Shown here piece after piece: positions 1 through 64,000 of a stretch of 64,000 nucleotides of DNA. The notes under the pieces were generated by a model. It made no database searches and was not told the DNA's origin. It worked only from the letters and a program-made list of their open reading frames with translations. Made by a program: the position numbers and the translations under genes. The stretch spans positions 6,656,001 through 6,720,000 of the forward strand of contig CBDDPY010000002.1 in the NCBI GenBank assembly GCA_965232515.1. The letters run 5' to 3'. Source of the stretch: Alphaproteobacteria bacterium (GTDB lineage: Bacteria; Pseudomonadota; Alphaproteobacteria; GCA-2731375). Each line of letters opens with the position of its first letter. Position 1 is the stretch's first letter.

Positions 1-628
1 GATGCGCCACCACCATGCGCCCCGCGGCATGCTGCGGCGCGCGCCGCGCCATCTCTTGCGTCACGTATTCGTACGACAGGCCGTGAAAGCCGTAGCGCCG
101 GATGCCCGCGTCGTAGTAGGCGCGCGGCAGCCCGAAGGTGTCGTTGACCCAGGGATGCTTGCGGTGAAACGCCGTGTCGAAGCAGGCGACCTGCCGCGCG
201 TCTGGAAAGCAGGTCCTGGCCGCGTGCACGCCCGAGAGGTTGTGCGGCTGGTGCAGCGGCGCCAGCGGCACCAGTTTCTCGAGCGCGTCGAGCGTGTCGT
301 CGGTCAAGAGTACCGGCTCGGCATAGTCCATGCCGCCATGCACCACCCGGTGGCCGACGACCGCCACGCTGATGTCCGGAAAGCGGCTCTCCAGCAGCGC
401 CAGGATCGCGCCCAGCGCCGCCGCGTGGTCGGCCATCCCGGCCGCGTCGAAATCCCGTTCGGCGAGCGGACCGCCGACGCCGTCCCTCGCGGTCAAGCGC
501 GGCGCCGCGCCCAGGCCCTCGACTTGTCCGCGGGCGAGCTCCGTCAGAGCGCCGTCGGCCGCAAACAGCGCGAACTTGATCGAGGACGAGCCGGCGTTCA
601 GCGTCAGGATCTGTTCGGTCGCGGCCAT
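1..628 (-). CDS. ackA: Acetate/propionate kinase (N-terminal part; runs off window edge)
   Basis: Not in the ORF track. Hand translation of the minus strand from ATG at 628 gives MAATEQILTLNAGSSSIKFALF...VGHRVVHGG...LAPLHQPHN...ACFDTAFH...RRYGFHGLSY, the canonical acetate kinase motifs. Confidence 0.95.
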   Translation of the reverse strand, partial: MAATEQILTLNAGSSSIKFALFAADGALTELARGQVEGLGAAPRLTARDGVGGPLAERDFDAAGMADHAAALGAILALLESRFPDISVAVVGHRVVHGGMDYAEPVLLTDDTLDALEKLVPLAPLHQPHNLSGVHAARTCFPDARQVACFDTAFHRKHPWVNDTFGLPRAYYDAGIRRYGFHGLSYEYVTQEMARRAPQHAAGRMVVAH

Positions 629-762
629 GCGCGCGAGTATAGCGGCAACCCCGCCGTCATGCCGGCGCCGCTAAAGAGGGTCGGCATGTAGCGAAATCAA
701 GCGGAACAGGTGGTGATCCCGGCCATCGGACGCCTCGCTCCGGCGACAGCCCCCTGACCACG

Positions 763-856
763 GTCATACCGGCGCAGGCCGGTATCCATGGGCTTCCGAC
801 GGCCAGCGCACTGCTCGCCGACGAGGCACATGGATGCCGGCCTGCGCCGGCATGAC
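763..856. repeat. REP-like inverted-repeat element
   Basis: GTCATACCGGCGCAGGCCGGTATCCA (763) pairs with TGGATGCCGGCCTGCGCCGGCATGAC (831-856) as a near-perfect inverted repeat. A partial copy GTCATGCCGGCGC lies at 656. Confidence 0.75.
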
Positions 857-939
857 GACGGTAAGGCGGAGATGCCCAATGTGGTCAGGTTATCGTTCGC
901 AGACATCGTCAACGAACCGTCGCCGCCCGCCGGTCCCCA

Positions 940-1704
940 TTAGCCGACGATGTGATAGCCCCCGTCGATGTAGTGCACGCCGCCCGTGACGTTCGCGGCC
1001 TCGGCGCTGGCCAGGAAGGCGGCATAGGCGCCGACGTCCTCGATGCTCGCCAGTTGCTGCGTCGGCGCCCGCGCTGCGGCCCGGTCCAGCAGCTCGTCGA
1101 AATCCCCGATGCCGGACGCCGCGCGCGTCTTCAGCGGCCCCGGCGACAGCGCGTGCACTGAGATCTTCTTGGGCCCCAGCTCGGCCGCCATGTAGCGTGT
1201 GACCGATTCCAGCGCCGCCTTCACCGGCCCCATGATGTTGTAGTTCTCGACCACTTTCTCCGAGCCGTAAAACGACACTGTCATGCAGGTCCCGCCTTGC
1301 GGCATCAGCGGCTCGGCCCGCCGCACCATTTGCAAAAACGAATAGACCGAGATGTCCATCGCCGTGACGAAGCCGCTGTGCGAGCAGTCGACGACCCGCG
1401 CGTGCAGGTCGTCGCGCGGGCAGAAGGCGATCGAATGCAAACAAATATCCAGCCCGCCCCAGGTCTGGCGGATGGCGTCGAACACGTGCGCAAACTGCGC
1501 GTCCGCCCGCACGTCCAGCGGCAGCACGATCTCCGCCCCCAGCTTGTCCGCCAGCGGCCTGACGTGCTGCTCGGCCTTCTCGTTCAGATAGGTAACGGCG
1601 AGATCCGCGCCCTGGTCCCGAAACGCCTTCGCGCAGCCATAGGCAATCGACTGCTCATTGGCGATCCCCACCACCAGCGCCTTCTTGCCTTCAAGCGAAA
1701 ACAT
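940..1704 (-). CDS. fabI: Enoyl-ACP reductase FabI
   Basis: LEGKKALVVGIANEQSIAYG, LHSIAF, YNIMGPVKAALES and GPLKTRAASGI motifs. ATG at 1704 preceded by GAGG. Confidence 0.93.
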   Translation of the reverse strand: MFSLEGKKALVVGIANEQSIAYGCAKAFRDQGADLAVTYLNEKAEQHVRPLADKLGAEIVLPLDVRADAQFAHVFDAIRQTWGGLDICLHSIAFCPRDDLHARVVDCSHSGFVTAMDISVYSFLQMVRRAEPLMPQGGTCMTVSFYGSEKVVENYNIMGPVKAALESVTRYMAAELGPKKISVHALSPGPLKTRAASGIGDFDELLDRAAARAPTQQLASIEDVGAYAAFLASAEAANVTGGVHYIDGGYHIVG

Positions 1705-1982
1705 GCCCTCGACCCCGCAGCCCCGCGCCACCGTATGGCCCGCGATTGTGCAGTGCACAAGGTACCGGTCGAACATGACACATCAGCGTCACGCGTGTGA
1801 CAGGGGTGGGAAGGGGTGAAGCGAAGAGTAGTGACCAATTCCCAGATGATGTGCGAAGATATTGTACATTCTCTGGGGTCGATAAGGATGCAATGGTAAG
1901 CCTCACCGGGTTTCTTTAGCGAAACAGAAAATTTGGACTTGATTTGTAGGGGGCGCCGATCATTTGCGGCCCGTTTTTGCAC

Positions 1983-2597
1983 TCAGAGATCCCGATCCTT
2001 CATGAATTGCATCCGATCACTAAGGAAGTAAATGCCCAAAAACATCGCGCAGATGATTTGCCAAAGAAAGACAAAGAAGATAAAAACTATCACATACTTG
2101 AATATAAGAAAAACATACATTGGAGATCCAAGGTTTTCAAAAATGTGACGAAATGGTACATATCTCGAAAAATTAATTAATATAAACATGCAAATTGCGC
2201 TGAAGCACAAATATCCAAATAAAAAACAAACAAATTGTCTGCGAGATAAGGGGTGCTCAATTAAATCTCCTGTATCTGATTTTCTTAGAATTATAATTGC
2301 CGGCTCGCCTTTCATTATATCATCCAAACCTTCTCTATTAAAAGTTGCGACTGCCGCCAGTGCGGCGATAAAAAAAGCAATCAAAAGTTCAATAAGGCTC
2401 AAAAACCTTACGACTAGACCGTCATCTCCTAGAAGGATAATGTTATCTCTAAATATATAAATTGAGAATGTTGTAACTCCCGAAAGTAAAATCGGCAAAA
2501 TCCAATCATAAACTCTCTTCGATCTCCAAAAAGAGCTACCCTGTTCAATTTTCAGATACTTAACAGGGTTGAATATTTGATTGATTGCCCAGTACAT
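1983..2597 (-). CDS. Hypothetical 4-TM membrane protein (AT-rich cassette, gene 2)
   Basis: Four hydrophobic segments (WILPILLSGVTTFSIYIF; FLSLIELLIAFFIAALAAVATF; FVCFLFGYLCFSAICMFILINF; VIVFIFFVFLWQIICAMFLGIYFL). ATG at 2597 is 2 nt after the upstream stop; GTG at 2606 is an alternative start. Confidence 0.85.
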   Translation of the reverse strand: MYWAINQIFNPVKYLKIEQGSSFWRSKRVYDWILPILLSGVTTFSIYIFRDNIILLGDDGLVVRFLSLIELLIAFFIAALAAVATFNREGLDDIMKGEPAIIILRKSDTGDLIEHPLSRRQFVCFLFGYLCFSAICMFILINFSRYVPFRHIFENLGSPMYVFLIFKYVIVFIFFVFLWQIICAMFLGIYFLSDRMQFMKDRDL

Positions 2598-2599
2598 TG

Positions 2600-3631
2600 C
2601 TACCACATAACATCGTTATCTATAATTCCCTTCATTTTTTCTTCGATTTCGGAATCGATCGTCGCATAGCAGCCTTCCAGAAATCGGCTAAACCCCGTCA
2701 TTCGTTGGGAACGGACGTATAGTGTTTCGGCAGCATCGGCGACATCCAGGCTAAACCGTGGTGAGACGCTCGCACCTCCTGGTAAGTCGCGAATATTAAA
2801 TTTTATTTCAGTATACCCTTCATCTATGGCACGGCGTGATATTCGTGGAATAAAATCCAATATAGTTTCACGAGATACAGGTTTTGTTTTTATTTCCACA
2901 TAATCTTCCATTCTTTGAACTAAACCTTCAGTATCAATTCCAGAAAACTTGCTTTGTTGTCTTATAAGTGTGATGCTTGATAAAACTCCCTTTTCGAGAT
3001 CTGCTTTTAGATTATCGGAAGGATTTTTCTCAATATTCAGGCGTGGAATATACCTGCGTTTTTCGATTATCGTTTTCTTTCCTTTTTTTACTGGCTGATC
3101 ATACAAATAATGATCTGATTTGCTCGCGTATCTAGCCAGAATATGTTTTAATAGAAGATCTGCATACGTACTAGAAACTGACGGCATTCGCTCAAAAATA
3201 GCTCGGTAGCTATTTGAGCTGGACAACGAATTAATACCGATAACCAGATGAGCAGACGCGCCAGGAACTTCTGATTCATTCGGTTCAACAATGACTACAT
3301 CTCTGGAATCGGTATCGATGAGAGCGGGATTAACCCGCTGAGGATCGCCTCTATTTATTAGGATTGTGAAATAATTTCCGTCTTCGCTGCGCTGCATATC
3401 TGCAATATAAATCTGGTTTTTATCATCGATGTCGACTCTATCGTCCTCGTTGTTTGGATCGAGTACTCTGCCGCCTTCAGACAAGAAAATTGACGCACGA
3501 TTGGCGCGATATTGGTCTTCTAATATTTCAAGGATTTCGCCAAGTTCGACCGATTTGGCAATCTTTCTAGGAATGGGGGTTGGCTTTACATGCCAAAGAA
3601 ATACCTGTCGTTCTGTTTTCAACGCAACCAT
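2600..3631 (-). CDS. Hypothetical 343-aa soluble protein (AT-rich cassette, gene 1)
   Basis: Long ORF in AT-rich DNA. ATG at 3631 (MVALKTERQ) is preceded by AGGAG. The frame stays open upstream to GTG at 3976. Confidence 0.85.
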   Translation of the reverse strand: MVALKTERQVFLWHVKPTPIPRKIAKSVELGEILEILEDQYRANRASIFLSEGGRVLDPNNEDDRVDIDDKNQIYIADMQRSEDGNYFTILINRGDPQRVNPALIDTDSRDVVIVEPNESEVPGASAHLVIGINSLSSSNSYRAIFERMPSVSSTYADLLLKHILARYASKSDHYLYDQPVKKGKKTIIEKRRYIPRLNIEKNPSDNLKADLEKGVLSSITLIRQQSKFSGIDTEGLVQRMEDYVEIKTKPVSRETILDFIPRISRRAIDEGYTEIKFNIRDLPGGASVSPRFSLDVADAAETLYVRSQRMTGFSRFLEGCYATIDSEIEEKMKGIIDNDVMW

Positions 3632-3991
3632 GTTGCACTCCTGCTCAAGTCCTTCCAACTTTGAGTAGAGCAGGGCCGAGAGCAGAAGTCTAGTTCGACG
3701 GTTGTTTTTACGCAAAAGCGCTCGCTTGTTTATGCCAACAGGCGAACTTATCTGAGGGCGAGAACTGTTTTTGAGTGCGAAGGTTGGCTTTCTTAATGGT
3801 TTTACTTTTGCATGCTTAGGTGTGCATCGAGCCTGTAGTGAGGTTGCAAATTCTGACGCTATGCTGTTAGCCATGGAGGTACCGATGCCCCTTGGGCTGC
3901 ATCCGATCATCGGTCTTAGGACCTCTAAGAGTGCTCGGCGGTCAACTAACTGCCATCCATATACGGTGCCTAGCACCCATCATTGAGACAG

Positions 3992-4024
3992 GAACATAAT
4001 AGGAACATTTTTAACCTCTGTAAA
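3992..4024 (-). promoter_or_regulatory. LexA (SOS) box overlapping a sigma70-type promoter
   Basis: GAAC-ATAATAG-GAAC at 3992-4006 matches the alphaproteobacterial LexA consensus GAAC-N7-GAAC. On the minus strand, TTTACA (4024-4019)-N17-TATTAT (4001-3996), with the -10 inside the box. Confidence 0.75.
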
Positions 4025-4043
4025 GTTAGTCGGCCTGTTGCGG

Positions 4044-4209
4044 GACTGTTCCATGATCGTCGGCCCGCAGAACGAACGGCTCGCCGGCTATCATGACCGC
4101 ATTGCCGGCGATCCTTCGACCCGCCGACTGCGGCGCCAGGCTCGCCGTACCAGTCAAGGACCTGCTCCGCCCCTACAACGGCGACCTTAAAGTCGAAGCC
4201 CCCGACTGA
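4044..4209 (+). pseudogene. C-terminal remnant of an SOS-response-associated peptidase (SRAP/YedK-like)
   Basis: DCSMIVGPQNERLAGYHDR, then a 1-nt insertion at about 4102 (cgc-attg-ccg), then (M)PAILRPADCGARLAVPVKDLLRPYNGDLKVEAPD*. This matches the SRAP HDRMPxIL...LLRPY motif; the N-terminus is absent. Confidence 0.7.
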
Positions 4210-4250
4210 TCGGCGCCGCGACCCGCGCCGGCCGAAAAGAGGGGACAAGA

Positions 4251-4470
4251 ACCGCCAAGACGCCAAGAAGAGAGAAAAATGGTGTTTCGCAGGCCATGAC
4301 GTTGATGTGCTCAGCGTCAGCGCATCCCAGGAATCTTGGTCTCTTGGCGGTGAATCCATTTTTTGGTTCCCTCCACACCGCTGGGCGCATAAGGGAGCCC
4401 ACCGGGGTTCACCGTTGCCTTGCTCAGCGCTTACGCCAACCCACCGGGTTCACGGTCGGTTCGCACCCTT
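4251..4470. repeat. Composite repeat, copy 1 (ACCGCCAAG inverted pair plus ~41-bp hairpin units)
   Basis: Inverted arms at 4251-4267 and 4335-4351 (15/17 match). The unit TGCTCAGCGCTTACGCCAACCCACCGGGTTCACGG... is at 4421-4470, with a degenerate unit at about 4380-4420. Confidence 0.8.
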
Positions 4471-4527
4471 CGCGTCTTTGTGGTGAAACCGGTCCTGGAG
4501 GAATGAACACCTTATATAACGAGCGAC

Positions 4528-5220
4528 ATGCAGTCGTTTGGACCGAACATATGGACGATGAAGGGCGACGATGTCCGCATGTACGGCGTGCTGCCGTTCA
4601 CGACGCGGATGACGGTCGTCCGGCTGGAAGCGGGTGGGGTGTGGCTTCACTCGCCCGTGCGGCCGACGCCGGAACGTCAGCGCGCCGTTGACGAGCTGGG
4701 CCGGGTCCAGCATCTCGTCGCGCCCAACAAGATCCATAGCCTCGGCATCGCGCCCTGGCAGGCGTTGCACCCGTCGGCTAAGGTCTGGGCCTCGCCGGGG
4801 TTCAACAAGCGTCATCCCGATATCGCCGTCGACGCGGTGCTGACGAACGACGTTGATGCCCCCTGGCGCGGCGACATCGATGTTTGCGTGATCGATGGAC
4901 ATGGCCTTCTGGACGAGGTCGCGTTTCTGCACAAGCCCTCGCGCACGCTCATCATCACGGATGTCATCCAGAAGCATGACGCCGCCGGCGAGTCCTGGGT
5001 CTGGCGCGGCGTCAAGGGCATGGCGGGCATCCTGGGCAAGGACGGCGGCGTGCCGCTCGATATCAGGCTCAGCGTTCGGGACAAGACGGTGGTGCGGCGA
5101 AGCATCGACACGATTCTAGGCTGGGATTTCGACAATCTCATCATCGCCCACGGCCATTGCCGGCAAGGCGGCGCCAAAGAAGACGTCGCCCGTGCCTTCG
5201 CTTGGCTCGCCGGCGCTTAA
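4528..5220 (+). CDS. DUF4336 family protein (metallo-beta-lactamase-like)
   Basis: TRMTVVRL..GGVWLHSP, LVAPNKIH, EVAFLHKPSRTLIITD and WDFDNLIIAHG motifs. Confidence 0.85.
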   Translation: MQSFGPNIWTMKGDDVRMYGVLPFTTRMTVVRLEAGGVWLHSPVRPTPERQRAVDELGRVQHLVAPNKIHSLGIAPWQALHPSAKVWASPGFNKRHPDIAVDAVLTNDVDAPWRGDIDVCVIDGHGLLDEVAFLHKPSRTLIITDVIQKHDAAGESWVWRGVKGMAGILGKDGGVPLDIRLSVRDKTVVRRSIDTILGWDFDNLIIAHGHCRQGGAKEDVARAFAWLAGA

Positions 5221-5253
5221 CGACTCATCGGAAGGGAGGGGAAAGAAGGAAGA

Positions 5254-5487
5254 ACCGCCAAGGCGCCAAGACGCCAACGGGTCGAAAAGGCATCGCCGCT
5301 GATGTCATTATCGGCACGGTCCGATAAACCCCTCCACGTTTTCCTTCTTGGTGTCTTGGCGCCTTGGCGGTCAAAAATGTTTGTTTTCCTTCTCGGTGCT
5401 CAGCGTTTACGCGAACCCGCTGGGTTCACGGTCGCCGTGCTCAGCGCTTACGCGAACCCACCGGGTTCACGTTCGCTTCGCACCCTT
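5254..5487. repeat. Composite repeat, copy 2
   Basis: Inverted arms at 5254-5277 and 5348-5371 (23/24 match). Tandem units at 5397-5437 and 5438-5487; the latter is 47/50 identical to 4421-4470. Confidence 0.8.
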
Positions 5488-5635
5488 GGCGCGTGACATC
5501 CGCCAGATGCCGCGCGGATTGAACGACTGCTGACATGATGCTGGCAACGGCAGCCTGCCATTAAGGCACGATCGGGCGCGGGCCGCCGACGCGTCGAACG
5601 CTTCGATAGCGGCAACATCGACCCGGAGAATAGCC

Positions 5636-6118
5636 ATGCCGTCCATGCCCCGCCTTGACCCGATGCTGTGCGACGCGACCGGTGAGCTGGTGCTGCGGCG
5701 GGCGACGGAGGATGACAGCGACTACGCCTTCGCGATGCGAAAGGCCGCGTTCCGGGTCTACGTCGACAGGAGCGGCGGCTGGGATGAGCAGGCGGAGCGG
5801 CGCCGGCATGAACGCAGTTTCGCCGTTCACGACTACCGCGTGATCTGCCTGCGTGGCGAAGCCCGGGGCATCGTCTCGCTCGACCTGTCCGGCGACCGTT
5901 TCAAGATCAACCAGATCTTCCTCGCGCCGGCGCAGCAGAGGCAGGGCATCGGCGGGCGATGCATGGCGTTGCTGATCGCCGAAGCGCGGCGTCTCGACCT
6001 GCCCGTCCTGTTGCGCGTGATGAAGGTCAATCCCCGCGCCAGGGCGCTCTACGAGCGCCTCGATTTCCAGGTCACCGACGAAACCGACACGCACGTCGTC
6101 ATGGAGAAGCGCCACTGA
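5636..6118 (+). CDS. GNAT family N-acetyltransferase
   Basis: IFLAPAQQRQGIG acetyl-CoA-binding motif and NPRARALYERLDF. GGAGA RBS. Confidence 0.88.
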   Translation: MPSMPRLDPMLCDATGELVLRRATEDDSDYAFAMRKAAFRVYVDRSGGWDEQAERRRHERSFAVHDYRVICLRGEARGIVSLDLSGDRFKINQIFLAPAQQRQGIGGRCMALLIAEARRLDLPVLLRVMKVNPRARALYERLDFQVTDETDTHVVMEKRH

Positions 6119-6258
6119 TCCGCCGGGTCGGGCGCACGGCGGCGTCGCCAAGTCGGGCCGTCGGCACGTCACACGCCATCCGCCCGCCATTGCCGGACGC
6201 GCGCGAGCGATACACACTGCCGCCAACCGACATGCACAAGCCGGGAAGGGGACGCGGC

Positions 6259-6903
6259 ATGGACCGACAGGCCGACTGGTATTTCGATTACGTCTCGCCC
6301 TACGCCTATCTGCAGTTCATGAACTTCGGCCGGCTGCCGGCCGATCTCGCGGTGCGGCCGGTGCCGGTGTTGTTCGCCGGCCTGCTTGGCCATTGGAACA
6401 ATATGGGCCCGGCCGAGATCCCGGCGAAGCGGCGACAGACCTACCGTTACTGCCACTGGCTGGCGGCGAAGCGGAGCGTGCCGTTCCGGACGCCGCCGCG
6501 GCATCCGTTCAATCCGCTGGCCGTGCTGCGGCTGACAACAGCGCTCGGGTCCACGGCCGAGGTCGTGGGCGCGGTGTTCCGGCATATCTGGGGCACGGGC
6601 AACGACGGGCAGGATCCGGCGAGCCTCGCCGCGCTCGCCGCCGATCTTGGCATCGGCGACTGGCAGACGCGCATTGACGACCCGGCCGTGAAATCAGCGC
6701 TGCGCGCCAATACCGATGCCGCCATCGCCCGCGGCGTCTTCGGCATCCCCACGTTCGCGGTCGACGACGAGCTGTTCTGGGGCGAGGACGTCACCGACAT
6801 GCTGCTCGACTACCTCGCCGACCCCGACACTTTCCGCAAGGGCGAATGGACACGCCTCGCCAACCTCCCCACCGCCGCCGAACGCCGCCAAAGCCGGCTC
6901 TGA
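6259..6903 (+). CDS. 2-hydroxychromene-2-carboxylate isomerase / DsbA-GST-kappa family protein
   Basis: WYFDYVSPYAYL and GVFGIPTFAVDDELFWGED motifs. ATG at 6259. Confidence 0.88.
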   Translation: MDRQADWYFDYVSPYAYLQFMNFGRLPADLAVRPVPVLFAGLLGHWNNMGPAEIPAKRRQTYRYCHWLAAKRSVPFRTPPRHPFNPLAVLRLTTALGSTAEVVGAVFRHIWGTGNDGQDPASLAALAADLGIGDWQTRIDDPAVKSALRANTDAAIARGVFGIPTFAVDDELFWGEDVTDMLLDYLADPDTFRKGEWTRLANLPTAAERRQSRL

Positions 6904-7065
6904 GCTTGCGGCCATGTCTCACGCGCCTGAAGCGGAAACCGGGACGGCCCGGCGTCGCCGGGCGAGGGCAAGCGAGAGGGCGAAGAGACCAACACCGAGC
7001 AGGGTAAGCGAGCCGGGAGCCGGCACCGACCGGCGCAAGGAGGGGCAAGGCCGTTCGCCACCCGG

Positions 7066-7842
7066 CTAGGCGGCCCTGACGAACACCAGCTTGTTGATGT
7101 TCCGCCGGTCCGGCACCAGGTCGTCAAGCAAGCGCGTCACCGGCAACGCCATGGTCATGAGCAGGCGCTGCGCGGACCCGAACGCCTCGCCCTCGCGGTG
7201 CGCGCGCCGGCCGAAGACCGCGTTCAGCAGCCGCCAGACGCCGTTGCTGACCCGCGTTTTCAGGCTGTAGCGGTGCCGCAGCGTGAAGCCGTTTTGCGCA
7301 AACAGCTCGGCATAGATCTCGAGCCGCCGCGCCAGATAGGAGGTGTCGCGCGTGAGTTCGTCGTCGCCGATGGCTTCCATGACGACGACCTCGGACCGCG
7401 TCACGCGACAGATATCGGCGACCAGCGTGGTCAACATGGCGCCATCGGTGCAGTGCTGCAGCACGGTCGCGGTAAACGCCACGTCGACCGACCGTTCGTC
7501 GAGCGGAAGATGCGCGCCGTCCGACTTGTGAACGGTGACAGCGACGTCGCAATCGGCCGTCCCCGCCTTGGCGAGCGCCACCATGTCGGCCGAAATATCG
7601 CAGCCGATCAGCGCCTCGGGCGCCCTGTGGCCGGCCAGCCAGGCCAGATTGCCGCCCGGACCGCAGCCGACCTCGAGCACCGTCTTGCGGTCGACGTCGA
7701 CCTTTGCGAGGCAGGCGTTCAGGAACTTGGCGCGTCGATATCGGTGGAACGGGTCGTCGTCGCCGGCCACGACGTTGCCTGCGTCGCGCCGTCCGATTTC
7801 CGATGCGACCCGTGACCAGTACGCTTCAGCGTCATAAGCCAA
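7066..7842 (-). CDS. Class I SAM-dependent methyltransferase
   Basis: VLEVGCGPG, GCDISADM and VDVAFTATVLQH motifs. Confidence 0.85.
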   Translation of the reverse strand: MAYDAEAYWSRVASEIGRRDAGNVVAGDDDPFHRYRRAKFLNACLAKVDVDRKTVLEVGCGPGGNLAWLAGHRAPEALIGCDISADMVALAKAGTADCDVAVTVHKSDGAHLPLDERSVDVAFTATVLQHCTDGAMLTTLVADICRVTRSEVVVMEAIGDDELTRDTSYLARRLEIYAELFAQNGFTLRHRYSLKTRVSNGVWRLLNAVFGRRAHREGEAFGSAQRLLMTMALPVTRLLDDLVPDRRNINKLVFVRAA

Positions 7843-7960
7843 AACAAACCCCCAACGTCCGCCATCGAGGGATGATCGCGTTTAGGATATCGCATTGCGC
7901 GACCGTTCGCAGCCCGGTCTTTTGAGCACCGTCATATGGCGTGCGAACACGGCGGGCGGC

Positions 7961-8026
7961 GACCCGGTGATCCAGAACCGTGCCTTGATCGGGCGTTGCC
8001 TGGATTGCCGGATCGAGTGCGGCAAC
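7961..8026. repeat. Degenerate REP-like palindromic element
   Basis: CCGGTGATCCAG...CTGGATTGCCGG inverted pair, followed by ATCGAGTGCGGCAAC; resembles the alphaproteobacterial TGGATTGCCGG...GGCAATGAC repeats. Confidence 0.45.
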
Positions 8027-8272
8027 GGCGACGATGGGACGCGTTCGTCCGGGAGACTGACCGGGCAACATTTCGACACTTTCGGAACAATCGAAACGGC
8101 CGGGATTTCCGCCATTCTTAGTTCTTGACGGTTCCTGTGCATGGGGTTGTTCCGCGATCTCCGCTGCGCGTACCCCCCCCCCGGCGAGCACGCACGGCCA
8201 TACGGGGCGGGAACGGGTGAGACGGGCTTGCCCCGCCGTAGCTCGCAGAGCGTAGGCGGGCGGGCGGGCTTG

Positions 8273-11023
8273 CTACTCCGCGGCGGCGGCGGGTCGGACG
8301 GGCTCGACCTTGACGGCGCAGTACTTAACCTCGGCGATCTTGCCGTAGGGGTCGAGGGCGTCGTTGGTCAAGAGGTTGGCCGCTGCCTCGGCGAAGCAGA
8401 ACGGCACGAAGACGCCGCCCTGGTGCACGCCCACGTCGGCGCGGGCAATCAGCTCGATCGCGCCGCGCCGGCTGGTCAGCCGCACGCGCGCGCCGGGGCT
8501 GAGCCCCAGGCGTTCCAGGTCGGCCGGCGCCATGTGCGCCACGGCCTCGGGCTCCAGGCTGTCGAGCACGCTTGCCCGCCTTGTGATGGCGCCGGTGTGC
8601 CAGTGCTCCAGCAGCCGCCCGGTCATCAGCACCATGGGGTAGTCCTGGTCCGGCACCTCGTCGGGCGACACCAGATCGGCCGGCACGAACTTGCCGCGGC
8701 CGCTCGCGGTGGGGAAGCCGTCTCCGAAGATCACCGGTTCGCCGGGATCGCCTTCCTGCAGGCAGGGATAGGTGACGGCGTCCTCGGCTTGCAGCCGTTC
8801 CCAGGTGATGCCGTGGATCGAGGCCATAACCTCGCGCATCTCGGCGAAGACGTCGGCCGGGCCCTTGTAGTCCCAGGCGAGGCCCAGGCGCCGGGCGATT
8901 TCCTGGATCAGCTCCAGGTCCTGGCGCGCCTCGCCCGGCAGCGGCACCGCCTTGCGACCGAGCTGGACCTGCCGGTTGGTGTTGGTGACCGTGCCGTCCT
9001 TCTCGGGCCAGGCCGACGCTGGCAGCACCACATCGGCATAGCACGCCGTCTCGGTCAGAAAGATGTCCTGCACCACCAGATGCTCGAGCTTCCGAAGCGC
9101 GGCGCGGGCGTGGCTGACGTTCGGGTCTGACATCGCCGGGTTCTCGCCCATGATGTACATGCCCCGGATCCGGTCGTCGTGGATTGCTTCCGTGATCTCG
9201 ACCACGGTCAGGCCCGGATTGGGATCGAGCTTGGCGTCCCAGAAATCCTCGAACTTCGCCCGCGCGCCGGCGTCGCCAACCGGCTGGTAGTCGGGAAAGA
9301 TCATGGGGATCAGGCCGGCGTCCGACGCGCCCTGCACGTTGTTCTGGCCCCTCAGCGGATGCAGGCCGGTGCCGGGCCGGCCGACCTGGCCGGTGGCGAG
9401 ACACAGCGAGATCAGACAACGCGAATTGTCGGTGCCGTGGATGTGCTGGCTGATGCCCATGCCCCAGAACACCATGGCCGCGCGCGCCGTGGCGAAGGCG
9501 CGGGCCGCCTCGCGCACCTGCTGGGCCGGCACGCCCGTATGCGGCTCCATCGCTTCCGGCGAGAAGGCTTTGACGTGTTCGGCCAGCGCTTCGTAGTTCT
9601 CGGTCTGGGCCTGGATGTACTGCCGGTCGGCCAGCCCCTCCTCGACAATGACGTGAAGCATGGCATTCAGCAGCGCCACGTCGCTCGCCGGTTTGATCTG
9701 CAGCATCCAGGTCGCGTGCCGGGCGAGCGAATAGCCGTGCGGGTCGACGCAGATCAGCTTGGTGCCGCGCTTCACCGCGTTCTTGAAAAAGGTCGCCGCG
9801 ACGGGGTGGTTCGAGGTCGGGTGCGCGCCGATGATCATGATCACGTCGGCGTTCATGGCCTCGGTGAACGGCGCGGTGACGGCGCCCGAGCCAATGGTCT
9901 CCATCAGCGCCGCCACCGACGACGCGTGACAGAGGCGCGTGCAGTGGTCGACGTTGTTGGTGCCGAAGCCGACGCGCACCAGCTTCTGGAACAGATACGC
10001 CTCTTCGTTCGAGCCTTTGGCCGAACCGAAGCCGGCGAGCGCGCCGCCGCCGTGCTGGTCGCGGATGCGGGCGAGACCGGCCGCCGCCCGGTCCAGCGCC
10101 TCCTCCCAGCTCGCCTCGCGGAAATGCGTCAGCGGATCGGCCGGATCGATGTCGACGTCGTCCTTCGCGACGCCGTCTTTCCGGATCAGCGGCACGGTCA
10201 GGCGCTGCGGGCTGTCGACATAGTCGAAGCCGAAGCGGCCCTTGACGCAGAGCCGGCCCAGGTTCGCCGGCCCCTCGCGGCCCTCGACATGGATGATGCG
10301 GTCGTCCTTGATGTTGAAGGTCAGCTGGCAGCCGACGCCGCAATAGGGGCAGACGGAATTCACCTGCCGGTCCGGCTCGATCTTGCCGACTTCGTTCGCC
10401 GGCATCAGCGCGCCGGTGGGGCAGGCCTGCACGCATTCGCCGCAGGCGACGCAGGTGCTCTCGCCCATGGGATCGTCGAAGTCGAAGACGATCTTCGCCT
10501 CGGCGCCGCGGCCGGCCATGCCGATCACGTCGTTCACCTGCACCTCGCGGCAGGCCCGGACACACAGGTTGCAGTGGATGCAGGCGTCCAGGTTCACCGC
10601 CATGGCCGGATGGCTGATGTCGGCGTCCGGCGTCAGGTGGGCGGGGAAGCGGCTGTCGGCGATGCCCAGATGATCGGCCCAGTGCCAGAACTCGGATGTC
10701 GGCTCGTGCGCCCGTTCCTTTGGCGGTTGGTCGGCGGCCAGCAGCTCGAACACCATGCGGCGCGCGTTGTCGGCCCGCGCGGTGTCGGAGTTGACCACCA
10801 TGCCGGGGCTCGGCTTGCGCACGCAGGACGCGGCCAGCACGCGCTCGCCCTCGATCTCGACCATGCAGGCGCGGCAATTGCCGTCGGCGCGGTAGGTCGG
10901 CGCCGTCGACCAGCAGAGATGCGGGATCTCGATGCCGATGCGTTTCGCCACCAGCCAGATGCTTTCGTCCCCGCGGGCGGTGACCTTGCGGCCGTTGAAG
11001 ATGAATTCGGTGCCGTCGCTCAT
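8273..11023 (-). CDS. Formate dehydrogenase alpha subunit (Mo/W-bisPGD; N-terminal 2Fe-2S and 4Fe-4S domains)
   Basis: IPHLC, GNCRAC, CIHCNLCVRAC, CVACGECVQAC, CPYCGVGC, active-site NNVDHCTRLCH (Cys) and PLRGQNNVQG. Confidence 0.93.
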   Translation of the reverse strand: MSDGTEFIFNGRKVTARGDESIWLVAKRIGIEIPHLCWSTAPTYRADGNCRACMVEIEGERVLAASCVRKPSPGMVVNSDTARADNARRMVFELLAADQPPKERAHEPTSEFWHWADHLGIADSRFPAHLTPDADISHPAMAVNLDACIHCNLCVRACREVQVNDVIGMAGRGAEAKIVFDFDDPMGESTCVACGECVQACPTGALMPANEVGKIEPDRQVNSVCPYCGVGCQLTFNIKDDRIIHVEGREGPANLGRLCVKGRFGFDYVDSPQRLTVPLIRKDGVAKDDVDIDPADPLTHFREASWEEALDRAAAGLARIRDQHGGGALAGFGSAKGSNEEAYLFQKLVRVGFGTNNVDHCTRLCHASSVAALMETIGSGAVTAPFTEAMNADVIMIIGAHPTSNHPVAATFFKNAVKRGTKLICVDPHGYSLARHATWMLQIKPASDVALLNAMLHVIVEEGLADRQYIQAQTENYEALAEHVKAFSPEAMEPHTGVPAQQVREAARAFATARAAMVFWGMGISQHIHGTDNSRCLISLCLATGQVGRPGTGLHPLRGQNNVQGASDAGLIPMIFPDYQPVGDAGARAKFEDFWDAKLDPNPGLTVVEITEAIHDDRIRGMYIMGENPAMSDPNVSHARAALRKLEHLVVQDIFLTETACYADVVLPASAWPEKDGTVTNTNRQVQLGRKAVPLPGEARQDLELIQEIARRLGLAWDYKGPADVFAEMREVMASIHGITWERLQAEDAVTYPCLQEGDPGEPVIFGDGFPTASGRGKFVPADLVSPDEVPDQDYPMVLMTGRLLEHWHTGAITRRASVLDSLEPEAVAHMAPADLERLGLSPGARVRLTSRRGAIELIARADVGVHQGGVFVPFCFAEAAANLLTNDALDPYGKIAEVKYCAVKVEPVRPAAAAE

Positions 11024-11033
11024 CTCGCGGCCC

Positions 11034-12746
11034 TCACGGCTTCCGACGCGGAATGTCGTCGGGGAAATACTTGAACACCGACAGCAGGCCGTTGGGCGCC
11101 GCCTGGCCCAAGCCGCAGATCGACGCGTCCATCATGCAGCCGCTCAGATCCGACAGCAGCGCCTCGTCCCAGTCCTTGGCCTGCATCAATTTGACGGCCT
11201 TCTCGGTGCCGGCGCGGCAGGGCGTGCACTGGCCGCAGGACTCGTCCTCGAAAAACCGCATCAGGTTCAGCGCCGCGTCGCTGGCATCGTCCCGGTCCGA
11301 CAGCACGACGACGGCGGCCGAGCCGATCAGGCAGCCATATTCCTCCAGCGTGCCGAAATCGAGCGGCAGGTCGGCGAGGCGCGCGGGCAGGATACCGCCC
11401 GAGGCGCCGCCCGGCAGATAGCCCTTGAACACATGACCGTCGGCCATGCCGCCGCAATACTCGTCGATCAGTTCGCGCGCGGTGATGCCGGCCGGCGCGA
11501 ACTTCACGCCCGGCTCCTTGACCCGGCCCGAGACCGAGAACGAGCGCCAGCCCTTGTGGCCGCGACGACCGGCCGATGTGAACCAGTCGTGGCCCTTCTC
11601 GATCAGGTCGCGCACCCAGTAGAGCGTCTCGACATTGTTGATCAGCGTCGGCCGGCCGAACAGGCCGACCTGACTGGGGAAGGGGGGCTTGTGCCGGGGC
11701 AAGCCGCGCTTGCCTTCGATGCTTTCCAGCATCGCCGACTCCTCGCCGCAGATATAGGCGCCGGCGCCGCGCCGGATGTGCACCTCCGGCGTGACCAGTC
11801 CGGCCGCGCGCGCATCGTCCAGCGCCCGCCCGAGGATCTCGTGCAGCTCGGGATATTCCGTGCGCAGGTAGATATAGACGGCGTCGGCCTCGATCGCCCA
11901 GGCGCCGATCAGCATGCCCTCCAAAAACCGGTGCGGGTCGCGCTCCAGGTAATAGCGGTCCTTGAAGGTGCCGGGCTCGCTCTCGTCCGCGTTCACCGCC
12001 ATCAGCCGCGGTCCGGGCTCGGCGCGCACGAAGCGCCACTTGCGGCCGGCCGGGAAGCCGGCGCCGCCCAGCCCGCGCAGGCCACTGTCCTCCAACGCCT
12101 GGATCACGTCCTCTGCCATACGTTCGCCCGCCATGCAGGCCGTCAGCAGGCCATAGCCGCCATCGGCGCGGTAGGCGTCCAATCCGACTGTTTCGTAGTC
12201 CTGCGGCGTCCGGTAGGTGCCGGCGACCGTCGCCTCGACATCTTCGGCCGTGGCGTTGGGAACATAGGTGCGGCCGACCGAACAGACCGGCCCCTGTTCG
12301 CAGCGCCCCATGCAGGCGCCGTGCGTCACCTGCACGTTGTCGCCGAGCTTCGTCTTCAGCTCGGCCGTGAGATCGCCGCCGCCCAGCATCTCGCAGACCA
12401 GGCTGTCGCAGACCCGGACCGTCACCGGCGGCGGCGGGGTCGCGTCTTCCTTCACCACGTCGAAGGCGTGATAGAAAGTCGCGACCTCATAGACCTCGGC
12501 CATGGCGAGGCGCATCTCGGCGGCCAGCGCCGCCAGGTGCCGGGCGGAGAGGTGGCCGTGGCGGTCCTGCAGCAGGTGCAGGAACTCGACCAGCAGGTCG
12601 GCGCGCCGGGGTCGATCGCCGAGCAAGGCCTGCACCTCGCCGAGCGCGGTCGGATCGACCTGCCGGCCCTTCAGGTGCCGCAGACCCTTGCCCCGGCTTT
12701 TGCCGGGGTGGCGTTGTTGTCCGTTCGCGCCGTTGCCCTTGCTCAT
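11034..12746 (-). CDS. Formate dehydrogenase beta/diaphorase subunit (NuoE-NuoF-like fusion)
   Basis: EVATFYHAF, CDSLVC, LRGLGGAGFPAGRKW, NADESEPGTFKD, GAYICGEESA and ESCGQCTPCR. Confidence 0.92.
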   Translation of the reverse strand: MSKGNGANGQQRHPGKSRGKGLRHLKGRQVDPTALGEVQALLGDRPRRADLLVEFLHLLQDRHGHLSARHLAALAAEMRLAMAEVYEVATFYHAFDVVKEDATPPPPVTVRVCDSLVCEMLGGGDLTAELKTKLGDNVQVTHGACMGRCEQGPVCSVGRTYVPNATAEDVEATVAGTYRTPQDYETVGLDAYRADGGYGLLTACMAGERMAEDVIQALEDSGLRGLGGAGFPAGRKWRFVRAEPGPRLMAVNADESEPGTFKDRYYLERDPHRFLEGMLIGAWAIEADAVYIYLRTEYPELHEILGRALDDARAAGLVTPEVHIRRGAGAYICGEESAMLESIEGKRGLPRHKPPFPSQVGLFGRPTLINNVETLYWVRDLIEKGHDWFTSAGRRGHKGWRSFSVSGRVKEPGVKFAPAGITARELIDEYCGGMADGHVFKGYLPGGASGGILPARLADLPLDFGTLEEYGCLIGSAAVVVLSDRDDASDAALNLMRFFEDESCGQCTPCRAGTEKAVKLMQAKDWDEALLSDLSGCMMDASICGLGQAAPNGLLSVFKYFPDDIPRRKP

Positions 12747-12845
12747 ATCGTTCCGTCAGCCGTCACCGCGCCCTGAAATCTAGCCTCGGGCGAAACCGTC
12801 AATCCGGCCCCTGCCGACATCGGCTGGTCAGATGGCGGCACCGCG

Positions 12846-13031
12846 CTAGTCGCCCCGGCCGTCGGCGACCACGATCAGGTCGATGACGTCGCCCAGGATC
12901 AACTGCTTGCCTTCATGTTCGAAGTTGACGGTGATTCGGTTGCCGATCACCGACTGTACCTGGCCGTCGCCCCAATCCGGCCGGTCGGGATGGCGCACGA
13001 TCGCGCCCGGCACGATCTGACCGTAGCTCAT
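12846..13031 (-). CDS. DUF3553 family small protein
   Basis: PGAIVRHPDRPDWGDGQVQSVIGNRITVNFEHEGK; typical neighbour of chpT. Confidence 0.8.
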   Translation of the reverse strand: MSYGQIVPGAIVRHPDRPDWGDGQVQSVIGNRITVNFEHEGKQLILGDVIDLIVVADGRGD

Positions 13032-13177
13032 GATGTCCAAGTATTCGCAAGCAGTTGACGGTTTGGCGAAGCCTAGCGCCTCGGGCCGACGGCGGCAAAC
13101 GGCGCGTGTCCGTTTACATGGCGGTTTCGATATGTTGAGAATGGCGCGCGATAACGGTCCTGGTCAGGAATCCGATT

Positions 13178-13825
13178 TTGAGCAACGAACTCGATCTCGC
13201 CGCCCTTCTCAGTTCACGTCTCTGCCACGATCTGGTCGGCCCCGTCGGGGCGATCGGCAACGGCCTGGAAGTCATGCAGGATGACGACGACCCGGCGATG
13301 CGCGATCAGGCCATCGAGCTGCTGGGCCTGAGCGTCGGCCAGGCGCTCGGCCGGCTGAAATTCTACCGCATGGCCTTCGGCGCCTCGTCCGGCGCCGGCG
13401 CCGACATCAGCCTGCGCGACGCCCGCCAGGTGGCGCAGGACTTCCTGGAGGGCGGCCGGGTGACGCTCGACTGGCCGGACGACAGCGTCACCGTCGACGG
13501 CGGCATCGGCAAATCGGCGGTGAAGCTGTTGATGAACATGGTCCTGCTCGGCAGCGAGGCGCTGCCCCGGGGCGGCAGCCTTGCCGTGGCCATCAGCCGC
13601 AACGGCGCTGGCAGCCATCTTGCCGTCACGGCCTCGGGGGAGGGCGCCCGCCTGCCGGACAAGGCGGTGGTGGCGTTGCGCCCGGACGTCAGCCTGGGCG
13701 AGGTCGAGCCCAAGGCGGCGCCGGTCTACCTCGCGGTGCAGCTGGCCCGCGCGCTCGGCAGCGAGCTGCGCGCGGCGCAAGCCGATGACAAGGTCTCGAT
13801 CGACGCGGAACCCCGCCAAGTGTGA
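13178..13825 (+). CDS. chpT: Histidine phosphotransferase ChpT
   Basis: LAALLSSRLCHDLVGPVGAIGNGLE, RLKFYRMAFG and ALPRGG motifs. Confidence 0.93.
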   Translation: MSNELDLAALLSSRLCHDLVGPVGAIGNGLEVMQDDDDPAMRDQAIELLGLSVGQALGRLKFYRMAFGASSGAGADISLRDARQVAQDFLEGGRVTLDWPDDSVTVDGGIGKSAVKLLMNMVLLGSEALPRGGSLAVAISRNGAGSHLAVTASGEGARLPDKAVVALRPDVSLGEVEPKAAPVYLAVQLARALGSELRAAQADDKVSIDAEPRQV

Positions 13826-13850
13826 CGACGGACACAGGCGGCGACCCGAT

Positions 13851-13865
13851 TTTACGCCATTTTAA
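13851..13865. promoter_or_regulatory. CtrA-like box upstream of cheY
   Basis: TTTA-CGCCATT-TTAA, one mismatch to TTAA-N7-TTAA. Confidence 0.5.
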
Positions 13866-14162
13866 TGTGCATAAGAGATAGTGGATCGTTGTGAATCGTT
13901 GCGTATCAACGCGTATCAAACGTTCCCACATGGCCGTCCGGAACCGGGCGAACGATGGCCGAGATGAGCGTGATAGAGACTGAAGTTCCGTACTGGCGAT
14001 CGCCTTTCGGCGGCGTCTCTCAGAGCGCCCCGGGGCTCGGGCGCAAATACCGCACAAACGCAAACAAGACCACAAAAAGGCATGAAAAATGCGCTCCACC
14101 AGCGTGTGGAGCTGGCCGTTCTGGCATGACGGGGGAGAGCTTTGCTTTTGGAGTCCGAGAAC

Positions 14163-14531
14163 ATGACATCCTGTCTCATCGTCGATGATTCGAACGTCAT
14201 CCGCATGGTCGCGCGCCGTATCCTCGAATCCTTCTCCTTCGACATCACAGAGGCCGTCGACGGCCGCCAGGCGCTCGATATGTGCTGCAAGGACATGCCG
14301 GACGTGATCCTGCTGGACTGGAACATGCCGGTCATGAACGGCATCGACTTCCTGCACCGGCTGCGCGAGCACGAGGGCGGCGAGGCGCCGGTGGTGGTGT
14401 TCTGCACCACCGAGAACGATCGGGCGCATCTGCGCGAGGCCATCGAGGCCGGCGCCAACGAGTGCATCATGAAGCCGTTCGACCGCGACATCATCGAGGC
14501 CAAGTTCGTTCAGGTCGGGCTCCTGCAGTAA
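14163..14531 (+). CDS. cheY: CheY-like single-domain response regulator
   Basis: CLIVDDS, ILLDWNMPVMNG, FCTTEN and IMKPFD motifs. Confidence 0.88.
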   Translation: MTSCLIVDDSNVIRMVARRILESFSFDITEAVDGRQALDMCCKDMPDVILLDWNMPVMNGIDFLHRLREHEGGEAPVVVFCTTENDRAHLREAIEAGANECIMKPFDRDIIEAKFVQVGLLQ

Positions 14532-14568
14532 CCGGTATCGCGCACTCCCCCGGCTGCGGCCCGGGCAC

Positions 14569-14598
14569 AAAAAAAGCCACCCGTAAGGGTGGCTTTTT
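14569..14598. terminator. Bidirectional intrinsic terminator
   Basis: AAAAAAAGCCACCC-GTAA-GGGTGGCTTTTT between the convergent cheY and ctrA genes. Confidence 0.85.
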
Positions 14599-14626
14599 GA
14601 GTTCTGCGTGTCGCTCTTGAGAACCC

Positions 14627-15328
14627 TCAGGCGGCGGCGTCCTCTTCGGAGGCCGGCGGATCGCGCAGCACGTAGCCGCGTCCCCAAACCGTCTCGATGT
14701 AGTGATCGCCGCCGGTGGCCATGGCCAGCTTCTTGCGCAGCTTGCAGATGAAGACGTCGATGATCTTCAACTCTGGCTCGTCCATGCCGCCGTAGAGATG
14801 GTTCAGAAACATCTCCTTGGTCAGCGTCGTGCCCTTGCGCAGCGACAGCAGCTCCAGCATGGCGTATTCCTTGCCGGTCAGGTGCAGGCGCTGGCCTTCG
14901 ACCTCGACCGAACGGGAGTCGAGATTGACGGTCAGCTTGCCGGTGCGGATGACCGACTCGGCGTGGCCCTTCGAGCGGCGCACGATCGCGTGGATGCGGG
15001 CGATCAGCTCGCGCTTGTCGAACGGCTTGGTCATGTAGTCGTCGGCGCCGAAGCCCAGGCCCTTGACCTTGTCATCGGGCTCGGACATGCCGGACAGGAT
15101 CAGGATCGGCGTCTCGACCTTGGCCACCCGCATCTTCTTCAGCACGTCATAGCCGTGCATATCGGGCAGGTTCAGATCGAGAATAATGATGTCGTAGTCG
15201 TAGAGCTTGCCGAGATCCAGACCTTCTTCGCCGAGGTCTGTCGTGTAAATGTTAAAGCCCTCGCTCTGGAGCATCAGTTCGATGCTCTTGGCGGTAGGCG
15301 AGTCGTCTTCGATCAAAAGCACACGCAT
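14627..15328 (-). CDS. ctrA: Cell-cycle response regulator CtrA
   Basis: MRVLLIEDD...[21 protein letters not shown]...[31 protein letters not shown]...IETVWGRGY. Confidence 0.97.
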
Positions 15329-15376
15329 CTATCGGTCTCCGTGGCGTACCGTAAAGTTTAATTAACAGTACCAAGA

Positions 15377-15392
15377 TTAAGATATGGTTAAC
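15377..15392. promoter_or_regulatory. CtrA box (autoregulation) upstream of ctrA
   Basis: Perfect TTAA-GATATGG-TTAAC. Confidence 0.85.
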
Positions 15393-15468
15393 AGAGGCCC
15401 GGTTAGCCGTTGTTTTAATTTACTTTTATCCGTTCGGGCGGGTTGCCGAACCACGCGTCGGTAAGTGT

Positions 15469-15483
15469 TTTACCGAACCTTAA
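15469..15483. promoter_or_regulatory. CtrA-like box upstream of fliI
   Basis: TTTA-CCGAACC-TTAA. Confidence 0.55.
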
Positions 15484-15560
15484 AGCCGCTGCTTCACTAT
15501 CCGATTCGGGAGGCCCATGGGGCCAGGCTTAAGGCCTTATGACGTTACCGGATCAGTTCC

Positions 15561-16937
15561 TTGCAAACCCTTGTCAGTGAAATTCAGCGTCTGCCCGCCT
15601 ATCAGCTCTATGGGCGCGTGGCGGGCGTCCAGGGCCTGCTGCTGGAAGTCGCCGGCATCGAGCGCAGCCTGAGCATCGGCTCGCACTGCCGCATTCAGGC
15701 GCGCGGCGGGGCCGAGGTGCTGGCCGAAGTCGTCGGCTTTCGAAACGATCGTGCGCTGCTGATGCCGTTCGGGCCGCTCGACGGCGTCGGCCTGGGCTGT
15801 AAGGCCTATGTGGAGGAGCACAGGTCGTTCGTCTTTCCGGACCCGTCCTGGCTGGGCCGGGTGGTCAACGCCATGGGCGAGCCGCTGGATGGCGGGCCGC
15901 CGTTGCGACAGGGCAACGTCGCCTTTCCGCTGCGCGGCATGCCGCCACCGGCCCATGCACGGCAGCGGGTCGAAGGCAAAATCGACCTGGGCGTGCGTGC
16001 GCTCAATACCTTCCTGACCTGTTGTCACGGCCAGCGCATGGGCATTTTCGCCGGCTCGGGCGTCGGCAAATCCGTGATGCTGTCGATGCTGGCCCGCCAC
16101 ACAGATTCAGATGTGGCGGTGATCGGTCTGGTCGGTGAACGTGGCCGCGAGGTGCAGGAGTTCATCAAGAAGGACTTGGGCGAAGAGGGTTTGCGCCGCA
16201 GCATCATCGTCGTCGCCACCTCGGCCGAGACCGCGCTGATGCGGCGGCAGGCGGCCTACCTGACGATGACGCTGGCCGAATACTTCCGGGATCTGGACAA
16301 AAGCGTGCTGTGCATGATGGACAGCGTGACGCGCTTCGCCATGGCCCAGCGCGAGATCGGCCTGGCGGGCGGCGAACCGCCGGCCAGCAAAGGTTACACG
16401 CCATCGGTGTTTGCCGAGCTGCCGAAGCTGCTGGAGCGGGCCGGCCCCGGCACCGGCCAGGGCTTCATCACCGGCCTGTTCACGGTCCTGGTCGAGGGCG
16501 ACGATCACAACGAGCCGGTCTCGGATGCCGTGCGCGGCATCTTGGACGGCCACATCGTGCTGGATCGCGCCATCGCCGAGCGCGGCCGCTGGCCGGCTGT
16601 GAATGTGCTGCGCAGCATTTCGCGGACCATGCCGGACTGTAACGCGCCCGAGGAGACAGCCGTGATCGTGCGCGCCAAGCAGTTGATGGCGACGTATGAG
16701 AACATGGAAGAGCTGATCCGGCTCGGCGCCTATCGGGTCGGCACCGATGCAGCTATCGACGAAGCCATCCGTTATCACGACGGCCTGGAGGCGTTCCTTT
16801 CGCAGGGCAAGGACGAGGTCTCGCGGCTCGGCGACGGGTTCGCCCAACTGGCGCAACTGCTCGACGCCAATGCCGGACCTGGCGACGAGCTGCCGCCCGA
16901 CCCGGGTCAGCAGCCGGATGCTGAGGTTCTGACGTGA
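15561..16937 (+). CDS. fliI: Flagellar export ATPase FliI
   Basis: [38 protein letters not shown] and LDGHIVL motifs. Confidence 0.96.
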
Positions 16938-17353
16938 GCCGGCGGCTGGCCGGACTGATCCGCCTGCAGCGCTGGAAGGTCGACGAGAAGCGGCGGGCGC
17001 TGGCCGATCTGCAAGCTCTGCATGCCGAATTGTCGGCCAAGGTCGAGGCGCTCGAGGCCGAGGTCGTTGCGGAGCAGCAAAGCGCCGCCGCCAACGGCAC
17101 TGCCTTTGCCTACCGCGCATATGCCGAACAGGTCATTCAGCGCCGCGAGACGCTGGCAGAATCGATTGCCGAGGTTTTGCAAGCGTTGATGAAGGCGCAG
17201 GGCGAGCTGTCGGACGCCTATCAGGAAGCCAAACGCTATGAAATGGCCCAGGATCGGGCGCAACAGCGGCTGGCGGCCGAAGCCGCGCGTCGCGAGCAGA
17301 TCGACCTGGACGAGATCGGGCTGAATATCTACCGCCGAAGCAAAGCCGACTGA
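16934..17353 (+). CDS. fliJ: Flagellar export protein FliJ
   Basis: Coiled-coil ORF overlapping the fliI stop; [14 protein letters not shown]...EQIDLDE. Confidence 0.85.
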
Positions 17354-17366
17354 GGCCCGGATCGGA

Positions 17367-17801
17367 CTACCAGACTTCGAGCCTGTCCAGCAGGTGCGGC
17401 GTGTCCCAACCGGGCTGCCGGTCTTCGAGCACGACGCGGTGACCGTCGCCGACATCGACGCGCAGGTTCAGCCAGCGCGGCACCAGTTCATTGTTCAGGT
17501 CGTCGAACGCGGCCGTCGCCAGCGCTTCGGGCGAGGTCCAATCCTGGGATGCCAGGACGCTTCCGTATGGAGGCAGGGCGTCGGTCGCGAGGATTAGTCT
17601 GTCGGGCACGAACCGGAACGTCAGCATCACAAGCGCGGGCATCTCAGGCGGCAGCGCGTCGGCCGGCAGTGTCTGCCGGTGCAGACCCAGATAATCCAGC
17701 CCCGGCCGGGGATTGGGTGAGGTCAACAGCATCCGCCGCCGTTCGCCGACCGGATCGGAGTCCGTAAACGCGGCGGGCTCGAGCTCGACGATGGCCGACA
17801 T
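17367..17801 (-). CDS. Hypothetical protein with QueF/T-fold-like motifs and no Cys
   Basis: LTSPNP..LDY, FRFVPDRLIL and SPEALATAAFDDLNNELVPRWL resemble QueF segments. Starts 3 nt after the flhG stop. Confidence 0.65.
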   Translation of the reverse strand: MSAIVELEPAAFTDSDPVGERRRMLLTSPNPRPGLDYLGLHRQTLPADALPPEMPALVMLTFRFVPDRLILATDALPPYGSVLASQDWTSPEALATAAFDDLNNELVPRWLNLRVDVGDGHRVVLEDRQPGWDTPHLLDRLEVW

Positions 17802-17804
17802 GGA

Positions 17805-18596
17805 TCAGCGATCCTTGAGCAAAGCCGCCGCCAGGCCTTCGATATCCTCGGCCACCGGCTCTGTCGGGTAGCGGTTCAGGAACGCTGTCTGGCGTCGGAT
17901 ACACTCGCGCACCTTGTCGTCGCGCCGAACGATGCCGGCGAGCGGCGGCGACAGCTTCAGGAAGTTTCGGCACGCCTTGCGCAGGGTTTCAAATGTCCGT
18001 TCGCCCTGCTTCAGGTTCGCCGCCATGTTGATGGCGATCCGGATGTCGGCCTTCGGCGCCTTCATCGCCGTGACCTTGATGTAGGCATAGGCATCGGTCA
18101 GCGAGGTCGGCTCGTCGGTCGCCAGCACCAGCGTGGTGCCGGCCTTCGGCGATAGCGCGCGAATGCCGGCTTCGACACCGGCGCCAAGGTCAAGGACCAC
18201 GTTGTCGTATTGCTGCGACAGACGCCACAAATCCTGCTGGATCGACTTCATGCGCTGGGCGTCGAGATCGGCCAGAACGCCGGAGCCGGACTTGCCGGCC
18301 AGGATGTCGAAGCCGCCATCGTCGAAGCGCGTGACCGCGTCCCGCATCGCGGCCTGTCCGCTGGCCACGTCGCCCAGGTCCTTCGTAACCTCGAGACCGA
18401 GCTGGATATCGACATTCGCCAGGCCGAGATCGCCGTCGAACAGCAGGGCCCGCCGTCCCTGCCGCGCCAGCGCGTGGGCCAGCGAAATCGCCAGCCAGGT
18501 CTTGCCGACGCCACCCTTGCCCGATGCAATCGTGATGACGTTGGCGCCGGGCGCGCTGCTGGCCGGATGAACGGCGGTGCGTGGAGCGGCGGTCAT
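17805..18596 (-). CDS. flhG: MinD/ParA-like flagellar ATPase FlhG/FleN
   Basis: ASGKGGVGKT, DGDLGLANVD and EPTSLTDAYA; directly after flhF. Confidence 0.9.
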   Translation of the reverse strand: MTAAPRTAVHPASSAPGANVITIASGKGGVGKTWLAISLAHALARQGRRALLFDGDLGLANVDIQLGLEVTKDLGDVASGQAAMRDAVTRFDDGGFDILAGKSGSGVLADLDAQRMKSIQQDLWRLSQQYDNVVLDLGAGVEAGIRALSPKAGTTLVLATDEPTSLTDAYAYIKVTAMKAPKADIRIAINMAANLKQGERTFETLRKACRNFLKLSPPLAGIVRRDDKVRECIRRQTAFLNRYPTEPVAEDIEGLAAALLKDR

Positions 18597-19582
18597 GTTT
18601 CGTTTACTCCGAATTCCTGCAGGTCGGCACTGGCTTGCGGGTCCTGGGTCAACACGCGCGACAACGACATCGGGTTCAGTGGCCTCAGGCCCTGTGCGAC
18701 CGACGGCGTGATGCTGACTTCGGTGAAGGCGAGGTCGCCGGCCAGGGCCGCCGTCAGCATGGCGCCGATGCGGCGGGCCGCGTCAAGGCGGGTGACGATG
18801 AGCTTGCGGCAGCCGATCCGGGCGAACTGTTCCGCCGTCTCGGCCGCCTCGGCCGGGTCGGCGCTGGCGGTCAGGACAAGGATCGGCTCGACCTTCGCCG
18901 TCTTGATGAAAGCCGCCAGATCGGACATTTCGGACTCGTCAAACGGATTGGTGCCCGGCGAGTCGATGACCAGCGCGGTGTCGCCCTGTGCCTCCGCGGC
19001 GCGGCGAAGCTCGCCCGGCGAGTCCGCCATCATCAGCGGTTGCTCCAGCAGCGAGGTATAGGCTTCCAACTGAGCAATGGCGCCGGCGCGGACGGTATCC
19101 GTCGTGGCAACCGTAACGGCGCCGCCCTGAAGAACCGTGCGCGCGGCCAGCTTGGCGACGCAGACGGTCTTGCCCACGCCGGGCGGTCCGACCAGCATAA
19201 TCGGCCGGGCCGCCGGATCGGCGCGGTTGGCGAAGGAAAAATAGTTGTCGAGCGCACCGGCCAGCGCCGCCGTCGGATCCGCGGTCGGCATGTCGCCGGC
19301 GCAGGCGATCAGCCGCGACCGTAGCCGCACCGGCACGCCATGATAGTCCAGCATGTCGTGCAGCGGCGTCGGCTCGGCCGGCGCTTCCGCCGGCTCCGAC
19401 TTGGACAGGCTGGCGCTGAGATCGCGGTCGGCCTGCGGCTCGTCCATCGCCGCGGTGATCTGCACGCCACGACCGCGTCGGCTGCGGTGCGTCGAGACAA
19501 TGATGGCGTCGGGACCGAGCGCGGCGCGGACCTGCGCCATGGCCTCGGTCATCGTGGCGGCATTGAAGGAACGGACACGCAT
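18593..19582 (-). CDS. flhF: Flagellar SRP-type GTPase FlhF
   Basis: MRVRSFNAATMTEAMAQVR N-terminus, GPPGVGKT, DSPG and TRLD. Confidence 0.88.
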   Translation of the reverse strand: MRVRSFNAATMTEAMAQVRAALGPDAIIVSTHRSRRGRGVQITAAMDEPQADRDLSASLSKSEPAEAPAEPTPLHDMLDYHGVPVRLRSRLIACAGDMPTADPTAALAGALDNYFSFANRADPAARPIMLVGPPGVGKTVCVAKLAARTVLQGGAVTVATTDTVRAGAIAQLEAYTSLLEQPLMMADSPGELRRAAEAQGDTALVIDSPGTNPFDESEMSDLAAFIKTAKVEPILVLTASADPAEAAETAEQFARIGCRKLIVTRLDAARRIGAMLTAALAGDLAFTEVSITPSVAQGLRPLNPMSLSRVLTQDPQASADLQEFGVNET

Positions 19583-19597
19583 GCCAAACTCGGAACG

Positions 19598-21712
19598 CTA
19601 AACCTGGGCCAAGGTGCGGATCTTGGCCTGGGGATGGATCTCGTTTTGCGAGAGCACCATCGTCGATGGCCGGAAGCGCTCGATGATCGAGCGCACGAAG
19701 GGGCGGATCGCCGGACTGGTCAGCAGCACCGGTATCTCGCCCTGCTGGTTGACCTCGTCGAGCACCTGCCGCACGCGAGCAATGAATTCCTGCAGCCGGC
19801 TGGGGGCCATGGCGAGCTGCCGATCGTCGCCCTGACCGATCACGGACTCGGCGAAGGCCTGCTCCCATTCCGGCGACAGGGTGATCAGCGGCACGTAGCC
19901 GTTGGCCGTGGTGGTTGCGTGACTGATCTGCCGCGCCAGGCGGGCGCGGACATGCTCTGCGATCTGCACGATGTTCTGCGTGAAGCCGACGGCCTCGGCG
20001 ATGCCTTCGAGAATGGTCGGCAGGTCGCGGACGGACACGCGTTCGGCCAGCAGTCGCTGGAGGACGCGCTGGATCGCCGTGATCGAGATCTGCGACGGCA
20101 CGATGTCGTCCACCAGCTTGCTGTGCTGCGGTGGCAGATCGTCCAGCAGTTTTTGCGTCGCGGCGTAGGACAACAGGTCGGCCATGTTGTCCTTGATCAG
20201 CTCCGTCAAATGCGTCGTCACCACGGTGGCGGCGTCGACCACCGTGTAGCCGCGGAACGACGCCTCCTCGCGCAGCGTTTCGTCGACCCACATGGCGGGC
20301 AGCCCGAAGGCCGGCTCGGTGGTGGGTTCTCCCTGCAGGCTGATCTTGCCGCCGGTCGGGTCCATGACCAGCAGCTTGCCGGTGCGCAGCTCGCCACGGG
20401 CCGCCTCGACCTCCTTGACGCGAATGGCATATTCGTCGGCCGAAAGCTGCATGTTGTCGAGGATGCGGACCGACGGCATGACGAAGCCGACGTCGCTGGC
20501 GATCTGCCGGCGCAGGGCCTTGATCTGGTCGGTCAGCCGGTAGCCCTGGTTGTTGTTGATCAGGCCCAGCAGGCCATAACCCAGCTCGATGCGCAGATCG
20601 TCGATGGCGAGCGCCGTCGAGATCGGCTCCTCGACCGGCTCCTCCGATTCCTTGGCCTCCGCCTCGGCCTGCGCCTCCTCGACTACGGCGATCGCCCGCT
20701 TGCGGGTCAAATGCCAGGCGAAGCCGCCGGTGACGGCGGCCAGCAGCAGGAACGGCAGCATCGGAATGCCGGGCAGCAGCGCCAGGCACAGCAGCAGGAA
20801 GGCGCTCAATCCCAGGCCGCGCGGATAGTTGCCCAGCTGGCCGAACAACGCCTTGTCCGTCGGTCCGGCGAGACCGGCCTTCGAGACCAGAAGGCCGGCG
20901 GCGGTCGAGACGATCAGTGCCGGGATCTGGGTGACGAGGCCATCGCCGACGGTCAGCAGGGTGTAGGTCTGGGAAGCCTGCTTGAAGGTCAGATCGTTCT
21001 GGGCGACGCCGACGATGATGCCGCCGACCACGTTGATCACGGTAATCAGCAGGCCGGCGATGGCGTCGCCGCGCACGAACTTGGCGGCGCCGTCCATGGC
21101 GCCGAAAAAGGTGCTTTCGTCCTCCAGGTCCTTGCGTCGCCGGCGGGCTTCGTCCTCGTCGATCATGCCGGCCGAGAGGTCGGCGTCGATCGCCATCTGC
21201 TTGCCCGGCATGGCGTCCAGGCTGAAGCGCGCGGCGACCTCGGCGATGCGGCCGGAACCCTTGGTGATGACGACGAAATTGACGATCACCAGAATCGCGA
21301 AAACGATGATTCCGATCACGAAGTTGCCGCTCATGACGAAGCCGCCGAAAGCTTCGATGACATCGCCGGCGGCGCTCGTTCCCTCGTGACCGTCGCTCAG
21401 GATCAGGCGTGTCGAGGCCATGTTGAGGGCCAGCCGCAGCATCGTCGCCAGCAACAGCACGGTCGGAAATGAGCTGAACTCGAGCGGTCGCCCGATGAAC
21501 AGGCAGGTCATCAGGATCAGCACGGAGAAGGTGATCGAGATGGCCAGCGAGATGTCGAGCAGCCAGCTCGGCATCGGCAGGATCAGGACGACGAGGATGC
21601 AGGCAACGGCCAGCGCCAGCGCGATATCGCTCTGGCGCAGACGCTGCAAGGTCGCCTGCACGAAATCGCCGCCCTCGGCCGGTTTCGCCGGAGCTGCGTT
21701 GCCCTCGCTCAT
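19598..21712 (-). CDS. flhA: Flagellar export gate FlhA
   Basis: FVVITKGSGRIAEVAARFSLDAMPGKQMAIDADL and GAMDGAAKFVRGDA. Confidence 0.97.
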   Translation of the reverse strand: MSEGNAAPAKPAEGGDFVQATLQRLRQSDIALALAVACILVVLILPMPSWLLDISLAISITFSVLILMTCLFIGRPLEFSSFPTVLLLATMLRLALNMASTRLILSDGHEGTSAAGDVIEAFGGFVMSGNFVIGIIVFAILVIVNFVVITKGSGRIAEVAARFSLDAMPGKQMAIDADLSAGMIDEDEARRRRKDLEDESTFFGAMDGAAKFVRGDAIAGLLITVINVVGGIIVGVAQNDLTFKQASQTYTLLTVGDGLVTQIPALIVSTAAGLLVSKAGLAGPTDKALFGQLGNYPRGLGLSAFLLLCLALLPGIPMLPFLLLAAVTGGFAWHLTRKRAIAVVEEAQAEAEAKESEEPVEEPISTALAIDDLRIELGYGLLGLINNNQGYRLTDQIKALRRQIASDVGFVMPSVRILDNMQLSADEYAIRVKEVEAARGELRTGKLLVMDPTGGKISLQGEPTTEPAFGLPAMWVDETLREEASFRGYTVVDAATVVTTHLTELIKDNMADLLSYAATQKLLDDLPPQHSKLVDDIVPSQISITAIQRVLQRLLAERVSVRDLPTILEGIAEAVGFTQNIVQIAEHVRARLARQISHATTTANGYVPLITLSPEWEQAFAESVIGQGDDRQLAMAPSRLQEFIARVRQVLDEVNQQGEIPVLLTSPAIRPFVRSIIERFRPSTMVLSQNEIHPQAKIRTLAQV

Positions 21713-21730
21713 CCCCCAAGTGTCCCTGCG

Positions 21731-23101
21731 TTAGATGCCCGCCGGATTGGTCTCGCCGGGCATCGGCACGCGAACGCCGTCCTCGCTGTACTGCTTCAGC
21801 TTGTTGCGCAGCGTGCGGATCGAGATGCCGAGTATGTTGGCCGCATGCGTGCGGTTGCCGAGGCAGTGATAGAGGGTGTCGATGATCAACTCGCGCTCGA
21901 CGTCGGCGACGGTCCGTCCGACCATCAACGCGCCGGCGCCGTCTTGCGCGGCCGCGCCGGAAGCCGTGTCGCCGAGCGGCGTTCCGAGCGCGCTGGCGCG
22001 CTGGCCGTCCGGCGTCATGATCGCCTGCGGGCCGATCTCATCGCCGTCGGCGAGCAGCACGGCGCGGTGGATCGTGTTCTCCAGCTCGCGGACATTGCCC
22101 GGCCATTGATGGTTGGCCAGCAGTTCGAAGGTCGGCTCGGCCAGGGGCCGGACGGGCACGCCATTGGCGTCTGCATACTTGCGGGCGAAGTGCTCGGCCA
22201 GCAGCCGGATGTCCTTCTGACGCTCGCGCAGAGAGGGAATGCGCAGGTTGACGACATTCAGGCGGAACAGCAGATCTTCGCGAAAGGAACCTTCCTTCAC
22301 GGCTTCGGCGAGGTCGCGGTTCGAGGTGGCGATCAGCCGGATGTTGATCTTGATCGGCTTGGTGCCGCCGACCCGGTCGATCTCGCGTTCCTGAATGGCG
22401 CGCAGCAGCTTGGCCTGCAGCCGCGGGTCCATCTCGCTGATTTCATCGAGCAGCAGGGTGCCGCCGTTGGCCTCCTCGAACTTGCCGATGCGGCGCGCGA
22501 CGGCGCCGGTAAAGGCGCCTTTTTCGTGGCCGAACAGCTCACTTTCGAGCAGGTTCTCGGGAATGGCCGCGCAGTTGACCGAGATGAACGGCATCGAGGC
22601 CCGGTTACTCTTGCGGTGGACGTAGCGGGCCATCACCTCCTTGCCGGTGCCGGACTCGCCGGTGACCAGCACGCTCGCCTCGCTGGCGGCGACCTGATCG
22701 GCCAGCGCCACCACTTGGGCCATGGCGCCATCCTCGAAGATGAAGGCGTGGTTCTCCTCGGTGACGGCTTCCAGCACGGCCGCGATGAGTTCGGGGTCGG
22801 GCGGCAGCGGGATGTATTCCTTGGCGCCGGCACGGATCGCGCTGACCGCGGCCTCGGTGTCGGAACGGATGCCGCAGGCCACGACCGGCACATTGATGCG
22901 CTCCGAGTTCAGGCTTTCGAGGAAGCCGGCAATATCGTGACCGACCTCCATCATCACCAGCTCGGCGCCCTGTCCGGTCCGCAGATGATTCAGCGCCACC
23001 TCAGGCGTCTCGGCGTGCGCCACCTTGGCGCCGCGGGTCATGGCGATCTTGGTCGCGGCGGCGACCTGACCGTCCAGTGAGCCGATGATGAGCAACCGCA
23101 T
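21731..23101 (-). CDS. flbD: Sigma54-dependent flagellar activator FlbD
   Basis: Atypical receiver (MRLLIIGSLDGQV), GESGTGKE, GAFTGA and a C-terminal HTH (LGISIRTLRNKL); lies in the fliF operon. Confidence 0.93.
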   Translation of the reverse strand: MRLLIIGSLDGQVAAATKIAMTRGAKVAHAETPEVALNHLRTGQGAELVMMEVGHDIAGFLESLNSERINVPVVACGIRSDTEAAVSAIRAGAKEYIPLPPDPELIAAVLEAVTEENHAFIFEDGAMAQVVALADQVAASEASVLVTGESGTGKEVMARYVHRKSNRASMPFISVNCAAIPENLLESELFGHEKGAFTGAVARRIGKFEEANGGTLLLDEISEMDPRLQAKLLRAIQEREIDRVGGTKPIKINIRLIATSNRDLAEAVKEGSFREDLLFRLNVVNLRIPSLRERQKDIRLLAEHFARKYADANGVPVRPLAEPTFELLANHQWPGNVRELENTIHRAVLLADGDEIGPQAIMTPDGQRASALGTPLGDTASGAAAQDGAGALMVGRTVADVERELIIDTLYHCLGNRTHAANILGISIRTLRNKLKQYSEDGVRVPMPGETNPAGI

Positions 23102-23136
23102 TTCTTAACGTCTCCGGTGGGTCGATTTCAGTTCGA

Positions 23137-23904
23137 TCATTTGAAGTAGGCGACGCGCTTGGCCGGCGGCAGCAGCGCGTTGAGCAGCATTTCCAGCCGC
23201 CGCGGGTTCTCCTGCCGACCGATCGAGGCCGCGGCCAGCAGGTAGACATTGCTGACGAGGACCTCTTCCTCGGAGTTCCGCTCCAGCTTCGTGGCCAGCG
23301 GCGAGAACACCATGTTGGCCAGGATCGCCCCGTAGAACGTGGTCAGCAGCGCGACCGCCATGCTCGGGCCGATGGTCGATGGATCTTCCAGGTTGCCGAG
23401 CATCTGCACCAGCCCAACCAGCGTGCCGATCAAGCCCATCGCCGGGGCGACCTCGGCGGCCTTGCGAAAGACGCCGGCGCTGCGCAGGTGGCGGTAGGAC
23501 GTGGCGCTGACCTCGCCCCGCAGGATGCGTTCGACCTCCTCGCCGGGCATGCCGTCGACAACCATGTTCAATGCTTTCGACAGGAATGGCTGGTTGCCGA
23601 TGCGGTCGATCGCCGGCTGCAGCGACAGGATGCCCGACTTGCGGGCGCCCTCGGCCAGCTGCAGCATCTGGATCGCGGCGAGGCGGGCGTCGGGGCGCCG
23701 ATCCGAGAGGGCGTAGAACAGCACGCGCGGCGCGCGCAGCACCTCGTCGATCGAGAAGCAGATCGCGGTCACCGAAAACGTGCCGCCGAAGACGATCAGA
23801 ATCGCCGGCACATCGACAAAGGATCCCGGCGAGCCGCCCAGCACCATGGCCAGGCCGACCAGGCTGAAGCCGCCGATCAGGCCGAGGATGGTGGCTATGT
23901 CCAT
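23137..23904 (-). CDS. motA: Flagellar stator MotA/PomA-type protein
   Basis: MDIATILG, ARKSGILSL and APAMGLIGTLVGLVQMLGNLEDPSTIGPSMAVALLTTFYG. Confidence 0.88.
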   Translation of the reverse strand: MDIATILGLIGGFSLVGLAMVLGGSPGSFVDVPAILIVFGGTFSVTAICFSIDEVLRAPRVLFYALSDRRPDARLAAIQMLQLAEGARKSGILSLQPAIDRIGNQPFLSKALNMVVDGMPGEEVERILRGEVSATSYRHLRSAGVFRKAAEVAPAMGLIGTLVGLVQMLGNLEDPSTIGPSMAVALLTTFYGAILANMVFSPLATKLERNSEEEVLVSNVYLLAAASIGRQENPRRLEMLLNALLPPAKRVAYFK

Positions 23905-23971
23905 CTGTACGCCTCCCGGGTCCGGCTATGTCCTGTCGCGATCATCCTGCAACGTCCGATGGGTTTCTCGA

Positions 23972-24334
23972 TTAGTGCCGTTCGGCCTTGATGATCTCGG
24001 TCATGGTCACACCCAGACGGTCCTCGACCACGACGACCTCGCCGCGTGCGACCAGGCGGTTGTTCACATAGATGTCGATCGCCTCGCCGACCTTGCGGTC
24101 CAGTTCGACGACGGCGCCGCGGCCCAGCTTCAGCAGGGAACTGACCTGCATCGTCGACTTGCCGAGCACGGCCGAAACGTTGACGGGAATGTCGTAGACG
24201 GCGGCAAGGTCGTTGGCGGTCTTGACCTCGTCCTGCTGCTCGGGTTCGGCCAGGACCGCCGACGCTTCGCCGTCTTCCTCGCTCGGCGCCTCGGCCGGAT
24301 CGAGTTCTTCGAGATTAAGATCGTCGTCAGCCAT
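23972..24334 (-). CDS. fliN: Flagellar switch protein FliN
   Basis: DIPVNVSAVLGK...VELDRKVGEAIDIYVNNRLVARGEVVVV. Confidence 0.95.
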   Translation of the reverse strand: MADDDLNLEELDPAEAPSEEDGEASAVLAEPEQQDEVKTANDLAAVYDIPVNVSAVLGKSTMQVSSLLKLGRGAVVELDRKVGEAIDIYVNNRLVARGEVVVVEDRLGVTMTEIIKAERH

Positions 24335-24343
24335 CAGGCTCTC

Positions 24344-25204
24344 CTATTCATCGGCCGCGGGCGCCGTGTCGGCCTGTTCGGCCGGCGGCGGCGTGGCGTC
24401 CGACCGGCCCGTCAGAGGCGGCAGCGCGTCGTTTGCCAATGGGTCGTCGGGGTCGATGTCGTCGGCCGGGGGCCGCGCTTCCGGCGCCGGCTCCTCGGTC
24501 TCGGCCGTGGTCGCCGGGGCGTCGTCTGCGGTCGGCGGCTCCGCGGCTTCCGGCAGCTCGGCTGCCGCCTCCGCCTGCAGACCGAGGTAACGCTGGACGG
24601 CCTCGCCGACGTCGTTCAGGAGAACGGCCATATCGCGTTCCGCGCCACCGTCGGGCCATTCGATCCGGCAGTCGCCGATCGCCATCTGGGGCTCGCCGAT
24701 CAGCACGATTTTGCCGGCGAAGCCGGTCGAGGTCGAAAGCTGTCCGATCCGTTCGTGCAGCGGCTCGACCAGATCTTCGGCCACGCGGATGACGATGCGC
24801 GGTTCGGCCTGCAGTCGTCCGAGGCACTCGCCGACCAGGTTTTCGATCTCGCCCAGCGGTTCGCGCTCGATCAATCCGGCGGCCAGCCGGTCGGCGATGT
24901 TGAAGGCCAGCCGGGCGGCGTCGGCCCGGATGTTCACGATCGCCCGTTCGTGCGCGCCGCCGAGATGCGCGATCTGTTCGGCGATCTGTTGCAGCGCGTC
25001 GGCGGCGGTCTTCTCGATTTCGCCAAGCGCGTGCTGCACGCCGAGTTCGAATCCGGCTTTCTGGCCCTCGCCGCGGGCGGCGGCCAAGTCGTCGTCGGTG
25101 TATTGGGGCTTCGGCTTCGCTCTCGCCTTGGCCGCCTGCGACAGCTCCTCCGTCGAGGTCGGATCGAACTCGTTGTCGAACAGGAATTTCGCGGACGTGG
25201 TCAT
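24344..25204 (-). CDS. fliH: Flagellar assembly protein FliH
   Basis: KFLFDNEF N-terminus, GxxxG repeats and GDCRIEWPDGGAER; lies between fliG and fliN. Has an acidic Pro-rich tail. Confidence 0.88.
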   Translation of the reverse strand: MTTSAKFLFDNEFDPTSTEELSQAAKARAKPKPQYTDDDLAAARGEGQKAGFELGVQHALGEIEKTAADALQQIAEQIAHLGGAHERAIVNIRADAARLAFNIADRLAAGLIEREPLGEIENLVGECLGRLQAEPRIVIRVAEDLVEPLHERIGQLSTSTGFAGKIVLIGEPQMAIGDCRIEWPDGGAERDMAVLLNDVGEAVQRYLGLQAEAAAELPEAAEPPTADDAPATTAETEEPAPEARPPADDIDPDDPLANDALPPLTGRSDATPPPAEQADTAPAADE

Positions 25205-25214
25205 GGCCGGGCGC

Positions 25215-26231
25215 TCAATAGATCAGCTCGTCGTCTTCTTTGTTGTCGGCGAGCATGATTTCGCCGCGCTCGGCCAGGTCCTTGGCGATGTTCACGATCT
25301 CCATCTGCGCTTCGTCGACGTCCTTGAGACGCACCGGGCCCATGGCGTCCATGTCCTCGCGCAGGATCTTCGCCGCGCGCTCGGACATGTTCGAGAAGAA
25401 CAGATCGCGCAAGGCCTCCGACGATCCCTTCAGCGCCAGGCCCAGCTTGTCCTTCTCGACGCCGCGCAGCAGGGTCTGGACACCGCCCGGGTCGAGCTTG
25501 ATCAGGTCCTCGAACGTGAACATCAGGGCCTTGATCTTTTCGGCCGACTCGCGGCTGCGCTCTTCCAACGAGGTGATGAAACGGCTCTCCGTCGCCCGGT
25601 CCAGATTGTTGAAGATGTCGGCCATCATCTCGTGCGCGTCGCGCCGATTGGTCCGCGCCAGATTGCTCATGAATTCGATCCGGAGCGTGCGCTCGACCTT
25701 GTCCAGAATGTCTTTCTGCACGGATTCCATGCGCAGCATGCGGGTGATGACTTCCATGGCGAAGTCTTCCGGCAGCTCCGACAGCACGCGCGAGGCATGA
25801 TCGGGCCGGATCTTCGTCAGCACCACGGCGACCGTCTGCGGGTATTCGTTCTTGAGATAGTTGGCCAGCACCGTCTCGTTGACGTTGCCGAGCTTGTCCC
25901 ACATGGTGCGGCCGGCCGGCCCGCGGATCTCCTCCATGATCAGCTCGACGCGGTCGTCGGGCAGGATCTTGGCCAACAGCCGCTCGGTATTGTTCATCGA
26001 GCCGACCAGCGAGCCGGTCGACGCCATCTGGCTGACGAATTCCATGAACAGCTGCTCGACGGTGTCGGAGTCGATCTGGCCGAGGCTGGACATGGCCAGC
26101 GTAATTTCCTTGATCTCGTCGTCGTCCATCAGCTGCCAGAGCTGCAGGCCGTGCTCTTCGCCCAGCGCGAGCATGATGACGGCGGCTTTTTCGGCGCCGG
26201 AAAGTTGGATGCGAGCGGCAGCGGGTGGCAT
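25215..26231 (-). CDS. fliG: Flagellar switch protein FliG
   Basis: [22 protein letters not shown] and [13 protein letters not shown]. Confidence 0.96.
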
Positions 26232-26246
26232 CTCTCGATCCCTCGA

Positions 26247-27980
26247 TCAGGTTTCCTGGTACATCCAGGACCGGAAGACCGCGACGGCGTCCTCCGGGTG
26301 CTTGTCGACGAGCTCGCCGATCTTGCGGATCGACGACTCCTTCACCCGCCCTTCGATCTTGTCGAGGTCGATCCCGCCGTCCTCTTCGTCGCCACCGCCA
26401 CCGCCACCACCGCCGCCGTCGACCTGGGCCATCACCATGGCGCGGGCCTCGTCGGCCGACATCTCGCCGGACTCGATGGCGGCGATGATCTCGGGATTGG
26501 CCAGCATGGCCTTCTCGGCTTCGGCATGCGTCAACTGGGGATGGCCGCCCGGACCGGGAAGCTGTGGCGTCTCCGGTTCCGGCGGCGGCTGGAAGGCGGC
26601 CGCGATCAGGGGCCTCAGCACCAACAGCATGGCCAGCAGGGCGACAATGACGAAGGCCGTGATCTCGCCGATGCGGAACAGGTCGCTCTTGTTGAGGCCC
26701 AGGAAGCCTTCATCGAGCGGCAGGCCGTCCAGATCCTCGTCGGGCCGGACGAACTGCATCGAGACGACCTCGACCACGTCGCCGCGCGCCTCGTCGAAGC
26801 CAATCGACGATTTCACCAGCGCGGCGATCTGCGCCAGTTCTTCCTCGCCGCGCGGCTTGTAGGTCGCCTGACCGTCCTCTGCCGTCTCGTAGGCGCCGTC
26901 GACCAGCACCGCGACGGACAGCCGGTTTACCGTCCCCGACTCGCGCACGCGCGTCTGGACGGTCCGTGAGATCTCGTAGTTGACCGTCTCCTCGAGGCGC
27001 TCTGACTGGCTTGCCGCGGTGTCGCCGGGTGTCGCCTCGGTGTCGGCGGTGGGCAGGTTGTTGCCGACGGTGACGGTTTTATCGGCGTTGGCCTCGCTGG
27101 AGCTTGCCGTCTCCTCGATGGTCTGTGTCGAGCGGGCGACCTGGCTCTCGGGATCGTACTCCTCGGAATTCGTCGTCACGCGGTCGAAATTCATGACCGC
27201 CGAGACCTGCGCCCGGACCTTGCCGGCGCCGACGGACTGCTCGACCAAGCCCTCGATCTGGTGCTTCAGGCGGTTTTCATAGGCCAGCTGCAGGTCGGCG
27301 AGACGGCTGGCGCCGCCTGTCGTACCCTCGTCCTCGCCGCGGGACAGCAGGTTGCCTTTGCCGTCGACGATGGAAACCCGGGAAGGCTCGAGATCCGGCA
27401 CGGCCGAGGAGATCAGATGCTGGATCGCCTGGACCTGCGGCGCGCCCAGCCGGGATCCGCCGCGCAGCTTCAGAATGATCGATGCGCTTGGCTCCGGCTT
27501 GTCCCGGCTGAACAGCTCGCGCCGCGGCAGCACCAGGTGAACGCGGGCGGCGGCGACCCGGTCGATGGTTTGGATCGTGCGCGACAACTCGCCTTCAAGG
27601 GCGCGCAGATGGTTCAGGTTCTGAACGAAGCTGGTCGTGCCCAGCGAGTCGCTGCGGTCGAACAGCTCATAGCCCAACGAGCCGCCGCTCGGCAGACCTT
27701 CCTCGGCCATGGTCAGGCGCAGCCGCAGAACCTGGTTTTCGGGCACGTGTACGTTGCGGCCCTGGTTCGAGAGCTCGAAGGGCACGTTCATGGTTTCGAG
27801 CCGGCCGACGATGCTGCCGGCATCCTCGACGGTCAGATCGGCGAACAGCAGGCTCATGTGCGGCGCGGCGAGCCGCGCCGACAGCATCACGAAGCCGGTG
27901 ATCAGCAGGGCGGCGATCGTGCCCATGACCAGCAGCTTGGCGGGGCCAAGGGATCGAAGTGTCGTGATAAGACTGTTCAC
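26247..27980 (-). CDS. fliF: Flagellar MS-ring protein FliF
   Basis: GYELFD, RALEGELSRTI, ARVHLVLP, ETVNYEIS and RLSVAVLVDG. Confidence 0.96.
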   Translation of the reverse strand: MNSLITTLRSLGPAKLLVMGTIAALLITGFVMLSARLAAPHMSLLFADLTVEDAGSIVGRLETMNVPFELSNQGRNVHVPENQVLRLRLTMAEEGLPSGGSLGYELFDRSDSLGTTSFVQNLNHLRALEGELSRTIQTIDRVAAARVHLVLPRRELFSRDKPEPSASIILKLRGGSRLGAPQVQAIQHLISSAVPDLEPSRVSIVDGKGNLLSRGEDEGTTGGASRLADLQLAYENRLKHQIEGLVEQSVGAGKVRAQVSAVMNFDRVTTNSEEYDPESQVARSTQTIEETASSSEANADKTVTVGNNLPTADTEATPGDTAASQSERLEETVNYEISRTVQTRVRESGTVNRLSVAVLVDGAYETAEDGQATYKPRGEEELAQIAALVKSSIGFDEARGDVVEVVSMQFVRPDEDLDGLPLDEGFLGLNKSDLFRIGEITAFVIVALLAMLLVLRPLIAAAFQPPPEPETPQLPGPGGHPQLTHAEAEKAMLANPEIIAAIESGEMSADEARAMVMAQVDGGGGGGGGGDEEDGGIDLDKIEGRVKESSIRKIGELVDKHPEDAVAVFRSWMYQET

Positions 27981-28062
27981 GTCTGGGACTACCGCACGCT
28001 AGAACCTGGCTACCGGCAATCGGGGACGCCAATCGGATGGTCGTCCGCCCGCCTGTCCGGTG

Positions 28063-28119
28063 CGGAAAATCTTGCCTAGTCGTCGTGAAAAACCGGTTAA
28101 CGACAGGAAGATATTGCCC
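28063..28119 (-). promoter_or_regulatory. fliF promoter: CtrA-like box flanked by two ftr-like (FlbD) sites
   Basis: TGAA-AAACCGG-TTAAC (28086-28101); CGGAAAATCTTGCCT (28063) and AGGAAGATATTGCCC (28105). Confidence 0.55.
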
Positions 28120-28216
28120 AGTCTCCGGCGCCGGCTGTCGCGGTTTAGCCTTGCTTGCGGTGTCTCGGTCGTGGGCGGAGCGGGGCGTTTCGAAGCCCGC
28201 CGTCCAGTCGGGCGGA

Positions 28217-28552
28217 TCAGTTCTTGGTCGAGTTGCCCGAGCGGCTGTCCTCGGCGTCCCGGTAGAGCTGGACGCGCGTGGTCCGCAGACCCGGCAGGCC
28301 GAAGTTGTCGATGGCGCGCTGCCAGGACAGATACTCCTCCACCGACAGCTCGTAACGCGCGCAGGCGTCTTCCAGGCTGATCAGGCCCCCGCGCACGGCG
28401 GCAACGACCTGCGCTTTGCGCCGGATGACCCAACGTTTTGTGTTGGGCGGCGGCAGATCGTCGATCGTCAGCGGTTCCCCATGGGGACCGATAACGGATC
28501 GAGGCCCGTGGATATCGGTGTCCGTCATACTGGTGACCTGGAACTCATTCAT
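28217..28552 (-). CDS. sciP: CtrA inhibitor SciP (DUF1153)
   Basis: VIGPHGEPLTIDDLPPPNTKRWVIRRKAQVVAAVRGGLISLEDACARY...GLRTTRVQLYR. Confidence 0.95.
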   Translation of the reverse strand: MNEFQVTSMTDTDIHGPRSVIGPHGEPLTIDDLPPPNTKRWVIRRKAQVVAAVRGGLISLEDACARYELSVEEYLSWQRAIDNFGLPGLRTTRVQLYRDAEDSRSGNSTKN

Positions 28553-28583
28553 CTTTGATGGCCTGGAGGGTACGCGTTTCCGT

Positions 28584-28622
28584 TTAAAGAAAGGCTAAGC
28601 GACAGGGTTAAGAGGGGGCTAA
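28584..28622. promoter_or_regulatory. Tandem CtrA-like boxes upstream of sciP
   Basis: TTAA-AGAAAGG-CTAA (28584-28598) and TTAA-GAGGGGG-CTAA (28608-28622). Confidence 0.7.
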
Positions 28623-28667
28623 GCGGACCCGGCCAAAATGGCGGAAACGGCCGGGTCCGCAGAGCTG

Positions 28668-29978
28668 TTAGCGCTTGATCCGGATCAGTTCTTCCAGCAT
28701 GTCGTCGGCGGTGGTGATGATCCGCGAACTGGCCGAATAGGCCCGCTGGGTGGTGATCATGTTGGTAAACTCCTCGGCCAGATCGACCGTGGACGCTTCC
28801 AGCGCATTCGGCGCGATCTTGCCGGCCGTCCCGATCCCCGCTTCCTGTAGGTTGAACGGTCCGGACGTATCGGTGGAAATGAAGGCGTTCCCCTGTTTGT
28901 TCCCCAGCCCGTTCGGATTGGGGAAGATGGCCACCGGCAGCTTGTAGATCTGCTGCTGATTGCCGTTGTCGAAGAGCGCGGTGACGATGCCCTCCTCGTC
29001 GATCGAGACGCCGGCGAGCGCGCCGAAGACGGCGCCGTCGACCGAGGTTTCGATCAGCTCGGAGGCGGACGCGAACTGCGTGACGCCATCGGTGGTGCCG
29101 ATGGTGCCGTAGTCGAAGGTGATGGCCTGCGGCGTGGTGATGCCAAGGCCGGCGGCCCAGTTGACCGAAATGCTCGACAGTGCCGTCGGCACGGTATTCA
29201 GGCTGCCATCAGTGTTGAACACGAGGTTTCCGGAAGCGATCAAGCCGTTGGTGCCGGTGGTGTCGGTCGCCGGGCTGGAGATCACTTCGACCGACCAGGT
29301 GTTGGTCGCGGTCTTCAGGAAGGCCATGCGGACGGTTCGGGCGCCGCCCTGGGAGTCGATCACCTCGATGCTGCGCTCGAAATGCGGCGTCGTGGTGCCG
29401 GCCGCCATATCGCCCACGGTGTAGCCGGCGGAGACGGCCTGCGAGGCTTCGAGGTTGGCCTTGACCGACGCCGTGGTGGTGGACATGGCCGAGCCGGTGA
29501 TGGCGTTCAGGTTAATGGTCTGTAACACCGTCAGGTCGCTGCGGTTGGTCGGAATGTTGCCGCTGGCGTCGATCGGCCAGCCCTGCAGGTAGAGCCCGGC
29601 GGCATTGCGCAGGAAGCCGTTCTGGTCGGCGGTGAACTGGCCGGCCCGCGTATACATGTAGGTGCCGGTGGTCGCCGAAGGCTGAGCCAGCGTGTTAACG
29701 ACAAAGAAACCATTGCCCGAGATTGCAATGTCGGTCGGGGAGATCGACGATTGCAGCAAGCCCTGCCGGTCGATCAACGAGTTCGGCGCCGACTTCACGC
29801 CGCCCGGCGAATAGGCCGAGGCCGACCGCGTCGCCGTGACCAGCGTCGAAAACGAGGCCCGCGTGGTCTTGTAGCCGACCGTGTTCACGTTCGAGATGTT
29901 GTCGGCGATCATGCCGAGCGACTGGCTGTTCGCCGCCAGACCCGAGACGCCGGAAAACATTGCGCCATAAATGCTCAT
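28668..29978 (-). CDS. flgE: Flagellar hook protein FlgE
   Basis: SGVSGL..IADNISNVNTVGYK, YTRAGQF and LEASTVDLAEEFTNMITTQRAY. Confidence 0.96.
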   Translation of the reverse strand: MSIYGAMFSGVSGLAANSQSLGMIADNISNVNTVGYKTTRASFSTLVTATRSASAYSPGGVKSAPNSLIDRQGLLQSSISPTDIAISGNGFFVVNTLAQPSATTGTYMYTRAGQFTADQNGFLRNAAGLYLQGWPIDASGNIPTNRSDLTVLQTINLNAITGSAMSTTTASVKANLEASQAVSAGYTVGDMAAGTTTPHFERSIEVIDSQGGARTVRMAFLKTATNTWSVEVISSPATDTTGTNGLIASGNLVFNTDGSLNTVPTALSSISVNWAAGLGITTPQAITFDYGTIGTTDGVTQFASASELIETSVDGAVFGALAGVSIDEEGIVTALFDNGNQQQIYKLPVAIFPNPNGLGNKQGNAFISTDTSGPFNLQEAGIGTAGKIAPNALEASTVDLAEEFTNMITTQRAYSASSRIITTADDMLEELIRIKR

Positions 29979-30062
29979 CCTAAGCTCCTTCGTTGTGCCG
30001 CCTGTTCAACGAGCTGGCGGCCAATGCCATTGTCCCTACCGGTAAGCGTGCGTTCTGCGCGA

Positions 30063-30728
30063 TCAGCTTTCGGCTGATGGTTCGGTAACCTTGATTACGT
30101 TCGAGAGCTCGACCAGACCGTCGCCGACCAGCAGAACGGGTATGCCTTCGATGGTCTGGACGCCCGTTACGCGGCCGACGATGGAGGTACCGACACCGAT
30201 CGAATTGCCGTCGGCGTCGACCGCGCTGACGTCGATCGTGTACGTCCCGTCGGGCAGCGTCTCGCCCGAATTGTCCTTGCCGTCCCAGACGAATTCGTGG
30301 ACGCCGGCGTCGGTCTCGCCGGTGGTCGCGTAGACCAGCTTGCCGTCCGCGTCGGTAATCGTGATCGACGTGCGATCGGCGTCGCTCTCTACGCCGTATT
30401 TCCAGACCGCCTTGCCGTCGGCCAGCAGGGTGGTCCGCGACAGGGCTTCGATGTCCTTGCCGATATAGTTCACGGCGGCCGACGTCTGTTCCGCCAGCAT
30501 CAGGCCGAGAACGGATTCCAAATTCTTGTTGGTGGCGATCGACTGCTCGACCTCGGTGAACTGGACAAGCTGTTCGGTGAACTGGGCCGAGTCCATCGGG
30601 TCCAGCGGATCCTGGTTCTGCAACTGGGTCGTCAGCAGCGTCAGAAACGTGTCGAACGTGTCCGACAAGCTGGCGCTGGCGGCGGACGAGGCGCTGTTGG
30701 TCGTGGCGCCGATACCGGTGATGTCCAC
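30063..30728 (-). CDS. flgD: Hook capping protein FlgD
   Basis: FLTLLTTQLQNQDPLDPMD and FVWDGKD. Confidence 0.95.
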   Translation of the reverse strand: MDITGIGATTNSASSAASASLSDTFDTFLTLLTTQLQNQDPLDPMDSAQFTEQLVQFTEVEQSIATNKNLESVLGLMLAEQTSAAVNYIGKDIEALSRTTLLADGKAVWKYGVESDADRTSITITDADGKLVYATTGETDAGVHEFVWDGKDNSGETLPDGTYTIDVSAVDADGNSIGVGTSIVGRVTGVQTIEGIPVLLVGDGLVELSNVIKVTEPSAES

Positions 30729-30741
30729 GTATCAGTCTCCT

Positions 30742-32172
30742 CTAGACGCTGATATCCAATAGGCCGTCGGGCCGGGATGCCGCCGGCGTGCCGGCGAGGT
30801 CGATATCGCCAGCTTCCGGTTCCATGTCGGCGTCGGCGCCATTGCCGCTCGCGGTCTGCTGGCCGTCGGCGCCGTCATGTCTGAGCGAGAAGCTCAAGCC
30901 GCCCGAATTCGTCTGCAGGCCCGCGTCCTGTAGGGCGCGTTCCAGGCCGCGTTGATCGCGTTGCAGCAGGTCCAGTGTTTCCTGCTTGTCGGCCGTGACG
31001 ACGGCGATCACGCGACCGTCATGGCCGACGTCCATCTTCACGTCGACCCGGCCGAGCTCGGCCGGATTCAGACGAACCTGTATCTGATTGATCCCATCCT
31101 GGGCCGCCCGGGCGATCTGCACCGCGACCTGCATGGTCGGTCCCTGCATGTTGGCGGCCGGCCGTGACGGCGAGGCCGCCGCGGTCGACGATTGGCTGCC
31201 GCCTGCGGTATCCGCCGTCGCGTTGGCGCCAACGCCGGCTGTCGGTGTTGTCCCGCCACCGCCGGATGCCGCGTCGACGGTCTGGTTCACCGCGGCATGT
31301 GCGGCCCCGGACGTGGTCGACGCCAGCAGATTGGCCTTCGCGAGGTTCTGCACGTGAGGTAGCTCGGCCTGACCCGGGTTCCCGCCTGCGTTCGGCGGCG
31401 TGGTCGGCTGTCCGGCCGGGGCCGGCATGCCCGCATTGCCGGTCGGTGCGCCGGCGAAGGCCGGCACCGTGGCGTTGGACGTGTTGGTGGCGGTTGACGT
31501 GGCGTTGGTGGTCCCGGCCGTTGTTGCCGGAATGGCCGGATCCGCATCCGCCGTCGTTATTGTCGGCTGCGTACCTGTCGTCACCGCCGCCGTTGTCGTT
31601 GGCGTCGTCGTCGATGCGGCCGGCTTCGCGGCGGCCTTCGGCTCGGATTGACCCGCCGCCGGTTTTTGGGCGTTGGCGGCGCCGGTCGCCGATGCAAGCG
31701 CCGCGCCGGCCTCGGCGGCGGCGGGCGTCGACGCGGCGACGGCAGGCTTGCTGCCGGCCGCGTTGGCCGTGTCGGCGCTGTTCGGCAGGCCGGCGGCTTG
31801 GCCAGGCGCTGCTACCGGTTCCGTTTGCGGCGGCATGCCGCTGGCCGGTTCGTTGGTCGCGACAGGTTGCTGCGGCTTGCCGGCCGCGGTTTCGCTCTTC
31901 GGCTTAGCGGGAGCTTGCGTCTGATCGCCGCTTTGCGCCGCCGCGTCGGCCTTGGCCGGCTGATCGGATTCGGATTTGACGGTCGTTTGCGCGTCCGTCT
32001 TCGGTTCCGATTGCTGGTCTTGGCGAGCGGCCGGCCGCTCGGTCTCGCGCGCGTCGCTGTCCGGGTTCTTGTGAACCTCGGTCAGAACATCGGAAAACTG
32101 GTCTTCAGACCCCGGCTGACCGTTTACCTTTGGCGGCGGCGGGGCGGTCGGGGCGACGGGCAAGACGTTCAT
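30742..32172 (-). CDS. fliK: Hook-length control protein FliK
   Basis: Ala/Thr/Pro-rich N-terminus and C-terminal RLNPAELGRVDV...LERALQDAGL. ATG at 32172 chosen because the sigma54 promoter lies at 32220-32234. Confidence 0.9.
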   Translation of the reverse strand: MNVLPVAPTAPPPPKVNGQPGSEDQFSDVLTEVHKNPDSDARETERPAARQDQQSEPKTDAQTTVKSESDQPAKADAAAQSGDQTQAPAKPKSETAAGKPQQPVATNEPASGMPPQTEPVAAPGQAAGLPNSADTANAAGSKPAVAASTPAAAEAGAALASATGAANAQKPAAGQSEPKAAAKPAASTTTPTTTAAVTTGTQPTITTADADPAIPATTAGTTNATSTATNTSNATVPAFAGAPTGNAGMPAPAGQPTTPPNAGGNPGQAELPHVQNLAKANLLASTTSGAAHAAVNQTVDAASGGGGTTPTAGVGANATADTAGGSQSSTAAASPSRPAANMQGPTMQVAVQIARAAQDGINQIQVRLNPAELGRVDVKMDVGHDGRVIAVVTADKQETLDLLQRDQRGLERALQDAGLQTNSGGLSFSLRHDGADGQQTASGNGADADMEPEAGDIDLAGTPAASRPDGLLDISV

Positions 32173-32219
32173 ACTGACACCAGGTTGCTCGCACTGCGGA
32201 ATCGATTGGCCGCACACAA

Positions 32220-32353
32220 GCAAGGGTCAGGCCAAGCAGTCTCCAATTTAAGTTGTTGAAATCATTGGGTAAGCGCCGCCTTGTCGATCAATCGCGGGCG
32301 GCAGCTTCGACCGGTCCGGCAGAACCTGCCGAGCCTGCGGGTGGTTTTTGCCG
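32220..32353 (-). promoter_or_regulatory. fliK sigma54 promoter, IHF-like site and ftr (FlbD) enhancers
   Basis: Minus strand TGGC-CT-GACCC-TTGC (32234-32220); TTTCAACAACTTA (32261-32249); palindrome CGGCAG-AAC-CTGCCG (32317-32331); second ftr-like site at 32339-32353. Confidence 0.75.
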
Positions 32354-32380
32354 GGAGGTCTTCACAACCCGTCAGCCCGC

Positions 32381-32396
32381 GTTAACGGATTATTAG
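32381..32396. promoter_or_regulatory. CtrA-like box upstream of the Sel1 gene
   Basis: GTTAA-CGGATTA-TTAG. Confidence 0.6.
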
Positions 32397-32482
32397 TCAA
32401 ACGTCACACATGATTAGGGTTAATGCGACCTTTCGCCGGTCTGGGCGGGTCGCGCGTCGTCGTACCAGAAGGAACCGTTCAA

Positions 32483-33175
32483 ATGTCGAATGCGGATTCT
32501 GCGACAGAGGCCTATGACCGCGGTGATTTCGCCACGGCGATGGAAGAATGGCGCCAGCGTGCCGATGCGGGTGACGTTGAGGCACAGGTCAATCTCGGCT
32601 TCATGTACAGCAGCGGCAATGGCGTTGAGCAGGACTTCGCGAAAGCACATGCGTTGTTTAGCAAGGCGGCGGAGCAGGGTCACCGCGAGGCCGAGTATAG
32701 TCTTGGGGTCCTGTACGGAACCGGACTCGGTATCGAGCACGACAGCGCCGAGGCGGCCTATTGGTTCACAAGGGCGAGCGACAAAGGGCACTCGTCAGCG
32801 ATGTGCAACCTGGCCTCTCTCTATGAACGCGGCGAGGGCGTGACCCAGGATTTCGTCAAGGCGGTCGAGCTTTACGGCAAGGCGGCGGAATCCGGCAATG
32901 TCGTGGCGATCTTCAATCTCGGCGTGATGTGTGAGAACGGGGTCGGGGTCGCGCAAAACTTCGAGCGTGCGATTGAGTTCTACCGCGCAGCGGCGGATGT
33001 CGAGTTCCCGCCGGCGCAATACAATCTTGGCGTTTTGCTGGCCCAGGGCTTGGGCACCGACGTCGACCTCGACGGCGCGAAGGTGTGGTTCAAGCGGGCG
33101 GCCGACCACGGCTACGAGCTGGCGCAACGCAATCTTGACATGCTGGCGGAAGACAAAGCGGCGGCGGCGCGCTGA
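32483..33175 (+). CDS. Sel1-like repeat (SLR) protein
   Basis: Five AQxNLGxxY..G.GV.QD...A..W/Y..AA..G repeats. ATG at 32483 after AAGGAA; no signal peptide evident. Confidence 0.9.
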   Translation: MSNADSATEAYDRGDFATAMEEWRQRADAGDVEAQVNLGFMYSSGNGVEQDFAKAHALFSKAAEQGHREAEYSLGVLYGTGLGIEHDSAEAAYWFTRASDKGHSSAMCNLASLYERGEGVTQDFVKAVELYGKAAESGNVVAIFNLGVMCENGVGVAQNFERAIEFYRAAADVEFPPAQYNLGVLLAQGLGTDVDLDGAKVWFKRAADHGYELAQRNLDMLAEDKAAAAR

Positions 33176-33290
33176 GCTCAGCGGCGTTCGTTTCCCGCCG
33201 ATTTCGTCGTCCGACGGTCCTGGCCGTCGTTTCTCAGCCGTTCCCGGCAATACCGCGGTCCGAACGGACTGGCGGCGCCCGCGACAGACT

Positions 33291-33305
33291 TGGCCTCAGG
33301 CTTGC
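33291..33305 (+). promoter_or_regulatory. Sigma54 promoter of flgK
   Basis: TGGC-CT-CAGGC-TTGC; ftr-like sites downstream at 33446-33460 (CGGCAGCATTTGCCC) and 33487-33501. Confidence 0.75.
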
Positions 33306-33538
33306 AAGTCAGGCAGCAGTGAAACTGAAATCCTGTCGGTGGAGCTCTGCCCTCGTCATGACTGCGACGAAAATAATTCAATCGCGACGGCCAGTTAGCA
33401 ATAGGCCGCGCATCGAGGTGCGCCGCCGGCCATCGGCCAATCGGGCGGCAGCATTTGCCCATGCGCGGCGGTCGGTTGCCGGTCGGTGGCAGCTTCTTCC
33501 CAGCGCGATGCCGACGCCAGCTTCCGAGGTCTGAACCC

Positions 33539-35650
33539 ATGTCACTGGATGCCGTATTGCGCTCCGCAATTACCGGCCTGAATGCAAGCCAGGCAGCGCT
33601 GCGCGTCACGTCGACCAACATCGCGAACGTCAACACCCCAGGGTATGCGCGTCAGGAGGTGCAGTTCGCCACCACCGTGGTCGGCAACGAGACGGCCGGC
33701 GTCGAGATCAGCGGTATTCGCCGCATCGTCGACGCCTTTCTGCAAGGCGAACTCGTCAACGCCACCGCCAACGCCTCATACCACGAGCGGCAGGCCGAGC
33801 TGCACGACAAGCTGCAAACAGTGCTGGGCCGGCCCGATGGCGGCAACACGCTGGCCGCGCGCCTCGACAAGATGTTTGCCTCGTTGGCCGAGACCGCGGT
33901 CGAGCCCAGCGATATCGCGCGTCGCATCGGCGCCGTGAGCGACATTCAGACACTGGCCGACGACATCGACAGGATCGCCCGGCAGGTCAACACGCTGCGC
34001 GCCGACGCCGACCGTCAGATCGCCAGCGACATCAACACGATCAACGCGGCGCTGGAAGAGATCTTCGAGCTGAACCCGCTGATTAACGAGCAGATGCTTA
34101 TCGGCGGCGAGACGTCGGGTCTGGAGGAGCGCCGTCAGCAGGCGATCAACCGGATCGCCGACATCGTCGATATCCGCGTCATCACGCAGCCGGATGGCTT
34201 CGTCAACATCGCCACCCGATCCGGTCTCGTGCTGCTCGACAAGACGCAGCGGCAGCTGCAGTACACGCCGAACGGCCAGGTCGACACCTCGAGCCAGTTC
34301 AACCAGATCACCGTCAACAAGGTGGATTCCATCACCGGGGTCGTGGCCTCGACCGGCGATCCACTCTATCCGGGCCTCCGCTCCGGCAGTCTCAAGGGGC
34401 TGCTCGACATGCGCGACAAGGAGCTGCCGGAGATCCTGAGTTCCCTCGGCGAGTTGTCTTCGCGCGTGATCGACCAGCTGAATGCGGCCCATAACGACAA
34501 TTCGCGCGTGCCGGCGCCGAATGCGCTGACCGGCCGCAACGTCGGCGCGTTGGGAACCGATCCGCACGGCTTCACCGGCGATGCGACCTTCGTGGTGCTC
34601 GACGCCAACAACGAGATCGTGTCGCAGTACACCGTCAACCTGGACAATCCGGCGCTGGTTACGCTGAACGATGTGATTGCGGATGTGAACGGCAATCTGA
34701 CAGGCGGCACGCTGGCGCTCACCAACGGCGTCATGAGCCTGACGGCGACGGCCGGCACCAACGGGGTCGCCATTCAGCAATCCGCCGCCGATCCCAGCAG
34801 CCGCGGCGGGCGCGGCTTCGCCCACTACTTCGGCATGAACGATCTGATGGAGGCCCGTGGGCCCGCCCACTTCGATACCGGCCTGACCACGGCGGCGGGG
34901 CACGGTTTCGGCGCCACCGGCACGGTGTCGATCTCGCTGCAGGGGCCGGGCGCACAAGTTGCCACGACCTATACGCTGAACTTTGCGTCGGTCGGCGGCA
35001 CCGTCAACAACGTGCTTTCCGACCTGAACACCAACTTCGCCGGTTTCGCGACCTTCGGGCTCGACGGCAACGGCAAGCTGACGGTGACGCCGGCGGCAGG
35101 CTTCGGGGATTATGTCATCAACGTCAGCAGCGACAGCACCGGTCGCGGCACGACGGGCGTGACGTTCTCGGAGTTCTTCGGCCTGGGCGAAAGGCACCGT
35201 CAAGACGCGGCCTTCAACGTCAAGCTAAAGGACGCGATCAAGGCCGATCCGAACCTGTTGGCGCTGGCCAAGGTCGACCTGACGGCCGGCGCGGGCGTGC
35301 CGGCGCTGACCACGGGCGACAATCGCGGCGCCTTGGCCCTGCAGGCGGCCGAGACCGCCGCGGTCGGATTCGATGCGGCGGGCGATCTGACCTCGATCAC
35401 CACGACGCTCGCCAGTTATGCCGGTGCGCTTCTCTCGACCGTGGGGCAGGAGGCCGACAAGGTATCGAACCTGTCGCAGGACCGGGAAACGCTGCGGGCC
35501 GAAATTGAAGCCAAGCGCGAGCAGATATCGGGCGTGAACCTGGATGAGGAGCTCGCCAACATGATCATCTACCAGCAGTCCTACAACGCCGCCGCGCGCA
35601 TGATCACCACGGCGAACGAGATGTTCGACGCGCTGTTGAGCGTGACCTGA
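33539..35650 (+). CDS. flgK: Hook-associated protein FlgK
   Basis: TGLNASQ..NIANVNTPGYARQ and SGVNLDEELANMIIYQQSYNAAAR. Confidence 0.96.
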   Translation: MSLDAVLRSAITGLNASQAALRVTSTNIANVNTPGYARQEVQFATTVVGNETAGVEISGIRRIVDAFLQGELVNATANASYHERQAELHDKLQTVLGRPDGGNTLAARLDKMFASLAETAVEPSDIARRIGAVSDIQTLADDIDRIARQVNTLRADADRQIASDINTINAALEEIFELNPLINEQMLIGGETSGLEERRQQAINRIADIVDIRVITQPDGFVNIATRSGLVLLDKTQRQLQYTPNGQVDTSSQFNQITVNKVDSITGVVASTGDPLYPGLRSGSLKGLLDMRDKELPEILSSLGELSSRVIDQLNAAHNDNSRVPAPNALTGRNVGALGTDPHGFTGDATFVVLDANNEIVSQYTVNLDNPALVTLNDVIADVNGNLTGGTLALTNGVMSLTATAGTNGVAIQQSAADPSSRGGRGFAHYFGMNDLMEARGPAHFDTGLTTAAGHGFGATGTVSISLQGPGAQVATTYTLNFASVGGTVNNVLSDLNTNFAGFATFGLDGNGKLTVTPAAGFGDYVINVSSDSTGRGTTGVTFSEFFGLGERHRQDAAFNVKLKDAIKADPNLLALAKVDLTAGAGVPALTTGDNRGALALQAAETAAVGFDAAGDLTSITTTLASYAGALLSTVGQEADKVSNLSQDRETLRAEIEAKREQISGVNLDEELANMIIYQQSYNAAARMITTANEMFDALLSVT

Positions 35651-35670
35651 TCGGTGAGGGGATAGACATC

Positions 35671-36624
35671 ATGACCCGCATTTCCACCTACGGACAGAAT
35701 CAGATCCTGATCACGCAGATGCTGCGCAATCAGGCCGACTTCCAGCAGTCCCAGGTCCAGGTCGCGACCGGCAAGAAGGCGATCAACTTCCAGGGTTTCG
35801 CCAACGAGTCGAGCGCGCTTCTCAGCGCGAAGACGGTACAGACCCAGACGAAGACCTATATCGGATCGAACCAGCAGCTGATGCAGCGGCTCGAGCTCTA
35901 TAACCTCTCGCTCGGCGAGATCGGCAATATCGCCGATACACTGCGCGAGGACATGATCAAGGCGGTTAACCTGAACTCGGGCCTCGGCCTCATCGACAAA
36001 GTCGAGTCGCAGCTCGACCGGCTGATCAGCCAGCTCTCGACGACCTACGAAGGAAAGTTCATCTTTGCCGGCAACTCGTCCGAGACCAACCCGATCAACA
36101 TCAGCGACACCGCCAGCCTGCTCGCCCTGCCGGCCTCGGCGAACGCGTTTCAGAACAGCCAGCTGAAGCCCAGCCTCTCGGTCGATGAGAACCAGACGCT
36201 GGAATATGGCGTGCTGGCCGACGACGCGGCAGGCGGGGTGTTGGAGGCGATGTACCGCATTCTGCAGTTCGAGAACGGCACCCTGCCGACCGGCGCCGGG
36301 GCGTTCGCGCCGGCCGGCAGCTTCAGCGACCCGCTGACGCCGAACCAGCGCGATTTCATCATCTCGGAACTGACCAACGCGGTCGCGGGCATTGACGCGG
36401 CGCGCCAGGCAGAGGCCAAGAACGGCGTCAACCTGCAGATGATCGACCGGTTGATCGACCGTCAGAGCGAGGAGCTCGGGTTTCTCGGCACGTTCATCCA
36501 CGATATCGAGGACATCGATGCCGCCACGGCGATCTCCAAGCTGAACCAGGATCAGACGACGCTCGAGGCCTCGCTGCAGACCATCGCGCGCCTGAACCAG
36601 ATCACGCTTCTGCAGTTCATCTAG
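35671..36624 (+). CDS. flgL: Hook-associated protein FlgL
   Basis: MTRIST, QVATGKK, GKFIFAG and EDIDAATAISKL; directly after flgK. Confidence 0.88.
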   Translation: MTRISTYGQNQILITQMLRNQADFQQSQVQVATGKKAINFQGFANESSALLSAKTVQTQTKTYIGSNQQLMQRLELYNLSLGEIGNIADTLREDMIKAVNLNSGLGLIDKVESQLDRLISQLSTTYEGKFIFAGNSSETNPINISDTASLLALPASANAFQNSQLKPSLSVDENQTLEYGVLADDAAGGVLEAMYRILQFENGTLPTGAGAFAPAGSFSDPLTPNQRDFIISELTNAVAGIDAARQAEAKNGVNLQMIDRLIDRQSEELGFLGTFIHDIEDIDAATAISKLNQDQTTLEASLQTIARLNQITLLQFI

Positions 36625-36645
36625 CCACTCGGGGATTGAACGCTT

Positions 36646-37665
36646 ATGACGGCGCAGGACATTCAGATCGGCGGGATCGACCTGGTTACCGGCGGCGCCG
36701 GTTTCATCGGCAGCCATTTGGTCGACCGCCTGTTGGCCGACGGCCGGCGGGTGCGCGTCATCGACAGTTTCGTCTCCGGTGGGCCGCACAATCTGGCCCA
36801 CCTGAAGGATGATGCCAGGCTTGACCTGCGGCAGATCGACATCCGCGACCGCGCGGCGACCATGGCGGCGGCGTCGGGCTGCGAGCGGGTGTTCCATCTC
36901 GCGGCGCTGGCTGACATCGTGCCGTCGATCCAGATGCCGGACGCCTATCACGACACCAATGTCGGCGGCACCTTCAACGTGCTGCAGGCGGCGCGCGAAG
37001 CCGGGGCGAAGCGCTTCGTTTACGCCGCCTCAAGCTCCTGCTACGGCATCCCCGACACTTATCCGACGCCGGAGACGGCCGAGATCCGGCCGCAATACCC
37101 CTATGCCCTGACCAAGTATCTGGGCGAGCAGATGGTGCTGCATTGGGGTCAGGTCTACGGGCTGCCCGTGGTGTCGCTGCGTTTCTTCAACGTCTACGGT
37201 CCGCGGTCGCGCACCTCAGGCGCTTATGGCGCGGTGTTCGGCGTGTTCCTGGCTCAGATTCTGGCCGGCCAACCGCTGACCGTCGTCGGCGATGGCGAGC
37301 AGACGCGCGATTTCACCTTTGTCGGCGATATCGCCGACGCGGTGGCGACGGCGGCGGCGAGCGACGTCTCGGGTGCCGTATTCAATGTCGGCACCGGTCG
37401 TGACGTCAGCGTCAACCGCCTGGTGGCGCTGCTGGGAGCGGCCGACAAGGTTCATCTGCCGAAACGTCCGGGCGAGCCGGACTGCACGCTGGCCGATGTG
37501 CGTCTGATCCGCGAGCGGTTGGGCTGGCAGGCCAGCACGCCGATCGAGGACGGCGTCGCCGTGATGCTGAAGAATATCGATTATTGGCGCGCGGCGCCGG
37601 TTTGGACGGCCGACAAGATCGCCGACGCGACGAAGGACTGGTTCCGCTACCTGTCCGACGGCTGA
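36646..37665 (+). CDS. NAD-dependent nucleotide-sugar epimerase/dehydratase (extended SDR)
   Basis: [36 protein letters not shown] and GDGEQTRDF. Confidence 0.92.
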
Positions 37666-40310
37666 TCTGACAGATCGATACAGCGCGGCGCTTCGCCGGC
37701 CAGATAACTCTTCCACATCGCCTGGATGCTGGCTTCGAGATTCTGCCGGTGACGCTCGGTATCGAATAGCGCGCAGCCGTCGCGCTTCGCCACCAGCCGG
37801 GCCTTCAGGTCGGCGAGCCGCTGTGGCTCGTGCGCCAGCGCGACCGCTGTCTCCACATAGGCCGACAGATCGTCGACGATGAGCTCCGGCATGCCGGCGG
37901 CGCTGACCAGCGTCGCGCCGAGACGGGCCGGCGGCGTGTTGCCGAACATGGTCAGGACCGGCAGACCCGTCCACAAGGCATCGACAGTCGTAATGCCGCC
38001 GCCATGATGAAAGTTATCGAGCGCCAGATCGGCCTGTGCCAGCCGGGCGCAATGCCATTCATGCGGCACGATGTTGGCGAACCGCAGTCGCTCCGGATCG
38101 ACTGCGTGATCTAGCGCCTCGCGCCAGAGGTTGCGCTTGGTCGCGGTGGTCCAGTCGCCGAACCACATGACGCTGTTGGGTACCCGCTTCAGGATGTCCA
38201 TCCAAGCCTTGAAGATGATCGGCTCGAACTTGCACGGATGGTTGAAGTTGGCGAAGACAAAAGCCCGGTCCGGCAGGCCAAGCTCGGCTCGCGTCGGCTG
38301 CCAGTCGGCGATCGGCTGACGCACGGTCGCCATGAACGTGTCCGGCATGTAGACCAGCTTCTCGCTGCAGAGATGTTGCCATTCCGGTGGAATGTAGATC
38401 CGGTCGGTGATCAGGTAGTCGATATAGTCGGCGCCCGTGGTGATCGAATAGCCAAGATAGTGGGCCTGCACCGGCGCCGGCCTGAGCGCCATGATCGGCA
38501 TGCAGTTGAGGGCGGTCAGACCGGCCACGTCGATCAGCACGTCGACCTTGTCGTCGTGAATGATCGCGGCACCGGTATGGGGGTGTCGAAACGGCAAGTC
38601 GGTGAAGTGGTCGAATGTCTTTCGATAGCTGACGCTGAACTCGCCGCCGTTGCAGGGCTGAGTGCAATAGCCCAGCACCTCGAAGCGGTCGCGGTCGTGA
38701 CCGGCGACGATGTCCTTCAGCACCAGCGGCAGGCTGTGAAAATGCGTGTAAGGCAGCAGGTACCCAAGCCGAATTCGTTTACCGCGGCCGATCGCCGGCG
38801 CGGCATGCGCATACGGTGCGCCGGGACGCTTTCCCTGAACCTCCTCGGCGACACTGCCGGCGCGATTGACAGCCGCATCGGAGATGAATGAATAACTGAC
38901 GGGCAATGCTTGCAGGTTGAAGACGTCGAACCTGATCGGATCGCCGGATTCGATCTGGTCCGCGATGCGGTCAATCAGCGCCGCCGTCCGATCGTCGTAG
39001 TCCCGCCAGTCGCAGATGCTCAGCGTGAGGTCGAAGAGTCGCGCCTCGGCCCGCTGGTTGTCAGGACATATCTGCAGGATTCGCCGGTAGAGCTCGATCG
39101 CCTCCTCTTCGAGTTTCAGCGACTCCAAGAAGCCGGCGGCAACCGTCAGGTTATGTACGCTGTCGTCGCAAAGCGGCAGTATGGCGCGGAGATGTTGCTG
39201 AGCTTCGGACTTGCGGCCCATGTCGATCAGGCACTTGGTCATGCTCAGGTTCGCGCTCACGAGCTCAGGCTCGAAGGCGATGGCCCGCTTGCATGCGGCC
39301 AACGCCTCGTCGAAGCGTCGTAAGTTCATCAGTGCGACGGCGAGGTTGTTCCAGATGCCCGCGGCTTCCGGCAGGCGGCGGTTCAGCATTTCGAGAATGG
39401 GCAACGCCTCGCGGTGGCGCTCCAGATCGAGCAGCGTCGTGGCGCGTTCGATGGTCGGCCCCAGCGCTGGCGCCAGCTTGCGTTCGGCTTCCTCAAAGCA
39501 GCTCAGCGCCGTGTCCAGATCCGACAGGCAGCGATGGCACAGGCCCAGATTATGAACCGACAAACCATCGTCGGGATTGAGTTCGAGCGCCCGTTGAAAA
39601 GCATCGACGGCGCTCTCCAGGTTCCGCCGCTGCAGCTCGATCACACCGTAGGTATGCCAGCCGTGAGCATAGTCTGGGTGTTGCGCGACCAGCAGTTCGG
39701 CCGCGTCGGCCGCGTCGTCAAGGCGATCGGCATTGCGAAGCGCTTCCGCCAGACTGGCCCGGATAGCTGGTGCTGGCGATAGCTCGGCGGCCCGCTCCAG
39801 ATACTCGATCGCCAGGTCATGGTCTTCGGTCTCGTAGAAGCTCAGACCGAGGTGCAAATTCGCATCGGCGTCCTTGGGCTCGCGGACCAACACGTCCTGC
39901 AGCGTTTGCCGTCCGGCACCCGTCTGGTCCAGCGCGAGTTGACAGATGCCGAAGTTCCGCATCACCTCCAGCGCGTGCGGATCTGCTTCCAGGATTCGCC
40001 GATAGTGGCCGGCTGCCTCGGCGACGTGGCCGACGACACGAAGACAATCGGCCAACAGGGCGCGCTCTTCGAGTCGGTGCGGCTCGCCGTCGACCAAAGC
40101 AGCCAGGATCTCGATCGCTTCCTGGTGCCGACCGACAGCGCCCAGCACCAAGGCCATGTTGCGTTGGGCCGCCGCATTGTCGGGCTCGACCGCCAGCGCT
40201 TCGCCGTAGAGCTCCAGGGCGCGCTCGAACTCGCCTTTCGCCGCAAGGAGGTCCGCCGAGACGACGATGGCGCCCGCGTCCTGCACGGCTTCTGCCAGAT
40301 GACTGTTCAT
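37647..40310 (-). CDS. TPR plus GT41 (OGT/SPINDLY-like) protein glycosyltransferase
   Basis: About 10 or more N-terminal TPRs; RPAPVQAHYLGYSITTG..IDYLITD, FANFNHPCK and ADLALD..HGGGITTVDALWTGLPV. Confidence 0.88.
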   Translation of the reverse strand: MNSHLAEAVQDAGAIVVSADLLAAKGEFERALELYGEALAVEPDNAAAQRNMALVLGAVGRHQEAIEILAALVDGEPHRLEERALLADCLRVVGHVAEAAGHYRRILEADPHALEVMRNFGICQLALDQTGAGRQTLQDVLVREPKDADANLHLGLSFYETEDHDLAIEYLERAAELSPAPAIRASLAEALRNADRLDDAADAAELLVAQHPDYAHGWHTYGVIELQRRNLESAVDAFQRALELNPDDGLSVHNLGLCHRCLSDLDTALSCFEEAERKLAPALGPTIERATTLLDLERHREALPILEMLNRRLPEAAGIWNNLAVALMNLRRFDEALAACKRAIAFEPELVSANLSMTKCLIDMGRKSEAQQHLRAILPLCDDSVHNLTVAAGFLESLKLEEEAIELYRRILQICPDNQRAEARLFDLTLSICDWRDYDDRTAALIDRIADQIESGDPIRFDVFNLQALPVSYSFISDAAVNRAGSVAEEVQGKRPGAPYAHAAPAIGRGKRIRLGYLLPYTHFHSLPLVLKDIVAGHDRDRFEVLGYCTQPCNGGEFSVSYRKTFDHFTDLPFRHPHTGAAIIHDDKVDVLIDVAGLTALNCMPIMALRPAPVQAHYLGYSITTGADYIDYLITDRIYIPPEWQHLCSEKLVYMPDTFMATVRQPIADWQPTRAELGLPDRAFVFANFNHPCKFEPIIFKAWMDILKRVPNSVMWFGDWTTATKRNLWREALDHAVDPERLRFANIVPHEWHCARLAQADLALDNFHHGGGITTVDALWTGLPVLTMFGNTPPARLGATLVSAAGMPELIVDDLSAYVETAVALAHEPQRLADLKARLVAKRDGCALFDTERHRQNLEASIQAMWKSYLAGEAPRCIDLSDQPSDR

Positions 40311-40462
40311 GCGCTGTCAGCAATCAACTTCATGCGGTCGTCCCGATTATCCAGGACGGACAATTATCCACCACCGGCGCAGCGGAATTCGGCGTAGGCC
40401 ACCTAGCTGTCAAATCAGCGGCACCGCCAGCGTCGGAATTCCCAAATGGTGGATCAATTAGG

Positions 40463-40521
40463 GTTGATGCTCGGTTAATGCCGGGAGAATTGTGTTTCTG
40501 GCTGCCTTAACAATTCCTTAG
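40463..40521. promoter_or_regulatory. Two CtrA-like boxes in a divergent promoter
   Basis: GTTGA-TGCTCGG-TTAA (40463-40478) and TTAA-CAATTCC-TTAG (40507-40521). Confidence 0.6.
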
Positions 40522-40621
40522 GCATACCGCGAAAAACTCTCGGCATGGCGGCAGCGCGATTGATGCGCATTTTCGGCCGCGAGGATCGGCTTTGTTCGGC
40601 CAGGTATCGAAGGTCAGGGGA

Positions 40622-41806
40622 ATGTTGGACATCGGCCTTTATCGGATGAGCGAGAGCCTTGCAAAACAGGCAATCCGCACCTGGCGGTACGCCCAGGTTC
40701 ACCGGCTGGATGTCTTCGAAAAGGCCGGCTTTCCGGTTCGGATCAGCAACATCGGGGAACTCGATCAGATCGTCGGCTCGATGCACAACAATGACCGGTT
40801 CATCGAACTCCAGGCGGAAATCGCCGGGTTTGACGGCGCCGACCTCGATTTGTTCACCGCCGCACTTGCGGATTTCTACGAGTTTCATGCGACGGCATTT
40901 CGCCGGCCCGAGATCACCATGCCGCTGGCGGAGATGATCGCTCATCTGGCGATCTACAAGATGATCTCCGCCTATCGGTCCGACTTCCGCAGCGTGCTCG
41001 AAATCGGCCCCGGCAATGGACTTTTGGCCTTCTTCCTGCGCCGTCATACGGCGCTGGAGAACTACACCCAGATCGAAGCCTGCGAGTCGTTCTACATGCT
41101 GCAGAGCCTGATCTGCGCGCACCTGTTCGGTTCGGCCTTCGACGAGTGGGCCCGGCCGCGAGGCATGGACGCGGCCGCCAACTGCTACGTCGGCGATGGT
41201 CAGGTCGCGGTGCAGCAGTTCACGCGCAAACCCGAACTGAACCCGACCCTTCCGCTGGACGTCGACACGTTGTGCCATCACGTGCCGTGGTGGCGGATCG
41301 GCGAGGTCGCCGAGCGCGGCTGGACATTTGACGTCGTCACCTCCAACGCCAACCTGCTCGAGTTTACGCCCGAGGCGCTGAACGACTATGTGTCGCTGAT
41401 GCATCAGGCCCTGGCCGACGACGGCATTCTGTACGTCCAGTGTTTCGGCGGACGCGTCAACGGCCAGGTCGCCGACGCGGTTGCCAAGCTTTATGCCGCC
41501 GGCTTCCGTTCGCTGCTTCTGGTCCCGGACGGCGGCACGCTGTCGGGGCACGAGAGCGGTCTCGAAAAGCGCCTGGCGCTCGGCAACGGCGTCTTCGTCA
41601 AGGAAGGTCATAGCGAATTCGATAAAGCGCCGTCGGCACCGCCCGCCGAGCACGTGAGCGATTGCGACACCGTCCGCCGAATGTGCTTCAGCACGCCCTT
41701 GGAAGGGCGCCGTCAGGTTAGCGAGGCCGACGTCCTGCAAGTCGTCACAGCCGAGAACCGACGTCGTCGCACCACGTCGCCGCGAGCAACCCGTGCGGCC
41801 GCGTAG
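40622..41806 (+). CDS. Putative SAM-dependent (sugar) methyltransferase
   Basis: VLEIGPGNG and FDVVTSNANLLEF. Confidence 0.65.
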   Translation: MLDIGLYRMSESLAKQAIRTWRYAQVHRLDVFEKAGFPVRISNIGELDQIVGSMHNNDRFIELQAEIAGFDGADLDLFTAALADFYEFHATAFRRPEITMPLAEMIAHLAIYKMISAYRSDFRSVLEIGPGNGLLAFFLRRHTALENYTQIEACESFYMLQSLICAHLFGSAFDEWARPRGMDAAANCYVGDGQVAVQQFTRKPELNPTLPLDVDTLCHHVPWWRIGEVAERGWTFDVVTSNANLLEFTPEALNDYVSLMHQALADDGILYVQCFGGRVNGQVADAVAKLYAAGFRSLLLVPDGGTLSGHESGLEKRLALGNGVFVKEGHSEFDKAPSAPPAEHVSDCDTVRRMCFSTPLEGRRQVSEADVLQVVTAENRRRRTTSPRATRAAA

Positions 41807-41857
41807 CGACATGCATTCCGTCAAGAACCCGCGCTGAAACGAAAGCACGGCTTCATC

Positions 41858-43540
41858 ATGCGTAACGACGTTCTCTATGCTTGTTTTGACCTCGACGTGG
41901 CCCCGCCGGGCTACAATTTTCTCAATTTCCTCGTGCTCGCCGATATCGCACGCGAAGAGCTGGGGCTGGCGACGGTGCACGTCGTCTTCGTGCCCGGCGA
42001 GGCCGACGGCTTTCGGCGGGAGGACATCGAGTATCCGCTAGTCAACAAGGAATGGCGGCTGCGGCAGATCTGCACACCCGCACTTTGCCTGCTGCCGACG
42101 TGTACGGGCCATACCGTCTGCGCCAGTCGGGACGAAGCGGTCACGCTTCTTGACGGCCGCGCGCAGCACGTTTTTCCCTTCGGCTACCAGGTCGATTTGC
42201 CTGTGCCCGATCACGACTATATTCGGATCGTTCAATCGGCAGCGGCCGGACAGCGGATCGATCGTCTGCAGGCGCCCGGCCAAGCGCGCCTCTATGTCAA
42301 GAACTGGCTGAACGCGGTTGCCGGTGACCGCCGCGTTGTCACGATCACGCTGCGCGAGAGCACCTACGACGTTCATCGAAGCAGCACGAATGAAAACTGG
42401 ATTGCGTTGGCGAAGGAAATCGAGGCGCGTGGCTTCTGTCCGGTCTTGGTCAGGGATACCGAGCGCCTATTCGAAACTCAGCCGGCAGAATTCGATGGCG
42501 TTCCCGTCTTTCCGCATGCCGCCGTCAATCTGGAGCTTCGCGCCGCACTGTATGCCGAAGCGTATTTGAATACCGGGATCAACCAGGGACCGTGGACGCT
42601 TTGGCATTTCCTTGCAGAGGTTCCGTACCTCTGTGTCTACATCATCGATCGCATGCTGGAAGGTTGGCACGTCTATCACATCGACGGTTCCGGCTTCACC
42701 GTCGGTGAAGACATGCCGTTCGCCCGAGGCTGCCAGGTGACCTATTGGGGTGATGATCATCTGGAAGACTTGCGCCGTGAGTTCTGGGCTCTGGTCGACC
42801 GGCTCGAGGCCGGAGATCACCGACGATCTGCGCGTACCGGCGGCGAACCCAGCGGGCAAAGCGGTTTCGAATTGGCGGATCGCTATCGCGATAATGGGCA
42901 GTATGCCCACGCGCTGGCGATCTACCGGTCCATGCTGGACCAGGATCCCGACAATCTACAGGTTCAGTTTCGGGCTGCCGTGGTGAGTTTCGAGGCCGGC
43001 GACTTCGAATCCGCCGTCAACTATTTGGTCCAGCCCCTTGCCGCACTGGGGCCCGAGCCGGCGGTCATTGACATCTTGGTGCGAGCGAAGACGAAGCTCG
43101 GGGCAACCGATCAGGCGCTCGCGCTTCTCGAGTTGGGGATCGCCGAGCATCCGGACGATTGTGGGTTGTTGGAGCGTCAGGGCGACGTCTTGATCGATCA
43201 ATCCCGTGCTGCCGATGCCAGGGATTGTTTTCGCCGCGCCCTTCAACTGCAGCCGGATTCGCCTGTCCTGGCCAAGAAGCTGGCTGATGTCTCTCTGCAG
43301 TTGGGCGAAATCAACGACGCGATCCGTCTTTATGCTGGCCTGATCAAAGATCATCCCATCAGCGTCGTCATTATCGAGTGCCTGGCACGCGCCTTGAAAC
43401 TGGCCGGCCGGGATGGTCTGGCCGCCGACTGTTATGAGGTCAGCACCGCCCTTCGCTCCGGTCGTGAGCCGTCTGTCGATCGGCTCGACCAGGTGATCGC
43501 GGACTGCTTGCAGAACGAAAACGACAGCGAGGCGGCATGA
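41858..43540 (+). CDS. Putative glycosyltransferase-like domain with C-terminal TPRs
   Basis: VVTITLRE...RSS..ENW...GFCPVLVRD...RAALYAEAYLNTGINQGP resembles a GT-B C-domain. TPRs start at about residue 340. Confidence 0.55.
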   Translation: MRNDVLYACFDLDVAPPGYNFLNFLVLADIAREELGLATVHVVFVPGEADGFRREDIEYPLVNKEWRLRQICTPALCLLPTCTGHTVCASRDEAVTLLDGRAQHVFPFGYQVDLPVPDHDYIRIVQSAAAGQRIDRLQAPGQARLYVKNWLNAVAGDRRVVTITLRESTYDVHRSSTNENWIALAKEIEARGFCPVLVRDTERLFETQPAEFDGVPVFPHAAVNLELRAALYAEAYLNTGINQGPWTLWHFLAEVPYLCVYIIDRMLEGWHVYHIDGSGFTVGEDMPFARGCQVTYWGDDHLEDLRREFWALVDRLEAGDHRRSARTGGEPSGQSGFELADRYRDNGQYAHALAIYRSMLDQDPDNLQVQFRAAVVSFEAGDFESAVNYLVQPLAALGPEPAVIDILVRAKTKLGATDQALALLELGIAEHPDDCGLLERQGDVLIDQSRAADARDCFRRALQLQPDSPVLAKKLADVSLQLGEINDAIRLYAGLIKDHPISVVIIECLARALKLAGRDGLAADCYEVSTALRSGREPSVDRLDQVIADCLQNENDSEAA

Positions 43541-43598
43541 AGGCGTTTCCTCTCGTGTCGCCAGGGCGTCGACCAATGAAAAATCTGGAGATTGAGTG

Positions 43599-44987
43599 AT
43601 GCGTGTTCTCTTGGTCGTTTACGACAACGACGCCTACATGCACTGGTTCCCGCAGGGTCTTGCCTATATCGGCGCCGTGCTGCGCAATGCCGGCCACGAG
43701 GTCGAGGTCTACAGCCAGGACATGCATCACTGGCCGGACGACCACTTGAAAGACTATCTGGACGAGAACGAGTTCGACGTCGTCTGCGGCAGCTTCATCG
43801 CCGGCTACTACCAGTACCGTCGCCTGAAAGGTCTGTCCCGGGCGATCAACGAGTCCAAGAACCGGCCGTTCTACGTGTTGGGCGGCCATGGACCGACGCC
43901 CGAACCGGAATTCTATATCGGCGTCACCGGCGCCGACGTGATCGTCTGCGGCGAGGGCGAGCAGACCATCGTCGACCTGATCGACCGGCTGCAGAACGGT
44001 TTGCCCTGGGGCGACGTCAAGGGCATCGCCTACATGGACGGCAACAAGTGCGTGGTCACGCCGCGGCATCCGTTGATCGAGGATCTCGACTCGATCCCGT
44101 TCCCGGCCTACGACCTGTTCCCGATGGAGTATTACCGGCTGATGCGCGAGCCGCATATGGATCCGTCGGATTTCATCATGCCGGTGCTGTCGGCGCGCGG
44201 GTGTCCCTTCCGCTGCACCTTCTGTTACCGGATCGATCCCGGCTACCGCGCGCGGCAGCCGGAAGGCATCATCGAAGAGATCGAGATGCTGAAGAAGGAC
44301 TACGGCATCACCTACATCATCTTCTCGGACGAGCTGCTGATGTCGTCGGTGAACCGCACGCTTGAGCTATGCGAAGCCTTCATGAAGGCCGATATCGGCG
44401 TTAAGTGGAACTGCAGCGGACGCCTGAACTGGGCGACGAAGGAGGTGATGAAGGCGATGAAGGACGCGGGCTGCGTCTTCATCAACTACGGCATCGAGAG
44501 CGTCGACAACGAGGTCCTGAAGAAGATGAAGAAGGGCCTGAACTACGACCAGATCATCGAGGGCGTCGAGAACACGCTTGAAGTCGGCATCAGCCCCGGC
44601 CTGAACATTATCTTCGGCAATGTCGGCGACGACCGCGCCACGATGAAGAAGAGCATCGACTTCCTGCTGCGCTACAGCGACGGTTCGCAGATGCGTACGA
44701 TCCGGCCGGTCACGCCCTATCCGGGTTCGCCGCTCTATTACACGGCGATCGAGCGTGGGCTTCTCAAGGACGCGCACGACTTCTACGAGGTCAAGCATAC
44801 AAACTCGGACCTGATCACGGTCAACATGACCGAACTGGAGGACGACGCGTTTTATGGCTTGCTCTCGGAGGCGAACCAGATCCTGATCGATGACTACTTT
44901 GAAAAGAAGCGCGCCAACGCCATGGATGAGATCGTCAGCCTCTATGGCGAGCGCGACGACAGCTTCCGTGGTTTCCGCCACACATGA
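43599..44987 (+). CDS. B12-binding radical SAM protein (class B methyltransferase-like)
   Basis: PQGLAYIGA, VLGGHGPT, VCGEGE, RGCPFRCTFC, YGIES and PYPGSPLY. Confidence 0.92.
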   Translation: MRVLLVVYDNDAYMHWFPQGLAYIGAVLRNAGHEVEVYSQDMHHWPDDHLKDYLDENEFDVVCGSFIAGYYQYRRLKGLSRAINESKNRPFYVLGGHGPTPEPEFYIGVTGADVIVCGEGEQTIVDLIDRLQNGLPWGDVKGIAYMDGNKCVVTPRHPLIEDLDSIPFPAYDLFPMEYYRLMREPHMDPSDFIMPVLSARGCPFRCTFCYRIDPGYRARQPEGIIEEIEMLKKDYGITYIIFSDELLMSSVNRTLELCEAFMKADIGVKWNCSGRLNWATKEVMKAMKDAGCVFINYGIESVDNEVLKKMKKGLNYDQIIEGVENTLEVGISPGLNIIFGNVGDDRATMKKSIDFLLRYSDGSQMRTIRPVTPYPGSPLYYTAIERGLLKDAHDFYEVKHTNSDLITVNMTELEDDAFYGLLSEANQILIDDYFEKKRANAMDEIVSLYGERDDSFRGFRHT

Positions 44988-44989
44988 GC

Positions 44990-45181
44990 TTATGGCGCGT
45001 CGTCAGCGTCGGCTGATCGCCGGCGCGCCAGCTCTTCCTCGGCCAACGCGCGAACGCGCGGGTCACGGTATGCGCCGTCGCGCAGGCGTGTTGTCAGTTC
45101 TTCGTCCGTCAGCGCTGACAGATCGGCCCGGAGCAGGTCGAGACCTTTCGTCCGTTCCCGTGACCATTCGTTGATCGGCAT
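44990..45181 (-). CDS. Small hypothetical protein (63 aa)
   Basis: Fills the gap between two + strand genes; helical-looking sequence LSALTDEELTTRLRDG...LAEEELARR. Confidence 0.45.
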   Translation of the reverse strand: MPINEWSRERTKGLDLLRADLSALTDEELTTRLRDGAYRDPRVRALAEEELARRRSADADDAP

Positions 45182-45237
45182 GGATTCGAACCGATGGACA
45201 TTGCAGATCGGCAAGACGATAGACGATCCGAGTTGAA

Positions 45238-46134
45238 ATGACGATCCAGTCTGAAGCGGAGATCCGTCCAGCGGACAAGGGCCCGACGACCTCCGGCCAC
45301 GAGAGCAGGATCGGCTTCATGCAAGGACGGCTGTCGCCCTTGGTCGATGGCCGGATTCAGGCGTTTCCGGCGCAACATTGGCGCGACGAAATACGGCTCG
45401 CGGGTGACCTGGAATTCCGACGCATGGAGTGGACGCTCGATCACGACGGATTGCACGAGAATCCCCTGCTGACTCCCGGCGGCCGAACCGAGATAGAGAA
45501 GCTGGCGGGCGAACAGGATCTGCTGATCAGATCCGTCACCGGCGATTTCTTCATGCAGGCACCGTTTTTCAAGTTCGACGGGTCCGAGCGGCGCGCACGC
45601 CTTGACGATCTGCAACGCGTGATCGATGCCTGCCTGGCGATGGGAATTACCTGTCTGGTCGTGCCGCTGGTGGACAACGGCAGCCCCGACGGACCGCGCG
45701 AGCGGGACCTGGTTTCGGAAACACTGACGGGGCTCATGGCGCAGCGGCGGGACGAACCGTTCCGGCTGTTGTTTGAAAGCGACCTGCCGCTGGATCAACT
45801 GCGCGCCTTCATGGATCGGTTCCCCGATCGAGGCTTCGGCGTCAATCTGGATATCGGCAACAGCGTTGCACTCGGATTCACGCCAGCTGAAGAGATCGCA
45901 ACGCTGGGTCCGCTCATTCATAACGTCCATGTCAAAGACCGCCTGCTCGGCGGGACCACGGTGCCGCTGGGTCAGGGCGCCGCCGATTTTCCGGCCGTCT
46001 TTGACGCCCTGCGGCGCATGGGTTATGGCGGTCAGCTCATTCTGCAAACCGCCCGGGCGGCTGACGGCGACCATGTCGGCGCCCTGGTCGGATATCGCGA
46101 CCAGGTCCGCACCTGGCTGGCGGATGCGGCCTGA
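45238..46134 (+). CDS. Xylose-isomerase-like TIM-barrel sugar-phosphate isomerase/epimerase
   Basis: IGFMQGRLSP, FESD, NLDIGNS, VHVKDR and VPLGQG. Confidence 0.85.
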   Translation: MTIQSEAEIRPADKGPTTSGHESRIGFMQGRLSPLVDGRIQAFPAQHWRDEIRLAGDLEFRRMEWTLDHDGLHENPLLTPGGRTEIEKLAGEQDLLIRSVTGDFFMQAPFFKFDGSERRARLDDLQRVIDACLAMGITCLVVPLVDNGSPDGPRERDLVSETLTGLMAQRRDEPFRLLFESDLPLDQLRAFMDRFPDRGFGVNLDIGNSVALGFTPAEEIATLGPLIHNVHVKDRLLGGTTVPLGQGAADFPAVFDALRRMGYGGQLILQTARAADGDHVGALVGYRDQVRTWLADAA

Positions 46135-46883
46135 TGGATCTTGAACTGGGGCACAAATCGGCGGTCGTTGTCGGCGCCTCGCGCGGCATCGGCCGCGCCA
46201 TCTGCGTGTCGCTGGCGGCCGAAGGCGCCGATGTGCTGGCGCTGGCGCGCGGGGAAGCCGATCTGGCGCGGCTGGCGAGCGAGCATGGGGTGCGGACGGC
46301 GATTTGTGATGCCATTGAAGCGGCCGATCTCCACCGGGTCGCCGGCGCCATCGCCGAAACCGGACGGCCGATCGATATCTTGGTCTGCAACGTCGGATCG
46401 GGCCGCTCGACGCCGCCCGGCGAGGAAAGCGTCGCCGAGTGGCGGCGGGTGCTGGACATCAATCTGCTGTCGACGGTGGGCGTGATCGAGCGGCTGCAGC
46501 CGCACCTGGCGTTGGATGCCGTTGTCATCTGCACCTCGTCGATCGCCGGTCGGCAGGCCCTGGGCGCGCCGACGGCCTATGCGGCCGCCAAGAGCGCGCT
46601 CGACGCCATGGTCGCCAATCTGGCCCGCCCGTTGGCGAAGACAGGCATCCGCATCGTCGGTGTGGCGCCGGGCAATATCCTGTTTCCAGATTCGGTCTGG
46701 GACCGGAAGCTGAAGGAGGATGCGCGGGGCGTCGGCGACATGCTGGAGCGTGAGGTGCCGCTGGGCCGTCTGGGACGGCCGGAAGAGATCGCCGACGTCG
46801 TCGCGTTCCTAGCCTCGCCGCGAGCGGCATTCATGACCGGCACTACAGTCGTCGTCGACGGCGGCCAGACGCGCGGTCACTGA
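46134..46883 (+). CDS. SDR family oxidoreductase
   Basis: GASRGIG, CNVG, YAAAK, APGNILF and TGTTVVVDGG. Confidence 0.9.
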   Translation: MDLELGHKSAVVVGASRGIGRAICVSLAAEGADVLALARGEADLARLASEHGVRTAICDAIEAADLHRVAGAIAETGRPIDILVCNVGSGRSTPPGEESVAEWRRVLDINLLSTVGVIERLQPHLALDAVVICTSSIAGRQALGAPTAYAAAKSALDAMVANLARPLAKTGIRIVGVAPGNILFPDSVWDRKLKEDARGVGDMLEREVPLGRLGRPEEIADVVAFLASPRAAFMTGTTVVVDGGQTRGH

Positions 46884-46886
46884 GAC

Positions 46887-47702
46887 ATGGGCGATCTCGA
46901 CAACCGAAATGTGCTGATCACGGGCGCCGCCGGCCTGCTGGGCCGCGAGCATGCGGTCGCAATTGGCCGCGCCGGCGGCCGGCCGGTGCTTGTCGATATC
47001 GATGCTGGTCACCTGAAAGAGGCTGTCGGCGACGTAAACGATCGGATCGGCGGCGAGCGTGCGATCGGCCATGTCGCCGACATCACCGATCGCGATGGCC
47101 TGGTCGCGCTGAACGACGAATTGACACGCGACGTCGGCGGCGTCGACGCCGTCGTCAACAACGCGGCGATCAATCCGACGATGAGCGGGCCGCAGGCGAC
47201 GGCGGCGTCGCGGTTCGAGACCTATCCACTGGAGATGTGGAACGCCGAGCTCGCCGTCGGCCTGACCGGCGCCATGCAGGTCGCGCAAATCTTCGGCAAG
47301 GCGATGGCGGATCGCGGACGCGGCGTGATCGTCAACATCGCCTCCGACCTCGGCGTCATCGCGCCGGATCACCGGATCTACGCGTCGAGCCGGCGGATGG
47401 AGGATGTCGAGAGCTTCAAGCCGGCGAGCTACGTCGTCTGCAAGACCGCGATCATCGGCCTGACCCGTTACCTCGCGACCTATTGGGCGCATCGCGGCGT
47501 GCGTTGCAACGCGCTGGCGCCGGGCGGTGTGTTTGCCGATCAGGCCCAGGCCCTGGTCGACGGCATCGTCGATCGCGTGCCGCTCGGTCGTATGGCCAGG
47601 CCCGACGACTATCACGGCGCCATCGTCTTTCTCTGCAGCGACGCCTCGGCCTACATGAATGGCCAGGTCATGGTCATGGATGGCGGGCGTAGCGTCTGGT
47701 AG
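46887..47702 (+). CDS. SDR family oxidoreductase (PtmA-like)
   Basis: TGAAGLLG, NNAA, NIASDLGVIAPDHRIY, YVVCK and GLTRYLATYW. Confidence 0.88.
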   Translation: MGDLDNRNVLITGAAGLLGREHAVAIGRAGGRPVLVDIDAGHLKEAVGDVNDRIGGERAIGHVADITDRDGLVALNDELTRDVGGVDAVVNNAAINPTMSGPQATAASRFETYPLEMWNAELAVGLTGAMQVAQIFGKAMADRGRGVIVNIASDLGVIAPDHRIYASSRRMEDVESFKPASYVVCKTAIIGLTRYLATYWAHRGVRCNALAPGGVFADQAQALVDGIVDRVPLGRMARPDDYHGAIVFLCSDASAYMNGQVMVMDGGRSVW

Positions 47703-48594
47703 CCGGCACGACCGCCGACCCGCATAGCGAATTGCAGTAAGCGCCGATGTCCCTGAAGGTCATGCTCGTCGCGCGCGCCAGCTTGTCCGACCGCATCGAA
47801 ACATTCACGGGCCGGGCTTCCGAAAGATCGAAGTCGTGGATGCTACACGGCTTTATCGTGATGTCGCGGACACCGGTTGCCGAACTGAACGCGGCGAGCA
47901 GAATTTGCAGCAATTCGATCCGGCGAAAGGCTTTGTTGCCGGAGAGGTGAAACAGACCGGACAAATCGCGCTCGATGACGCGCGTGATCGCCGTCGTCAC
48001 GTCGTCGATGTGAACGGGCGAGAAAATCTGGTCCTGGGCACAGGTGATGACGGCGCCGGGGTGGAACTGATCCAGCCAGTTGGTGAACAGTGTGCCGTCG
48101 CCCAGCTCACCACCAAACACCTTGGCCAAACGAAGAATGGCGTGGGGTACGCCCAACCCGTTGAGATAGCTTTCCGCGTCCAGCTTCTGCCGTCCGTAGA
48201 GAAGGATCGGCCGGGCGTCATCTTCCTCGTCGTAGTTTCCGCGCCTGCCGTCGAAGACGAATTCCGTCGAGGTGAAAACGGGCTTGATCCCCATCTCTGT
48301 CAGCTGGTCGAAGATGCGGCAGACGCTGTCGACATTGAGCGCCTGGGAATGCTGGCTGTCCCGCACGCAGCTGTCAGGCTCGGTGTCGCCAAGCAGGACG
48401 ACGGCGTGCGAGAAGGCGGCCGGGTCGTCGACGATCTGGGCGAGCCGATCGGTGAGCGCGTCGAAGGCGATGCCGCCGGGAAACGGAGTCGAGCAGTAGG
48501 TGCCGACGGCCCGCGCGGGGCCCAGGTGTCGGAGCAGGTGGCGGCCGACGAAACTGGAGGCCCCCAGCACCAATATCCTGCCGCCGCCGGTCAT
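47674..48594 (-). CDS. RmlD-like NAD(P)-dependent sugar reductase
   Basis: LGASSFVG, STEFVFDG, YGRQK and DQIFSPVH. Confidence 0.82.
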   Translation of the reverse strand: MTGGGRILVLGASSFVGRHLLRHLGPARAVGTYCSTPFPGGIAFDALTDRLAQIVDDPAAFSHAVVLLGDTEPDSCVRDSQHSQALNVDSVCRIFDQLTEMGIKPVFTSTEFVFDGRRGNYDEEDDARPILLYGRQKLDAESYLNGLGVPHAILRLAKVFGGELGDGTLFTNWLDQFHPGAVITCAQDQIFSPVHIDDVTTAITRVIERDLSGLFHLSGNKAFRRIELLQILLAAFSSATGVRDITIKPCSIHDFDLSEARPVNVSMRSDKLARATSMTFRDIGAYCNSLCGSAVVPATRRYARHP

Positions 48595-48601
48595 CGGCGG
48601 G

Positions 48602-49729
48602 TCAGGACTTCAGAGACTCGGCGATCTCCATGGCCTGGGCGATGCAGTCGTCGACGTCGACGCGGTACTGATAGCTGCCGGCGCGGCCGATCGAGAATAC
48701 GCCGTCGGGCATGGCGTCGAGATACTTCTTGGCCCTGGCATACTCGCTGGTCAGCGGCACCGGATAGTAGCGGCCGTTCCGGGACGGGATTTCCATGCCG
48801 ATGATGGTGCTGTCCGCGTCGTAGTTCTGCCGGGTGAACTGCTTGTACTCGACCAGCCGGGTAAACGGCTCCTGGCTGGCGTAGTAGAGGAAGTAGACGT
48901 TCTCCGGGAAGGCATGCGCGATCGGCAGCACGAATTTGTAGAAGTCGCGGCCGATATAGGGCAAGTCGCCGTATTCCCCGTTCATCACGGTATCGGGCGA
49001 CAGCGTGTTGACGATGACGTCGTAGCTCTGTTTCTCGCCGTCGACGACCACGGTCTTTGCCGGAAGGTCATAGGCTTCGATGCGCGTTCGCAGACGCACG
49101 TTCGTGTCGGCCGTGGCGATCTCGAAGTAGTCGTCATAGCCGTTGCGGGCGTGCGGGTAGGCGGAGATGGCGCTGTCCCAGGCCTCGCGCGGCCCTTCTT
49201 TCAGGGTCACGCCCTTTGGCGACCAGTTGAAATCGTCGATGGTCTTGTTGTCGTCGACCATCCACATCTTCTGCGAATAGGTGTTGACGAACTTGTCGTA
49301 GAGCGTGCGGCCGATCGAGGCGATCCAGAACTCCTCGAAGTTGCGGGCTTCAATGGAGCCGCTCAATGCTCGGGCCTCCTCGAGCTCGGCATGGATCTGA
49401 TCGCGCTCGGGCATCCGGTCCACGTCATCGATATGGACCGGGTAGTTGTAGAACTGTGCGTCCTGCTCGACATAGGTCAGGAAGACGTGATCGTTGCAGC
49501 GCCGCAGCGGGCAGTGCTGGTTCAGGTATTCATAGACCTTCTCGTTCTGGGTCAGAAAATGCCGTGGGCCGAATGTAAAGGGGTGACCGCCATACCAGAG
49601 CGTTTTGCAGCCGCCGCCGAGGAACGGCGCCGCCTCGACCAGGGTCACGTCCCACGCGCCGTTCGCCGAGAGTAGGTGCGCCGCGGCGCAGCCGGCGAAA
49701 CCGCCGCCGATGACAAGAGCCGTCTTCAT
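48602..49729 (-). CDS. UDP-galactopyranose mutase-like flavoenzyme
   Basis: IGGGFAG, FGPRHF, YNYP, YSQKMW, FTRLVEYK, YYPV and GRAGSYQY. Confidence 0.8.
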   Translation of the reverse strand: MKTALVIGGGFAGCAAAHLLSANGAWDVTLVEAAPFLGGGCKTLWYGGHPFTFGPRHFLTQNEKVYEYLNQHCPLRRCNDHVFLTYVEQDAQFYNYPVHIDDVDRMPERDQIHAELEEARALSGSIEARNFEEFWIASIGRTLYDKFVNTYSQKMWMVDDNKTIDDFNWSPKGVTLKEGPREAWDSAISAYPHARNGYDDYFEIATADTNVRLRTRIEAYDLPAKTVVVDGEKQSYDVIVNTLSPDTVMNGEYGDLPYIGRDFYKFVLPIAHAFPENVYFLYYASQEPFTRLVEYKQFTRQNYDADSTIIGMEIPSRNGRYYPVPLTSEYARAKKYLDAMPDGVFSIGRAGSYQYRVDVDDCIAQAMEIAESLKS

Positions 49730-49922
49730 TTCCCTCAACGCCTTTCAGCAGATCGTCCCGGTATGCCGGTAACCACCGACCAAAGTCATTGAGCGCGAAT
49801 ATGGTAAACAATCCCTTCACGGTGCCTCGCCGGGCCGCCGCGACGGCGCTGGTCCAGGCGCCTGACGAACGATAACCGACGCTGCCCCGGCGGGCCGTTG
49901 AGCGGCCCCGGTTTCCGTTTTC

Positions 49923-49949
49923 TTAACCATTGCCAACCAGATTAACCAT
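49923..49949. promoter_or_regulatory. Two TTAACCAT CtrA half-site motifs in a divergent promoter
   Basis: TTAACCAT at 49923 and 49942. Confidence 0.45.
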
Positions 49950-50014
49950 GTTGCGCCTGGCGCCGGTTTCGGCGGCCGGCAATCCCGCCGGGGCGGACGA
50001 TCGGAGGAACGACT

Positions 50015-50878
50015 GTGAGCTTGTTTCTGATTGGCGAAATCGGCATCAACCACAACGGTGACATCGCGATCGCAAAACAGCTGATCGACGCCGCCGCCGA
50101 CGCCGGCTTCGACGCCGTCAAATTTCAGAAGCGCACCGTCGACAAGGTTTATAGCGAGGAATACCTGGACAGCCCACGGCAGAGCCCCTGGGGCACGACC
50201 CAGCGCGACCAGAAGCTGGGCCTCGAATTCGACGAGGCGGCGTTCGGCGAGATCGACCGCTATTGCCATCACCGCGGTATCGGCTGGTCGGCCTCGGCCT
50301 GGGACACGGACAGCCAAAGCTTCCTCGATAGGTTCGATCTGCCGTTTAACAAGGTCGCCTCGCCGCTGCTCGGACACCGGCCGTTGCTGCGCCAGATCGC
50401 GGCCGAGGGTCGCAAGACCTTCATTTCGACGGGCATGTCGTCGCTCGATGAAGTCGACGAGGCGGTCAACTACTTTGTTCAAGCCAATTGCCCGTTCGAG
50501 CTGATGCATTGCAACAGCAGCTATCCGATGGCCGAGGAGAACGCGAACCTCAAATGCATCCCGATGCTGCGCGAGCGCTTCAATTGCGATGTCGGCTATT
50601 CGGGACACGAATCCTCTCTGATCAAGATCAGCGCCGCCGCGGTGGCGTTGGGCGCGACGTCGATCGAACGGCACATCACACTGGATCGCGCCATGTACGG
50701 TTCCGATCAGGCCGCGTCCATCGAGGCCGGGTCGCTGCGGGGCTTCGTGCAGGCCGTGCATTCGGTCGAGAAGGCAATGGGCGACGGTGGAAAGTCGGTT
50801 CGGCCGGAAGAGCAGGCCGCGCGCGACAAGCTGCGTGTCGATGTAGCGGACACCGGTCCGGAAGTGGTCGCCGCCTGA
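50015..50878 (+). CDS. NeuB-family (nonulosonic acid) synthase, short form without SAF domain
   Basis: GEIGINHNGD, AVKFQKR, KVAS, ISTGM, MHCNSSYP, GYSGHE, IERHITLDR and GSDQAASIE; 287 aa. Confidence 0.92.
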   Translation: MSLFLIGEIGINHNGDIAIAKQLIDAAADAGFDAVKFQKRTVDKVYSEEYLDSPRQSPWGTTQRDQKLGLEFDEAAFGEIDRYCHHRGIGWSASAWDTDSQSFLDRFDLPFNKVASPLLGHRPLLRQIAAEGRKTFISTGMSSLDEVDEAVNYFVQANCPFELMHCNSSYPMAEENANLKCIPMLRERFNCDVGYSGHESSLIKISAAAVALGATSIERHITLDRAMYGSDQAASIEAGSLRGFVQAVHSVEKAMGDGGKSVRPEEQAARDKLRVDVADTGPEVVAA

Positions 50879-50906
50879 CCGTATTCGGTATCGACGAGTA
50901 GCGACG

Positions 50907-51686
50907 ATGTCGACCAAGCCCATTGTGCATGCGCTTATTCCGGCCCGGGGCGGCTCCAAGGGCGTGCCGGGAAAGAACGTCCGCAGCGTCGGCGGCTTTC
51001 CCATGGTGGCTTTCAGCATTTTAGCGGGACTCGAGGCGGCACGCATCGACCGTACCGTGGTCACGACGGACGCCGAGCATATCGCCGATCTGGCGCGGCA
51101 GTTCGGCGCCGACGTGCCGTTCCTGCGCCCGGCCGAATTCGCCCGCGACGAGGCGCCGGATCTGGCCTACATCAACCATTATCTCGATTGGCTGCAGGCC
51201 TATGAGGGCGCGCTGCCGGATTGGCTGGTAATCCTGCGGCCGACGACGCCGCTGCGCGACCCGGTGGTGCTGGACGAGGCTATCGACGCCTTCGCGGCGC
51301 GTCCGGAAGCGACCGGCCTCCGCTCCATTCATCCGCTCGCCGAACCGCCGCAAAAACAACTGGGTCTCGAGGACGGCTGGCTGGTCGGTCTGTTCCCCCA
51401 CGACCCGCGCGCCGAATACTACAACCTGCCGCGCCAGTCCTTCCCGCAATCCTATCAGCCGAACGGCTATGTGGATGTCGTCCGGGTCGACTACATCCGC
51501 GAGACCGGCATGTTGTACGGCGATCGCTCGCTGGGATTCGAGACAAAGCCCGTGATCGAAATCGATCATCCCGAAGACATGGATTACCTCGCCTATTGGA
51601 TCGAGCGGCATGGCGATCCGCTGCTGGACTTGCTGCGTAGCCGGTTCGGGCCGCGCGAGATCGTCCCGGCGGCAGCAGGAGACTGA
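50907..51686 (+). CDS. Acylneuraminate cytidylyltransferase (NeuA family)
   Basis: IPARGGSKGVPGKN, VPFLRP, LRPTTPLR and EIDHPED. Confidence 0.92.
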   Translation: MSTKPIVHALIPARGGSKGVPGKNVRSVGGFPMVAFSILAGLEAARIDRTVVTTDAEHIADLARQFGADVPFLRPAEFARDEAPDLAYINHYLDWLQAYEGALPDWLVILRPTTPLRDPVVLDEAIDAFAARPEATGLRSIHPLAEPPQKQLGLEDGWLVGLFPHDPRAEYYNLPRQSFPQSYQPNGYVDVVRVDYIRETGMLYGDRSLGFETKPVIEIDHPEDMDYLAYWIERHGDPLLDLLRSRFGPREIVPAAAGD

Positions 51687-51692
51687 CGAGCG

Positions 51693-53075
51693 ATGTCGTT
51701 TCATTTCAGCCGGACGCCGGTCGAAACCGCGCCCGTCGAGACCACTTACCGCCGCATCGCCACGCCGCTGCCGGTGCCGGATTCCCTGCCGTTGCTCGAT
51801 GAGCTGGCCGCCGTCGAAACGCGGGCGATGCACGGCCAGATGCCGATCGTCTGGGATCGGGCCAAGGACTTCCAGGTCTGGGACCGTTGGGGCAATTGCT
51901 GGATCGACTTCACCTCGACGATCTTCGTCGCCAATGCCGGACATGCGAACGACCACGTGCTGGCCGCGCTCAGGCAGGCGCTCGATGCCGAGCTGCTGCA
52001 CAGCTACAACTATCCGACCGAGATCCGGGCCCGCTATCTGACCGCGCTGGTCGCGGCGATGCCGCCGCATATCGACAAGGCCTATTTGATGTCGACCGGC
52101 ACCGAGGCGACGGAGGCCGCGTTCCGGCTGATGCGCATTCACGGTCAGCGAAACGGCAAGGGACCGGGCGTGATCGCGTTCGAAGGCAGCTATCACGGCC
52201 GCACGCTGGGCGCCGCCCTGATGAGCGGCAGTTCGGCGTCGCGGGATTGGATCCGCTACGAGGATCCGCACGTCCACCGGTTTGATTTCCCCTTTGGCTC
52301 CGACAGCGACAACGTCGACTGGCGTGCGGTGTTCCATGCCGAGCTCGATGCACTCGCGGCGCGTGGCGTCGATCCGAAGCGGGATATCAGTGGCCTGATG
52401 CTGGAATCCTATGTCGGCTGGGCCGCCGCGTTCTTCCCCCGCGCCTACGTCGATGCCGTCGCGACGTTTGCCCGGGAAAACGACATTCTGCTGGCGTTCG
52501 ACGAGGTCCAGGCCGGTTTCGGCCGGACAGGCAAGTTGTTTGCTTATCAGCACTATGATGTCGAGCCGGACCTAATCTGCTGCGGCAAGGGCATCGGCAG
52601 CGGTTTTCCACTGTCGGCTCTGGTCGGCCGTGGCGAGATCCTGGACCTTCCCGAGACCGGCATTCTGTCGAGCACGCATTCGGCCAACCCGTTGGGCTGT
52701 GCCGCCGGCCTGGCGACCCTTGAAGAGTTCGAACGCCGCGATCTGGTTGCCGCGGCCGAACGCAAGGGAGATCTTCTGCTGGCGCGTCTGCACGATTTGC
52801 AGGGCCGCTTCCCCGGCCATATCGACCGCGTCAACGGCCGCGGACTGGTAGCGGCGCTGATCTTCCGCGACCCCGAAACCGGGGCGGCGGATTGCGATAC
52901 GCCGAGCCGGATCTGCGAGGAAGCCATGCGTCGTGGCGTGCTTCTGGTCCATACCGGCCGGGAGTCGATCAAGTTCGGACCGCCGCTGACCATCGACGAA
53001 GCCGCGATCGACGAGGGCATGGATGTCCTGACCGAGATCATGGCCGAGCTGTGTCATCGAGGCCCGCGCCCATGA
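51693..53075 (+). CDS. Class III PLP aminotransferase
   Basis: STGTEATE, YHGRT, FDEVQAGFGRTG, CGKGIGSG, STHSANP and PPLTI. Confidence 0.92.
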   Translation: MSFHFSRTPVETAPVETTYRRIATPLPVPDSLPLLDELAAVETRAMHGQMPIVWDRAKDFQVWDRWGNCWIDFTSTIFVANAGHANDHVLAALRQALDAELLHSYNYPTEIRARYLTALVAAMPPHIDKAYLMSTGTEATEAAFRLMRIHGQRNGKGPGVIAFEGSYHGRTLGAALMSGSSASRDWIRYEDPHVHRFDFPFGSDSDNVDWRAVFHAELDALAARGVDPKRDISGLMLESYVGWAAAFFPRAYVDAVATFARENDILLAFDEVQAGFGRTGKLFAYQHYDVEPDLICCGKGIGSGFPLSALVGRGEILDLPETGILSSTHSANPLGCAAGLATLEEFERRDLVAAAERKGDLLLARLHDLQGRFPGHIDRVNGRGLVAALIFRDPETGAADCDTPSRICEEAMRRGVLLVHTGRESIKFGPPLTIDEAAIDEGMDVLTEIMAELCHRGPRP

Positions 53076-53509
53076 GCGGCCTCCGTCATGTCGGGATCGT
53101 CGTCACCGACGCGGATGCATCGGCGTATTTCTACAGCGACTATTTTGGGTTCGAGACGCTGACCGACACGGTCGAGGAAGGCGAGGCCCTGTCCCGTCAA
53201 CTGGCGCTGGCCGGCGTATCGGTGCGAACCGTGAAGATGCGCCCGCCCGGCGGCGGCGTTCTGTTGGAGCTGCTGCAGTTCCGTTCGCCGACAGCCGCGC
53301 ACCGGGACCCACGTCCGCTCGCGGCCTTGGGCCTGACGCATATCGCCCTCACCGTCGACGACGCCGACGCGGTCTACCGGCGCCTGCGGGATGGCGGTGT
53401 CAGCATGCGCTCGGCGCCGACGGCGTCGGCCGACGGCAAAGTCGAAATGTTCTTCTGTGCCGATCCGAATGGCGTGCAGCTCGAGATCGTGCAGGAGAAG
53501 GCGGCGTGA
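53072..53509 (+). CDS. VOC/glyoxalase family protein
   Basis: RHVGIVV, LELLQF, THIALTVDD and FCADPNGVQLEIV. Confidence 0.88.
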   Translation: MSGLRHVGIVVTDADASAYFYSDYFGFETLTDTVEEGEALSRQLALAGVSVRTVKMRPPGGGVLLELLQFRSPTAAHRDPRPLAALGLTHIALTVDDADAVYRRLRDGGVSMRSAPTASADGKVEMFFCADPNGVQLEIVQEKAA

Positions 53510-54168
53510 GTTTCATCCCGATCGCCGGTACGAATTATACCGATATCGCGCGGCGGCGCCTGACCGGCGAGATCGCCGAGTTGACCTGGCTCCAGCAGTT
53601 CCGCGATCTGCTGCGGCCGCATCTGCGCCCGGGCATGGTGGTCGCCGATTTTGGATGCTCGACGGGGTACGCCTATACCAGCCTGGCGGAGTTCGACATC
53701 CGCTACGTCGGCATCGATTTCGAACCGGCCTATCTCGCCATCGGACACGATTACTTTGCCGGTAATCCGAACGTGTCCTTTCGCCAGCACGACATCACGT
53801 CCGAGCCGATCGATCTCCGGGCCGATGCCGTGATCTGCAGCGCAATGCTCGAGCACTGCCCGGCGCTCGAGCCGGCCTTGACGAACATCGCCAACGTCGC
53901 CGACCGGCTGTTCCTGCTGCGGACATTTATGGGTCCGGAAGAGATTATCGAGAGCTATGTCGCACCGGTCGAAGGCAACGACGAAGGGGCTATCAAGCAT
54001 TCCAACGTTTATGACCGCGACGGTCTGGTGCGGCGCCTGTCCGACTTGGGCTTCGATGCGCATGTGATCGCCGATCGCTATACGGGAAGCGAACGCCGGA
54101 GCGTGCAGGGCCGTGACCGGGCGTTTCATGTGCTTCAGGCAAAACGGGGCGCGCGCGGTCATGCATAG
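53506..54168 (+). CDS. Class I SAM-dependent methyltransferase
   Basis: VADFGCSTG, YVGIDFE and AVICSAMLEH. Confidence 0.82.
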   Translation: MSFIPIAGTNYTDIARRRLTGEIAELTWLQQFRDLLRPHLRPGMVVADFGCSTGYAYTSLAEFDIRYVGIDFEPAYLAIGHDYFAGNPNVSFRQHDITSEPIDLRADAVICSAMLEHCPALEPALTNIANVADRLFLLRTFMGPEEIIESYVAPVEGNDEGAIKHSNVYDRDGLVRRLSDLGFDAHVIADRYTGSERRSVQGRDRAFHVLQAKRGARGHA

Positions 54169-56005
54169 CGCCGCCCTTAGAAACGATGCCGAGGTGGAGG
54201 AACTGTACGGCCGGGCGCGTCTGGCTTACGCCAACAACGACTTTGAAACGGCGTTGGATTTGTTCCAGAAGATCTTGCAGCGGATCCCCGACCACGTCAT
54301 GGCGAATTTCCACATTGGGCTGATCGCGCATCGTACGGGGAACTCAGACTTCGGCCGCAAGTTCTTTGCCCGCGCGGTTGACGAGCTGCGTCTGCTGGCT
54401 TTTGCGCATGGGGGCGACCGCGAGGTTTGGCTGGCGTTGATTTGCGCGGTAGCTGGCAGCGCCGACGACGACGCGATTGCCGAAGCCGTTCGGGACGCGC
54501 GCAGCCTGGCCGGCGAAGACGTCGGCTTTCTGCAGGACATCGGCAACCAGCTTGTCGAATACGGCCAGTTCGAACGGGGCATTGCCCTGTTCGAGGAGGC
54601 GCTGGCGATTGATCCGAACTGCCCCTTGCTGTTGAAGAAGTTCGGACGCGCCATGGCGAAACTCGGCCGGCACGATGAAGCCGTGACATATTATGAAAAG
54701 GTTTTGGAGCGGCTGCCCGACGATGCCAGCACCTACGATGCGCTGGGCATGGTCTTCAATCACAGCAATCTGAACGCCGACAAGGCAGCTTCGGCCTATC
54801 GCAAGGCTATCGAGATTGACCCGAACGCCGTCCGCTATAGTCAGATGGCCGACAGCTTGCGGCTTTATGGACAGTTCGACGCCGCTGTCGAGGCGCTTAC
54901 CGAGGGCATCGCGCTGTGCCCGCCATACGAACTGCCAATGAAGTGCGAGATGTTGCAGCAACTGGGCTGCAACTTAGAATTGGCCGGCCGGCGGGCTGAC
55001 GCCGAACAAAAGTGGCTGGAGTCTCTGGACCTGACGAGGCAGTTCCTGGCCACCTGTCCGAAGACGGATGTTCTGGCGATCTGCCGAGAGATACGGCTGC
55101 TTTGGCGGCTGGATCGGCGGCAGGAAGCGATTGACCGATACACGGCCCTGAAGGCCGATGCGGCGGGGCGTGCGTTCACCTACTCGCCCGACACCTATTC
55201 GCAGGACATGGCGGGCGCCTTGACGCGGTTGCACGAAATCGTCGGCGGCCGGGACGTGTTCCTGTTGTTGCACGGTCCATCCGCCAAGGTCTTCGCAGAC
55301 AGGATCGATGCGTTCGGCGGCCGGGACATCTGTTTCATGACCGGACACAGCTTCGAGTTTTTCGAAGAGGGTCCGCTACGTGAAATCGGGGCGAAGGTCG
55401 AGCTGGCGACGGTCAGCAACGCCATGCTGATGAAGGCGCACGGCGATCAGATCGAAGCGTTCCTGGCGCGCGATGCGAAAAACCAGTTGCTGACCTGCCG
55501 CTTCTGCTTCGATCAGGCCGGCCAGACGAATCTGAGTTCGCAGGACTTCGAGGCGCGGTACCAGAGCAAGATGCTGTTCTTCCCGCCGCCGAACGTATCG
55601 CTGTTGCCGGTGCCGCATTCGCCGTTGGCCTTCCCGCTCTGCAATACCCTGTCGACCATGCTGCCGTTTCTGGTTCTCGGTCGGCCGCGCCGGGTGTTCC
55701 TGTTCGGGGTCGACGGCGTCGGGCGGGATGCCGCCGGCGGCGGCGAACGCTACGGGACGAACAATAAGCACTATCGGTACGCGCCCGCCGACGATCATGA
55801 AGAGCGAATGCTGGCGCTCAACCTTCTGGCTGACACGTTGACATTCGGATTTGCGGCGGAGCTGAGTTTGGTCGGCGTATCGCTGATGTACAATTTGCCG
55901 ATCCCGCCGATCTATACCGTTTCGCCTGACAGCCATATCGATCTGTTTCCAAGGATCGATATCGACGCCTGCATCGAGATGCTGCGGGCGTCCGACTCCG
56001 GCTAA
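54161..56005 (+). CDS. TPR protein with C-terminal Maf/sialyltransferase-like domain
   Basis: N-terminal TPRs; C-terminal VFLLLHGPSA ... NTLSTML..LVLGRPRRVFLFGVDG resembles the GxGPS...IxLxGxD motifs of DUF115/Maf and CstII-like enzymes. Confidence 0.6.
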   Translation: MHSAALRNDAEVEELYGRARLAYANNDFETALDLFQKILQRIPDHVMANFHIGLIAHRTGNSDFGRKFFARAVDELRLLAFAHGGDREVWLALICAVAGSADDDAIAEAVRDARSLAGEDVGFLQDIGNQLVEYGQFERGIALFEEALAIDPNCPLLLKKFGRAMAKLGRHDEAVTYYEKVLERLPDDASTYDALGMVFNHSNLNADKAASAYRKAIEIDPNAVRYSQMADSLRLYGQFDAAVEALTEGIALCPPYELPMKCEMLQQLGCNLELAGRRADAEQKWLESLDLTRQFLATCPKTDVLAICREIRLLWRLDRRQEAIDRYTALKADAAGRAFTYSPDTYSQDMAGALTRLHEIVGGRDVFLLLHGPSAKVFADRIDAFGGRDICFMTGHSFEFFEEGPLREIGAKVELATVSNAMLMKAHGDQIEAFLARDAKNQLLTCRFCFDQAGQTNLSSQDFEARYQSKMLFFPPPNVSLLPVPHSPLAFPLCNTLSTMLPFLVLGRPRRVFLFGVDGVGRDAAGGGERYGTNNKHYRYAPADDHEERMLALNLLADTLTFGFAAELSLVGVSLMYNLPIPPIYTVSPDSHIDLFPRIDIDACIEMLRASDSG

Positions 56006-56991
56006 ATCTCAGTCGGCGTCCCCGCGAACCAGAGATTTTCGCCCAGCCGGTGGCGGCAGAGGATCGCCTTATAGCGCCGGTCGGTATCGGCCATCAGATC
56101 CGCGAGTTCGGTCTGCAATTCCGCCGGCAGGCCTGCATTGAGCGGTAATCGGGCTGGCCCCAGTCCCTGATGCGCCGATGGCTGCGGTTCGTCGCGCAGC
56201 GCCCAATGCAGATGATTGAGCATGTTGTAGTCCTGCGCATAGCTCACCTCGCCCCTGACGCCGGCGCGCGCCAGGACGGCGCTCAGCGATGCCGCGCTGA
56301 AATACCAGAGATGGGCCTTGTGATAGTAGAAGCTCCGGTACCGGGGGGCGTCGTAGAGCGACAGGAGTGGATCGTCGAGGTTCGGCACTTCGACAACGAG
56401 GGTGCCGCCCGGCCGGACATAGCTGGCGAAGGTTTTGCAGGCGGCGATGGGATCGTCAATATGTTCCAGCGTCTGGATGGCGACGACCAGATCGAAGGCG
56501 TTTTGGGGCAAGCCGGATTCCGCCAACGTGCCGCTATGGGTGGTCAATCCGAGCTCGTCGCGGGCGAAGGCCGCCGCGCCGGAATCGAGATCGAAGCCGA
56601 CCGCTTCGCCCACCCGTTCGTTCAGGTGGGAGAGCAGATGGCCCGTCGAGCAGCCGATCTCGAGCACTCGGGCGTCGGCGGTCAGATTGGGCGCCAGCAA
56701 GTCCAGGCGCTGCTGCTGGTAGTTGACGTGCGCCTCGAAAATGTCGCGGTAATCGGCCGGGCGGCCCGGCGTCGGTCCATGGTGTTTGCGATATTCGCCG
56801 TCGTAGTAGGCCTTCAGGTCGGCGCCGGCATCGTGCTCGCGTTCGAGGATGCCGAGGTCGCAATCCGGACAGTGTAGAACCCGGCCGGGCCCGTTTCGCA
56901 GCTCCGTCGTCAAGACGGCAAGATTCTGTCGGCCACAGAGATAGCAGGCGGTCGCAGACGTTTCGGCATGCGGTTGCGGCATTGCGGTCAT
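56002..56991 (-). CDS. SAM-dependent methyltransferase with N-terminal Zn-ribbon
   Basis: CYLC...CPDC, VLEIGCSTG, TLEHIDDP and VVEVPN. Confidence 0.88.
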   Translation of the reverse strand: MTAMPQPHAETSATACYLCGRQNLAVLTTELRNGPGRVLHCPDCDLGILEREHDAGADLKAYYDGEYRKHHGPTPGRPADYRDIFEAHVNYQQQRLDLLAPNLTADARVLEIGCSTGHLLSHLNERVGEAVGFDLDSGAAAFARDELGLTTHSGTLAESGLPQNAFDLVVAIQTLEHIDDPIAACKTFASYVRPGGTLVVEVPNLDDPLLSLYDAPRYRSFYYHKAHLWYFSAASLSAVLARAGVRGEVSYAQDYNMLNHLHWALRDEPQPSAHQGLGPARLPLNAGLPAELQTELADLMADTDRRYKAILCRHRLGENLWFAGTPTEI

Positions 56992-57012
56992 GATCGGGTC
57001 TTTGACCTCCGG

Positions 57013-57927
57013 TTAAGCGCTGGCGGAGAGGGCAGGAGCGCTGGCCACGGCCTGCGAACGCGCGTTGGCATTGACGAATGTTGAGATCTGTCGGTGGGTT
57101 GAATCCGGGGTAAATCCGGTGACCCGCTCGAGCTTGCTGGTGTCGATCCAGAAGCTTGGCGGGCGTTCGCCGTCATCCACCAGCTCGGAGCGTGAACCAC
57201 AAAGCTCGCGCATCCGCGCAAGGGTCTCGCGCAGCGGCTGGGGCGCCGTGGCGGCCGCGTTCACGACGTGATGGCCGTTGGGACCGGATCCGATCACGTG
57301 GTCGACCAGCCTGTTCAGTTCGCTGGCGTCGAGCAGATTGTTGAACGGCCGGTCGCCGTTGACGAAGGTGACGGGACGGTTGTCATTGAGCGCCTGCAGC
57401 ACCTGGCCGATCCAGGCGCGGAAGTAGCCCGGACCGGTGATGCCGGGCAGGCGCAGACACAAGACGTCGCACGTGTTCGGCAAGTCCAGCAAGATCTCCT
57501 CGGCTAACCGCTTTGTCCGGCCGTAGAGGTTGGGCGCTCGCGGCTCTTCCGTCTCGCGCAGGCACGATCCGTCGATGCCGCCGTAGACGCTTAGCGTAGA
57601 GAGATAGATCAGGCCTCGGACATTGGCCTGATCGACATAGCGGGCAATGTGCAGCGCGCCATCGACATTCGTTCGCGCATAATCGGTGGCGGTCAGCGTC
57701 GGGTCCAGATGCGTGACAGCGGCGGCGTGCACCACCCAATCGACGTCGGTCGGAAGGTCGAGCGGATGCCGCAGATCGGCCTGCAGGATCCGATGCCGGT
57801 CGTCCGCCGGCAGCGACGGCGGCGTGCGATGATAAACGCTGAGGACATGGTGGCCGCGTGCCAGCAAGTCTGCGGCCATCAGACGGCCGATGAAGCCGCC
57901 GGCCCCGGTGACGAGCACGCGGCTCAT
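57013..57927 (-). CDS. NAD-dependent epimerase/dehydratase family protein
   Basis: VLVTGAGGFIG, HAAA, YLSTLSVYG and YGRTK. Confidence 0.88.
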   Translation of the reverse strand: MSRVLVTGAGGFIGRLMAADLLARGHHVLSVYHRTPPSLPADDRHRILQADLRHPLDLPTDVDWVVHAAAVTHLDPTLTATDYARTNVDGALHIARYVDQANVRGLIYLSTLSVYGGIDGSCLRETEEPRAPNLYGRTKRLAEEILLDLPNTCDVLCLRLPGITGPGYFRAWIGQVLQALNDNRPVTFVNGDRPFNNLLDASELNRLVDHVIGSGPNGHHVVNAAATAPQPLRETLARMRELCGSRSELVDDGERPPSFWIDTSKLERVTGFTPDSTHRQISTFVNANARSQAVASAPALSASA

Positions 57928-58526
57928 TTTGACCGGTCGGTGGAAAGACCCTCGATGGCGCATTCGACCGCGCGCAGCAGCCGTCGCCGCCCTGCCTTGT
58001 CATCGGCGGCCGGCGCCCAGTCGGGGTAGGTGGCGTCCCGGTCGGGACGGAACGGCCCTGGCTTGGTCTCGTGATAGACGCACCAGCCGCTGAGCGGGTA
58101 GACCATGTGATATTGCCCGACCTCGATCCGGTAGATCAGGCAATCGTGACCGAGACGGGCGATGTCGACGATCTCGCCGTCGTCGTCGAAGACGATCGAG
58201 GCGAGCTGGCCATCGATGATCTGGTGCCCCTCGGCCTTTTCCAGATGCTTGTGCGGGCGGCAGTAGATCCCCCGCCGTTGCACGATGATCATCTGGTGAA
58301 AAGCATCGTTCCGGTCGCCGTGAATACAGATACGGGCGTTGTCGACCTTCTCGGCCTGCGCCGTTTGCTTCAGCCAGGCAATGATGTCGGGCCCGATCCC
58401 GCCCCTGGGATCGGTCTGCACAAATGACAACGACGCCGCGGACATGTCCTGGCGCAGGCCAGATGGAACGGTCAGCTGGGCGGTCGGCTCGGCCGGCGCG
58501 ACGGGGGGCTGGGCGAGGGCCGGCAC
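57924..58526 (-). CDS. WbuC-like cupin-fold metalloprotein
   Basis: ARICIH, HQMII, RPHKH..KAE, YHM and HETKPGPF..WAP. Start uncertain (GTG 58526 or ATG 58445). Confidence 0.8.
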   Translation of the reverse strand: MPALAQPPVAPAEPTAQLTVPSGLRQDMSAASLSFVQTDPRGGIGPDIIAWLKQTAQAEKVDNARICIHGDRNDAFHQMIIVQRRGIYCRPHKHLEKAEGHQIIDGQLASIVFDDDGEIVDIARLGHDCLIYRIEVGQYHMVYPLSGWCVYHETKPGPFRPDRDATYPDWAPAADDKAGRRRLLRAVECAIEGLSTDRSK

Positions 58527-58632
58527 CGGTTAGATCCCGGACCCGCCTGATGTTGATGCCGGCATATCGGACCGATGGACCGCTACGACCGTGCCGTTGG
58601 GCGTACGCGAAGCGACGCCGTATGGACATGCC

Positions 58633-58679
58633 TTACGCATGCGTTAATTTTGCGCCGTCTATGCTTAACAAACGTTTAC
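58633..58679. promoter_or_regulatory. Two CtrA-like boxes in a divergent promoter
   Basis: TTAC-GCATGCG-TTAA (58633-58647) and TTAA-CAAACGT-TTAC (58665-58679). Confidence 0.6.
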
Positions 58680-58748
58680 CGACCGCCTGCCCCCGGGGGC
58701 AGGCGCCGGCGGTTGTCGCGACGGCGTCCGGCGCTATATAAGGCGCGC

Positions 58749-59876
58749 ATGGAACGGATCGATCTCGATGGTCTCCAGAGAGGGGCGCGGGTTGTCGTGG
58801 CCATGTCCGGCGGCGTCGACTCGTCGGTCTGCGCCGCGCTTTGCCATGAGGCCGGCTATGACGTCATCGGCATCACGCTGCAGCTCTACGACCATGGCCA
58901 GGCGGCGCGGCGCCCCGGCGCCTGCTGCGCCGGCGTCGACATCCATGACGCCAAGCGGGTGGCCGAGCGCCTCGGCATTGCCCACTATGTGCTCGACTAC
59001 GAGGATCGTTTTCGCCAGTCGGTGATGGACGATTTTGCCGACAGCTATCTTGCCGGCGAGACGCCGGTGCCTTGCATCCGCTGCAATCAGACCGTGAAGT
59101 TCCGGGATCTCCTGGGCACCGCCCGCGAGCTTGGCGCCGAAGCGCTGGTCACCGGCCACTATGTCCGCCGGGTGGCGGGCGAGGCCGGCCCCGAACTGCA
59201 CCGCGCCGTCGATGCGGCGAAGGACCAGAGCTATTTCCTGTTCGCCACGACCGCGGCCGAGCTTGATTTCCTGCGCTTGCCCCTGGGCGAAATCGCCGAC
59301 AAGGCGGCGACCCGGGCGGTCGCCCATCGCCATGGCCTGCCGGTGGCCGAGAAGGCGGACAGCCAGGACATCTGCTTCGTACCGCAGGGCCGCTATGCCG
59401 AGGTGATCGAGCGCCTGCGTCCGGGCGCGGCCGATCCCGGCGAGATCGTCGACCAGGCGGGCCGGGTGCTCGGCCGGCATGACGGTATCATCCATTTCAC
59501 CATCGGCCAGCGCCGCGGCCTGGGCCTCAGCATGCCCGAACCGCTCTACGTGCTGCGGCTGGAGCCCGAAACCCGGCGTGTCGTGGTCGGCCCACGGGCG
59601 GCATTGCTGGAGCGGCGCATCGTCCTGAAGGACGTGAACTGGCTGGATAGCGCGGCCGTGCCGCCGGCCGGCCGGGCTGTCGGCGCCCGCATCCGCTCGA
59701 CCCGGCCGCCGGTCCCGGCCACCGTCTTCGCGGCGCTGGATGGGCATATCGAGGTCAGCCTGCACGAGCCTGAAGCCGGTGTGGCGCCCGGTCAGGCCTG
59801 CGTGCTCTACGACGGCAGCCGGGTTTTGGGCGGCGGCTGGATCGCCCGCGCCGAGGGCAACCGCGCCGCCGCTTGA
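58749..59876 (+). CDS. mnmA: tRNA 2-thiouridylase MnmA
   Basis: [40 protein letters not shown] and PGQACVLY. Confidence 0.96.
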
Positions 59877-59902
59877 CAGCAAGGCCGCTTCGTCCCTATA
59901 TC
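59873..59902 (+). promoter_or_regulatory. Sigma70-type promoter of tRNA-Met
   Basis: TTGACA at 59873 and CTATAT/TATATC at about 59896-59902. Confidence 0.6.
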
Positions 59903-59939
59903 CACCGCCTGCGGCAGAGGTAGCGAGCCGCGTGCGTGT

Positions 59940-60016
59940 GGCGGGGTAGCTCAGTTGGTTAGAGCAGCGGAATCATAATCCGCGTGTCGGGGGTTCAAGT
60001 CCCTCCCCCGCTACCA
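59940..60016 (+). tRNA. tRNA-Met(CAT), elongator type
   Basis: 77 nt: GGCGGGG acceptor stem, TAGCTCAGTTGGTTAGAGC D-arm, GCGGA-ATCATAA-TCCGC anticodon arm, GTTCAAGTC T-loop, encoded CCA. Confidence 0.95.
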
Positions 60017-60140
60017 AATTTCCTGAATTAGAACAATCTGCTAGAAGTCCCGCTTGCACCTTGCGTGGTGAAGATGCAGCGCTGTGCCGGGGGCATTGAG
60101 CGGGAACCAAGAGGCGTGGAGCCGTGGCACGGACGCAATC

Positions 60141-60503
60141 ATGATCCGGTCGGGTGCGGGGATTGCCGTCGTTCTGATGCTCTTGCTGTCGGCCGATGGC
60201 AAGGTCGGCGCCTCGGCCCCGCGATTCTCCAACCTGCAGGTCTTGCCGGAAGACGCGACGCCGGCCGAGGTGTTCCAGGTCATGAAGCTGATGACCCGCG
60301 CGCTCGGGACCGAGTGCCGTGTCTGTCACCGCACCGGCGCGCGCGATTTTGCCGCGGACGCGGAGCCCCTCAAGGTCACGACGCGCGGCATGATGTGGCT
60401 GGAGTCGACGGTTCGCGGCGGCATTGACTGGCGCGAACCGCCCGCCGACCTGTGTGTCGACTGCCATCGAGGTCGGCTGCGGCCGCCGCCCGGCGGCGGT
60501 TGA
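60141..60503 (+). CDS. Small exported diheme c-type cytochrome
   Basis: Signal-like N-terminus, NLQVLP..MTRALGTECRVCH and CVDCH. Confidence 0.8.
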   Translation: MIRSGAGIAVVLMLLLSADGKVGASAPRFSNLQVLPEDATPAEVFQVMKLMTRALGTECRVCHRTGARDFAADAEPLKVTTRGMMWLESTVRGGIDWREPPADLCVDCHRGRLRPPPGGG

Positions 60504-60604
60504 GCGGTCGGCCGCAAAGGCGAGGCCGCGTATTCTCGTAATTTCGCGAAAGGGCTATGATCGGGGACGGTTGACAATGGTCGAACCGCCGGAGAAGCGA
60601 AACA

Positions 60605-63600
60605 TTGTCTCGCGCGCGACTGGCCCCGGTGCTGCTGCTTCTTGCGCTCTTTTCGTCGAGCCACGAGGCGCGGACGGCCGACACGCAGGATGGATACGCA
60701 GGCTCCAAGGCCTGCGAAGGCTGCCACACCTACATTTACAACCAGTGGCGGGGCACACGGCATAGCTTCTCCGTCAAGACGCCGGCCGAGGCGCGATCCG
60801 CCGGTTTCCCGTTGCCCCGGCCACGCCAAGGCGGCGGCGAGCTAACGATCCGGTCGTGGGACGACGTCGCTTACGTCATCGGCGGGCGGCAACGTATCGC
60901 CTATGCGGATGCCGCGGGTCGCGTTCAGGACACCAGCTATCACCATCGGACCGGGGGTTGGGATGCGTTTCCAACCAAGCCCATGTCCGTGTGCGGCCCG
61001 TGCCACTACACCGGCTTCGGCGTGGGCCCCGAACATTCGGACAATCCGGTGCTGCCCGGCCGCTGGGTCGAGCGAAACATCGGCTGCGAAGCCTGCCACG
61101 GACCGGGCGCGCGCCACGTCGAGAGCCTGGAGAAGGCGGACATCCAGGCCGACCCGTCGTCACGCGTCTGCGGTCAATGCCACACGGCGGTGGGCAAGGT
61201 CCTGCCCAAGGGCGAGCTGCATGCGACCCACGATCTGGTGCAGGGCTGGAACCAGGACCCGCACGTCACCGGCGTCCGCTGGAATTCCGACAACGCCTTC
61301 TGCGCGCGCTGTCACGCGCCCTATCAGGGCCACATTCCGGAGGCTGGCGAGGGTGCGGCGCGTCGGGTCTTTTCCGAGACGAAGCGGAACATCACCTGCA
61401 TCGGCTGTCACAATCCGCATCAACTGACCAATGCGAACTATGGGCCTGACAACGTCTTGCTGACGCCGCCGCTGCCAATCCCGTGGCATACCCACGAAGG
61501 CCATGATGCGGACTTTACGACCACCGACTACAAGGCCTGGGACAGCACCGATGAGGTCTGCGAACGCTGCCACCGGGGGGCGGATCGGGTCGATCTGGAT
61601 CACGCCAACGCGACGTGCCAGGACTGCCACAATCAGTTCAACCGCAACCATGGACGCGAGTCCCGACGGCTCCACGACGCCAACCACCCCGCGTTGAGCT
61701 GCCGTGGCTGCCATGAGGATGCCGACCACTTAATGGCGGTGCTTTACCGGGATCCCGACTTCCTGGCGCCAAAGCACATCCACAACCTGAGGACATTGCC
61801 GGCGCGGGCGCGGACGAAGTATGGCTTCCGCTACGCGGAGCTGATCCGGCCAGGCGCGCTGGCAACGAACGTCTCGATCCAGGAAACAGCGGCCGCGGTC
61901 GCAGAGCAGAACCCGAACGGCGATTTGCCGAACCAGCCAACCGTCATTCGGCAGACCGGATCTGCTCACCACGAGGCGCTGCGCGAACTGCTGTCAGCGC
62001 CGGTCCACCGCCGCCTCGCCGGGGACGAGACCGTGTCGGCGAAGCAACGGGCTCTATCCGAGGCGCCCGACTCTGTCGGTCGCTATCTCGACCTGGCTGA
62101 TGTCTACGCGGGGCAGGGTGAATTCTCGGCGGCACGGGAGATTATCGCGCACGGGCTGGCGCTCGACGCGAGCCGGCTCCTGCTGGAGCTGCCCTTCGGC
62201 CGAGACGCGGACAGGTCCGACATGGGCGAGACGGCCGAGGCCAGGGCTCGCACATTATTGCCGCCGTCCGCGTTGCCGGGCGAGGAGGCCCTTCGAGCTT
62301 GGCTTCAGGGCTATCTGGAAATGACCGAAGGACGCTTCGCGGACGCCGCCCGGACGTTGGCGTCCGTGCAAGCGGGTTCGACCGAGCGCGTGTCGTTGCG
62401 ATTTCATCTGGCGCTGGCCGAGTTGGGGCAAGGCCGCTATCGCGAGGCGCTCGTGGCAATCAAGGCGAACCTTCGTGCGAACCCTGAGCACCGGGCATCG
62501 AAAGTCGGGCTCGGATTCGTGCACCTCGCTCGGCGCCGATCCAAGCCCGCGATCGAGGCGCTGACGCGGGCGATCGCCGACCATCCCGGTGACGCCGCGG
62601 CGCTCTATATTCTGGGGCGCGCTTATCTGACTGGCCGGGATATGGCCAACGCCGTTCAGGCCTATCGGGCCGCGGTCGATGCCGATCCCAATTTTCTCTT
62701 GGCCCGGTTCGACATGGCGCGGGCCTATGGCTTCGGCGGACGACCCGATGCGGCGACGCGCGTTTATCGAGAAATCGTCCGCCGCCAGCCTGGTCTGTTT
62801 CAGGCCCGGTTCGAGCTTGCCAATGTCTTGAAGCTGCTGAGCGACAGGCTGGCCTATCAGCTGCAGTCCGCGCGCGAGACCAGCCCGCCCACGGACATCA
62901 GCGTCGCGCGCTGGCGGGACCGCCTGTCCGGTTGGGAGCGGGAAGTCGAGAAGTTCCGGGATCTGGCGCTCTCCGAGCTGGCGATCGCGGCCAGTGTCAG
63001 ACCCTCGGCGATCGAGGTGATCCGGCAGGTGGCCGAGATCTACCGGCAGTCTGGGCGCCTGTCCGAGGCCGAGCGGTTCTACCGGTGGCTGGCACGCCGC
63101 CAGCCCGAATGGTGGCTCTACCGGTATCGGCTCGGTGTCGTTCAAATCAGGCAGGGCCGCGACGCCGAGGCGATCGAGACGCTGACACGGGCGCTGACGA
63201 TGGCGCCGACGGACGGTGACACCTTTCTTGCGCTCGGCCTGGCGCAGATCCGCGCCGGCCGACTTGACGCCGCCATCGACACCTTCGAGCGCGGCAGGAT
63301 CTACGAACCGTTCAATCCGGCTCTCTACACCAATCTGGGCGCGGCATATGCACGCCGCGGCAATCTCGAACACGCGAGCGCCGCGCTCGAACGTTCGCTG
63401 GAGCTCGCCAGCTTTCCGCTGCCGCGTGTGCACCTGACACATACGAATCTCGCCATCGTGCGTATCAGGCAGGGCCGCCCCGAGGCTGCGGCTCAGTCGC
63501 TGAGACGCGCCCTGCACAGTTTTTCGCAGTACGCCTATGCCCGCGAGCTGCTCGACAGGCTGAATGCGGGTGAGCATCTGCACGAAGCTGACTCGCCGCC

Positions 63601-63670
63601 CGACGTCGTCTTCAACGATCTGCTCGAGCGCTTCGGCGAGGTCACGACGGTCGCGTTCGCCAATGACTAG
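60605..63670 (+). CDS. Exported multiheme (9 CxxCH) cytochrome c fused to a TPR array
   Basis: CEGCH, CGPCH, CEACH, CGQCH, CARCH, CIGCH, CERCH, CQDCH and CRGCH; C-terminal half is TPR-like; signal-like N-terminus. Confidence 0.85.
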   Translation: MSRARLAPVLLLLALFSSSHEARTADTQDGYAGSKACEGCHTYIYNQWRGTRHSFSVKTPAEARSAGFPLPRPRQGGGELTIRSWDDVAYVIGGRQRIAYADAAGRVQDTSYHHRTGGWDAFPTKPMSVCGPCHYTGFGVGPEHSDNPVLPGRWVERNIGCEACHGPGARHVESLEKADIQADPSSRVCGQCHTAVGKVLPKGELHATHDLVQGWNQDPHVTGVRWNSDNAFCARCHAPYQGHIPEAGEGAARRVFSETKRNITCIGCHNPHQLTNANYGPDNVLLTPPLPIPWHTHEGHDADFTTTDYKAWDSTDEVCERCHRGADRVDLDHANATCQDCHNQFNRNHGRESRRLHDANHPALSCRGCHEDADHLMAVLYRDPDFLAPKHIHNLRTLPARARTKYGFRYAELIRPGALATNVSIQETAAAVAEQNPNGDLPNQPTVIRQTGSAHHEALRELLSAPVHRRLAGDETVSAKQRALSEAPDSVGRYLDLADVYAGQGEFSAAREIIAHGLALDASRLLLELPFGRDADRSDMGETAEARARTLLPPSALPGEEALRAWLQGYLEMTEGRFADAARTLASVQAGSTERVSLRFHLALAELGQGRYREALVAIKANLRANPEHRASKVGLGFVHLARRRSKPAIEALTRAIADHPGDAAALYILGRAYLTGRDMANAVQAYRAAVDADPNFLLARFDMARAYGFGGRPDAATRVYREIVRRQPGLFQARFELANVLKLLSDRLAYQLQSARETSPPTDISVARWRDRLSGWEREVEKFRDLALSELAIAASVRPSAIEVIRQVAEIYRQSGRLSEAERFYRWLARRQPEWWLYRYRLGVVQIRQGRDAEAIETLTRALTMAPTDGDTFLALGLAQIRAGRLDAAIDTFERGRIYEPFNPALYTNLGAAYARRGNLEHASAALERSLELASFPLPRVHLTHTNLAIVRIRQGRPEAAAQSLRRALHSFSQYAYARELLDRLNAGEHLHEADSPPDVVFNDLLERFGEVTTVAFAND

Positions 63671-64000
63671 TCGGGTGTTAGGCGTCGTCGCCGGGCTGTT
63701 GGGCCTGCTGGCCATTGTTGAAGGCGCGATGCTGTGGCAGCTGCATCAAGAACACGCCACGGCCAGTATCGAACTTCGCGCCAGCAATGCCGGCCTGGAA
63801 CTCGGTCCGGAGCATGGACGGGTCTTTGTTCATCCGGCGGAGCGGACCGACCAACTCGTCGCCGAGGGCGCCCTTGAAGAGGAAATCGCGGTTGCGCCCG
63901 GGACCTACGACGTCCGCGTGCTGTTTACCCGCTCAAAGGACAACCAGAGCATTTGGCTCGACGACGTCGTGCTCGAGCGAGGTGCGCGGGCGACGCACAC
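63663..64000 (+). CDS. Membrane-anchored hypothetical protein (truncated at window end)
   Basis: ATG overlaps the previous gene's end; MTSRVLGVVAGLLGLLAIVEGAMLW...VAPGTYDVRV; open to the window end. Confidence 0.65.
   Translation, partial: MTSRVLGVVAGLLGLLAIVEGAMLWQLHQEHATASIELRASNAGLELGPEHGRVFVHPAERTDQLVAEGALEEEIAVAPGTYDVRVLFTRSKDNQSIWLDDVVLERGARATH

Follow-up and report, generated by a model that had tools for sequence, protein, structure and literature searches.

The stretch of DNA analyzed here, a 64-kb region of an alphaproteobacterial chromosome that we refer to as the window, has a G+C content of 64.2%, compared to 40.7% between positions 1983 and 4024. The counts on which an initial annotation had based its description of an AT-rich insert were reproduced (16/60 G+C in 2161–2220 and 44/60 in 1081–1140). 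The insert carries two genes, both on the minus strand. Gene A (2600–3631) runs from an ATG at 3631, with GGAG 6 nt before the start, to a TAG at 2600, and encodes a 343-aa soluble protein which PADLOC, AlphaFold, Foldseek and VIA together indicated to be a PDC-M53A protein with a predicted RexA/RdgC-like fold. Gene B (1983–2597) begins with an ATG at 2597, 2 nt past the stop codon of A, and ends at 1983; its 204-aa product was assigned by PADLOC and AlphaFold as a PDC-M53B protein, predicted to be a membrane protein of four helices with a beta-hairpin in the loop that joins helices 2 and 3. The tight coupling that had been described for these genes was thus confirmed, and the segments quoted earlier from B (FFIAALAAVATF, LDDIMKGEP and LSRRQFVCFLFGYL) were all found in it. 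An alternative 458-aa frame for A opens at a GTG at 3976. This frame is probably not used, because the consensus of 40 A homologues begins MVALKTER and the PADLOC profiles for A (320–334 positions) align from about residue 130 of the longer frame; its in-frame N-terminal extension was not conserved among the homologues.

Gene A is separated from a promoter-like site by a leader of 360 nt (3632–3991, minus strand) in which nothing recognizable was identified. The leader had no Rfam match, and 3632–4060 showed no similarity to the remainder of the genome or to the upstream proteins and DNA of 77 related loci, so that the presence of a decayed repressor gene in this region was not supported. Across positions 1–8000, Rfam returned just two sub-threshold plant miRNA names, both on repeat hairpins, which we took as chance matches.

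The insert is flanked, outside the system itself, by what is left of a plus-strand SRAP (SOS response-associated peptidase) gene (4043–4209), truncated at its 5' end and frameshifted. An intact paralogue at another site of the genome encodes 202 aa and was identified by Pfam as SRAP (E 5.9e-41). Positions 4043–4198 of the window have 71% DNA identity with the 3' end of this paralogue, and the remnant lacks the first two thirds of the gene and has one change of frame. A Pfam scan of its two short frames gave no match owing to their length, and the remnant, which the initial annotation had already recognized, was assigned by comparison with the paralogue instead.

Comparison with a relative of the same genus indicated that the cassette lies in a variable chromosomal segment (1815–6185) between fabI and a gene for a DsbA-like protein. 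At the matching fabI/DsbA-like site the relative (G001) carries PD-Lambda-5 A and B (E 6.5e-86 and 2.6e-112). Gene B was found in one of the 33 genomes of the taxonomic family, that of the window, and in none of the 32 others. In addition, the A-B pair was poorer in G+C than its flanks in all 76 related loci measured. The cassette was horizontally acquired, as had been proposed, based on its low G+C content, the lack of a B match in the 32 other genomes of the family and the different cargo at the same site in the relative. For the annotation of this genome, the segment can be described as a variable site with a defense-candidate cassette, at which a sister species has PD-Lambda-5.

The truncated, frameshifted SRAP gene and the long unexplained leader are odd or decaying flanks of the type that might surround a passenger with no present function in its host. 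Two RNA runs contained no reads of the organism, a result that says nothing on expression. We consider such a passenger very improbable, as neither the frame of A nor that of B is interrupted or shortened relative to the family profiles, the conserved residues are kept, and both the promoter and the predicted operator are intact.

Membership and distribution of the PDC-M53 family

Profile searches with PADLOC-DB v2.0.0 indicated that the cassette is a member of the phage-defense candidate family PDC-M53 (models PDLC04694-04699). A matched PDC-M53A with an E value of 3.6e-26 over profile positions 51–318 of 320, and all five M53A models were matched; B matched PDC-M53B with an E value of 1.1e-39 over positions 3–185 of 188. 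Among 5027 PADLOC models, A and B matched solely those of PDC-M53A and PDC-M53B (E ≤ 1), none of the PDC-M18 models being among the matches, and the two genes, 2 nt apart, are adjacent on one strand as in PDC-M53. The initial annotation had presented the cassette as undescribed and had allowed that a match to a named system would remove its novelty; by that measure most of the novelty is gone. This copy shares the gene order and sizes of PDC-M53 and is set apart only by its host, an alphaproteobacterium of about 65% G+C, and by its LexA-boxed promoter. A phenotype or phage-protection experiment for any PDC-M53 member was not found in the searchable literature, in which a single paper names the family (PMC13656390), as a table or list entry.

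The A family comprised 1208 cluster representatives from several phyla at E ≤ 1e-3 (clusters at 50% identity). Related loci were retrieved through an alignment of B, and the locus set was thus selected by B. Of the 80 loci retrieved, 77 have A and B on one strand with A as the gene just before B, the exceptions being L027, L081 and L030, the last of which has B at a contig edge. The homologues are therefore paired, and the strictness of the pairing argues that A and B act together. The taxa recorded for the related loci were Alpha-, Beta- and Gammaproteobacteria, Desulfovibrionaceae, Deferribacteraceae, a Chloroflexota MAG, Pirellulaceae and one cyanobacterium. In the ESM Atlas, the matches were unnamed clusters only, one of which had DUF6731 on 15% of its members.

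Predicted fold of A and the membrane protein B

A was modeled by AlphaFold (pLDDT 89) as an N-terminal beta/alpha globular part, a middle beta-sheet domain and a C-terminal helix. When this predicted model was compared with solved structures, the top Foldseek match was lambda RexA (8twq_B, E 8.8e-4). VIA aligned 142 residues of the two (model 8–343 versus chain 1–266) with a Z score of 9.7 and an rmsd of 3.5, and RexA was the sole match with Z ≥ 8 among 48,161 chains. The match spans 142 of the 343 residues of A, with low global TM-scores (0.23–0.28). [quoted passage not shown] The next structural matches were RdgC (Z 6.1–6.6), followed by Iml3/Chl4/CENP-N; the alignment with Escherichia coli RdgC (2OWL) covered 151–155 residues over nearly the whole model, with an rmsd of 8.1–8.6. 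RdgC, Iml3 and Chl4, which in the accessible part of the RexA structure paper are given as structural relatives of RexA itself (PMC11077077), are thus weaker relatives common to A and RexA. Together, the model comparisons indicated that A has a RexA/RdgC-like fold. The new element here is this predicted RexA-like fold, with lambda RexA as top structural match, for a family that was already catalogued.

The relationship was not detectable in the sequences. Comparison of A with lambda RexA by hhalign gave a probability of 0.3–0.6%, and neither A nor its 40 homologues matched Pfam PF15969 or the PADLOC RexA model, on which lambda RexA as a positive control scored 1e-97 and 9e-110. Pfam RexA, RexB and RdgC had no match in the 40 A or 41 B homologues (E ≤ 5), and lambda RexA and RexB matched no PADLOC or Pfam models other than their own. 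RdgC, although the second-ranked fold match of A, was likewise without a Pfam match, and it is a stand-alone, vertically inherited gene that has no membrane partner. Within the A family, E121, H128 and E147 were kept by 88% or more of 78 homologues. This nearly invariant Glu/His/Glu set, which lambda RexA is not known to have, is not accounted for by a Rex-type reading and could mean an activity that RexA lacks; A may, more speculatively, carry out chemistry, for example on nucleic acid, besides binding DNA.

For B, AlphaFold (pLDDT 93.6) predicted long helices at 27–48, 66–85, 119–144 and 160–198, of which helices 2–4 were strongly hydrophobic and helix 1 weaker in a Kyte-Doolittle scan, in agreement with the earlier description of a protein of about 204 aa with four transmembrane segments. 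Residues P35, F75, A81 and R120 and the motif LLIAFFIAALAAVATF were invariant in 81 homologues. Fold searches with B against the PDB returned generic helical-bundle rows only (Z ≤ 7.6) and no informative match, and against BFVD nothing at E ≤ 0.1. Weak rows for connexin and pannexin (Z 4.6–5.7, high rmsd) were not counted as evidence. Neither B nor its 41 homologues matched Pfam PF15968 or the PADLOC RexB model, for which the lambda RexB positive control was passed. The hhalign probability for B against RexB was not significant (5% with a single sequence and 1.8% with a 15-row alignment); the aligned stretch was collinear in both runs (B 29–80 and 32–80 versus RexB 9–61 and 12–61). B, with four long helices and a gene directly downstream of A, is a candidate RexB-type partner with no significant RexB profile match.

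The initial annotation had likened the pair to both lambda RexAB and Kiwa. The likeness to RexAB was strengthened by RexA being the top structural match of A, while that to Kiwa was not upheld. Kiwa (KwaA/KwaB) likewise pairs the gene of a four-helix membrane protein with that of a soluble one, but the membrane protein comes first, opposite to A-B where the soluble gene leads, and neither DUF4868 nor a PADLOC Kiwa model was matched by A or B (E ≤ 1). In lambda RexAB (PF15969/PF15968; 8TWQ) the gene of the soluble protein is first and that of the four-helix membrane protein second, as in A-B, and both pairs are phage-borne. The differences are the lack of detectable sequence similarity between the two systems and the sizes of the proteins, 343 aa for A versus 279 for RexA, and 204 aa with a beta-hairpin loop for B versus 144 for RexB.

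Genomic context and promoter of the pair

Pairs matching the same PDC-M53 models were found in Shigella phage SfII, Salmonella phage F1055 and Vibrio Vinavirales elements. In SfII and F1055 the pair is placed between Q and the lysis genes, and in two other loci (L035 and L042) it is in a phage tail region. The initial annotation had noted similar pairs as uncharacterized morons in enterobacterial prophages, and related pairs are indeed morons of enterobacterial phages and prophages. The layout of the lambda genes is cI-rexA-rexB, and it was matched by three of the 77 loci (L015, L020 and L033), in which the gene directly before A, in the same orientation, encodes a CI-type S24 repressor; in L033 a Cro/YdaS-like gene is present as well, in divergent orientation.

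Neighbors were tallied by hand from Pfam names, as raw counts with no matched random-gene control, using two genes on each side and a simple ORF caller. Restriction-modification or defense-type neighbors were present at 20 of the 77 loci, phage genes at 12 and integrase, resolvase, transposase or conjugation genes at 17; the union of these flags, including three loci with a D12 methylase alone, was 45 of 77. PADLOC names among the neighbors were Septu, PD-Lambda-1 and PDC-S06. Many copies, including that of the window, are outside prophages, among restriction systems or housekeeping genes, and have no CI or Cro gene.

These placements bear on whether the pair is a moron of temperate phages that serves superinfection exclusion or the management of lysogeny and does not kill cells, with B blocking DNA entry or A biasing the repressor switch. 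The immunity-region positions behind CI-type repressors, the moron slots of SfII and F1055 and the tail-region loci are all consistent with such a role, as is a role of RexA in the lambda switch that is independent of RexB, described in the accessible part of PMC11077077. We consider it unlikely, however, because the many copies outside prophages would have no CI or Cro as a target and because the strict pairing (77/80) argues for joint action of A and B.

The promoter-like site (3996–4024, minus strand; score 10/12) consists of a -35 hexamer TTTACA (4024–4019), a 17-nt spacer and a -10 hexamer TATTAT (4001–3996), and reads towards A and B. It was the joint best of five such sites in 1800–4400, where 4.8 were expected from shuffles, so that the site alone is weak evidence and its overlap with a LexA box is what matters. 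This predicted box, of the alphaproteobacterial type GTTC-N7-GTTC (ATGTTCCTATTATGTTCC), is at 3992–4006 on the minus strand, reads GTTCCTATTATGTTC from 4006 to 3992 and overlaps the -10 hexamer, as expected of a host-type operator over a promoter. A LexA-boxed promoter had been noted in the initial annotation. The motif occurred 183 times on both strands of the 7.39-Mb genome, or about 0.01 expected per 400 nt, and by our reading the box of the window is one of 13 genome sites in which each half contains TGTTC and the spacer is AT-rich. The same type of motif is found in the host about 140 nt upstream of recA and about 45 nt upstream of lexA. The box is not a leftover of the SRAP promoter, since the remnant is the 3' third of that gene, which excludes that the box stands where the SRAP promoter originally was; moreover, the genome-wide motif list had no GTTC-N7-GTTC just upstream of the intact SRAP paralogue.

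Other observations count partly against and partly for control by the SOS response. The box stands 360 nt from the start codon of A. The 33 ORFs beside 16 boxes with AT-rich spacers in the host genome included few recognizable damage genes, these being for a Y-family polymerase, a 3-methyladenine glycosylase, a radical-SAM protein and a nuclease. Host-appropriate boxes upstream of A were in a minority of the related loci, most of which had no LexA box. In support of an SOS link, perfect CTGT-N8-ACAG boxes were present upstream of A in five of 76 loci, compared to 0.27 expected from other DNA of the same loci; in Xenorhabdus, Serratia and Colwellia they precede A by 69–130 nt. In an Oceanicaulis locus, a box of the alphaproteobacterial type overlaps a TTGACA-17-TAAGAA promoter. 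When one mismatch was allowed, boxes were identified in 12 of 76 loci versus about seven expected.

The LexA boxes of the window and several other loci could also belong to a DNA-damage-response module with no antiviral role, switched on by the SOS response, in which an RdgC-like A modulates RecA or recombination, or tethers DNA to the membrane through B. RdgC being the second-best fold match of A (Z 6.1–6.6), uvrB neighboring the pair in L040 and L053, a UmuC-like fragment as a neighbor in L068 and the SRAP remnant abutting the insert all point in this direction. Such a module is rather improbable in our view, given that a housekeeping repair function would predict vertical inheritance whereas the pair is sporadic and GC-poor, that it is found in phages and beside restriction and defense genes, and that the box is missing from most loci.

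A further alternative is an addiction or self-intoxication module triggered by the SOS response, in which A would regulate or neutralize B, acting as a membrane toxin, and which stabilizes its element or arrests growth with or without a phage. The 2-nt spacing of the genes, the conservation of B as a four-helix membrane protein with invariant charged residues, the LexA-boxed promoter and the carriage of the pair on mobile elements would all suit this arrangement. A, however, is large for an antitoxin (343 aa) and its predicted DNA-binding-type fold is unlike those of typical antitoxins, and no toxin-antitoxin family was matched in Pfam or PADLOC. We regard the alternative as improbable, while recognizing that it has much in common with the Rex model and that sequence hardly distinguishes the two.

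PDC-M53 as a candidate Rex-type system

No phage-exclusion system has been known for longer than RexAB, the mechanism of which is not yet settled. Based on the RexA-like fold of A, the strict pairing, the family assignment, the cI-like layout and the phage and defense context, we lean slightly towards PDC-M53 being a distant Rex-type phage-exclusion system composed of a sensor and a membrane effector, which in the copy of the window would be de-repressed by DNA damage. In this model, A would be a cytoplasmic protein with the RexA/RdgC fold and, by analogy with RexA, might form dimers that bind DNA and sense either phage DNA or intermediates of replication and recombination. B would be its four-helix partner in the inner membrane, contacted by A and, by analogy with RexB, may harm membrane energetics once A is triggered, as a consequence of which the infected cell would no longer support phage growth, giving protection against the phage. 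The operon would be read from the promoter whose -10 hexamer is covered by the alphaproteobacterial-type LexA operator. An operator in this position suggests that expression would be low in undamaged cells and raised once DNA damage, the induction of a prophage or an attack on DNA by a phage activates RecA. This predicted control by LexA differs from lambda, where rexAB is co-transcribed with cI. Against a Rex-type system count the lack of a sequence link of A to RexA and of B to RexB, the partial coverage of the RexA match, the uninformative fold searches with B and the Glu/His/Glu set of A.

We speculate further, and much more tentatively, that PDC-M53 is a separate and widespread Rex-type branch that has repeatedly come under the control of the host LexA, so that the defense would be armed by a DNA-damage signal and not be expressed constitutively, and in which A may be catalytic. 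The operator motifs match the type of the host, GTTC-N7-GTTC in alphaproteobacteria and CTGT-N8-ACAG in gammaproteobacteria, and their recurrence suggests that the SOS response may arm a part of the copies. Recognized relatives of RexAB are few, and the 23 relatives of RexB identified in a protein search were nearly all enterobacterial by their source names. If PDC-M53 is truly Rex-type, the range of such immunity would widen to about 1,200 cluster representatives in several phyla, and these would provide many natural variants for working out how a sensor signals to its membrane partner.

Rex-like pairs are also described in actinobacteriophages, with Sbash gp30/gp31, CarolAnn gp44 and Toast gp42 as examples in the accessible part of PMC11077077. 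The RexA homologues reported there are 337–372 aa in length, close to the 343 aa of A, to which they are likened here by description only. When purified they were dimers that bound DNA non-specifically, and several of their genes are beside CI- and Cro-like genes (PMC11077077). An uncharacterized 165-aa protein of Sbash was among the non-significant BFVD rows for B (E 0.65, TM 0.39–0.46), and we note it as a lead only.

The AT-rich insert and its gene family

The GC content of the window fell to 33–49% between about positions 1950 and 4030, and the segment 1983–4024 had 40.7% GC versus 64.2% for the window, within a genome of 7.39 Mb and 65.5% GC. The two line counts on which the initial annotation relied (16/60 and 44/60 GC) were exact on recount, and composition and the gene check confirmed that this is an AT-rich insert carrying two genes. 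Both are on the minus strand. Gene A starts with an ATG at 3631, with GGAG 6 nt before it, ends with a TAG at 2600 and encodes a soluble protein of 343 aa, and gene B (2597–1983), whose start ATG at 2597 is 2 nt past the stop of A, encodes a membrane protein of 204 aa. An alternative, longer frame of A (458 aa from a GTG at 3976) is probably not used, because the consensus of the homologues (n = 40) begins MVALKTER and alignment to the PADLOC profiles starts near residue 130 of that frame.

Neither A nor B had a match in Pfam. A search of PADLOC-DB, as the initial annotation had recommended, assigned A to PDC-M53A (E 3.6e-26, all five models) and B to PDC-M53B (E 1.1e-39), the two components of the phage-defence candidate family PDC-M53; no model beyond these was matched by either protein at E ≤ 1. 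Since this family has already been catalogued, the claim that the cassette is undescribed does not hold. PDC-M53 is a candidate family only. Full-text search found one paper that names it, PMC13656390, where it is a table entry among PADLOC results for Salmonella. In a wider search on phage defence candidates, no title or abstract on the family was among the matches listed, and no phenotype for its members was found in the searchable literature.

A 90%-clustered protein collection contained 72 relatives of A and 214 of B, none with an informative name or Pfam domain, and a profile built from 54 diverse A sequences found 1208 representatives at E ≤ 1e-3 among 1.84 billion. The pairing of the genes was consistent: in 77 of 80 related loci, retrieved by way of B, an A homologue was directly upstream of B on the same strand. 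The exceptions were L027, L081 and L030, in the last of which B is at a contig edge. By record titles, the hosts of these loci include Alpha-, Beta- and Gammaproteobacteria, Desulfovibrionaceae and Deferribacteraceae, with a Chloroflexota MAG, Pirellulaceae and a cyanobacterium in addition.

Comparison with RexA and RexB of phage lambda

In the classical model of the lambda Rex exclusion system, RexA responds to phage DNA-protein intermediates and activates RexB, upon which the membrane potential collapses and the infection is aborted. The AlphaFold model of A, made with 40 sequences, was confident (pLDDT 89, pTM 0.78), and a Foldseek search of the PDB placed lambda RexA first (8twq_B, E 8.8e-4, probability 0.96) and E. 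coli RdgC next. With a Foldseek-independent aligner run against 48,161 representative chains, RexA was the sole match with a Z of at least 8 (Z 9.7, rmsd 3.5, 142 residues, model 8–343), and weaker matches were to Iml3 (Z 6.7), RdgC (6.1) and then Chl4/CENP-N-type chains. A repeat structural search gave the same ranking, with RexA ahead of weaker relatives. The global TM-scores were low (0.23–0.28), with less than half of the residues superposing and the A side being a prediction. PMC11077077 describes RexA as a split globular domain with a beta-sheet dimerisation domain and gives RdgC, Iml3 and Chl4 as its own structural relatives; the order of secondary structure in the A model agrees with the layout described there.

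At the level of sequence, A, B and 40 A and 41 B homologues had no match at E ≤ 5 to the Pfam models of RexA, RexB or RdgC, and the positive controls, lambda RexA and RexB, matched only their own Pfam and PADLOC models. Two hhalign alignments of A with lambda RexA had probabilities of 0.3% and 0.6% and were not significant; the second was collinear and paired the C-terminal helices at a common CY. The alignments of B with RexB (5% with a single sequence, 1.8% with a 15-row RexB alignment) were likewise not significant, and both spanned one and the same collinear region, bounded by helix 1 and an IAxxIAA motif in helix 2. In the AlphaFold model of B (pLDDT 93.6), a beta-hairpin separates the second and third of four long helices, and B had no informative structural match in the PDB or BFVD. 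Among its best, non-significant, BFVD rows was A0A0A7RXT6 (TM 0.39–0.46, E 0.65), an uncharacterised protein of 165 aa from Mycobacterium phage Sbash, a carrier of a known Rex-like pair.

As there was no significant sequence link to RexA or RexB, we file the cassette under PDC-M53: it is a member of this family that is Rex-like in its architecture and in the fold of A, and is outside the RexAB sequence families. By fold and context, A would be a RexA-like cytoplasmic DNA-binding protein and B its membrane partner, and our analysis gives a Rex-type exclusion role for the pair slightly better than an even chance. We gave lesser weight to the pair being an SOS-induced, RdgC-like module for DNA transactions.

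One feature of A was a poor fit to the Rex-type role and to all four of the alternatives that we weighed. A near-invariant Glu/His/Glu set, E121, H128 and E147 (minus strand, about 3271–3269, 3250–3248 and 3193–3191), was retained in 88% or more of 78 divergent homologues, in which the remainder of A had a mean column identity of 25%, and H128 and E147 were invariant in a 54-row alignment. This conservation, for which the Rex analogy gives no explanation, hints that the three residues may form a metal-binding or catalytic site.

Neighbourhoods, phages and chromosomal site

We scanned the neighbouring genes of the pair, two per side, in 77 loci (ORFs called by a simple script, 291 proteins, Pfam). 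The neighbours were tallied by hand from Pfam family names, and the tally is descriptive since it had no matched control: restriction-modification or defence-type genes were present in 20/77 loci, phage genes in 12/77, integrase, resolvase, transposase, conjugation or plasmid genes in 17/77, and the union, in which three loci flagged by a D12 methylase alone were also counted, came to 45/77. Type I restriction genes were neighbours in L024, L028, L045, L055 and L072, and a Type ISP enzyme was directly upstream of the pair in L063, L071 and L076. Other neighbours of this kind included MmeI, GmrSD, Mrr, EcoRV with its methylase and, as named by PADLOC, Septu PtuA/PtuB (L015), PD-Lambda-1 (L026) and PDC-S06 (L022). 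The three Type ISP loci are marine alpha-proteobacterial; the enzyme (about 1800–7000, plus strand, 1629–1741 aa) ends within about 20 nt of the start of A on the same strand, and the pair may share a transcript with this enzyme or lie embedded in it.

The most telling loci were L015, L020 and L033, where a CI-type repressor (HTH and S24 peptidase) was directly upstream of the pair on the same strand, which is the layout of lambda cI-rexA-rexB; L033 also has a divergent Cro/YdaS-like gene. The pair was found in sequenced temperate phages as well, which bore out the statement of the initial annotation that similar pairs occur as morons in enterobacterial prophages: in Shigella phage SfII it comprises genes 50 and 49 and lies between Q and the lysis genes, and in Salmonella phage F1055 it is ahead of the holin. 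In Vibrio Vinavirales elements it adjoins an integrase, and all of these pairs match the PDC-M53 models. A moron that excludes superinfection without killing the host, or that modulates the phage switch, is a less probable reading of the pair than Rex-type exclusion.

The GC content of the pair was below that of its flanks in 76/76 loci measured. Among 33 genomes of the taxonomic family of the window, B was found in that of the window alone; the others are 71–100% complete. When compared with G001, a genome of the same genus (81% complete), homology reached 1814, just upstream of fabI, and restarted at 6186, near a DsbA-like gene. The interval in G001 (within L100, contig C7:3000–9000) holds a different GC-poor pair, PD-Lambda-5 A and B (E 6.5e-86 and 2.6e-112), encoded on the minus strand by ORFs 2343–3665 (440-aa A protein) and 1494–2339 (281-aa D12 adenine methylase). 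The homology gap and the presence of PD-Lambda-5 indicated that this is a variable cargo site with defence-type genes in both genomes, and it resembles a hotspot for defence-gene cargo. Horizontal acquisition, as initially proposed, was thus upheld by a GC-poor pair whose B was not found in 32 other family genomes and which has a different cargo in its place in G001.

The window interval, 1815–6185, further holds a DUF4336 gene, a GNAT gene and a remnant of an SRAP (SOS response-associated peptidase) gene. The remnant (4043–4209, plus strand) is the 3' third of the gene with one frame change, and has 71% DNA identity to an intact 202-aa paralogue in the same genome (C2:829054–829662); the rest of the gene was removed by the insert or by a deletion linked to it. 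That the pair is itself a decaying passenger at this site carried lesser weight with us than a Rex-type role.

Short hairpin-forming repeats at about 713–910, 5250–5380 and 4468–4487, with many copies here and in G001, appear to be REP/MITE-like elements that flank the variable segment. Rfam gave them two plant-miRNA names, both sub-threshold, and in the sequencing run that contains the whole stretch, other contigs join it at these repeats. Two contigs of the window's genome, C3 (5516 bases, 45.8% GC) and C4 (10862 bases, 42.3% GC), are about 20 points below the chromosome in GC and could be small mobile elements or contamination.

LexA boxes upstream of A

The box GTTCCTATTATGTTC, at 4006–3992 on the coding strand of A, overlaps the -10 TATTAT (4001–3996) of a promoter-like site with a -35 TTTACA and a 17-nt spacer. 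This site scored joint highest among the five found in the region, and five is also the shuffle expectation. The recA and lexA genes carry the same type of motif, GTTC-N7-GTTC, about 140 nt and about 45 nt upstream, which points to it as the LexA type of the host, in agreement with the LexA-boxed promoter of the initial annotation, which was right in kind in predicting a horizontally acquired, Rex-like, LexA-boxed defence candidate. The motif has 183 copies genome-wide (about 0.01 per 400 nt); by our reading of the site list, 13 of them combine TGTTC in both halves with an AT-rich spacer. Of 33 ORFs scanned beside such AT-rich boxes, most were not recognisable damage genes; the set included a Y-family polymerase, a 3-methyladenine glycosylase, a radical-SAM protein and a nuclease. 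The window box lies 360 nt before the start codon of A, and the leader between them had no recognisable content. The box is probably not left over from the SRAP promoter, since all that remains of that gene is its 3' third. SOS control of this copy through the putative LexA box is likely.

Counting against a general SOS link, most of the 76 related loci scanned had no box upstream of A. A perfect gamma-type box, CTGT-N8-ACAG, was present in 5/76 versus 0.27 expected from the remainder of the same loci; the host of L083, which has one perfect hit, is of the wrong type for it, and the perfect hit in L062 is inside a divergent ORF. The boxes in Xenorhabdus, Serratia (ACTGTATATACATACAGT) and Colwellia are intergenic, 69–130 nt ahead of A. 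With one mismatch allowed, boxes were found in 12/76 loci versus about 7 expected, a small excess, and two Erwinia/Cedecea prophage copies have such boxes. The Oceanicaulis copy has an alpha-type box that overlaps a TTGACA-17-TAAGAA promoter. Predicted from these boxes, SOS control is recurrent in a minority of copies. A membrane toxin module triggered by DNA damage is another reading of the pair, and again one that we considered less probable than Rex-type exclusion. Repair genes of SOS-regulon type were also observed beside the pair, with uvrB adjoining it in L040 and L053 and a UmuC-like fragment nearby in L068.
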